From Nanobdellota archaeon (GTDB lineage Archaea > Nanobdellota > Nanobdellia > Woesearchaeales > GW2011-AR9): a stretch of 38,757 nt of DNA. The notes beneath the pieces are model-generated. The model had not been told where the DNA came from, did no database searches, and saw only the letters and a program-made list of their open reading frames with translations. The stretch covers positions 1 to 38,757 of the forward strand of contig JBBSZV010000003.1 in NCBI GenBank assembly GCA_038044525.1, in the 5' to 3' direction. Made by a program: the position numbers and the translations under genes. Of the stretch, positions 1 through 38,757 are shown in pieces. Each line of letters starts with the position of its first letter. Within the stretch, counting starts at the first letter, position 1.

Positions 1-54
1 CAGCGTTTTGTGAGGCAGTTAGTGACCTGCGAAGCATAGGATTTCATATTAGCC
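1..54. mobile_element. Right end of a MITE copy (same family as 338-626), truncated by the window edge
   Basis: GAGGCAGTTAGTGACCTGCGAAGCATAGGATTTCATATTAGCC (12-54) is nearly identical to 583-626, the right end of the complete element. Confidence 0.8.
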
Positions 55-69
55 AAAACTACAACAAAC

Positions 70-78
70 CTTTTAAAG
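70..78 (+). promoter_or_regulatory. Archaeal TATA box for tRNA-Ile
   Basis: TTTTAAAG about 25 nt upstream of the tRNA 5' end at 100. Confidence 0.55.
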
Positions 79-99
79 AAGAATACTTCCACCATTATC

Positions 100-250
100 G
101 GCCCCATAGCTCAGCCTGGTTTAGAGCGCTGGTCTTATACGACCATTAATGGCTCATTTCAACCAAAACCATTAATTCCGCTTGGAAAGCCAGAGGTCCT
201 GGGTTCAAAGGCAGACAATAATACTGCTGCTGAAAGTCCCGGTGGGGCCA
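100..250 (+). tRNA. tRNA-Ile(UAU) with two introns (140-187 at 37/38; 210-236 at 59/60)
   Basis: Acceptor GGCCCCA/TGGGGCC+A, D arm GCTC/GAGC, anticodon stem CTGGT/GCCAG, loop CT-TAT-A^A, T stem CTGGG/CCCGG. The T-loop intron forms a strict BHB (GGG-TTCA-AAG-GCAG...CTGC-TGAA-AGT-CCC). Confidence 0.9.
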
Positions 251-337
251 CTTTTTTTCATGAAACAATTATCCCTTTATCTTATCGCCATCAGTTTATC
301 TTTTTCAATTCTATTTTATCTGTTTTAATTCTATTGT

Positions 338-626
338 GGCTAATATGAAACCCTTGGTCACTAACCCTTTCCGAGCGTGTTCAAAAATCACATTCACGTC
401 GGCACAAGAAATGAGGTAAAACCATCATTTCTGTGCAGAAAACAAGTCTTTGCTTGTTTTCTTGCAAGGGGGACGTCCCTTACGGGGACAAGAAATGAAA
501 CGACGATTTCATTTCTGTCCAGAAATAAGATAGCTTTCCTATTTCTTGGAACGCCGACCAACGACGTAAAACATCGGTTTAGCGAGGCTGTTAGTGACCT
601 GCGAAGCATAGGGTTTCATATTAGCC
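338..626. mobile_element. Non-autonomous MITE, 289 bp, with terminal inverted repeats and a 9-bp target site duplication
   Basis: TIRs GGCTAATATGAAACCCT...AGGGTTTCATATTAGCC, extended by GGTCACTAAC/GTTAGTGACC. TTCTATTGT is duplicated at 329-337 and 627-635. No transposase inside. Confidence 0.88.
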
Positions 627-694
627 TTCTATTGTATTAAGTTTAAGTATCCTATTTCCAAGAAGCATTATCAGATAACATCATCAAAAAAACA

Positions 695-1288
695 CTAAGA
701 ACACTGCTTATTAACGCTATCCAAGGTCATGGTGAAAGAGATGCCTTTTATCGTTGGGTGGGTGATGATGCCGCTAGTTTCTTTCTCCTGCAAGGTGACG
801 GTCTGTTCTCCGATGATCCTGCCGGTCGTCTTTTTAATCACGGTGATCACCACGAGCGGATCTTCGCCCTTGCAATAAGGCATGGTTTTCATCAACCTCC
901 ATTCCAACGCTCCCGCATAAGTATAACTGCCCCGGCCCATGGCCAGATCATAGACCTCTTCATCGCTGGTGGATATCTTCGCTCCGGAGATGCTGCATTT
1001 TTCTTCACAATCGGTCTCAAACAGGCTGCTTAACGTTTTACAAGCCCCTTCCACGCATAATAAATCCGGCTGACAGTCACTATTATACTCGCAAGCCGGC
1101 GGCGTTTCCGGGGTTTCCGATTCTTCCGAAGGCTCTGCTGCAGAGATATTTTCAATATCCGCGATCGTTCCTGCACTATCTTCTGAAGTTACAGGAACAG
1201 CTGATTTATTGGGACCGCAACCGACCGAGATAATTGAAATAAACAACAACATACAGATTAAAAAAACAGTTTTTATCTTCACCATCAT
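695..1288 (-). CDS. Secreted Cys-rich lipoprotein, hypothetical
   Basis: N-terminal hydrophobic signal ending in VGC (lipobox-like), acidic linker, C-x5-C-x5-C-x4-C Cys cluster. Confidence 0.75.
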   Translation of the reverse strand: MMVKIKTVFLICMLLFISIISVGCGPNKSAVPVTSEDSAGTIADIENISAAEPSEESETPETPPACEYNSDCQPDLLCVEGACKTLSSLFETDCEEKCSISGAKISTSDEEVYDLAMGRGSYTYAGALEWRLMKTMPYCKGEDPLVVITVIKKTTGRIIGEQTVTLQEKETSGIITHPTIKGISFTMTLDSVNKQCS

Positions 1289-1537
1289 ATTCTTCAGACA
1301 AAAGATAGAAAAAAAGATTATATAAACTCTTCTATCGTATACGCCACAGGAATCATTGCGCAGCCAAAACTTTCGAGACAGGTTTTACAACCATTCGATA
1401 AACCAGCTGGATTTTACAAGCTCAACCTCTTCTTTCGAATCTGGCTGCTGGAAGGATGATTTAGTCTAAATTTAAATGTTTATCTGTGCTCTAATAGAAA
1501 TAATAATAAAAAATGATAAAAATCATTCCAAAAAAAA

Positions 1538-1723
1538 TGCGGTAGCGGGGACTTCCGCGGCATTTCCTGCCTTTCGAACCCCGGTCACAGCCTCATTACA
1601 GACTTTTACAATCTTTCGTCAAGGGGGGACTAAGGAGTAAACTCCGAAGGTCGCCCGCTTTTTACGAGATTTTTTGCAAAAATCTCTGGCAAGGCCGTAT
1701 ACTAACCACTATACTACTACCGC
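1538..1723 (-). tRNA. tRNA-Gly(GCC) with two introns (1594-1686 at 37/38; 1552-1572 at 59/60)
   Basis: Reverse complement gives acceptor GCGGTAG/CTACCGC+A, anticodon stem CGGCC/GGCTG, loop TT-GCC-A^A, T stem CGGGG/CCCCG. BHB central helices TTGC/GTAA and TTCG/CGGA. Confidence 0.9.
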
Positions 1724-1807
1724 ATCAAGAATGCAAAATGCAGATTATTAATAAAGTTTATCGTTTTATACATTAAAAAAGATAAAAAGAAAAAAAAACA
1801 AACGATT

Positions 1808-2170
1808 TTATTTTCTTGCCAAGGAAAATGCAGCTCGCAGTGCCACGATTATAGTAGCAGGGACGAACAAAGTCAAAATTGATTGTAGAACCCCGACTAA
1901 AACATCAACTCCGGCGCCTTGGACTGAACTTAAAACATTTGCTCCCAGGAACGATACTAAAACAAGCACGGTTCCGCTGGTCAGGAACGCAGAAGTCTCC
2001 TGCGAGGTAATGTTCAACAACCCCACGACTAAACCCAGTAAGAATACAACCCATAACATCTGCCCTGCATATGGACCGGTAAGTCCCAATCCCAGAAGCA
2101 CTGCTAGGACCAATCCTACTAAAAAAGACCAAGCTCCGAGCATATTGCCGGCACCTAATTTCTTTACCAT
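1808..2170 (-). CDS. Small integral membrane protein (about 4 TM), hypothetical
   Basis: 120 aa with four hydrophobic segments; GAGGTG RBS upstream. Confidence 0.8.
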   Translation of the reverse strand: MVKKLGAGNMLGAWSFLVGLVLAVLLGLGLTGPYAGQMLWVVFLLGLVVGLLNITSQETSAFLTSGTVLVLVSFLGANVLSSVQGAGVDVLVGVLQSILTLFVPATIIVALRAAFSLARK

Positions 2171-2359
2171 TTAAAACACCTCTTTTTTGTGTACTAAAAG
2201 CACAAATATTCGTAAAAATACTTAGTGCTTTGTATAATTGGAAACGTTATGTTCCCATACTGATATCCCAGTAAAACTTTTTCATTTATAAGATTTTTGA
2301 TTTTAGGAACAAAGAAACAAACAAAAACTTAATAAACCAACCTAAACTCAAAAGAAAAT

Positions 2360-2517
2360 CCCCCCTTAGTTTAGCGGCTAGAACACTCGGCTGTAGAAAC
2401 TCTTTAGAATTGTCATACGATGACTGGAATGAAAAAGAGTCAGCCAGTAGTCACCGAGGAATCCCCGGTTCGAAAAAACAACAAGACCATTGTTGCCTGA
2501 AAATCCGGGAGGGGGGA
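2360..2517 (+). tRNA. tRNA-Tyr(GUA) with two introns (2397-2452 at 37/38; 2475-2503 at 59/60)
   Basis: Acceptor CCCCCCT/AGGGGGG+A (C1:G72, the archaeal Tyr identity), anticodon stem CTCGG/CCGAG, loop CT-GTA-G^A, T stem CCCGG/CCGGG. BHB helices CTGT/GTAG and TTCG/TGAA. Confidence 0.9.
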
Positions 2518-2554
2518 CCTTTTTTATCTGCACGATAAACCCCAAAACTAATAT

Positions 2555-2892
2555 CATAAAAATGCGTGAAACCGTCTTACCTCGCCCTTAAAGGGCGGGG
2601 TTTGAAAAAAGACGGTTTAAGAAATAGAACCACGATTCTATTTCTGAACAAAAATGAAATCGCAGTTTCATTTTTTGTTTCCAAACCACGCATTTTTAGG
2701 ATGCAAGAAATGTGAAAAAGAACACATTTCTGCACAGAAAACAAATCTTTGTTTGTTTTCATGTGCAAAATAGCCAGAATTGATGCCATTCGCGTGAAAA
2801 AGCAACGACTTTTTCAGCGTCCCAGAAAAATCGCTGTTTTTCTGTGGACATCCATTGGCTAAAACCAATGATTTTCTGGCTATTTTTGCATA
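2555..2892. repeat. Dense array of nested inverted repeats, including two 60-bp twin-hairpin modules (2618-2677, 2704-2763)
   Basis: Stems TAAAAATGCGTG/CACGCATTTTTA, AAACCGTCTT/AAGACGGTTT, CCTCGCCCTTAAAGGGCGGGG and TGCAAAATAGCCAGAA/TTCTGGCTATTTTTGCA. The modules are homologous to 405-464 and 489-548. Confidence 0.8.
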
Positions 2893-3010
2893 AAAACAGA
2901 AAGCTTTATAAACAACCCCCCGTTTTTATCGAAAAATGGCAGCAAAACTTCTATATGTCACCCTCTAAAAGTGGAAATTTGATATGTAGTCGAAGCGCTG
3001 TCATAAAAAT

Positions 3011-3158
3011 GCCCTGGTAGTGTAGTGGCCTAGCATGGGGCCCTGTCGTGATCATTTGGTCGTATGGCCTAAATGATTTGGAGAAAGGCCCCGACCCGGG
3101 TTCGAATGTGTGGTTGGGAAGAGGTTTCACAATCAGTAAGAAAATCCCGGCCAGGGCG
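3011..3158 (+). tRNA. tRNA-Asp(GUC) with two introns (3049-3085 at 37/38; 3107-3144 at 59/60)
   Basis: Acceptor GCCCTGG/CCAGGGC+G, anticodon stem GGGCC/GGCCC, loop CT-GTC-G^A, T stem CCGGG/CCCGG. Relaxed BHB motifs. Confidence 0.9.
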
Positions 3159-3164
3159 TTCCTT

Positions 3165-3301
3165 GGGCCGGTAGCTTAGCTTGGTTGAGCGCTTGACTTT
3201 TAAGCAAGCGAACAAAGAGATCAAGAGGTCAGGGGTTCAAATGGTTTCCGAAACTCGGCGGATCGCCGGAAAACGGAAGCTTGAATGTCCCCTCCGGCCC
3301 G
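3165..3301 (+). tRNA. tRNA-Lys(UUU) with two introns (3203-3219 at 37/38; 3242-3287 at 59/60)
   Basis: Acceptor GGGCCGG/CCGGCCC+G, anticodon stem CTTGA/TCAAG, loop CT-TTT-A^A, T stem AGGGG/CCCCT. BHB helices CTTT/AAAG and TTCA/TGAA. Confidence 0.92.
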
Positions 3302-3370
3302 CCTTATATTAATCAGAGTAGTAATCAGAGAAAACAAAAAAAATATCATGGGGGGCAATTGACGGACAAA

Positions 3371-3607
3371 ATGGGTTTTGACGTACGTAATCATCATCTG
3401 GTTTGTAATCACTCTAAAGCAAGCGAGGCAGAAAAAGAAGCGCTGCTGAAGAGGTATAATATAATTATAAGAGACCTGCCAAAAATTCTGCGGCAGGATC
3501 CGGCCATCGCCGCACTCAATCCCGTAGAAGGCGATGTGATCAAGATAGAACGGATAAGTAAAACTGCCGGCAAGACGGAATATTACCGCCAAGTGATAGA
3601 GAGTTGA
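3371..3607 (+). CDS. rpoH: DNA-directed RNA polymerase subunit H (Rpo5)
   Basis: HxLV..H, LPKI..DP, GDVIKIERIS.TAG..YYR motifs. Start moved to ATG 3371 because the ORF-track start lies inside tRNA-Lys. Confidence 0.95.
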   Translation: MGFDVRNHHLVCNHSKASEAEKEALLKRYNIIIRDLPKILRQDPAIAALNPVEGDVIKIERISKTAGKTEYYRQVIES

Positions 3608-3613
3608 TAAAAC

Positions 3614-5086
3614 ATGGAAAAATCGGCCCTCCTAAAAAAATATTTCGAAGAGAAGAAGTTTGTAGAGAGCAACATCCAGTCTTATAACAACCTCATCGAA
3701 AAAGGCCTGCAGGAAGTCATCGAAGAGAACAAGGAAGCCGAACCGACCATCATCCCGCATAACATTGAAAAATTCAAGATCAGATTCGGCAGGATTAACG
3801 TAGGAAAACCGGAGATAACGGAAGCTGACGGAAGCAAGCGGTCGATCTATCCCATGGAAGCCCGCCTGCGGAAAATTTCTTACTCCGCCCCCATTTTTCT
3901 GGAGATCAGCACTTATATCAATGATGTGCAGCGGGAAAATTTTGTCACCGAAGTCGGGAAGATGCCGATCATGCTGCGCAGCAAATTCTGCCATCTGCAT
4001 GGTCTGGGCAGAGAAGAGCAGATCAAACGCGGTGAAGACCCTACCGATCCGGGAGGATACTTCATCATCAACGGGACTGAAAAACTCATAGTTACGGTAG
4101 AAGATTTAGCCGGTAATAATTTCATGGTCGAAGACGGAGCTTCAGGATTCACCGGCAGATATTTTGCGACCAAGGGTTCTTATAAGATACCGCATACCTT
4201 TGAACGGAAGAAAGACGGAATATATTATATGACTTTCACCAGAGTAAAAAACATGCCTATCATAATCATCCTTAAAGCTTTGGGCTTAGTCAAAGATGAA
4301 GATATCATCAAGACCATTTCTACGGAAAAGAATTATGAGGAAGTAATCCTTAACCTGTTTGAATTTGTAGAGATCAAAACTCAAGAAGATGCGGTAGATT
4401 ACATAGCCAAAAGGGTTGGCGCAGCCCAGCCGAAAGAGATCCGCATGGAGAGGACCAAAGAGCTTCTTAATAAATATTTACTGCCAAACGTAGGCATGGA
4501 GCCTTCTGCTATGCGGGTAAAAGCAATAAACCTATGCAAGATGCTGAAAAAATTCGTCGATGTCAGCAACGGGGTAAGGTCTGCCGAGGACAAAGACCAT
4601 TACATGAATAAAAGGCTGCGCATGAGCGGGGATCTGCTCATAGACCTATTCCGGGTGAATTTTAAAATATTGGTCGGAGACATCCTTTACAATTTCCAGA
4701 GAATAATTAAACGGGGAAAACTGCCTTCCGTCCGCGTCATTATCCGCGGAAAACTATTAACTTCGCGGCTGTACTCTGCCATGGCGACAGGAGAATGGGT
4801 CGGCGGCCGGCAGGGTATCTCGCAAAGGATGAGCAGGACTAATTATTTAGATATGATCTCCCATCTTCAGAGAGTGGTAAGCCCATTGTCTGCTTCGCAG
4901 GAGAACTTCGATGCGCGGGCCCTGCATTGTACGCATATCGGGCGGCTCTGCCCGATCGAGACGCCGGAAGGTACCAATATCGGCCTGAGAAAAAATCTGG
5001 CGATGCTCTGTTCCATCTCACAAGATCATGAAGAGAATGAAATCCTTGAAAAGATAAAAGCCCTCGGGGTTATGGAGATGCACTAA
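3614..5086 (+). CDS. rpoB2: DNA-directed RNA polymerase subunit B'' (Rpo2N)
   Basis: YPMEARLR..SYSAP, DPGGYFIING, GRLCPIETPEG.NIGL.KNLA motifs. Confidence 0.96.
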   Translation: MEKSALLKKYFEEKKFVESNIQSYNNLIEKGLQEVIEENKEAEPTIIPHNIEKFKIRFGRINVGKPEITEADGSKRSIYPMEARLRKISYSAPIFLEISTYINDVQRENFVTEVGKMPIMLRSKFCHLHGLGREEQIKRGEDPTDPGGYFIINGTEKLIVTVEDLAGNNFMVEDGASGFTGRYFATKGSYKIPHTFERKKDGIYYMTFTRVKNMPIIIILKALGLVKDEDIIKTISTEKNYEEVILNLFEFVEIKTQEDAVDYIAKRVGAAQPKEIRMERTKELLNKYLLPNVGMEPSAMRVKAINLCKMLKKFVDVSNGVRSAEDKDHYMNKRLRMSGDLLIDLFRVNFKILVGDILYNFQRIIKRGKLPSVRVIIRGKLLTSRLYSAMATGEWVGGRQGISQRMSRTNYLDMISHLQRVVSPLSASQENFDARALHCTHIGRLCPIETPEGTNIGLRKNLAMLCSISQDHEENEILEKIKALGVMEMH

Positions 5087-5088
5087 AG

Positions 5089-6894
5089 ATGGCAGAAGTT
5101 TACCTTAACTCCAAATTTGTAGGTATGGTTGAAAATCCATCTAATTTTATCTCTGAAGTTAAAGATCTGCGCAGGAAGGGCGCTATCTCTGAAGAAGTGA
5201 GCGTCTATTACGATGCGGAAGCGCAGGAAGTCCATCTGGCCTGCGATGCCGGAAGAGCGCAGCGGCCGCTGATCATCGTCAAGGAAGGAAAATCCCTGCT
5301 CACGGAAAAACATCTCAAGCAGCTCGGCGAAGGAGAGATAACCTGGCACGACATGATACGGCAGGGAGTCATCGAATATCTTGATGCTGCTGAAGAAGAA
5401 AATGCTTTTGTAGCTTACAGCGAAACAGAACTTACTCCGCAGCACACCCATCTCGAGATCACGCCTGGGTCTATCAGCGGGATCACCACGTCCTTAGTCC
5501 CTTTCGGAAACTACAACCAGTCATCCCGCCTCATCATCGGAAGTAAAAACCAAAAACAGGCTTTGGGATTCTACGCTTCAAATTATCATCTGCGCATGGA
5601 TATGGATTCCAATCTTCTCCATTATCCGCAATATCCGATCGTAAAGACGAAAGTCCACGACATCATCGAATATGATCAGCATCCTTCCGGACAAAACATG
5701 ATCGTCGCGGTCATGAGCTACGACGGCTATAACATGGAAGACGGAGTCATATTAGGCAAGGCATCAGTTGAACGCGGCCTGGCCAGAAGCACTTATTTCA
5801 GGCCGGTGGAGACGCAGGAACTGCGATACTCCGGCGGATTGATCGATGAGATCTCGGTCCCGGATAAAGACGTGAAGGGATTCCGCAGCGAACATGATTA
5901 CCGGTTCCTTGAGGGAGACGGGATCATCTATCCTGAAGCTAAAGTCAATGAAGGAGATGTGGTTATCGGAAGGACCAGCCCGCCGCGATTCTTAAACAGC
6001 ATGGACGAATATAATCTGGCTGCGGCTACCCGGCGCGAAAGTTCCGTGAGCTTGAAACATGGCGAGCGGGGCGTGGCTGACTTTGTAGTCCTCACAGAAA
6101 ACGAAGAAGGCAATAAATTGGTCCAGGTGCGCTTGAGAGATGAGCGGATACCAGAGATCGGAGATAAATTCACCAGCCGACATGGTCAAAAAGGAGTCAC
6201 CGGTATTTTGGTGCCTGCTGAAGATCTTCCTTTTTCTGAAAGCGGAATCACTCCGGACGTCATTTTCACTCCGCACGGTATCTCTTCAAGGATGACGGTT
6301 TCCCACCTGATCGAACTTATCGGCGGAAAAGTAGGAGCATTGGCCGGGCGGTATGTCGACGGGACTTTATTTGAAGCGGAAAAAGAAGAAGACCTGCGGA
6401 AAGAATTGCTTAGCCTGGGATTCAGCAGCAACGGCACGGAAACATTTTATGATGGAAGGACCGGAAAACAGATGCTCGCCAGGATTTTCGTCGGAAACAT
6501 GTACTACTTACGGTTGCGTCACATGGTCGCCAACAAAGTGCAGGCGAGAGCGCGCGGCCCCATACAGCTGCTCACCAGACAGCCTACCGAAGGTAAGGCT
6601 AAAGAAGGAGGGCTAAGATTAGGTGAGATGGAGAAGGACACTTTTATCGCTCATGGGGCCAGCCTGCTGCTGAAAGAAAGATTCGACTCTGATAAGATTG
6701 TAGTTCCGGTATGCGAAAAGTCCGGACTGATGGGATATTATGATCCTCGGAAAGGCGGAAGGGCCATATCGACCATTTATGGAGAGAATGCAGAGATGTC
6801 CAACATAGAGATCAGTTACGCATTTAAACTATTGCTGGATGAAATAAGAACTTTGGGTATCTATCCCAAATTACATTTGAAAAGCAAATACTAA
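5089..6894 (+). CDS. rpoB1: DNA-directed RNA polymerase subunit B' (Rpo2C)
   Basis: GYNMED, GDKFTSRHGQKG, RQPTEGKAKEGGLRLGEME motifs. Confidence 0.97.
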   Translation: MAEVYLNSKFVGMVENPSNFISEVKDLRRKGAISEEVSVYYDAEAQEVHLACDAGRAQRPLIIVKEGKSLLTEKHLKQLGEGEITWHDMIRQGVIEYLDAAEEENAFVAYSETELTPQHTHLEITPGSISGITTSLVPFGNYNQSSRLIIGSKNQKQALGFYASNYHLRMDMDSNLLHYPQYPIVKTKVHDIIEYDQHPSGQNMIVAVMSYDGYNMEDGVILGKASVERGLARSTYFRPVETQELRYSGGLIDEISVPDKDVKGFRSEHDYRFLEGDGIIYPEAKVNEGDVVIGRTSPPRFLNSMDEYNLAAATRRESSVSLKHGERGVADFVVLTENEEGNKLVQVRLRDERIPEIGDKFTSRHGQKGVTGILVPAEDLPFSESGITPDVIFTPHGISSRMTVSHLIELIGGKVGALAGRYVDGTLFEAEKEEDLRKELLSLGFSSNGTETFYDGRTGKQMLARIFVGNMYYLRLRHMVANKVQARARGPIQLLTRQPTEGKAKEGGLRLGEMEKDTFIAHGASLLLKERFDSDKIVVPVCEKSGLMGYYDPRKGGRAISTIYGENAEMSNIEISYAFKLLLDEIRTLGIYPKLHLKSKY

Positions 6895-6926
6895 ATAAAT
6901 AACTTAAAAAAAATAAATGAGCCAAA

Positions 6927-9500
6927 ATGAACCACGAAGTCCATAAAAAAATTGACAGCATCTCATTTGGAGTTTTTTCTCCAAAAATGATGATTGATGC
7001 TGCTGCAGCTAAGGTTGTAACTCCCGAACTTTATGATCAGGAAGGATACCCGGTAGACGGCGGCTTGATGGATTTACGCCTGGGGGTCATCGATCCGGGA
7101 TTGATATGTAAGACTGACGGGCTGAAGCTGAAAGAAAGTCTTGGACATTTTGGCTACATCGAGTTAGCTCGGCCAGTGATCCATATCAAATTTGTACGGC
7201 AGATATTGGACTTATTGCGGTCGACATGTAAGATCTGCGGAAGGATCCTCATCCCGGAAGAGAAAGTCAAACGCTATGTTGCTATGCTCAACAAGACGGG
7301 CGAACAGGAAGGGCTGGAAACACGAAGAAGAAAAGTGAAAGTTATCGTAGCTAAATATAAAGCTAAGGATAAATGCCCGCACTGCAACAGCAAGCAGGAA
7401 AAGATCAAGATCGAAAAGCCTTACAATTTCTATGAGGGGGAAACGCGTTTAAGCCCGATTGAAGTGCGGGCTAGATTAGAAAAACTATCTGAAGAAGACC
7501 TGCTTATCTTTGGATTCAGCCCGGAAAATTTCCGTCCGGAATGGATGGTGCTTACGGTCCTGCAGATCCCGCCGGTGACCATGAGGCCGAGTATCACGCT
7601 AGAATCCGGTGAGAGAAGCGAAGACGACCTGACCCACAAGTTAGGGGACATCGTACGAATCAACCAGCGATTATTTGAGAACATCAATGCCGGCGCGCCA
7701 GAAGTCATCATCGAAGATCTCTGGGACCTGCTGCAATATCACGTCACCACATTCTTCGACAATGAAGTCGCTCAGCTTCCACCGGCACGCCACCGCGGCG
7801 GACAGCCGCTTAAGACGCTGACGGAAAGGATCAAAAGCAAGGAAGGGCGCATCAGGCACAATCTGGCCGGTAAGAGAACTGATTTCTCTGCGCGTACCGT
7901 CATCAGCCCTGACCCGATGATCACCTTGAACGAAGTTGGCGTCCCTTTAAGCATAGCCATGCAGCTGACCATTCCTGAACGAGTGACAGAATGGAACAAG
8001 GAACATCTTCGCAAGCTTATCGAAAACGGCCCTAAAAAATATCCCGGGGCTAATTATGTGATCAAGCCTAACGGAAGAAGAAAAACGATTACTGAAGAGA
8101 CTAAACAAGAAATCCTGGAAGAGCTTGGTGAAGAATATATTGTAGAAAGACATTTGATCAACAAGGATATTGCTCTTTTCAACCGACAGCCTTCGCTGCA
8201 TCGGATGAGCATGATGTGCCATTTAGTCAAAGTCCTGCCCGGAAATACTTTCCGCCTGAATCCGGCGGTATGTAACCCTTATAACGCTGATTTCGACGGA
8301 GACGAGATGAACCTGCATATTCCCCAGAATGAAGAAGCCCGCGCTGAAGCGCGCATCCTAATGTTAGTAGAAACGCAGATCATCAGCCCCAGATATGGGC
8401 TTAGCGTAGTAGGCTGCATCCACGATGCCATCACCGGAAATTATCTACTGACTAAAGAATTGGTCCTCACCAGGAATGAAGCGGTGGATCTTCTTTACAG
8501 CTGCGGGGTTGAGGACTTATCCGGCTTGCCGCAGAAAGATAAAATCGACGGGAAAGAAGTATTTTCTGTCCTGCTGCCGAAAGATTTCAATTTCCTGGGC
8601 GAGGACAAGGGCGGAAACCAGGTCAAGATCGTAAATGGAATACTGAAGACCGGAGTGATGGATAAATCAAATCTTGGTCAGGAAAGCGGATTGATGCTGC
8701 GGAATATCTATGAAAAGTACGGCTCTACATTTACCGCCGACCTATTAAGTAAGATTTCCAAACTGGGAATAGCTGTATTGACCCGGCGCGGCTTCACCAT
8801 CGGCATCGGCGATTTTGATCTTCTTGAAGAGACTAAGGAAGAGATCAATGCCGCGATCAGGAAAGCTGAAGAAGAAGCCTTGAAACTTATAGACGAATTT
8901 TATGCCGGAAAACTGCATGCGCTTCCCGGAAGGACGGTCGCAGAGACTTTAGAGCTGCGTATTTTAGAAGCGCTGAACCGCGCCAGAAATAAAAGCGGGG
9001 ACATCGCGGTGCGGCAGGTCCGTGAAAGTTCGGCGCTGACCATGGCCAGATGCGGTTCGAGAGGAAATCCCCTTAACATCGCCCAGATGACTGCTATCGT
9101 AGGTCAGCAGGCTCTGCGCGGAAAGAGGATCGATACCGGTTTCAAGGGAAGGACCCTCCCCTATTTCAAACGCAATGATCTCAGCCCGAAAGCGCACGGA
9201 TTCATCAAAAATAATTTCAAAAGCGGATTGACTCCGAGTGAATTTTTCTTTGGAGCCATGACCGGGCGGGATGCTCTCATGGATACGGCTCTGCGTACTC
9301 CTAAATCAGGATACCTTTATAGAAGATTGTCCAACGCCATGCAGGACCTTAAAGTTGTGTATGACGGTTCAGTACGTGATGCCAGCGGAAGGATCGTACA
9401 ATTCTCGTACGGAGAAGATAATCTTGACGTTTCTAAAACCAAGAACGGCGTGATCGATGTAAAAGAGATAATCCAACTGATAGTTGGCGGGGAGAAATAA
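6927..9500 (+). CDS. rpoA1: DNA-directed RNA polymerase subunit A' (Rpo1N)
   Basis: Catalytic [31 protein letters not shown]. Confidence 0.98.
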
Positions 9501-9501
9501 A

Positions 9502-10644
9502 ATGAAAAGCGAGCATGAAAAATTTATAGATGAATATGCCGGCAAGCTCCCTAACTTGGTGCTGGAAAATATCAAAAAAAGCATTCCGGCAAACATCTCC
9601 AAGGGCGACTGCAGCAAAGTGGTGGAAGCCATCCTTGCCGCCCATAATGCCGCAAAAGTAAATCCCGGAGAGTGCGTCGGGCTGGTCGGAGCGCAAAGCA
9701 TCGGCGAACCGGGCACCCAGATGACTTTAAACACCTTCCACTTCGCAGGGGTCTCTGAGATGAACGTCACTACGGGATTGCCCAGGATCATCGAAATATT
9801 TGATGCGCGAAAAGACATCAAGACGCCGATGATGGAGATTTTCTTAAAAGCTCCGCACAATAATGATATCGAGCTGCTGAAGAAGTTCGCGGCAAAGATC
9901 AAGGAAACTACTTTCGGAGAATTGGCTTCGGAATATTCGCTGAATATCTTTGACCAAGTCCTGAAGGTAAAACTTACTTCAAACCTCTCTGATTACGAGC
10001 TGTCAGCAAAAGATCTGATAAAAATAATCAAAGCTAAAGTGAAAGGTTTCGGTGTAGAAAGCACGGAAGACGAGATCACGTTCACTAAATCCGGAAAAAA
10101 GGAAGAGCTTAAAGACATTTACAATCTAAAGGAGAAGATAAAAGAATTTAAAATAGCCGGAGTAAAGGGCATAAAACAGGTATTGCCGGTAAAACGGGGA
10201 GAAGAGTACATCATCCTTACTTCCGGCACCAACCTGAAAGATATCCTTCCCATGCCGGAAGTTGATGCTGTCAGGACCACCAGCAATGACATCTGTGAAA
10301 TCCAAGATCTATTGGGTATCGAAGCGGTCCGGCAGGCTATAATCAATGAAGTTTACAAAGTCATCGAAGCCCAAGGGCTGAATATCGACGTACGCCACAT
10401 CATGATCGTAGCTGATGTCATGTGCGCCACCGGAGAGATTAAGGGGGTGACCCGTTACGGCGTAGTGAAAGAAAAAGCCAGCGTGTTGGCCAGAGCTTCA
10501 TTTGAAACGCCGATTAAGCATCTTATCAATGCCGCTTTGGAAGGAGAAGTAGATAAACTTTCATCCGTGGTTGAAAACGTCATGGTCAACCAGCCGGTCC
10601 CGGTAGGAACAGGACTGCCCGGATTGGTGACGAAGATAAAGTGA
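9502..10644 (+). CDS. rpoA2: DNA-directed RNA polymerase subunit A'' (Rpo1C)
   Basis: [40 protein letters not shown] at 9502. Confidence 0.97.
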
Positions 10645-10691
10645 AGATAAATCAATAAACATTTAAAAAACAGACCAGAATAATGATAAAA

Positions 10692-10970
10692 ATGGCAGAA
10701 AATCTTGAGAAAGAAATGAAAGACCTGAAAGCGAAAGTTCAGGAAGGCAAAGCAGTAATCGGTAAAGAACAGACCTTAAAATTCCTACGGACAAAGTCAT
10801 TGCAAAAAGTGTATCTGGCTAAGAACTGCCCGGAAAGCCTTAAAGCAGATGTCCATCATTACGCTAAACTGATCAGCACTCCAGTGGTAGAGCTGGAGCT
10901 TGACAACGAAGAACTCGGCCTGTTCTGCAAGAAAAACTTCTTTATTTCCGTCCTGGGAACAACTGAATAA
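10692..10970 (+). CDS. rpl30e: 50S ribosomal protein L30e
   Basis: GK.VIG...T.K, A.NCP, ELG..C.K.F motifs; conserved position in the operon. Confidence 0.92.
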   Translation: MAENLEKEMKDLKAKVQEGKAVIGKEQTLKFLRTKSLQKVYLAKNCPESLKADVHHYAKLISTPVVELELDNEELGLFCKKNFFISVLGTTE

Positions 10971-10972
10971 AA

Positions 10973-11389
10973 TTGACACGACTAATACTTGACCAGGAAT
11001 CGATGGGGCTTTGCTCTCTGATGGAAAGGATCACCAGGGCCAAGGTCAAGGATTGTTTTAAAGACGAAGAAGGCACCGTTTATTTCGTGGTCGGAAAAGG
11101 AGAGTTCGGCAAGGCAGTGGGAAAAGCCGGAAGCAGCATCAAGAACGTCCAGCAGGAGCTGGGGCGCAAAGTGAAGGTCATCGAATACAGCGACTCGGTC
11201 ACGGAGTTCATCAGGAATATCATCTATCCCCTTACCGCTGCCGAAATTGTTGAAGACAACGGCCTTATCAGCATAAAAGAACCGTATAAAAAAGCAAAAA
11301 GTTTATTAATCGGACGTGGCGGGAAGAACATAAAACTAATAAACCGGGCTGTAAAACGGTTTTTTAACTATGAAGTAAAAGTGGTATAA
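10973..11389 (+). CDS. nusA: Archaeal NusA-like transcription factor (KH domains)
   Basis: GKAVGKAG and [11 protein letters not shown] loops; position between rpl30e and rps12; TTG start. Confidence 0.92.
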
Positions 11390-11394
11390 TCAAC

Positions 11395-11814
11395 ATGGGG
11401 AAAAAAACTAACGGATTGGCGGCGGCCAAGAAACTTAAGAAAAGAAGAAATCAGTACAAGATAGTCAGCAGAACTAAAAGAAAGAAGAAAGTGGATCCCT
11501 TAAAAGGCTCTTCGCAGGCTAAAGCTATCGTTCTGGAGAAAATTCAGGTAGAAGCTAAACAGCCAAACTCCGCTATGAGAAAATGTGCTAGAGTCCAGTT
11601 AGTCAAAAATGGAAAACAGATAACTGCTTTCATGCCCGGCGATGGAGCTCAGAAATTAATCAATGAGCACGACGAAGTCATCATAGAATGCATCGGCGGG
11701 AAAATGGGCCGCTCTAAAGGAGATTTGCCTTGTATCAGATGGCAGGTAATAAAAGTTAACGATCAAAGCTTAGATGCCTTATTGAGAGGTAAATTGGAGA
11801 AAGCAAGGAGATAA
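11395..11814 (+). CDS. rps12: 30S ribosomal protein S12 (uS12)
   Basis: [25 protein letters not shown]. Confidence 0.97.
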
Positions 11815-11816
11815 AC

Positions 11817-12215
11817 ATGGCAATTGGAATTATTTACTACTTATCTATTGAAGACAGAATTAGAGATGAGAAAGGAAATGTTGTTCAGCGTGCTGTTATA
11901 GCTAGAGCTAGTGGAAATCTTCCAGCTGAATGGACATATAACCCAAAAGCAAAACCGCAAAAACCGTTCAATTCCGAGGATACCGAATTTGATACTTCTT
12001 TTAGCATAATTCATCCTTTTAGAGATGCTGCTAAAACTATTGCAGAACATTATGCGCAAAATGGGGATGCAAGCGCACCCAAAGTAAAATACAACACTAG
12101 CATCAATGATGCTCAGAAAACATTGTTTGAAAATATTCTTGCTCAGGAATATGATGCAGTAAAAAAACAAGAAAACAAAGGATATACTTCCCAAGCGAGT
12201 TATCCATTAGACTGA
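11817..12215 (+). CDS. Hypothetical protein inserted between rps12 and rps7
   Basis: 132-aa ORF tightly spaced to both neighbours, GGAG RBS, AT-richer codon usage. Confidence 0.75.
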   Translation: MAIGIIYYLSIEDRIRDEKGNVVQRAVIARASGNLPAEWTYNPKAKPQKPFNSEDTEFDTSFSIIHPFRDAAKTIAEHYAQNGDASAPKVKYNTSINDAQKTLFENILAQEYDAVKKQENKGYTSQASYPLD

Positions 12216-12221
12216 ATAAAA

Positions 12222-12821
12222 ATGTCAACGATAAAATTTTTCAACCGCTGGACCGCAGAAGGCGTTAAAGTAGCTGATGTGGGTTTAGTTCCTTACCTTA
12301 CGATCGATCCCAAGATGGCTCCTAAGACCGGAGCGCGCTATGCAGGAAACCGGTTCCATAAATCCAATACTTTCATCGTCGAACGGCTAGCCAGCAAATT
12401 GATGCAGTCCGGTCATAAAGGGAAAAAACATTTCATGAGTTCCGGACACAACACCGGGAAAAAGATCAAAGCGTTAAACACGGTAAAGAATGCCTTGGCT
12501 AAAGCGGAAGCTAAGCTCAAGCAAAATCCTCTTGCTATTTTGGTGCGCGCGGTTGAAAATGCAGCTCCCAGGGAAGAAGTCATCGCTATCGAATACGGAG
12601 GAGCGCGATACCCTAAAGCAGTGGACGTTGCTCCGCAGCGAAGAGTTGATTTGGCTCTCCGCAACATGACTCAGGGAGCATATGTAAAGACATTCAACAA
12701 GAAAACCAAGATTGACGACGCTTTGGCGGACGAGATAATTTCTGCGGCCCAATCAAGCGGGCGAAGCAACGCCATCGCCAAGAAAAGAGACTTGGAAAGA
12801 CAGGCTGCTAGTAGTAAATAA
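12222..12821 (+). CDS. rps7: 30S ribosomal protein S7 (uS7)
   Basis: IVERL, AVENAAPREE, AVDVAPQRRVDLALR. Confidence 0.97.
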   Translation: MSTIKFFNRWTAEGVKVADVGLVPYLTIDPKMAPKTGARYAGNRFHKSNTFIVERLASKLMQSGHKGKKHFMSSGHNTGKKIKALNTVKNALAKAEAKLKQNPLAILVRAVENAAPREEVIAIEYGGARYPKAVDVAPQRRVDLALRNMTQGAYVKTFNKKTKIDDALADEIISAAQSSGRSNAIAKKRDLERQAASSK

Positions 12822-12927
12822 GGATTAGTGTTTTTGAAGTTGTGGCATGCACTACTTTTAGTGGGGACAATGCTAATCACCAAATCTATTCGATTAATTT
12901 TTAAATATTCTCCGTAATTCTAAACCT

Positions 12928-13878
12928 ATGATCATCCTCGGCGTCGAAAGCACCGCACATACCTTCGGGATAGGCATCGTAACGGACAAAGGCGGGATAC
13001 TTGCCAATGTCAAAGATAGTTACACGTCCAAAGATGCCGGCATGATTCCGCATGAGATCGCCGAACACCATGAAAAAGTTGCAGAAAAGATTCTTTTGGA
13101 AGCGTTCAAGACGGCTAAATTGGGTTGGGAAGATATAGATTTAGTCGCGTATTCCGCCGGACCCGGTTTAGATCCGGCCTTATGGAAAGGATACCATATT
13201 GTTGCAAAATGGGCAAAGGAACATAACATAAAATTAGTGGGAGTAAATCACTGCTGCGCCCATCTTTCTGTAGGAAAAATGTGGAACGGGCTGAAAGATC
13301 CGGTTTATCTATATGTTTCCGGCGTAAATACTCAGGTTATAATTCAGGAAAAAAATAAATATTTAGTTCTGGGGGAAACTCTCGATATAGGCCTAGGAAA
13401 TATGCTGGACAAGTTCGGAAGAATTTTGGACTTAGGTTTTCCTGCCGGGCCGAAGATAGAAGAATTGGCGAAGAAAGGAAAGTATGTCGAATTGCCATAT
13501 GTAGTTAAAGGGATGGACGTTTCTTTCTCCGGTCTGCTGACTAAAGCGCAGCAATTGTTCGAGCAAAAAAAAGCCGCTAAAGAAGATTTATGCTTTTCAC
13601 TGCAGGAAACCTGTTTCGCCATGTGCGCGGAAGTCGCCGAAAGAGCATTAGCCCACACGGGAAAGAAAGAGCTGCTCTTGGTCGGCGGCGTGGGGGCGAA
13701 CAAACGCTTCTGTGAGATGTTGGAACTGATGTGCAGGGAACGCAGCGCAAAATTCTATCAAGTGCCAGCTGATTTAGCCGGCGACCAGGGAGCCATGATC
13801 GCCTGGGAAGGATTCCTGCGCAAAGATGAGATCAAAGAGATGACCGTAGATCCGCATTGGAGAGCTGATGAAACATGA
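12928..13878 (+). CDS. kae1: tRNA t6A37 threonylcarbamoyltransferase Kae1 (not fused to Bud32)
   Basis: ILGVESTAHT, GPG, VNHCCAH, GETLDIGLGNMLDKF, GGVGAN, DQGAMIAW. Confidence 0.95.
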   Translation: MIILGVESTAHTFGIGIVTDKGGILANVKDSYTSKDAGMIPHEIAEHHEKVAEKILLEAFKTAKLGWEDIDLVAYSAGPGLDPALWKGYHIVAKWAKEHNIKLVGVNHCCAHLSVGKMWNGLKDPVYLYVSGVNTQVIIQEKNKYLVLGETLDIGLGNMLDKFGRILDLGFPAGPKIEELAKKGKYVELPYVVKGMDVSFSGLLTKAQQLFEQKKAAKEDLCFSLQETCFAMCAEVAERALAHTGKKELLLVGGVGANKRFCEMLELMCRERSAKFYQVPADLAGDQGAMIAWEGFLRKDEIKEMTVDPHWRADET

Positions 13879-14342
13879 AAAAAATGATGACCGGCCTTTC
13901 GTTGCTGATATCGGGATGTTATACCATTTACAAACCTCAAACACACCAATTTGACAATTACGGACAGGAAATTATTTTTGTTGTCGACCCGGATAATCCT
14001 CACGGGGCAACGGCTAGTTATGAGAAAGCTACCGATGGGAAAGAAATCCCCGTCATCAAATACAATCCGGACTGGATCGGCTGGTTTTCGGAAGAATTTC
14101 AAAACTTTCTATTTTACCACGAAATCGCCCATTTTAAGCTGGGGCACCTCGATAACTGGAATCCGTATGTATCGCAAGAAGAATTGTATGAATTGCAGCG
14201 CGAAGCAGATTGCACCTCGGTGATTTATTTGCATAATCTCCTTCGTTACACCCCCGATCAGTTTATGAAGATTTATGAAGCTGCATTCGTGGAATTGGAA
14301 AGAGAAAGAGTCGATGACTTGATGGCCTGCCCAGTCAAATGA
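13875..14342 (+). CDS. Lipoprotein with zincin-like metallopeptidase motif (M48/M78-like)
   Basis: LISGC lipobox-like signal; HEIAH plus downstream QREADC. Confidence 0.7.
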   Translation: MKKMMTGLSLLISGCYTIYKPQTHQFDNYGQEIIFVVDPDNPHGATASYEKATDGKEIPVIKYNPDWIGWFSEEFQNFLFYHEIAHFKLGHLDNWNPYVSQEELYELQREADCTSVIYLHNLLRYTPDQFMKIYEAAFVELERERVDDLMACPVK

Positions 14343-14459
14343 CTGCAGGATTTAGCGGGATTGCAAAAAACCTTAAAATTTTTAGAAACTTTTATAAAGC
14401 TAAAAAACCCCAAATTCTATGCGGTTTATCGACGATAAACAATATTTCGCCCCTTTTAA

Positions 14460-17717
<3,258 letters not shown>

Positions 17718-17777
17718 GTGATTTTACACCATAAATTTTTAAACAACCACCTTAAAAATAGGGTTGGTGATGCTAAC

Positions 17778-18206
17778 ATGGCAGGATCAGATAAATACAA
17801 ATTACCAACCGATTACAAACTTGGAGCAGTTGCTGAGAAAGTTGCTCTGAATCTTCACTTAAGACTTAATGAAGAAGATAATGATGGCCTTATAACAGTT
17901 ATGAGTAGATTTGCCTATGTTCCTATAAATATGATGCAGTTTATTCTTGACCGGAGAGATGTTACAAATTCATTGGTGCTTTCCGGAGAACTGGAAAGTA
18001 AAGCATTACTTCATTATACTGGCGGAATGACTAAAGCAGGAAATGTTTGTGAATCACTTTATGTAAATAACTCTAAAAGAGTTATCGGAGTTACCTTTGG
18101 CGTTCCTGAAAAGGATTTAGGCTCGTTACTGGTGCTTGACATTGCAGGCAGTGTTGCCTTACAGAAATCAAAATCCCCACAGCAAGCTGTGGGGTATGAG
18201 ATGTAA
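17778..18206 (+). CDS. Hypothetical protein
   Basis: GGTGA RBS before ATG 17778; AT-rich; C-terminus overlaps a palindromic repeat. Confidence 0.7.
   Translation: MAGSDKYKLPTDYKLGAVAEKVALNLHLRLNEEDNDGLITVMSRFAYVPINMMQFILDRRDVTNSLVLSGELESKALLHYTGGMTKAGNVCESLYVNNSKRVIGVTFGVPEKDLGSLLVLDIAGSVALQKSKSPQQAVGYEM
18173..18197. repeat. REP/IS200-IS605-like palindrome ATCCCCACAGCAAGCTGTGGGGTAT
   Basis: Second copy at 18303-18327 with a compensatory A-T to T-A change; related copy at 32654-32694. Confidence 0.75.
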
Positions 18207-18431
18207 CTACAGCTTTGCTATTTAGCGTGGGGATTTTGGTGCAAAAAGGGATAGATTTCCCTTTTGCACAGAAGGACTTTGTCCTTCTTGTGTTGCTTTC
18301 GTATCCCCACTGCAAGCAGTGGGGTATACTCATCAACAATTAAGCGGAGCTGAACCCGGGCATGGAGGGCTTGTATGTGTGTACCACCCTGAACTACCAA
18401 AACCAGAACCGTTGAAAGGAGCAGCACAGTT
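18205..18431 (+). other. Highly structured non-coding region (long closing stem with several internal hairpins); ncRNA or nested repeat composite
   Basis: The 5' arm AACT..TTGCT..AGCG..GGATTTTGGT can pair with ACCAAAACC..CGTT..AGCAG..AGTT. Internal hairpins at 18242-18290 and 18303-18327. Confidence 0.5.
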
Positions 18432-18556
18432 CGAAGATTTTTCAAAAGTATATGAAACGATTAGCAGATTATTAGAATAAAAATAATCCTGCGATGATGC
18501 CTTTATAGCGATACCTTTATAATAAAACCTTAGTTTGAATTAAACGGTGATGCTAA

Positions 18557-18793
18557 ATGCCAGGATTTGATAAAAGTTTAGATAAGGAAATGTTTTCCAA
18601 GACCGTAGATTTTGAACGCTCCAGGATTACGGTAGCCGTATTTGCATACAACAACGGGACGCCCAAGCTGCAGTTAAGCCGCGAGACCAAAAGCGCGGAC
18701 GGAGAATACACTTTCGCAAAATTAGGTCGGATGCTCAAAAGCGAAGTAGAGGCAGTAATGCCGCTGATGGAAGAAGCTAAGAGCTTTCTTTAA
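18557..18793 (+). CDS. Small protein, probable PC4/YdbC-like ssDNA-binding fold
   Basis: Beta-rich pattern ITVAVFAYNNG.PKLQLSRE...FAKLGR followed by a C-terminal helix; GGTGA RBS. Confidence 0.6.
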   Translation: MPGFDKSLDKEMFSKTVDFERSRITVAVFAYNNGTPKLQLSRETKSADGEYTFAKLGRMLKSEVEAVMPLMEEAKSFL

Positions 18794-18796
18794 GAT

Positions 18797-18833
18797 TTAT
18801 TATTATATTATTATTATTATTATTATATTTTTA
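18797..18833. terminator. (TTA)n-rich tract between convergent genes, likely bidirectional terminator region
   Basis: TTATTATTATATTATTATTATTATTATTATATTTTT between the stop codons of the PC4-like gene and smc. Confidence 0.4.
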
Positions 18834-18838
18834 TGATC

Positions 18839-21800
18839 TTAAATCTTCAGGCTGGTGATCTTGCTGACGCCATCTTTCATGCTTACGCCGAACAAAGTAT
18901 CTGCTTCAGAGATTATCGCGTCATTGTGAGAGATGACAATATACTGCGCCCGGTCAGCATAACTTCTAATCAGCTTTGCCAACACGTCTGAGTTCTGTTT
19001 GTCCAAGGCCGCATCGATCTCGTCCAACACGTAGAATGAGGCCGGCTGGTATTCCTGAATGGCAAATATGAATGACAGCGCGGTCAAGGTTTTCTCTCCG
19101 CCGGACAGGGATTTGATGTCCATGAACCGGTTTCCGGTCAATTTTACCTTTACGGACAAACCGCCTTCAAAAGGACTGTTGAAATTTTCCAATTCCAAAT
19201 ACGCTTTTCCCTTGGTAAATAATGAACTGAAGATTTTCTGAAAATTATCGTCGGCTTTGCTGAAGGTTTTCATGAAATGCTCTTTCTTTTTGGATTCGAT
19301 CTCGTTCATCAGGGTAAGGACGTCGGTTTTCTCCTTGCCTAAACTGTCTTTCTTTTCTATCAACTTGTTGAATTCCAGTTCTACCTGCTCATATACTTCC
19401 AGGGCTTTCATGTTCACGGCCGACATCTGCCCCAGCATCACTTCAAACTTGGCGATTTCATGCTTTAATTCTTCCGCAGTCTTATTGGGGAATATTTTTG
19501 CGCCATTATACCGGCCGAATTCTTCCTGCAATCCGGCTAATTTCGCTTTCACTTCGGCATTTTTCAGAGAGACCAAATTAATTTCCCGCTCATGCTCCCG
19601 CATCTTATCGCGGAAGGATTCTATCTCATTCTCCGCTTTGCCGGCATCCGCGCTTAATTTTTCTCTGATGACAAACAATTCCTTATAGGTCGAATAAAAT
19701 TCCTTGCTTTCTTTCTCTTTGACTTCCAGCTCTCTCTCTTTAGTTTTAATGCTGCTGCTGAGCCGGTTAATTTCCGCCGTGAAACGCTGCTCTTCCTTAT
19801 CGTGCTGTTTAAGGATTTCCTTGATTTTTTCCTTCTCCGGCGCAATCACCTGTTCCGCCTGCAGCAGCATATTTTTGAGATCGCTTTCGGAACGCAGGAT
19901 GTCTTCCCGGCATTTCTGTCTTGAATCTTCAAACGCGCTCAGCTGCGCCAATAATCGTGGATCGCGAAGCTGGCTGACTTCGGAACGCAGCTCCTGTTTG
20001 CTGGTCTTTAAATCCGCCAGCTCTTTGTTGATAGAACTTACATTCTTTTGCACTGCTGCCAGAGAATCGTCCACTTTCTGCAGCCGCCCCCTCAATTCTT
20101 TATTTAAATCGGCAGAAGCGTCCAAATCCTGAGAGCTTAAATGCAGGGTCTTTTCCAATTTTATCATTTCTGCTTCCAGTTCAGCTTTTCCAGTCCGCAG
20201 CGCGGATATTTCCTGCAGGTTCGCTTCCCGTTTCTGTTCGACATTGACTAACACTCCCTGCCATTCACCCAGCTCTTTTTCAGATAGTTCTAATTCATCC
20301 AAAGTATCTTTTTCTTTAAATCCAGCCGAGATTCTCTTGGCAAAAAATCCGCCCCGCATAACTCCGCTTTCTTCGGCTAAACTTCCGTCCAAGGTGACCA
20401 TGCGCGCCGTTCCGACGCCAATTTTCCTTACTGCGTCAAGATCTTCTACGATGGCCGTTTTTCCAAACACATAAGCAAAAGCTTTCTTGAACTGCGGTTT
20501 GAAAGTTATTAAGTTAAATGCAAAATCATGCACGCCCGGTTTTTTAAGAACGGCCTGGTCCTCGGCAGTAAGATCATGATATTTTATTTTATTCAACGGA
20601 ATGAACGAAGCCGAACCCAGCTTGTTTTCTTTTAAGTAAGCGATGCAGTCTGCGGCCGTCTTGTCATCTTCCACCACTATATTGTTCATGCGCGCACCGG
20701 CAGATGCTTCTAAAGCCCGAGCATATTTCTTATCGGCCTGTCCCAGTTCAGCTATGGTGCCGTGCACGCCGCCCTTGAATTTTTTCCGGTTATCCAAAAT
20801 GCTGCGAAGAGCTAAATCCGTAGCCAAATTAGCCTGATAAGAAAGAGTTTTAGCGTTTAATTGAGCTTGTTTTGCCTGCAATTCCACCATTTTACGCCGG
20901 GCATTCCCTAATTGGGAAGCATAACCGCTGTCCAGTTCCAGGCATTTATTCAGTTTTAACGTAGCAGTTTTAAAATCATTTTTGTGCTTCTGCAGCAGCT
21001 CTATCTGCTGCTTGTCCTCTTTTTCCACTTCTTTTACTTTTTTGATGCGCTCTTCCAGACTCGAGAGCTGATATTCGATCTGATCTTTTTCACGCAGCAG
21101 CTCCTGCTGTTTCTGCCGCACCAGCTGGATTTCTTCCTGCTTTTTTTCTATCACTTGTTCTTTAAGTTCAATCTCTTTTTCCAGTTCCTGTGAAGATTCG
21201 ATCTTATTCTTTTTCTTGAACTGCAGGACGCTCCTTTCTAATTCCTGCAGCTCTTTCTGCTTTTTATTGATATTTTGCTGGAGTTCCTGCTGCTGCTTGC
21301 TGTGAGAAAAAGCCTTATCTTCCAGATCCCGTATCTCGACCGAGAACTGGTCTTTTCTCTGGCTGATTTTGTTGATCTCATCTTTTAATGCCGAAACCCG
21401 GGTTCTTTCTTCCGCCAAGGAAACTTTCAGATCTTCCAGCTGGCGGTGCACTTTTACCTGTTCTTTTTCACCCTTCTGCTCAATCTCCTGGTTGATCTTG
21501 ACTATCTTACCTTTATGTTCCTCAGCAGTTTTCCTAAGCGCTTCAGTTTTCTCTTCCCACGCTTTTATCTTCGCTTCGTGCTGCGCAATTTCCAGATCAT
21601 ATTTCTCTTTGACCGATTCCCTTTCTTTGATCTGCTGGTGCAGATAAGTAGCTTTATGGGAATCTATATGGTCTTTCAGCTCTTTAAATTTTAACGCCTG
21701 ATCGCGGTCCTTTTTTAACTCCTTCAGATAAGTTTTTCTTTCCGCCAGGATGATTTCCGCATTGTTGAGTTTCTCGTCCACTTTCTGCAGCTCTAACATG

Positions 21801-22333
21801 GCTTTATGCTTTTTATCTTCGTAGATAGAAACATCACTGATCTCTTCGATGATTTTCCTCCGGTCTACCGGATTCATGTCCACGAAGCTGGTGATGTCGC
21901 CCTGCAGAATTATATTGTACCCTTCCGGATTGATTTTTGCAGAAGATAATAAATCCAGAATTTCCGTCCTAGTTCTCTTGCTTCCGTTTACTTTATAAAC
22001 GCTGTTCCCATTCTTGGTGACAGCCCTGGTAACGACCACTTCTTCCGCATTTAAAGGGAAAATCCTGCTTTTATTATCGAACGCGATTTCCACATATGCA
22101 CCTGAAGCAGGCTTCTTATCTTTGCCGCCGTTGAAAATAAGGTTAGCTGCTTTTTCCGCCCGAAGCGATTTGGCCGAGAGCCGGCCCAGAACAAAACATA
22201 ACGCATCTCCTACGTTGGACTTTCCGGAGCCGTTCGGACCCAGGATGCAGTTGTATTTCCCATCGAACAGGATATCGGTCTTATGTGCGAAACTCTTGAA
22301 TCCGTAGATGGTGATGCGATTGATTACCGTCAT
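18839..22333 (-). CDS. smc: Chromosome segregation protein SMC
   Basis: Walker A GPNGSGKS, long coiled coils, hinge (GVHGTIAEL, FIPLNKI, GG), signature LSGGE, Walker B DEIDAALD. Confidence 0.96.
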   Translation of the reverse strand: MTVINRITIYGFKSFAHKTDILFDGKYNCILGPNGSGKSNVGDALCFVLGRLSAKSLRAEKAANLIFNGGKDKKPASGAYVEIAFDNKSRIFPLNAEEVVVTRAVTKNGNSVYKVNGSKRTRTEILDLLSSAKINPEGYNIILQGDITSFVDMNPVDRRKIIEEISDVSIYEDKKHKAMLELQKVDEKLNNAEIILAERKTYLKELKKDRDQALKFKELKDHIDSHKATYLHQQIKERESVKEKYDLEIAQHEAKIKAWEEKTEALRKTAEEHKGKIVKINQEIEQKGEKEQVKVHRQLEDLKVSLAEERTRVSALKDEINKISQRKDQFSVEIRDLEDKAFSHSKQQQELQQNINKKQKELQELERSVLQFKKKNKIESSQELEKEIELKEQVIEKKQEEIQLVRQKQQELLREKDQIEYQLSSLEERIKKVKEVEKEDKQQIELLQKHKNDFKTATLKLNKCLELDSGYASQLGNARRKMVELQAKQAQLNAKTLSYQANLATDLALRSILDNRKKFKGGVHGTIAELGQADKKYARALEASAGARMNNIVVEDDKTAADCIAYLKENKLGSASFIPLNKIKYHDLTAEDQAVLKKPGVHDFAFNLITFKPQFKKAFAYVFGKTAIVEDLDAVRKIGVGTARMVTLDGSLAEESGVMRGGFFAKRISAGFKEKDTLDELELSEKELGEWQGVLVNVEQKREANLQEISALRTGKAELEAEMIKLEKTLHLSSQDLDASADLNKELRGRLQKVDDSLAAVQKNVSSINKELADLKTSKQELRSEVSQLRDPRLLAQLSAFEDSRQKCREDILRSESDLKNMLLQAEQVIAPEKEKIKEILKQHDKEEQRFTAEINRLSSSIKTKERELEVKEKESKEFYSTYKELFVIREKLSADAGKAENEIESFRDKMREHEREINLVSLKNAEVKAKLAGLQEEFGRYNGAKIFPNKTAEELKHEIAKFEVMLGQMSAVNMKALEVYEQVELEFNKLIEKKDSLGKEKTDVLTLMNEIESKKKEHFMKTFSKADDNFQKIFSSLFTKGKAYLELENFNSPFEGGLSVKVKLTGNRFMDIKSLSGGEKTLTALSFIFAIQEYQPASFYVLDEIDAALDKQNSDVLAKLIRSYADRAQYIVISHNDAIISEADTLFGVSMKDGVSKITSLKI

Positions 22334-22520
22334 TGTAAAAGCCCCTTTTCTGTAGCCATGGTCAAACCTGCTATTATCGATCTAACAGCTGATCCGGCTG
22401 GACTGCCGTGTAAATAATCAGCGTTTCTATCAGTAGAATGTTTTATTTTCGGTTTATAAAGGTTACTGTTATGGAGTACATGATAGCGCCGGCTCAAGGC
22501 TTATCTGGATTCCCCAGGTT

Positions 22521-23540
22521 TCATTGCACATTCACCCGATAGCCGTTAGCCTGAGAAGCTTTCTTTGGAGATAATATCCTTAAGCCGGAAATCTCGTCAA
22601 GCTTTCTTTTTGAAGTTAAAAATAGGCATTTTGCATCTGTATAAAGGCTTATCTCTTCACCACCAACTTTAGCAAATCCAAATTCCATCCTGCCATTTGC
22701 CTGATAAGCTATCGCTTCACCCTCCATGAACCTAAGATCATCCGGGCTTAAGTCGTGGTCTGGAGTTAGAGCGTAGATAAAATCAGCAGGTTTAAGTTTA
22801 TGGATAGACCTTCTCTGGTCTTTAATGGAATCTTCTTCGAGGATATATTCCTGCTGGATCTCAATAGTTTTAGTATTTATTGATTGCACATAACCTAAAG
22901 AATAGCCGGTCTGCGGGCTTTCAAACAGGACGATGCTGCCTTTGGCAGGGTTATTTCTGTATTGGGCTGCCCGGAGTTCCAATTCTTGTTTTCTGGAATT
23001 GGCTTCGGCAAGGTCTGATCCTTTTTGCTGTTCAAATTGTTTTCCTTTTTTCGATTTGTTGGTGAGGTATTCGCTTAGAAAATCCCCGCCAACGCAGCCA
23101 GCCAAAGAGCCAATCGCAGGCAAAAAAACACCAAGAGCAACAGCACCAAGGGCATACCAGTTAGAAAGGGGGAATAATTCTCGTTGTAGTGAAAAAAGAC
23201 CATAGAAAAATAAAGCAGCCCCGCTCATTATACCCATCATTCCGCCCAAAATAGTAAAAGGTTCTGTCAACTTATTTTCATACTCTCTTCCTTCAATTTG
23301 TTTAATTTTTTCATCTAAACTATTAACTTCTAAACTATTTTCAGCTAATCCCTTAACACTTAACAATTCTTCAATATTATCATAATCTCTGGCAGGCAGG
23401 GTTTCTGGATCAATCCTTAAGACGGGATAAGCTGAATAGTTGTCAAATACTTCCTGCCGGGCCATTTCTTCCGCTTCCCGTTCTGCGAGGGCCGCTTCTT
23501 CGTATCCTCTTTCAGCAAGCTGTTCTAATTTCGGTTTCAT
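22521..23540 (-). CDS. Hypothetical 2-TM membrane protein with C-terminal beta-rich repeats
   Basis: Two hydrophobic helices around aa 95-150; two G-x-(I/A)-x...G-(Y/F) beta-strand units. Confidence 0.75.
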   Translation of the reverse strand: MKPKLEQLAERGYEEAALAEREAEEMARQEVFDNYSAYPVLRIDPETLPARDYDNIEELLSVKGLAENSLEVNSLDEKIKQIEGREYENKLTEPFTILGGMMGIMSGAALFFYGLFSLQRELFPLSNWYALGAVALGVFLPAIGSLAGCVGGDFLSEYLTNKSKKGKQFEQQKGSDLAEANSRKQELELRAAQYRNNPAKGSIVLFESPQTGYSLGYVQSINTKTIEIQQEYILEEDSIKDQRRSIHKLKPADFIYALTPDHDLSPDDLRFMEGEAIAYQANGRMEFGFAKVGGEEISLYTDAKCLFLTSKRKLDEISGLRILSPKKASQANGYRVNVQ

Positions 23541-24268
23541 CTCTCCAAATACCTCAGGATATCCTTAGGAGAAGCTCTTACCAATCTGCTTTTACAATCT
23601 CTTTCTTCAGGGATGTAAGTAAATCTTTTGTTATATCCGATTACTTCTGGTTTCCCGCGGAAATTGAAGGTGAGTAAGTCCAAAGAGTTATTTCTCATTA
23701 CTGCGCGATCATTATTATTTATTGAATAATTTCCACCACCATCTGCCCCCGGATGAAAATGTTGAGCCCCGTTATAACCGTCATAACGTGCTTTCGCTGC
23801 CCTAATACACAGAGAATCTTTTTTTCTAATATGGATATAATCTTTCTTCTCTGCCTCATAACTATTAAGGATTTCATCTATTACCGCGGCCGTTCCCTCA
23901 GTATGAGATCTTAAAACTGTTCCCCATTCCAATTTCTCTTTCAAGACTGTCCTTCCCAATAATTCTGCCAGGCCGTCTTCATCAGCGATAATTATTCTAT
24001 CAACATTTTCTAAAGGAAAATCTGCAGGGTCTTTATTTTCTAGATCAGATAAATGTCTTTTATATTCTTTTTTACCAGATAGATAAATCAAACCAAAATA
24101 AGCACCATAACCTGCGGCAGCATAATTGATTGCCCCGTACGGATTAAGCTCTGAAAATTTTATTGCCATTTCCACAATATTAAAGCTGGTAACAGCAAAA
24201 AGAATATTATGTACCTGATAATGAAAAAATCTTCCAAATTGATAACTAAGCTGATCCCTATTCATCAT
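23537..24268 (-). CDS. Membrane-anchored JAB/MPN-like metalloenzyme domain protein
   Basis: N-terminal hydrophobic segments; LEWGTVL (catalytic Glu position) and HFHP...D (JAMM-like). Confidence 0.6.
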   Translation of the reverse strand: MMNRDQLSYQFGRFFHYQVHNILFAVTSFNIVEMAIKFSELNPYGAINYAAAGYGAYFGLIYLSGKKEYKRHLSDLENKDPADFPLENVDRIIIADEDGLAELLGRTVLKEKLEWGTVLRSHTEGTAAVIDEILNSYEAEKKDYIHIRKKDSLCIRAAKARYDGYNGAQHFHPGADGGGNYSINNNDRAVMRNNSLDLLTFNFRGKPEVIGYNKRFTYIPEERDCKSRLVRASPKDILRYLER

Positions 24269-24885
24269 TCCTTACCTCCCGTCATCTTTCGGCAAGCCTT
24301 ATGCGCCAGATGCAGCGGCTCCGGCAGTTTGTGCGGATGCACGATAGTCTTGGGAATTAGATCCTGCACCGTCTCGAAAGAGACACGATGCCCCGGAGAG
24401 ACGTAGACTGGATTGGAATGCTCTCTGGTCTTGACCTCAAAGCCCAGGACTTCTCCGTCGGCCAGCACTTTTCCGTCCTGAAGATTTCCGAAAGTGATCT
24501 TATCCTGCACGCCGATGGTCGGCGTGTTCAACGCCAATCCCAGATGAGATGCTATGCCCATATTATGCGGATGCAATACCCCGGGACCTTTCACCAGCAA
24601 TATATCCGGCTCTTCATCCAGCTGATTGAATGCTTCGATGATCGCCGGCATCTCCCGGTAAGCTGAGAATCCCGGCCGGTAAGGCAGCGGATTGTCTAAC
24701 AGATATGTTTTCTGCTCCTTGACTTTGAAAGAGGGAAATTCGCAGACCACTACGCAGGCCAATAATTTATTCCCCAGCGGCTGGCATACTGCGCCGCCCA
24801 TAGTTTTTATTTCCTTGAAACTATCGCTAAGCATGATCCTCGGCGCAAGTTTCAGCTGTTCCCTCCGAAGCTCGAATGTGTCCAT
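24265..24885 (-). CDS. nfi: Endonuclease V homologue, catalytic Asp residues substituted
   Basis: PYRPG..AYRE, HP..GIASHLG, PTIGV, VYVSPGH, KLPEPL.LAH. Confidence 0.88.
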   Translation of the reverse strand: MDTFELRREQLKLAPRIMLSDSFKEIKTMGGAVCQPLGNKLLACVVVCEFPSFKVKEQKTYLLDNPLPYRPGFSAYREMPAIIEAFNQLDEEPDILLVKGPGVLHPHNMGIASHLGLALNTPTIGVQDKITFGNLQDGKVLADGEVLGFEVKTREHSNPVYVSPGHRVSFETVQDLIPKTIVHPHKLPEPLHLAHKACRKMTGGKE

Positions 24886-24897
24886 TTTGCATTTACC

Positions 24898-25824
24898 TTA
24901 TTTTCGCGCTTCCTGCTCGCTAACGCTCGCACCACGCACCCGACGAGCACGGCCGATGCCGCTGATAGGGCTGCTGCTGCAATTGAGGTAGAACCTACCT
25001 GTACCGCTATTGAGCCAGACCGCCCTTTCTGGCATTTTTGCACGAGTGTAATATTTCTCGCTTTTAGTGGGAGCAGTCCAGCTAAAAATATCGCTTCTGC
25101 TCTTACTGCCGATAAATTCTAATGTTTGAATTATTATTTCAGCATCATCTTCGGTATCTAAAATCGTTTGAAGATAAGTCAAACCGGAACCGCTGTCGGC
25201 AACTTCTTCAATTAGAGTTCCTTCATAAACCGGAACTTCGATAACTCTTTCTTTAGTCAATTCAGGTTTTTTACATTTATAGTGCTGCACAACTCTGGCA
25301 TCCAAACTGTTTGCAGAGTAAAATAATCTGGTGTTGGCGATCAGCCCGCCCTCATTACTTTCCCAGATAAAATCTTCCCGCAGGCCGTTTAAGTATGATT
25401 GAGCTTTAGCCTGCCCTTCAGCAGTTCCCGATTCGCGCATTTTCTTTATGATCTTAAAATTAGCATACAAGTCGCCCATGGAAGCCATGACTCTGCCGTC
25501 TTTGATTTTATTCCAGTATTTAATCCATTCATCCGCAGTCTTTTTCTTTCCATTTTCCGCCGATTTCTCGTCAAGAGTTAATTCGTGCTCTGAGGTTGAT
25601 TCCGAACGGCAAACCCGTTCCAGAATATCAATCAGGCTTTCTCCGCTGCTTCTAAATATTCCAAATAAACTTCTTTGCTTTATACGCGGCTGAAGAGCGT
25701 TGGTCATCTCTTCTCCCTTTCCGCAGTCTATAGCGTAAGCTAACGCGGTCTGTTCGTCAGAAATATTTAATTGTTCCCGGTTAATCTTAATGATTTTCTC
25801 AGCTTCTTCACGACGGTAGGTCAT
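24898..25824 (-). CDS. Hypothetical protein, probable C-type-lectin-fold DGR target
   Basis: C-terminal ERAVWL..GRFYLNC...GRARRVR encoded largely by NNC/NNT codons, followed by a GC-rich tract and a hairpin. Confidence 0.7.
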   Translation of the reverse strand: MTYRREEAEKIIKINREQLNISDEQTALAYAIDCGKGEEMTNALQPRIKQRSLFGIFRSSGESLIDILERVCRSESTSEHELTLDEKSAENGKKKTADEWIKYWNKIKDGRVMASMGDLYANFKIIKKMRESGTAEGQAKAQSYLNGLREDFIWESNEGGLIANTRLFYSANSLDARVVQHYKCKKPELTKERVIEVPVYEGTLIEEVADSGSGLTYLQTILDTEDDAEIIIQTLEFIGSKSRSDIFSWTAPTKSEKYYTRAKMPERAVWLNSGTGRFYLNCSSSPISGIGRARRVRGASVSEQEARK

Positions 25825-26756
25825 TTTTCATCCCCGCTTTTTTCTCCGTCTTTTGAGAAAAATATTTTCGGCCCGAAAACAACATCATTTTTTATGTCAA
25901 ACCCATAAAGTAGTTTTTCAGAATCGTCGGTGATCCTTACAATCTGATAGTAATCATAAGAACGCCCTGCAAAATTTGCGGCTTCTTCCATACTTTGGAA
26001 ATTTGCTTCAGTCTGTTCGGATTCGTTAATGCTTATTATACCGTATTTTCCATCCTCCCGGTACGCATAAACCATGTGCGATATAACTGCCGGATCTTTA
26101 GAATCTAAATAAATGCCCGCGCCGTTATTAAGCAGGTAATGTGAAAATGCCAGCACGTCATCACAATCGCCTTTCTTAGTGCGATAAAAATGGACTGCGG
26201 TAGTAAACACATCGCAACTGCCCTCTCCGTTTTGGCTCCCCGCGCATAAATTACCGCTAAATTGCTTTTCATCAGATAAATATTTAGTCTTATTAACTAT
26301 GAAGTTCTGTACAGATTTGCGTTTTCCGAACAATGAATCCAGTCTTGAACCTTCTCTGGAATTAAGCGGAGGATAAACCTTATTCGGCCCGGGATGGTAA
26401 GTTACATTTACAGAACCGGGATTTAATCTTATTTCGGCTGCAGTTCTGATTGCAGATTCTGAAATTTTTGCTGGAACTTCTTGCTTGAAGAGTTCCAATT
26501 TTCTTCCTAAATATGCGCCCCAGCCAGAACCGGCTAAAACAGCTAAACTGCAAAATATTAAAAAAGAGGGGATAGGGATACGATCTTTATGACTGCCGGC
26601 GTCTTCTTCCGGTTTTGATAATTTACTTACTTCTATCAGCTTGGTGCGGTTTTCAACCAAATATCTTCCGTCAGCAGTTCTGTAAACAGTGCATTCTTCT
26701 TTTACCAGACGTTCTAATTCACCGTCTTTTTGGACGCCATCTTTTTGAGAAACCAT
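25821..26756 (-). CDS. Membrane-anchored transglutaminase-like cysteine protease domain protein
   Basis: Single TM helix; KGDCDD nucleophile motif and downstream SHMVYAY His. Confidence 0.7.
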   Translation of the reverse strand: MVSQKDGVQKDGELERLVKEECTVYRTADGRYLVENRTKLIEVSKLSKPEEDAGSHKDRIPIPSFLIFCSLAVLAGSGWGAYLGRKLELFKQEVPAKISESAIRTAAEIRLNPGSVNVTYHPGPNKVYPPLNSREGSRLDSLFGKRKSVQNFIVNKTKYLSDEKQFSGNLCAGSQNGEGSCDVFTTAVHFYRTKKGDCDDVLAFSHYLLNNGAGIYLDSKDPAVISHMVYAYREDGKYGIISINESEQTEANFQSMEEAANFAGRSYDYYQIVRITDDSEKLLYGFDIKNDVVFGPKIFFSKDGEKSGDEK

Positions 26757-26780
26757 TTTTATAAATTGTCCATATTTATT

Positions 26781-27332
26781 TCAATCTCTCCTTATTCCTC
26801 TTACCCGGTAATGAACTGAATAACTGGGCAGTATTTCGTCGCTTATCCTGATTTCAGCAAGCTTTTCGTGCGTATCAATAACAATTTCTCCCCGTTCCAG
26901 CGTATAATTTTCTGGAAGTATTTCTGTATAATCATCAATGAGGTTAAGACCCCTTTTACCGCAGTATCTTCGCTTAATTTTTTTTCGGTTAAACCCCAGC
27001 TCTGCGAGAACATCGTCAATCTGCGAATCTATGCGCATAGCTTCATCATAAACCCTGCCTCTTTCCCACTGGCACAGACAGCGCATCCCCGATAGCAGCA
27101 CGTTATAATCTGCCGGATTGCCGTCGATTTTTCCGTCAATTTCAGGGAACAGCAAATCGCGCGCATTTACTCCTTCGAAAGGCATCTTGGCCAGCAGGTA
27201 TCCGATATTGTTGTAAGGATGATATAATCCAAGACCTAAAGAAGCAGAAAGAATTATGGTTGAACCTATTAATGGCTCTTCAATCTTGGTCAACGGCCAG
27301 CCAATATCCACTCTAATGATATTCCAGTTCAT
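26781..27332 (-). CDS. Hypothetical protein, distant CheD-like fold possible
   Basis: IRVDIG...LSASLGLGLYHP..NIGYL resembles the CheD VxIG...LGSCVGVxLYDP...GGLxH pattern. Confidence 0.55.
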   Translation of the reverse strand: MNWNIIRVDIGWPLTKIEEPLIGSTIILSASLGLGLYHPYNNIGYLLAKMPFEGVNARDLLFPEIDGKIDGNPADYNVLLSGMRCLCQWERGRVYDEAMRIDSQIDDVLAELGFNRKKIKRRYCGKRGLNLIDDYTEILPENYTLERGEIVIDTHEKLAEIRISDEILPSYSVHYRVRGIRRD

Positions 27333-27380
27333 TTCAGTTCACCAATTTTGAATATTGTTTAAAACAAAAAAATAAAAAAT

Positions 27381-27659
27381 TTAGTATCTGATATTAACGA
27401 TACGCAGAGGCTGGTAAGCAGCGTACCATCCTTGGTCAAGTTCTTGACCTACTGCCTTATCTGAAGCTGCATCAACAGTTTCTACAGGTTTGCACCTATA
27501 CTTATCAAACCAAGCGCTAAACCCTATGCTTCGAAGCAATTCCGCTTCTAATTGGGCTTCTTGGCTCGGTTTAAAGCTGATAGCAATCTTATTGTAACTT
27601 TCAGCGGTCTGTTCTAAATCTAATGGTAATTGTTTTGGTGTCATTTTATGTAACCTCAT
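27381..27659 (-). CDS. Hypothetical protein
   Basis: 92-aa ORF with upstream TATA (TTTATAAA); the real start may be the second Met after GAGG. Confidence 0.6.
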   Translation of the reverse strand: MRLHKMTPKQLPLDLEQTAESYNKIAISFKPSQEAQLEAELLRSIGFSAWFDKYRCKPVETVDAASDKAVGQELDQGWYAAYQPLRIVNIRY

Positions 27660-27768
27660 TGGTACTTTTTTTAGCTTAAAATAGCCCAGTAGTTTATAAA
27701 TCTTCCTTAAAATTTACTACTGCATAGGAAAGAATAAGGTTTAAAATCGCAGCCATCTACCCAAAAGT

Positions 27769-28131
27769 ATGATTTCAGAAAACTGGCGGTGGGGGCGTTC
27801 TGCCTCTGTTGATTTGCACGGCTGCGACCCCCTGCTGGTCAAGGATCCGGCAGCCATCGAGCGCTTCGTGCGCGCTTTGATAAAGGAATTGAAGATGAAA
27901 CGCGTCGGCCCGGCGATAATCAAGCGTTTCGGTCACAAAAAACTGCGCGGCTATTCCCTGATGCAGTTCATCGAGACCAGCACCATCACGGCTCACTTCG
28001 ATGAGCAGGGAAGTAGGGCGTTTATAGACATTTTCAGCTGCAAGACTTACGACACTAAGAAAGTAGCGCAGTTCTGCAAGAAATTCTTCAAGGCTAAGGA
28101 TTACGTGCTGTATGTGGAAGAGAGGAGATAG
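27769..28131 (+). CDS. speD: Pyruvoyl-dependent decarboxylase proenzyme, SpeD/AdoMetDC family (paralogue 1, IET-S type)
   Basis: DLHGCD, GYSLMQFIET|STITAH, FIDIFSCK. Confidence 0.85.
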   Translation: MISENWRWGRSASVDLHGCDPLLVKDPAAIERFVRALIKELKMKRVGPAIIKRFGHKKLRGYSLMQFIETSTITAHFDEQGSRAFIDIFSCKTYDTKKVAQFCKKFFKAKDYVLYVEERR

Positions 28132-28133
28132 CT

Positions 28134-28514
28134 ATGAAAAAGAAAAAAATATTTGGATACGAATTATTGGTTGATTGTTACTACTGTAAAGAAGGAACTT
28201 GCAGTGACTTGGAACATTGCTACAGCTTTTTAGATAAACTGGTAGATTTCATCGATATGGAAAAGCAGGCCCCCCCGCAGATTTTTAGAACCGACAGAAA
28301 AAAATATCCCGATAAAGCAGGTTTAAGCGGCTGGGTGCCGCTGGTAGAATCTTCCATTGTTATCCATACCTTAACAAAAACTGATTTTATCTCTGTCGAT
28401 GTTTACAGTTGCGGCAAGTTCAACCCGAAAAGAGTGGTGCAATTCATCAAAAAATACTTTAACCCAAAAAGAATTGAAACACAGTTAGTGAAACGAGGGA
28501 AGCACTATTATTAA
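28134..28514 (+). CDS. speD: Pyruvoyl-dependent decarboxylase proenzyme, SpeD/AdoMetDC family (paralogue 2, E-S type)
   Basis: G.ELLVDCY.C, GLSGWVPLVE|SSIVIHT, VDVYSCG. Confidence 0.85.
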   Translation: MKKKKIFGYELLVDCYYCKEGTCSDLEHCYSFLDKLVDFIDMEKQAPPQIFRTDRKKYPDKAGLSGWVPLVESSIVIHTLTKTDFISVDVYSCGKFNPKRVVQFIKKYFNPKRIETQLVKRGKHYY

Positions 28515-28566
28515 GCAGAAAGATATTTATAATCAATTTCTTCTATAAAGAAGAAAGAGGCGCAAG

Positions 28567-29040
28567 ATGGTATTCCGGGAAGAAGACAAACATTTCTTAT
28601 CTTCATTATACATAGCTGTTGCCATTATCTTGACCTGGAAAGGGCTGTGGACGGGCATTTATGAAGTACCTTTCATTGGCAGCTTGCAATGTAAAATTTT
28701 AGGCCCATATTGTGGATCGTTCGTATTCCTCTTCATAGGTTTTGCCATGCTTATGTTCTCGGGAGCAATTTTCAAAGAATTTGATCCTCTGGGGGGGATC
28801 CAAAAAGCAGTAAATAAAACCTTGCATTCTATTTATACCCACCAGGATAAAAAAAATTTTCAGTTTAAATATTATGATAAATCACAAAAAAAGAATGTTG
28901 CTATTCCGGCTGCTTGGGTAAAAAAAATAGAAAAAGATGCTTTAATAGCTGTGCCCCCGCACCAGAAAAAGGAAATATTCATTCCCGTACACAGAGTAAC
29001 GGAAGTTCTTTACAAAGGAAAGAGTTACTGGAGACTATAA
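28567..29040 (+). CDS. 2-TM membrane protein with C-terminal MJ1316/DUF504 domain (paralogue 1)
   Basis: TM1 with WKGLW, TM2, then F.Y.D...IP...IPVHRVTEV.YKGK..W. Confidence 0.8.
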   Translation: MVFREEDKHFLSSLYIAVAIILTWKGLWTGIYEVPFIGSLQCKILGPYCGSFVFLFIGFAMLMFSGAIFKEFDPLGGIQKAVNKTLHSIYTHQDKKNFQFKYYDKSQKKNVAIPAAWVKKIEKDALIAVPPHQKKEIFIPVHRVTEVLYKGKSYWRL

Positions 29041-29041
29041 T

Positions 29042-29476
29042 ATGATGGCTTGGGAAGATATAAAAAAATATTTTTGGTACCTTTTTGGCATCATAGGGGT
29101 GGTATATTTCTGGGCGGGTGTCTGGGATGGAGTTGGAAACATCGGACCGCTTAAAAATCCGCTTTATAGTTTTATTGCCGGCGTAGTTTTACTCAGTCTC
29201 TCCCGTGTAATCCTTAAAGATGCCAATCCCTTATGGGGCTTAGAAAAACCAGCCAAACTAGAGGCCAAGAAAGTACACCGCCATCCGCAGAAACCAGAGT
29301 TCCATTTCAAGTATAAAGATCACGTCAGCAATAAGGAAATCATGCTGCATGCTAAAAACTTAAAGAAGATTGAAAAAGAATTCTTGGTATTCTTAGACCG
29401 TGGAAAAGAAATTTTCATCCCTTTGCACCGAGTAACCCAAATCACGCATAAAGGAAAGACGCATTGGAAGGCATAA
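29042..29476 (+). CDS. 2-TM membrane protein with C-terminal MJ1316/DUF504 domain (paralogue 2)
   Basis: TM1 with WAGVW, TM2, then HPQKPEFHFKYKD...IPLHRVTQITHKGK..W. Confidence 0.8.
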   Translation: MMAWEDIKKYFWYLFGIIGVVYFWAGVWDGVGNIGPLKNPLYSFIAGVVLLSLSRVILKDANPLWGLEKPAKLEAKKVHRHPQKPEFHFKYKDHVSNKEIMLHAKNLKKIEKEFLVFLDRGKEIFIPLHRVTQITHKGKTHWKA

Positions 29477-29477
29477 G

Positions 29478-29945
29478 ATGCAATACTTAAATAAGGAAGC
29501 GATCACTCCGCTGATGATCGCGTTCCTGCTCATCTCCTTTGCAGTTGCGGTCGGAGTGGTGATCATGAATTTAGGAAGCGCGGAAGTGGAAGAGAAAGCA
29601 GAATGCGCCATCGAGATCGGGCTGCGATTTTCGGAGATAGACGGAAAACAACAGGTATGTTATGATGCCGGTAAGAAAATCTTCGCGTTCACGGTCGAAA
29701 ATGGAGTTAATATCAATGTAGAAGGATTAGTTGTCAATATCATAGGGACAGAAAAAGCTGAAACCTTTGAATTAAATGAAGCGAAAATGGGGAAAGCGGC
29801 AGTGTATCTGGGAAGGGTGCCGTTTGATACCGTCTCTTCCGGAGAAATAAGACAGGTGAAAATATCCCCAAAAATCATCCCTTACGATCAAGAAGAAGTC
29901 TGCATCGAGCAGGCCATTTTAGTAGAAAGCGTTAAAGCCTGCTAA
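29478..29945 (+). CDS. Archaeal type IV pilin/archaellin-like protein
   Basis: Class III signal-like NKEA|ITPL followed by a hydrophobic helix; beta-rich domain with Cys pairs. Confidence 0.7.
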   Translation: MQYLNKEAITPLMIAFLLISFAVAVGVVIMNLGSAEVEEKAECAIEIGLRFSEIDGKQQVCYDAGKKIFAFTVENGVNINVEGLVVNIIGTEKAETFELNEAKMGKAAVYLGRVPFDTVSSGEIRQVKISPKIIPYDQEEVCIEQAILVESVKAC

Positions 29946-29984
29946 AATATATATCGGTTGATGTTTTGCCCCATATGATTTTAG

Positions 29985-30773
29985 GTGGAAAAAATGGAAA
30001 TTGAAATTAATCTAACCAAATCAATTGAAGAGAACGCAGGAAAATATTTTGAATCCGCTAAAAAAGCCAGGAGAAAAATGGAAGGGGCTAAAAAGGCTTT
30101 GACGGAGACTAAAAAGAAACTAGAATTGCTGTTGAAACAGGAATCAAAATTTCTGGAAGAAACTGCTGTCAAGCAGGCCAACCGGCAAAAGAAGCGCGAA
30201 TGGTATGAAAAATTCCACTGGTTCTTCTCCTCAGAAGGGTTCTTGTGCGTCGGCGGAAAAGATGCAACCTCTAACGAAGTAATAATCAAGAAACATCTGG
30301 AAAAGAATGACTTGGTTTTGCACACGGATATGGCCGGTTCCCCATTTTTTGTCATCAAGAACGGGCAGGAAGCCGGAGAACAGACCCTCAAAGAAACTGC
30401 GCAGGCGGTGGCTGTATATTCGCGCGCTTGGAAATTATGGCACACTTCTGCGGACGTATTTTATGTCAAGCCAGAACAGGTGACTAAGGAAGCCAGGCCC
30501 GGCGAATACCTGACCAAGGGAAGTTTCATGATTTACGGCAAGACCAATTATCTTCATCCCTCTCTGGAATATGCCATCGGGCTGGCCGACGGAGAGATCA
30601 TCGGCGGACCAAAAACCGCAGTAGAAAAAAACACCAAATCTTTTGTGGTAGTAATCCCGGGAAAAGAGAACAAAGGAAGTTTAGCCAAAAAGATCAAACA
30701 TAAACTTAAGGGGGGAGATTTGGATGATATTATCAAGTTTCTTCCTGCTGGCGGCGGGGAATTGAAAAGATAA
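29985..30773 (+). CDS. NFACT-R domain protein (N-terminally truncated Rqc2/NEMF homologue)
   Basis: ENA..YF..AKK coiled coil, WYEKFHWF.SSEGFL.VGGKDA..NE, H.D..GSP, GEYL.KGSFMIYG. Confidence 0.9.
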   Translation: MEKMEIEINLTKSIEENAGKYFESAKKARRKMEGAKKALTETKKKLELLLKQESKFLEETAVKQANRQKKREWYEKFHWFFSSEGFLCVGGKDATSNEVIIKKHLEKNDLVLHTDMAGSPFFVIKNGQEAGEQTLKETAQAVAVYSRAWKLWHTSADVFYVKPEQVTKEARPGEYLTKGSFMIYGKTNYLHPSLEYAIGLADGEIIGGPKTAVEKNTKSFVVVIPGKENKGSLAKKIKHKLKGGDLDDIIKFLPAGGGELKR

Positions 30774-31129
30774 TGGAATCCGAACTAAAACTGTGGGAAA
30801 TTGTTATCCGTTACGATGCCCACCATATTGATGGCACCGCCCCTCTGAAAAAATCATACCGAGTCATCGGAATAGATAAAGAAGAAGCGCTGGAAAAAGC
30901 CCGTTCTCTGTTTTGTGAGCAGGAATGGAAAGGAAAAGAACTTGTAGAAAATGCCAGGTACATAAGCAGAGAAGTTACGCTTGACAACTATAGAGAAAGT
31001 ATCCGAGAATATCGTAAAAAAATCCCCGCGCCTGAAATGAATGACCCCAATGCACAGAAATTCAAATTAACACCCAGAATATCAGATGATGGCAGGAGCA
31101 TTGAGTTTATTGTCAATGAGAAGCCATAA
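30773..31129 (+). CDS. Hypothetical protein
   Basis: 118-aa ORF translationally coupled (TAATG) to the NFACT gene. Confidence 0.7.
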   Translation: MESELKLWEIVIRYDAHHIDGTAPLKKSYRVIGIDKEEALEKARSLFCEQEWKGKELVENARYISREVTLDNYRESIREYRKKIPAPEMNDPNAQKFKLTPRISDDGRSIEFIVNEKP

Positions 31130-31197
31130 AAGCGCGGAGAGTAAGCCATTCTAATACATCAACGTTTTTAAAGAAAAGGCGTTTTTAACTGCCTGAT

Positions 31198-31337
31198 GCC
31201 CCCGTCGTCTAGCCTGGATACTTTAGGTAAGGCAAATAGGACGCGAGCTTGCGGTCAGAAACGACAAAAAGCTTGAAGCCGGAGTTCAAATGCCAGCAAT
31301 CGAAAATAGATACTGGATGAAATTCTCCGCGGGGGCG
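31198..31337 (+). tRNA. tRNA-Arg(GCG) with three introns (31218-31235 D-loop at 19/20; 31255-31269 at 37/38; 31291-31323 at 59/60)
   Basis: Acceptor GCCCCCG/CGGGGGC+G; D-loop BHB CTA-GCCT-GGA-TAC..GTA-AGGC-AAA-TAG; anticodon stem CGAGC/GCTTG, loop TT-GCG-G^A; T stem CGGAG/CTCCG. Confidence 0.9.
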
Positions 31338-31380
31338 TTGCGGCGGGGGCGACCCCGCTTTTTCTTAATCACCTAAGTAA

Positions 31381-31538
31381 CAAAAATGTGCTAAGTATAT
31401 GCGAGCCTATCCTCGTCTTAAAAGACGAGGCTTTACGGCTCGCAATTATATCGCACATTTTTGGAACAGAAAATCAGCGCTAACTATTGCGATTCATCCT
31501 CGGTCTGAAAGACCGAGGCTTTCTCGCTGATTTTCTTG
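31381..31538. repeat. Twin-hairpin module whose two arms each carry an IS200/IS605-like palindrome
   Basis: CAAAAATGTGC..GCACATTTTT-GGAAC-AGAAAATCAGCG..CGCTGATTTTCTTG with inner ATCCTCGTCTTAAAAGACGAGGCTTT and ATCCTCGGTCTGAAAGACCGAGGCTTT. Confidence 0.78.
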
Positions 31539-31545
31539 TAAAAAA

Positions 31546-31977
31546 TCATTTCTCGAACACGGCATCAATCCCGTTGATATGCTGAATATCACGACTGAAT
31601 CCGTAGTAGGTATCAAGAGCTCTAAGGAGCAGAGATTTAAACGGGCCGTATTCGATATTATGTCTTAAGTCTAAAATCTGGCAGGCATCGTCTTCTCCAA
31701 CAATCTGTTCATGATAAGCGCCGGCCACGTCAAGGCGATAAATGCGCGGCCGGTGTAACTGCAGGATCAGATCGCAGACTTCAGCAAATTCCTGCCCGCC
31801 GGATGTTAATGGCTTCCCGTCCGCTTTCTTAAAAATATCTGCAAGATCGAATGCGGCCAGCTGGTCCTGCAATCCATATCTAACCCGTAGTCGTAATAAT
31901 CCGGTTTCCCAAATAATCTCTACCGCAGACTGCGGCGAACTTGATAAGACCGGATAGTCCATTTTTATTTTGTCCAT
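31546..31977 (-). CDS. Hypothetical protein
   Basis: ORF with coding-like composition; start reassigned to ATG 31977. Confidence 0.65.
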   Translation of the reverse strand: MDKIKMDYPVLSSSPQSAVEIIWETGLLRLRVRYGLQDQLAAFDLADIFKKADGKPLTSGGQEFAEVCDLILQLHRPRIYRLDVAGAYHEQIVGEDDACQILDLRHNIEYGPFKSLLLRALDTYYGFSRDIQHINGIDAVFEK

Positions 31978-31996
31978 GTTTATTTGAAAAAAGATT

Positions 31997-32110
31997 TTAT
32001 TTGAAAAGCCGCCCGTTATTTTCAATTGAATTTCCCGGTGCATTTGGATTACGCCCCACTACTCCCACATCTTGTTTTGCAAACCAATCCAGCCATTCCA
32101 CGATATCCAT
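31997..32110 (-). CDS. Possible 37-aa small protein (MDIVEWLDWFAKQDVGVVGRNPNAPGNSIENNGRLFK)
   Basis: GTGAT RBS-like motif before the ATG; fills the gap between co-oriented genes. Confidence 0.35.
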   Translation of the reverse strand: MDIVEWLDWFAKQDVGVVGRNPNAPGNSIENNGRLFK

Positions 32111-32187
32111 CTTATCACGTGCATAAACATCTCTGACGGGGAAAAAAGCAAACGGAAGTTTATAGAGAACCATTATAAGTTATATCA

Positions 32188-32604
32188 TTATAAGTTATAC
32201 AGTTTTAAGTTGGGTACTTCAACGTTGCAGTAAGGGCAATTGTGGGGCATTTTCTTGTAAGGATCGTACTTGAATTTATAGGCGCACTTAAAGCAGCCCA
32301 GCTTCACCAGATTGCTGCCGGGAATCTTTTCAATGTTAGTTTGTGGCTCGCTTTGCCGTTTAAGCCTAGCCATCTTTTCCAGGTATTCGTCCTCTTTATC
32401 CCAGCCGGCCGGCTTTCTCTGCTCAGCCGGAGCCGCTACGGCTGCTGCCTTTTTTCTTTCTTCCTGCTCAAACTTCCCGCTGGTGCAGTTCGGACATACT
32501 ACCTGTTTATATTTATAATGCAGCTTAAATTGGCTGGCGGGGGCAAAACCCTTGCAAACACGGCATTGTATACGCAAATTGTCATCCATATTCGCGTAAA
32601 ACAT
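32188..32604 (-). CDS. Double zinc-ribbon protein
   Basis: CRVC..CPNC and CFKC..CPYC. Confidence 0.8.
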   Translation of the reverse strand: MFYANMDDNLRIQCRVCKGFAPASQFKLHYKYKQVVCPNCTSGKFEQEERKKAAAVAAPAEQRKPAGWDKEDEYLEKMARLKRQSEPQTNIEKIPGSNLVKLGCFKCAYKFKYDPYKKMPHNCPYCNVEVPNLKLYNL

Positions 32605-32653
32605 GAGGAGATATTTATACTTTTTGGGTGCGGAAAAGAATTATTTGCATGAT

Positions 32654-32694
32654 AAATCAAAAACCCAATCGGAGCAGAGCTCCGGGGTATGTGA
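32654..32694. repeat. REP/IS200-IS605-like palindrome copy
   Basis: AAATCAAAAACCC..CGGAGCAGAGCTCCGGGGTATGTGA parallels AAATCAAAATCCCCACAGCAAGCTGTGGGGTATGAGA at about 18165-18201. Confidence 0.6.
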
Positions 32695-32807
32695 CCCCGC
32701 GGAAGTAATTAAGTTACCCATATAATGCCGTGTAACTTTACGGGAATAACGCTGGTACGATACCCGTACAACAAATACTTTAAAAATCACTAAAATATTC
32801 TTCTCTT

Positions 32808-33302
32808 ATGCATCCTTTCTGGGAAAAAACAGAGCATTATAACCGTAAGTTGATCGCTCCAGCGCTAATTTTGCTGTTAGGTATCATCATCTACGAACTG
32901 TTCTTCCACGCTGAAAACTGGATATTAGAACTGGCGGTCGAGATTGCTGATACTTTAGTAATCACCGTGTTTGCCATCGACCTCGTCTTTTTGGCCATAA
33001 GATCCCGGAGCGCAAAATTTTTCTTCAAGAATTATTGGCTGGATGTCCTGGCAGTATTCCCTTTCGCCATCTTCTTTAATTTTATCAACTCGCTTTACCG
33101 GGCGATTGTAGTGACCGAACAGCTGGCAGTAGGACAGGCGCTTCTTCACGAGACGGTAGAAGTCGGCCGGGAAGCTAAAGGCTTATCCAAGGGCGGAAAG
33201 ATTGCCCGCTTCCTGCGGATTGCTGCAAGAATATTAAGAGTAGTGACCAAATCAAGATTATTTGCTAAAGTACACCACCGCAGGACTAAAAAAAGGCGTT
33301 GA
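32808..33302 (+). CDS. Stand-alone voltage-sensor-like (ion transport S1-S4) membrane protein
   Basis: S2 D....F..D, S3 WLDVLAVFPF, S4 ARFLRIAARILR; no pore helices follow. Confidence 0.7.
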   Translation: MHPFWEKTEHYNRKLIAPALILLLGIIIYELFFHAENWILELAVEIADTLVITVFAIDLVFLAIRSRSAKFFFKNYWLDVLAVFPFAIFFNFINSLYRAIVVTEQLAVGQALLHETVEVGREAKGLSKGGKIARFLRIAARILRVVTKSRLFAKVHHRRTKKRR

Positions 33303-33303
33303 A

Positions 33304-33666
33304 TCATTTCACGTCCGGATTCAGCGCACGAGCCATGGTTTCATTATACCTTCGCGCCAATTCTTCAATCCCCTCGAGGTTTCTAAAAAAGGTGTATCGG
33401 ACAAAATTGAATTCCGTCCTGGTCTCCAATACCGATGCCACGGCTCTTCCATAAAAAGAAAGATAAGTCACTCGTTCATCTGATTGAATGCCGGAATACT
33501 CTATCATCCCGGATTTGATCAGAAAATAATTCAGCCCCGGTTCCAAGTTGTAAAAGGTTCTGATGTGTTCAACAGTATCGCAAAAGAAATCATCGATGGT
33601 CGGTTGAACCAAATGTTGTTCACCGGTATTGACCGTAACCGATTCCGGAATTGGTTTTGGTTCCAT
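33304..33666 (-). CDS. Hypothetical protein
   Basis: 120-aa ORF co-oriented downstream of cca. Confidence 0.65.
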   Translation of the reverse strand: MEPKPIPESVTVNTGEQHLVQPTIDDFFCDTVEHIRTFYNLEPGLNYFLIKSGMIEYSGIQSDERVTYLSFYGRAVASVLETRTEFNFVRYTFFRNLEGIEELARRYNETMARALNPDVK

Positions 33667-33703
33667 AAATCCCAGAAAAGCGCGCCACTTTAAAAGAATT
33701 AGG

Positions 33704-34963
33704 TCAGATAATTTTTAACACTTTCAGTTGTTTGATCCGTTCACGGACATAATCATCTTTCAGCGCGCTGGCGGCAAAATCGGCAATCTTCGGATGCCCC
33801 ACCTTAACTTTAGCCATTATCCTTCCCCGGCCTTCAAAAGTATGTTCATTCTTACTTTTGAAGTCGGCGACATATTCTTTCATCCTGAGGGGCGGACCGA
33901 TCTTGATCTCATATTCCAGCAGTTCTTTTTTCTTGAGGACAAAATAAATGGCGGCATCCTGCTTTTTATCCCAATCCCATCCTGAAGCAAGCACCGTGAA
34001 AGGAGCTAATTTCTGTTTCAGACATTCAAACACTTTCAGGATTTTAGCTCCAGTTACGTCTTCTTTTCCTTTCAGCGCGATGAGTTCAAGATACAAAATA
34101 GTTCCTTTATTATTCTTGCGCAAGGCAGATAAATCCAAGATCTCTTTTTCAAAAAACTCCTCGCCAGGCTTATGTAAATATTTTTTAGCAGTATCTTTGA
34201 ACCGCAGGAATTTATCTTCGGACAAAGCCGCGGCCGCATTCCTGCTTTTATCTACCGGATCGACTACAATCAACGGCGACTGTAATTTGGAGCTGTTGAT
34301 GTGGAATAAAGCTTCTCTGCCTTTGTAAAAGCGGGAAGGATCAACAATATCTTTCTCTTTCCATTTCAGCGCTGCTTTCAAGACTTTCTCAAACGAACCA
34401 TAATGCGCAATCAAGATTTCCAACACATACCCGCTGAAGCCGCCGATATACGATTCAGCACCATAAAGATTATGCGCTTTGCAGAACTGTTTCAGCAGAC
34501 GGATATCGTCTTTGCTTTTTGCGGCGTGTTTATTTACCCACTGCGAATGCAGCGGTGAAATGTCCGTGATATTGACCGCCTGTTCAGCCCGGGAGATTTT
34601 TAGGATGGGGACTACTTCAAAATTAAATCCTTCAAAAGAAAGCTTAAAGTAATCCCTGCTTCCGTGCACCCGGCTGATCTTAGTACCAGAAAATGCTTTT
34701 TTCAGCACTGTTTCCAAGAGATTAGATAATCCAGGAGACTTATCCCTAAACTTAGAATATCCATACAAAACAAAAATATCCATATCGTGATTTCCGGACA
34801 GCCAGGTGCCTTTAGCTCCGCTACCCCCCAGAATTGCTTTCCCCTCTTTCAGAGAAGAATTAAGTTTCCGTAAAAATAAAGTCGTGGCGGCAGAAAATCT
34901 TCTTTCTTCCGCCGGTTCTGGCCTGATTTTTGCAGGAATTTTTGGGGCCGGAATTTTTTTCAT
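33704..34963 (-). CDS. cca: Archaeal class I CCA-adding enzyme
   Basis: GS.AKGTWL....DMDIF, RLLKQFCK...YGAE....GFSGY..E, DPVD..RN.AAALS. Confidence 0.93.
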   Translation of the reverse strand: MKKIPAPKIPAKIRPEPAEERRFSAATTLFLRKLNSSLKEGKAILGGSGAKGTWLSGNHDMDIFVLYGYSKFRDKSPGLSNLLETVLKKAFSGTKISRVHGSRDYFKLSFEGFNFEVVPILKISRAEQAVNITDISPLHSQWVNKHAAKSKDDIRLLKQFCKAHNLYGAESYIGGFSGYVLEILIAHYGSFEKVLKAALKWKEKDIVDPSRFYKGREALFHINSSKLQSPLIVVDPVDKSRNAAAALSEDKFLRFKDTAKKYLHKPGEEFFEKEILDLSALRKNNKGTILYLELIALKGKEDVTGAKILKVFECLKQKLAPFTVLASGWDWDKKQDAAIYFVLKKKELLEYEIKIGPPLRMKEYVADFKSKNEHTFEGRGRIMAKVKVGHPKIADFAASALKDDYVRERIKQLKVLKII

Positions 34964-35703
34964 GGTAAAATGATCCTCATGCCTTTTTGAAGGGTTTTCT
35001 TGATGGATTTCCCTTCTTTTTCTATGCGATGCAGATCCCTGATGATTAAAGCATGGATGTCCTCTTTGAATAAAAACAAAATCAATAAACCTGTCACTGC
35101 CAGGGTTATGACGATTAAGGGCATGCTGACATTTCCTGCGCTTAGTTCTGCTCCAAAATAAGTCAACAGGATCATCTGCACTACAAATCCGGCGGTGGAA
35201 ACTAAATTGAACCGCAGCAGATCTATATTTGTAAGGCCTGCGGTAAAGCTGACCAGATCATTCGGAAATATCGGCGCAACTCTGGCCAGAAACAAAGCCA
35301 GCAGTTTCTTCTGCTTGAAGAACAAAGTGAAATGAGTGATGTCGTGGTGCTCAAAAAAAATACTGGCGATCTTGGCGCCATAATTTCTGGCCAAGGTAAA
35401 TATGATCATAGAGCCGATGAAAGCCCCGATCACACTGTAAACTAAACCCCATAAGGGACCGAATATGAACCCCGCTAAAACCGTGGTGAGCTGAGATGGA
35501 ACGATAGAGATGGTTGTTTGAAAAGCCTGCAGCAATATGATGCCTAGAGGCGCTAAGATGCCAAAGCCCAGAACAAAAGAACGAAGAGATTCCGGATTGA
35601 CCAACGAATTTTTCACCGTTTCCGATTCGGAAACAGCATAGAAAATGCCTAAGATTACCGCAATCAACAGAAGAAACCGCAGTTTGGTAGTGCCTCTTTT
35701 CAT
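34960..35703 (-). CDS. TVP38/TMEM64 (DedA/VTT domain) membrane protein
   Basis: P......AG.IFG...G, RVAPIFPND..SF.AG. Confidence 0.88.
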   Translation of the reverse strand: MKRGTTKLRFLLLIAVILGIFYAVSESETVKNSLVNPESLRSFVLGFGILAPLGIILLQAFQTTISIVPSQLTTVLAGFIFGPLWGLVYSVIGAFIGSMIIFTLARNYGAKIASIFFEHHDITHFTLFFKQKKLLALFLARVAPIFPNDLVSFTAGLTNIDLLRFNLVSTAGFVVQMILLTYFGAELSAGNVSMPLIVITLAVTGLLILFLFKEDIHALIIRDLHRIEKEGKSIKKTLQKGMRIILP

Positions 35704-35816
35704 AGACCGGTGAAAGTCGTATGCGTTTATAAATTTTAGTGAATATGGCGCATTTCTTACCCCACGACGATAGTGACAACAATTTTTTAAACTTTAACCG
35801 CTTTTAACTTGATCAA

Positions 35817-36113
35817 ATGGCTTTATCAACTGCTAAGATGCAATGTTTCGGCTGCGGGAAATTGATGGAAAAAGCGCAGATGTTTTCAACTTTAGATTCT
35901 TCGCGGGAGATGCGCTTCCAATGTTCCGGGTGTTACAAGCACAACAAGACTGATTTCATGGGAGAAAAAAAAGCAGTGGCTGCTCCGACCAAAAAAGAAT
36001 TCTTCTGCGGAAGATGCCGCTATAAATTCAAAGCCAAAAATACCCTCTGCCCTTACTGCAGCAAAGAAGACCAAGTGGTAGAACAGCTTCATTCAGTGAA
36101 GGATTTTCTGTAA
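35817..36113 (+). CDS. Double zinc-ribbon protein
   Basis: CFGC..CSGC and CGRC..CPYC; YKFK motif shared with 32188-32604. Confidence 0.8.
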   Translation: MALSTAKMQCFGCGKLMEKAQMFSTLDSSREMRFQCSGCYKHNKTDFMGEKKAVAAPTKKEFFCGRCRYKFKAKNTLCPYCSKEDQVVEQLHSVKDFL

Positions 36114-36154
36114 GGGCTAGCCATCGCTATACGAAGACGTAAGACTTATATTAT

Positions 36155-36874
36155 TCAAGAATAAACGTCCTGCTTCTCCGTAAACTTTACATCGTCATCT
36201 TCCACCCGGTTGAAGACCGGGACGTCAAATTCATGCCGTTCGCCGCCCACATCCACACGCAAAGGCAGTCCGGAAAAGACATCTACCCACATGAAAATAT
36301 CCTCGTTGACTTTTAACACCCACACTTTACGATTAAATACCAGTTCTTCAGATGTCTTTTCAGCGCTGGTGATTTCTTCTGCCCAATCAAAGGGGGTCTT
36401 GATATAATATTGGTCATAATCCGCTGAACCTATATCCCCGGTTTTAATGCAGTATTTCTGGCTTTCACAATAAAAATTAGCGGTCCTGCTTACAGTATTA
36501 AAGATAATAATATCCATTTCATTTTTATTAAGGACTTTCCTCTGAATAGGCAGTTCTCTTTTTACCATAACGCCCTTAATCCAGAATTTTAAAGATGGTT
36601 CTAATGGTTTATCAACCCGTTTATAATTGTAAGACATGCTGGCTATATCCTTTCGCTGGTCAAGTAGTTCCTGGACATCTGCCGGGACGAGATTGGAAGT
36701 TTTTTCTGCGGGCGCAATCTGCTCCGGTTCCGGCTTGTCTGCTGAAGAGCAAAGATTCGGATCCAAAACTTCGCTTCCGTCGGGACAAACGTATCTGACT
36801 GCACAAGAAGAAACGGCAATTACTAACGCCAACAGCAATAAGGACTGCAATAGTAATAACCGCGCTCTTTTCAT
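36155..36874 (-). CDS. Secreted lipoprotein, possible LolA-like/DUF4412-type beta-rich fold
   Basis: Signal ending in SSC, VCPDG....C motif, WVD...GLPLRV. Confidence 0.65.
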   Translation of the reverse strand: MKRARLLLLQSLLLLALVIAVSSCAVRYVCPDGSEVLDPNLCSSADKPEPEQIAPAEKTSNLVPADVQELLDQRKDIASMSYNYKRVDKPLEPSLKFWIKGVMVKRELPIQRKVLNKNEMDIIIFNTVSRTANFYCESQKYCIKTGDIGSADYDQYYIKTPFDWAEEITSAEKTSEELVFNRKVWVLKVNEDIFMWVDVFSGLPLRVDVGGERHEFDVPVFNRVEDDDVKFTEKQDVYS

Positions 36875-36949
36875 GCTTCAGAGGTTATCGCCATAATATA
36901 TAAAATTTACCCCTAATAATTTTTAAAGAAGATATAGATTTAATCATTA

Positions 36950-37966
36950 ATGGTCCAGAAAATATCTGTTGAAAAGGCATTTTCATTGCTAAATGCTATC
37001 TTCATAGACGTGCGGACGCCAAAAGAATATGAAGAAGACCATATCATCGGAGCAGTCAGCGTGCCTCTGCTTGATGACCGGGAAAGGCACGAAATAGGCA
37101 TCATTTTCAAACAGCAATCGCGGGAGAAAGCCATTGAACGGGGGATGGAATTGTTCCCGGCAAAAATTCCCAGCATCCATAACGCCGTCAAAGATCATCG
37201 CGATAAAACTATCGTAGTATATTGCGCCAGGGGAGGCATGAGATCAAAAATCGTAGCTTCCCTGCTGGAATCTATCGGCTATGATGTCCTGCAGCTTGAG
37301 GGAGGTTATAAGCACTTTCGGCGCCATATTCTTGAAGAGCTTAATGATTTCAAATTAAAGCCGCAGATCATCTGCTTATACGGCCTGACCTGCACGGGCA
37401 AGACCGACTTATTAAAAAAACTGCCTAATGCCCTGGATCTGGAGGACCTGGCCCAGCACCGCGGAAGTTTATACGGCGGCGTCGGCTTAAAGCCGAACTC
37501 GCAGAAAAGATTCGAGAATTTATTGCTGCAAAGACTGAAAGAATTGAACGAAGAAAAATTTATCATCACGGAGGGAGAAAGCAGAAAAATAGGCGATGTC
37601 GGAATACCGGCATTCCTGTATGCGGCGATGAAGAAAGGCACTAACATATTAGTGAAAAGAAGCCTGGGACGCAGGGCTGAAGAGGTGGTCCGGGAATATT
37701 TCTCCACGCCGGAAAAAGTCCAAGAAATAAAAGAGATCACGCCCAAGCTGAAAGAAGTCATCAGCGGAAAAAAGAAAGAAGAAGTCCTGGAATTGATCGA
37801 AAACAAACATTATCTGGAAGCGGCCAGGATTTTGTTAGAGCAGTATTACGACCTGCGGTATGCGCATCACCTGAACAAGCAGTCATTTTCCTACGAGATC
37901 AACAATGATGTCTTGGAAGAAGGAATAAAAAAAATAAAAGAAATAATCAAAGAAAAGCTTGATTAA
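36950..37966 (+). CDS. selU: tRNA 2-selenouridine synthase (fused rhodanese + P-loop)
   Basis: IDVRTP.EY..DHI.GA, YCARGGMRS, GLTCTGKT, DLE.LA.HRGS, EGESRKIG, LL..YYD..Y. Confidence 0.93.
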   Translation: MVQKISVEKAFSLLNAIFIDVRTPKEYEEDHIIGAVSVPLLDDRERHEIGIIFKQQSREKAIERGMELFPAKIPSIHNAVKDHRDKTIVVYCARGGMRSKIVASLLESIGYDVLQLEGGYKHFRRHILEELNDFKLKPQIICLYGLTCTGKTDLLKKLPNALDLEDLAQHRGSLYGGVGLKPNSQKRFENLLLQRLKELNEEKFIITEGESRKIGDVGIPAFLYAAMKKGTNILVKRSLGRRAEEVVREYFSTPEKVQEIKEITPKLKEVISGKKKEEVLELIENKHYLEAARILLEQYYDLRYAHHLNKQSFSYEINNDVLEEGIKKIKEIIKEKLD

Positions 37967-38640
37967 TTATTACTTACATTAACCACATTCTCTGTTTGGC
38001 AGGTGGATAAACAGCCGTCTCCTGAAACAGCGTTTCCATCGTCACAAGTTTCCGGATATTTGACAACTCCGTCGCCACAGACCGGTGTGGATTCCAGCTT
38101 GCAGAAAGCATCACAACCATCTAAATTCTTAGTGTTGCCGTCGTCGCAGGCTTCGCCGGATTCAATGACCCCGTTGCCGCAGGCTGATGGAGCCTTGCAG
38201 GCGCCGTCAACGCATCCCAGTTTACATTCAACAAGCTTATACGTGAATTTATTATCGACACAGAAATATTCCTTCAAGGTCAAGGGATTTTCCAGCAAAC
38301 AGACATCTTCGTAAGTCTTGGTCCCCTTCTTGCCGTTGGAATCAAAGAGCAGTTCCAATTTTCCATTAACTTCCGGCTTAGCCCCGCCATCAGAATCAGT
38401 ACAGCTCAGCCAGGTGAAATAATACTTAACCGCTGTTTTTAAGCTTTTTAACTGGGGGGTTTGGTACGCCTGCCCAGCTACTGCTCCGCTATCTTCTGCC
38501 ATGACCGCATTTAATTCTTCAGCAGAAAGACCATCTAATTCTGCCAGCGCTTCTTCTTCGGTAAGCTTGGGAGCGCAGGAAATTAGAAATAACGCCATAA
38601 CCAAACTCATAAAAATAAATATTTTTCTCATCATCAACAC
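37963..38640 (-). CDS. Lipoprotein with Myxococcus-type Cys-rich repeats (DUF4215-like)
   Basis: LISC lipobox; CTDSDGG motif; two CG.G.....E.CDDGN....DGC...C repeats. Confidence 0.85.
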   Translation of the reverse strand: MLMMRKIFIFMSLVMALFLISCAPKLTEEEALAELDGLSAEELNAVMAEDSGAVAGQAYQTPQLKSLKTAVKYYFTWLSCTDSDGGAKPEVNGKLELLFDSNGKKGTKTYEDVCLLENPLTLKEYFCVDNKFTYKLVECKLGCVDGACKAPSACGNGVIESGEACDDGNTKNLDGCDAFCKLESTPVCGDGVVKYPETCDDGNAVSGDGCLSTCQTENVVNVSNN

Positions 38641-38757
38641 CTCGTTTTATAATTTTAATTAGATATAGAAGAACGGGGGACTATTTAAAGGTTATTATTT
38701 TCAGTACGTGGAAAGCTCCGTCGATAAGTGATTAGTTCTCGTCAGTAAATAGTCTAT

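What the first reader, a model, noticed from the sequence alone, without database searches (positions are those of the whole stretch)
28567..29476. Tandem 2TM + MJ1316/DUF504 membrane proteins: candidate membrane sensor or effector for 2',3'-cyclic-phosphate RNA ends
Seen: two adjacent paralogues (1-nt gap), each with two TM helices (W-x-G-x-W in TM1) fused to a C-terminal domain with the F.Y.D...IPxHR[VI]..[IV]..KG...W signature. Established: IPxHR marks MJ1316/DUF504, usually a soluble domain predicted to recognise cyclic-phosphate RNA ends in RNA-repair contexts; 2TM + nucleotide-sensor fusions (SAVED-2TM, CARF-TM/Cam1) act as ligand-gated membrane effectors. Inference: the pair may form a heteromeric channel or receptor gated by cleaved RNA or cyclic oligonucleotides. 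Context is suggestive: an NFACT/Rqc2-like gene lies downstream and every tRNA in the window needs at least two endonuclease cuts per intron that leave cyclic phosphates. I do not recall this architecture being characterised.
Basis: partly seen in the sequence, partly recalled or inferred. Interest (0 to 1): 0.85.

Follow-up and report, generated by a model that had tools for sequence, protein, structure and literature searches.

The report
Membrane-anchored MJ1316 pair with Fuseless-type hairpin
Two neighbouring genes of a tiny archaeon each join a two-helix membrane hairpin, of the kind that is repeated four times in the animal protein Fuseless, to a small RNA-end-binding type domain inside the cell, which suggests an uncharacterised sensor-bearing membrane complex, possibly a channel.

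Summary
ORFs 28567-29040 (157 aa, A) and 29042-29476 (144 aa, B) are paralogues (31% identity, E 1e-26). Each has two hydrophobic helices and a C-terminal MJ1316/DUF504 domain (Pfam 28.4 and 24.1 bits, cut-off 26.3; hhalign against soluble MJ1316 99.1%).

New here: the 2TM part is an evolutionary module of its own. It occurs alone as ~70-aa proteins that match Pfam Fuseless (PF15993). In a library-wide search it appears as 1, 2 or 4 repeats. An AlphaFold2 model of a 4-repeat protein (pLDDT 90.9) aligns best with four-domain NaV/CaV/NALCN channels (Z 11.6-6.3; next row 5.0).

Full-length 2TM+MJ1316 was found in 24 of 401 genomes of the order and in none of the sampled genomes outside it. The tandem pair comes from one duplication in the window's own family, and both copies are under purifying selection.

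My best reading is subunits of a tetramer-like membrane assembly with cytoplasmic MJ1316 sensor domains. Channel activity and the ligand are inferred, not shown.

No RNA-repair or defence context was found. Recurrent neighbours are a pilin-like gene, decarboxylases of polyamine synthesis, AMP phosphorylase and a voltage-sensor-only protein.

The parts
28567..29040 (+). Gene A, 157 aa: 2TM hairpin plus MJ1316 domain (the less diverged, A-type paralogue)
   Evidence: ORF. Pfam MJ1316 28.4 bits. 85 homologue clusters. Single-copy orthologues in other families best match A.
28594..28776 (+). A: TM1 (aa 10-32, W24-K-G26-L-W28), outside loop (aa 33-49, with C41/C48 in a lineage-specific insert) and TM2 (aa 50-70). 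This is a Fuseless-type single repeat.
   Evidence: Hydropathy. AF2 helices 5-31 and 50-71. hhalign against standalone 2TM proteins 98.5%, E 2.2e-15. The loop has a mean of 0.1 K+R.
28786..29037 (+). A: cytoplasmic helix (aa 74-90) plus small beta-barrel (aa 98-156). This is the MJ1316/DUF504 domain.
   Evidence: AF2 pLDDT above 90 in this part. hhalign against soluble MJ1316 99.1%, E 1.1e-18 over 76 columns.
29042..29476 (+). Gene B, 144 aa: the paralogue of A, more diverged (B-type)
   Evidence: ORF. Pfam MJ1316 24.1 bits. 77 homologue clusters. The B clade is sister to the A clade within family f1.
29069..29218 (+). B: TM1 (aa 10-32, W24-A-G26-V-W28-D-G), short loop and TM2 (aa 39-59)
   Evidence: Hydropathy. 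Alignment A3: G16, G19, W24, G26, D29, G30, G32 are invariant.
29228..29473 (+). B: cytoplasmic MJ1316 domain
29478..29945 (+). 155-aa protein with a hydrophobic N-terminus of archaeal pilin (class III signal) type. It starts 2 nt after B and is the conserved downstream partner in family f1.
   Evidence: Adjacent to the pair in the window and in G397, G185, G247 and in L102, L103, L105, L106, L107; next to the single copy in L108. No Pfam family. The 'pilin-like' label is my reading of the N-terminal sequence, not a tool result.
27769..28131 (+). AdoMet_dc-like pyruvoyl decarboxylase 1 (context, upstream)
   Evidence: Pfam PF02675, E 2.4e-19. A homologue lies upstream of the pair in L104, L106 and L107 as well.
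28134..28514 (+). AdoMet_dc-like pyruvoyl decarboxylase 2 (context, 53 nt upstream of A)
   Evidence: Pfam PF02675, E 1.3e-20; TIGR03330 62.8 bits, below its cut-off of 75.65
29985..30773 (+). C-terminal half of a split RqcH (NFACT-R): context only
   Evidence: NF041120 positions 380-644/645, E 9e-94. The N-terminal half is on another contig, G000:C34.
32808..33302 (+). 164-aa four-helix protein that looks like a voltage-sensor domain alone. A lead, not a proven part.
   Evidence: Pfam Ion_trans 11-106/241, 22.2 bits, below the cut-off of 25. Arg/Lys at every third residue in the last helix. Within 3.3 kb of the 2TM-MJ1316 gene in 8 of 24 genomes.

Best explanation
A and B are subunits of a small membrane complex. 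Each has a two-helix hairpin, with both ends in the cytoplasm and a short loop outside, followed directly by a cytoplasmic MJ1316/DUF504 helix-plus-beta-barrel domain.

The hairpin is one repeat of the Fuseless family, which exists as 1-, 2- and 4-repeat proteins. Four hairpins probably form the working unit. That would be A2B2 in this lineage and a homotetramer where the gene is single. The arrangement would be like the pore module of tetrameric cation channels.

The four MJ1316 domains hang from the inner helices, as RCK or cyclic-nucleotide-binding domains do in ligand-gated channels. They would couple binding of a cytoplasmic ligand to the state of the membrane part. The ligand, by the family's published prediction, would be an RNA end or nucleotide with a 2',3'-cyclic phosphate.

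Shown: the architecture, both homologies, the distribution, the duplication history and the selective constraint. Predicted by models: the topology and the four-hairpin arrangement. Inferred only: ion or solute conduction, the ligand and the gating.
For: Architecture and MJ1316 identity:
- establish the ORFs, the domains and the helices.
- 51 of 52 members match MJ1316.
- hhalign against 21 soluble MJ1316 proteins of the same order gives 99.1%, E 1.1e-18, over the whole domain.

The hairpin is a module of its own:
- A profile of the family finds standalone 67-97-aa proteins in 17 loci of other genomes of the order (E 1.7e-14 to 8e-6).
- hhalign of the N-terminal part against them gives 98.5%, E 2.2e-15.
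- 5 of 5 standalone proteins scanned hit Pfam Fuseless (best E 8e-12), at different quarters of the 298-position profile.
- A profile of the module finds 1542 cluster representatives (E<=1e-3). Among the best 150 there are 1, 2 or 4 matched stretches per protein.
- 5 of 5 scanned 4-stretch proteins cover the whole Fuseless profile, and 3 of 3 scanned 2-stretch proteins cover half of it.
- The consensus of 45 four-repeat proteins carries W-R-G-x-W four times.

Arrangement:
- The AF2 model of a 4-repeat protein has pLDDT 90.9 and pTM 0.89.
- Against 48,161 solved chains, its 8 best rows are all NaV, NALCN or CaV channels (Z 11.6, 9.8, 9.4, 8.1, 7.7, 7.5, 6.4, 6.3; 226-254 of 284 residues aligned). 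The next row has Z 5.0.

The membrane part is more than an anchor:
- TM columns are as conserved as the barrel (A-type 0.75/0.80 against 0.65; B-type 0.84/0.67 against 0.74).
- W24, G26, G30, G58 and L62 are invariant.

Topology: mean K+R is 0.1 in the loop, about 2 in the N-terminus and about 14 in the C-terminal domain.

The pair:
- One duplication at the base of family f1. The A and B clades are sisters (SH-aLRT 87) and both mirror the same genome order.
- The pair is adjacent in 4 of 8 f1 genomes. In the larger sample, 24 of 43 f1 genomes (G000 included) have a match, 22 of them as two adjacent full-length copies; one more pair is cut by a contig end and one genome shows a single copy.
- Both copies are under purifying selection.
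- A+B complex prediction: weak support. ipSAE 0.41 against 0.00 for the best of 3 controls. The runs agree in at least 36% of contacts, and partner pLDDT is at least 65. By the tool's calibration the mark was reached by 58 of 80 solved complexes and 2 of 110 mismatches. At 0.60 or under it was reached by only 7 of those 80 and by both mismatches that passed.

Lead: a voltage-sensor-only protein lies within 3.3 kb in 8 of 24 genomes, in three families. It is present (E<=1e-28) in 16 of 24 genomes with the gene against 42 of 377 without.
Against: - No member of A1 hits the Fuseless model directly (0 of 52). The link is transitive, through profiles of mostly hydrophobic sequence.
- The TM1-TM2 loop is short (about 6-17 residues) and has no re-entrant P-loop or selectivity-filter motif, so a canonical cation pore cannot be claimed.
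- Z 11.6 is below the tool's own caution line of about 13 for helical bundles. Foldseek found nothing for the same model (best E 0.56, TM below 0.3).
- I could not inspect coordinates, and I could not model a tetramer of A and B.
- The A+B score is weak, and paralogues of one fold may score by likeness.
- The MJ1316 ligand is a published prediction, not a measurement. I saw only one passage (PMC6514570).
- The membrane forms have replaced the N-x-I-x-W-D motif of the soluble forms. They have K, or in B-type a variable residue, where the soluble forms have the R of Y-x-D-R. Ligand specificity may therefore differ or be lost.
- No RNA-repair neighbour was found.
- The fold search of the C-terminal domain gives only generic small-barrel matches (SspB, Hfq, WYL; Z<=7.2).
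- Related genomes are not independent, so the voltage-sensor association may be inherited gene order.
Confidence: 0.4

Rival explanations
1. Membrane tether. The hairpin only holds an RNA-end-binding MJ1316 domain at the inner face of the membrane, for example to hold or sort cleaved RNAs or an RNA-processing partner there. Nothing crosses the membrane.
For: The MJ1316 domain is intact over its whole length and cytoplasmic by the positive-inside count. Among the 24 genomes with the full-length form, 5 also have a soluble copy (G077, G093, G183, G245, G283), so the membrane form is an added, specialised paralogue. No pore motif is visible in the loop.
Against: A simple anchor would not keep invariant W, G and L positions or be as conserved as the soluble domain. 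It would not exist as a standalone 70-aa protein family or as 2x and 4x repeat proteins. No RNA-processing gene is among the 10 operon-like neighbours scanned.
Confidence: 0.27
2. Partner of the pilin-like surface protein. A and B form a membrane platform for assembly, anchoring or signalling of the co-transcribed 155-aa protein with a pilin-type N-terminus. The MJ1316 domain serves as a cytoplasmic interaction or regulatory domain and not as an RNA sensor.
For: The 155-aa gene follows the pair with a gap of 2-3 nt or an overlap in all f1 loci where the downstream side is visible (window, L032, L033, L035; L102, L103, L105, L106, L107, L108; gaps). A related gene lies beside the single-copy gene in L076.
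Against: Outside family f1, most loci with the single-copy gene have no such neighbour (cluster c2 in 5 of 24 loci). So the link does not define the family as a whole. The 155-aa protein has no family match.
Confidence: 0.15
3. Defence effector. A ligand-activated membrane-disrupting protein of an abortive-infection system, as for SAVED-2TM or CARF-TM (Cam1), triggered by RNA cleavage products.
For: Only the general design supports this: a small TM part plus a nucleotide or RNA-end sensor domain.
Against: There was no PADLOC match for A, B or 8 neighbours. The neighbours are housekeeping genes. Inheritance within family f1 is vertical, with the A and B trees mirroring each other. Strong purifying selection and a stable position do not look like a mobile defence island.
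Confidence: 0.05

Closest known systems
Soluble MJ1316 / DUF504 / UPF0248 proteins (Pfam PF04457), about 75-100 aa, in archaea
   Same: The C-terminal 80 residues are homologous over the full domain (hhalign 99.1%). They keep Y-x-D, E-x-F/I-P-x-H-R and the terminal W.
   Different: Here the domain is fused behind a 2TM hairpin. The N-x-I-x-W-D motif of the soluble forms is replaced, and the R of Y-x-D-R is K or variable. The Pfam match starts only at profile position 15-19.
Fuseless family (Pfam PF15993), 8-TM proteins named after Drosophila fusl (the name and biology are recalled; the 2008 paper was not held)
   Same: The same hairpin unit with W-[RKA]-G-x-W in helix 1 and a small-residue motif in helix 2. 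Standalone relatives hit the Pfam model, and the module profile retrieves full Fuseless proteins.
   Different: One repeat instead of four, and a C-terminal MJ1316 domain that none of the four-repeat or two-repeat proteins among the best 150 showed. A and B themselves do not reach the Pfam model.
Ligand-gated tetrameric channels with a sensor domain after the inner helix (MthK with RCK, MloK1/CNG with CNBD). This is established knowledge, used as an analogy of mechanism only.
   Same: The design: two helices per subunit, probably four subunits, and a cytoplasmic ligand-binding domain directly after the second helix. The Fuseless model aligns best with NaV/CaV/NALCN.
   Different: There is no P-loop or selectivity filter, no sequence homology, and no evidence of conduction.
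SAVED-2TM and CARF-TM (Cam1) defence effectors
   Same: A small TM part plus a cytoplasmic nucleotide-type sensor.
   Different: There is no homology, no defence context and no PADLOC match, and inheritance is vertical.

Membership tests
MJ1316 / DUF504 (PF04457) | Match to the Pfam model at or above the gathering score of 26.3 bits | tested here: met
   A scores 28.4 bits. B scores 24.1 bits, just below the cut-off. In the genome search they score 29.5 and 25.0 bits. 51 of 52 family members match at E<=0.1, best E 1.7e-9.
MJ1316 / DUF504 (PF04457) | Homology over the whole domain to bona fide soluble members, with the conserved I-P-x-H-R core | tested here: met
   hhalign 99.1%, E 1.1e-18, over 76 columns. 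P140 and R143 are invariant and H142 is at least 90% conserved.
MJ1316 / DUF504 (PF04457) | Binding of RNA ends with a 2',3'-cyclic phosphate (the function predicted for the family) | not testable with these tools
   I saw only the statement in a passage of PMC6514570. The primary papers were not held.
Fuseless (PF15993) | Match to the Pfam model | tested here: not met
   0 of 52 members of A1 match at E<=0.1. The link is indirect: standalone relatives match (best E 8e-12), and these relatives match the N-terminal module of A and B.
Fuseless (PF15993) | The repeat unit: a two-helix hairpin with W-R-G-x-W at the end of helix 1 | tested here: met
   W24 and G26 are invariant and W28 is at least 90% conserved. 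The same motif occurs four times in the consensus of 45 four-repeat proteins. The module profile retrieves Fuseless proteins at E down to 3e-30.
Fuseless (PF15993) | Four repeats (8 TM) in one chain | tested here: not met
   A and B have one repeat each. No longer fused form was found (which is weak evidence).
Tetrameric cation channels (pore module) | Re-entrant P-loop with a selectivity filter between the two helices | tested here: not met
   The loop has 6-17 residues with no such motif, and low model confidence there.
Tetrameric cation channels (pore module) | Four hairpins around a common axis | tested here: inconclusive
   Only the 4-repeat relative was modelled. Its best structural matches are NaV/NALCN/CaV (Z 11.6-6.3, next 5.0). 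Foldseek found nothing, and no tetramer of A and B could be modelled.
Anti-phage defence effectors (PADLOC models) | Match of the protein or its neighbours to a defence-system model | tested here: not met
   0 of 10 proteins matched at E<=0.01.

The most novel reading that the evidence does not exclude
A and B form a heterotetrameric Fuseless-type channel. Its four cytoplasmic MJ1316 domains open or close it on binding RNA ends or nucleotides that carry a 2',3'-cyclic phosphate. It may work together with the separately encoded voltage-sensor-only protein found nearby in three families. That would be a channel gated by a product of RNA cleavage. It would also be the prokaryotic single-repeat ancestor form of the animal protein Fuseless, and it would give Fuseless a molecular function as a pore.
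Probability: 0.12. Interest if true: 0.9.

Novelty: new variant of a known kind. Interest (0 to 1): 0.62.

Why it matters
- The MJ1316 domain has no measured function and, as far as my searches show, no solved structure of its own. A membrane-bound form with a conserved partner module gives a concrete assay for its ligand: flux or binding in liposomes.
- Fuseless has been a protein of unknown molecular function. Single-, double- and four-repeat forms of its hairpin exist. The four-repeat model resembles the pore module of four-domain channels. Together these give a testable hypothesis for what Fuseless is, and a small archaeal protein with which to test it.
- For DPANN archaea, with their very small genomes, a conserved membrane complex next to polyamine and nucleotide-salvage genes may bear on exchange with the host or environment.
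- The full-text searches found no paper that describes this architecture or a prokaryotic Fuseless relative. The library lacks most subscription journals, supplements were closed, and Burroughs and Aravind 2016 could not be read. That paper may list a TM fusion of MJ1316.

Tried and rejected
- PDB sequence search with A found nothing relevant (best E 0.16, beta-lactamase).
- Foldseek with the model of A found no match at E<=1e-3. The best rows were Hfq, WYL and SH3-like barrels. The VIA wide search gave only middling Z (7.2 for 2nys_B, 7.0 and 6.9 for SspB, 5.4-6.1 for WYL and Hfq). I read this as a generic small barrel and draw no function from it.
- Foldseek with the Fuseless model found nothing.
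- The ESM Atlas gave no usable hit for the N-terminal part.
- The search for longer, fused forms of A found none (the tool itself calls this weak evidence).
- A weak Fuseless hit in the window's own genome (G000:C22:9073-9207, 17.3 bits) lies inside a 396-aa ORF on the other strand, so I rejected it. No standalone hairpin gene was found in this genome, which is 69% complete.
- An RNA-repair context was looked for and not found. A defence context was looked for and not found.
- Outside the order, the 12 'same class' genomes with a match have only soluble-type matches at profile positions from about 61-83 to the end. The full-length architecture was therefore not found outside the order in the genomes sampled.
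- The literature searches led to one relevant passage only.
- The voltage-sensor association is reported as a lead only, because related genomes are not independent.
- Rows left out: I dropped duplicate sequences and L011 (an unpublished genome) from the soluble set, leaving 21. In alignment A4 I left out L091, L094, L095 and L053 (unpublished genomes). In one search I kept only proteins of at least 125 aa (159 sequences: 157 of the 162 database proteins plus A and B).
Full report
**Observation**

The window carries two ORFs exactly as described: A at 28567-29040 (157 aa) and B at 29042-29476 (144 aa), on the + strand and one base apart.
- They are paralogues over their whole length (31% identity, E 1e-26).
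- Each has two hydrophobic segments. In A these are about 10-32 and 44-70, in B about 10-32 and 39-59. The second segment is clearly of transmembrane strength; the first is marginal by hydropathy but is modelled as a long helix.
- Pfam finds MJ1316 (PF04457) in the C-terminal half of both. A scores 28.4 bits, above the 26.3 cut-off. B scores 24.1 bits, just below it.
- The genome (554,810 bases, 40 contigs, 69% complete) has no other MJ1316 match.
- Database names of close homologues say Candidatus Woesearchaeota or Nanoarchaeota, 'DUF504 domain-containing protein' or 'UPF0248 family'.

**The family**

A-type and B-type proteins each have about 80 clusters at 90% identity in public data (85 and 77). 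Many of these sit on contigs of the same length.

In a mixed alignment of 52 sequences, the invariant positions are W24, G26, G30, G58 and L62 in the membrane part. In the C-terminal domain they are Y102, E136, F138, P140 and R143.

The membrane helices are at least as conserved as the barrel. The loop between them has almost no Lys or Arg (mean 0.1), while the N-terminus and the C-terminal domain are rich in them. Both ends should therefore be cytoplasmic, with the short loop outside.

**The C-terminal domain**

A profile-profile comparison with 21 soluble MJ1316 proteins of the same order gives 99.1% probability and E 1.1e-18 over 76 columns. This includes the N-terminal helix that the Pfam match misses.

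Two differences from the soluble forms stand out.
- The soluble forms carry N-x-I-x-W-D. The membrane forms have an H-P-x-K stretch there.
- The soluble forms have Y-x-D-R. The A-type has Y-x-D-K, and in the B-type that position varies.

AlphaFold2 (52-row alignment, mean pLDDT 82, above 90 in this part) gives a helix followed by a small beta-barrel. Structure searches return only generic small barrels (SspB, Hfq, WYL domains, designed SH3-like barrels), with Foldseek E>=0.04 and VIA Z<=7.2. I draw no function from these matches.

The predicted function of MJ1316, recognition of RNA ends with a 2',3'-cyclic phosphate, is known to me only from Pfam's name for the model and from one passage in PMC6514570. 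The primary papers were not held.

**The membrane part is a module of its own**

This is the main new point.
- A genome search with the family profile found many short ORFs that match only profile positions about 4-64.
- I fetched 17 such loci. They encode proteins of 67-97 aa that consist of the hairpin alone, with F-W-R-G-x-W in helix 1.
- hhalign of the N-terminal part of the A/B family against these proteins gives 98.5%, E 2.2e-15.
- Five of five scanned hit Pfam Fuseless (PF15993; best E 8e-12), at profile positions 11-63, 175-223, 167-221, 242-279 and 8-58 of 298. The Fuseless model is therefore itself built of repeats of this hairpin.
- A profile of the module (26 sequences) searched against 1.84 billion cluster representatives found 1542 proteins at E<=1e-3 and 386 at E<=1e-10. 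Among the best 150 there are proteins of 57-162 aa with one matched stretch, of 173-294 aa with two, and of 284-678 aa with four (three in 2 of them).
- I scanned ten of these with Pfam. The five 4-stretch proteins cover the whole Fuseless profile (E 1e-50 to 5e-90). The three 2-stretch proteins cover half of it.
- Ten of the best 150 carry an MJ1316-like C-terminus, and all ten have one repeat.
- The consensus of 45 four-repeat proteins shows W-R-G-x-W four times.
- A and B themselves do not reach the Pfam Fuseless model (0 of 52), so the link rests on the profiles.

**How the hairpins may pack**

An AlphaFold2 model of a 284-aa four-repeat protein is confident (pLDDT 90.9, pTM 0.89). Foldseek finds no counterpart in the PDB.

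The exhaustive VIA search over 48,161 chains ranks eight four-domain cation channels first:
- NaV1.7: Z 11.6, 250 residues aligned, rmsd 4.1
- NaV1.5: Z 9.8
- NALCN: Z 9.4
- Five CaV entries: Z 8.1 to 6.3

After these there is a drop to Z 5.0 for unrelated transporters. The aligned ranges span all four channel domains. I read this as four hairpins arranged like the pore module of such channels.

The tool warns that Z below about 13 can be a common arrangement for helical bundles, and I could not inspect coordinates. The loop between the helices is also too short for a P-loop. What is supported is a four-hairpin working unit. A cation pore is not shown.

**Distribution and history**

In an even sample of 401 genomes of the order, 24 carry a full-length 2TM+MJ1316 gene.
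- Twenty have one copy.
- Four have an adjacent pair, and all four belong to the window's family f1 (G000, G397, G185, G247).
- Among the 24 with the full-length gene, five also hold a soluble MJ1316.

In a second sample with 43 f1 genomes, 24 have the gene. Of these, 22 have two adjacent full-length copies, one has a pair cut by a contig end and one has a single copy. In that sample the 12 matching genomes outside the order have only soluble-type matches.

A maximum-likelihood tree of 28 full-length proteins puts the f1 A clade (support 98) and the f1 B clade (100) as sisters (87). The same branching of genomes appears in both, which indicates one tandem duplication at the base of the family. 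The B stem is somewhat longer (0.58 against 0.39). Single-copy proteins of other families best match A.

Against the same-genus orthologues, pN/pS is 0.127/0.711 for A and 0.173/0.836 for B. Both copies are therefore maintained.

The complex prediction for A+B gave weak support. The score was 0.41 against 0.00 for the best of 3 controls, with at least 36% contact agreement and partner pLDDT of at least 65. The tool's calibration says that such low passes are more often wrong than right unless the guess was likely beforehand. No fused A-B protein was found.

**Context**

In family f1 the pair is followed, with 2-3 nt or an overlap, by a 155-aa protein that has a pilin-type hydrophobic N-terminus and no family match. 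An AdoMet_dc-like gene lies upstream in the window, L104, L106 and L107.

Elsewhere the single gene has other tightly coupled neighbours.
- It overlaps by a few bases the end of an AMP/thymidine-phosphorylase-type gene in four loci.
- It overlaps by a few bases the start of a pyruvoyl arginine decarboxylase in three loci.
- Other neighbours include an amino-acid permease fused to a methyltransferase, enolase, an oxidoreductase and a GNAT.

None of the 10 scanned neighbours is an RNA-repair gene. Nothing matches defence models.

The window has one detectable tRNA, with a 49-nt insert in the anticodon loop and a 28-nt insert in the T loop.

A protein that looks like a voltage-sensor domain alone (window 32808-33302) lies within 3.3 kb of the gene in 8 of 24 genomes, from three families. 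It is present in 16 of 24 genomes with the gene, against 42 of 377 without. Related genomes are not independent, so this is a lead only.

**Reading**

The most likely explanation (0.4) is a tetramer-like membrane assembly of Fuseless-type hairpins. It would be A2B2 in this family. Its cytoplasmic MJ1316 domains act as ligand-binding regulators, by analogy with sensor domains that follow the inner helix of ligand-gated channels.

| Reading | Confidence | Main weakness |
|---|---|---|
| Tetramer-like assembly with MJ1316 sensors | 0.40 | conduction, ligand and gating are only inferred |
| Plain membrane tether for an RNA-end binder | 0.27 | does not explain the conserved, independently evolving hairpin |
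| Platform for the pilin-like partner | 0.15 | that partner is restricted to part of the family |
| Defence effector | 0.05 | has no support from context |

**Novelty**

Both domains are known as families, and the proteins are in databases as DUF504 proteins. The following were not found in print in my searches:
- the architecture itself
- the identity of its membrane module
- the 1x, 2x and 4x repeat series of that module
- the channel-like model of the four-repeat form

The limits of those searches are stated above. I rate the finding a new variant of a known kind, with interest 0.62.

Noticed in passing
window 32808-33302 (+); also L063, L079-L084: A 164-183-aa protein with four helices that matches only the S1-S4 part of Pfam Ion_trans and has Arg/Lys at every third residue of its last helix. 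It looks like a voltage-sensor domain without a pore. Strong matches occur in 58 of 401 genomes of the order.
   Followed up: partly
P0182 and other 4-repeat proteins (not in the window): The AlphaFold2 model of a four-repeat Fuseless-family protein aligns best with the four-domain NaV/NALCN/CaV channels (Z 11.6-6.3, next 5.0). This suggests that Fuseless itself is a pseudo-tetrameric pore-like protein. The organisms of these proteins could not be looked up.
   Followed up: partly
window 29985-30773 (+) and G000:C34:23447-24487 (-): The ribosome-rescue protein RqcH is split. The window holds the C-terminal half (NF041120 positions 380-644/645). The NFACT_N half (positions 3-376/456) lies on another contig.
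   Followed up: partly
window 100-250 (+): The only tRNA of the window has two inserts, 49 nt in the anticodon loop and 28 nt in the T loop. ARAGORN does not call it.
   Followed up: partly
window 27769-28131 and 28134-28514 (+): There are two tandem AdoMet_dc-like pyruvoyl enzymes. In other lineages the 2TM-MJ1316 gene is instead coupled to a non-homologous pyruvoyl arginine decarboxylase (L082-L084). The recurrence of polyamine decarboxylases of two unrelated kinds next to the gene may be meaningful.
   Followed up: partly
L075, L079, L080, L081: An AMP/thymidine-phosphorylase-type gene (about 500 aa) overlaps the start of the single-copy 2TM-MJ1316 gene by a few bases in four loci of two families.
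   Followed up: no
L085, L086 (G272, G143): A 90-aa variant of the standalone hairpin protein has an extra N-terminal hydrophobic helix, giving three predicted helices.
   Followed up: no
window 28687-28710 (A, aa 41-48): Gene A of the window has an insert of about 11 residues with two cysteines in the outside loop. Most A-type proteins lack it.
   Followed up: no
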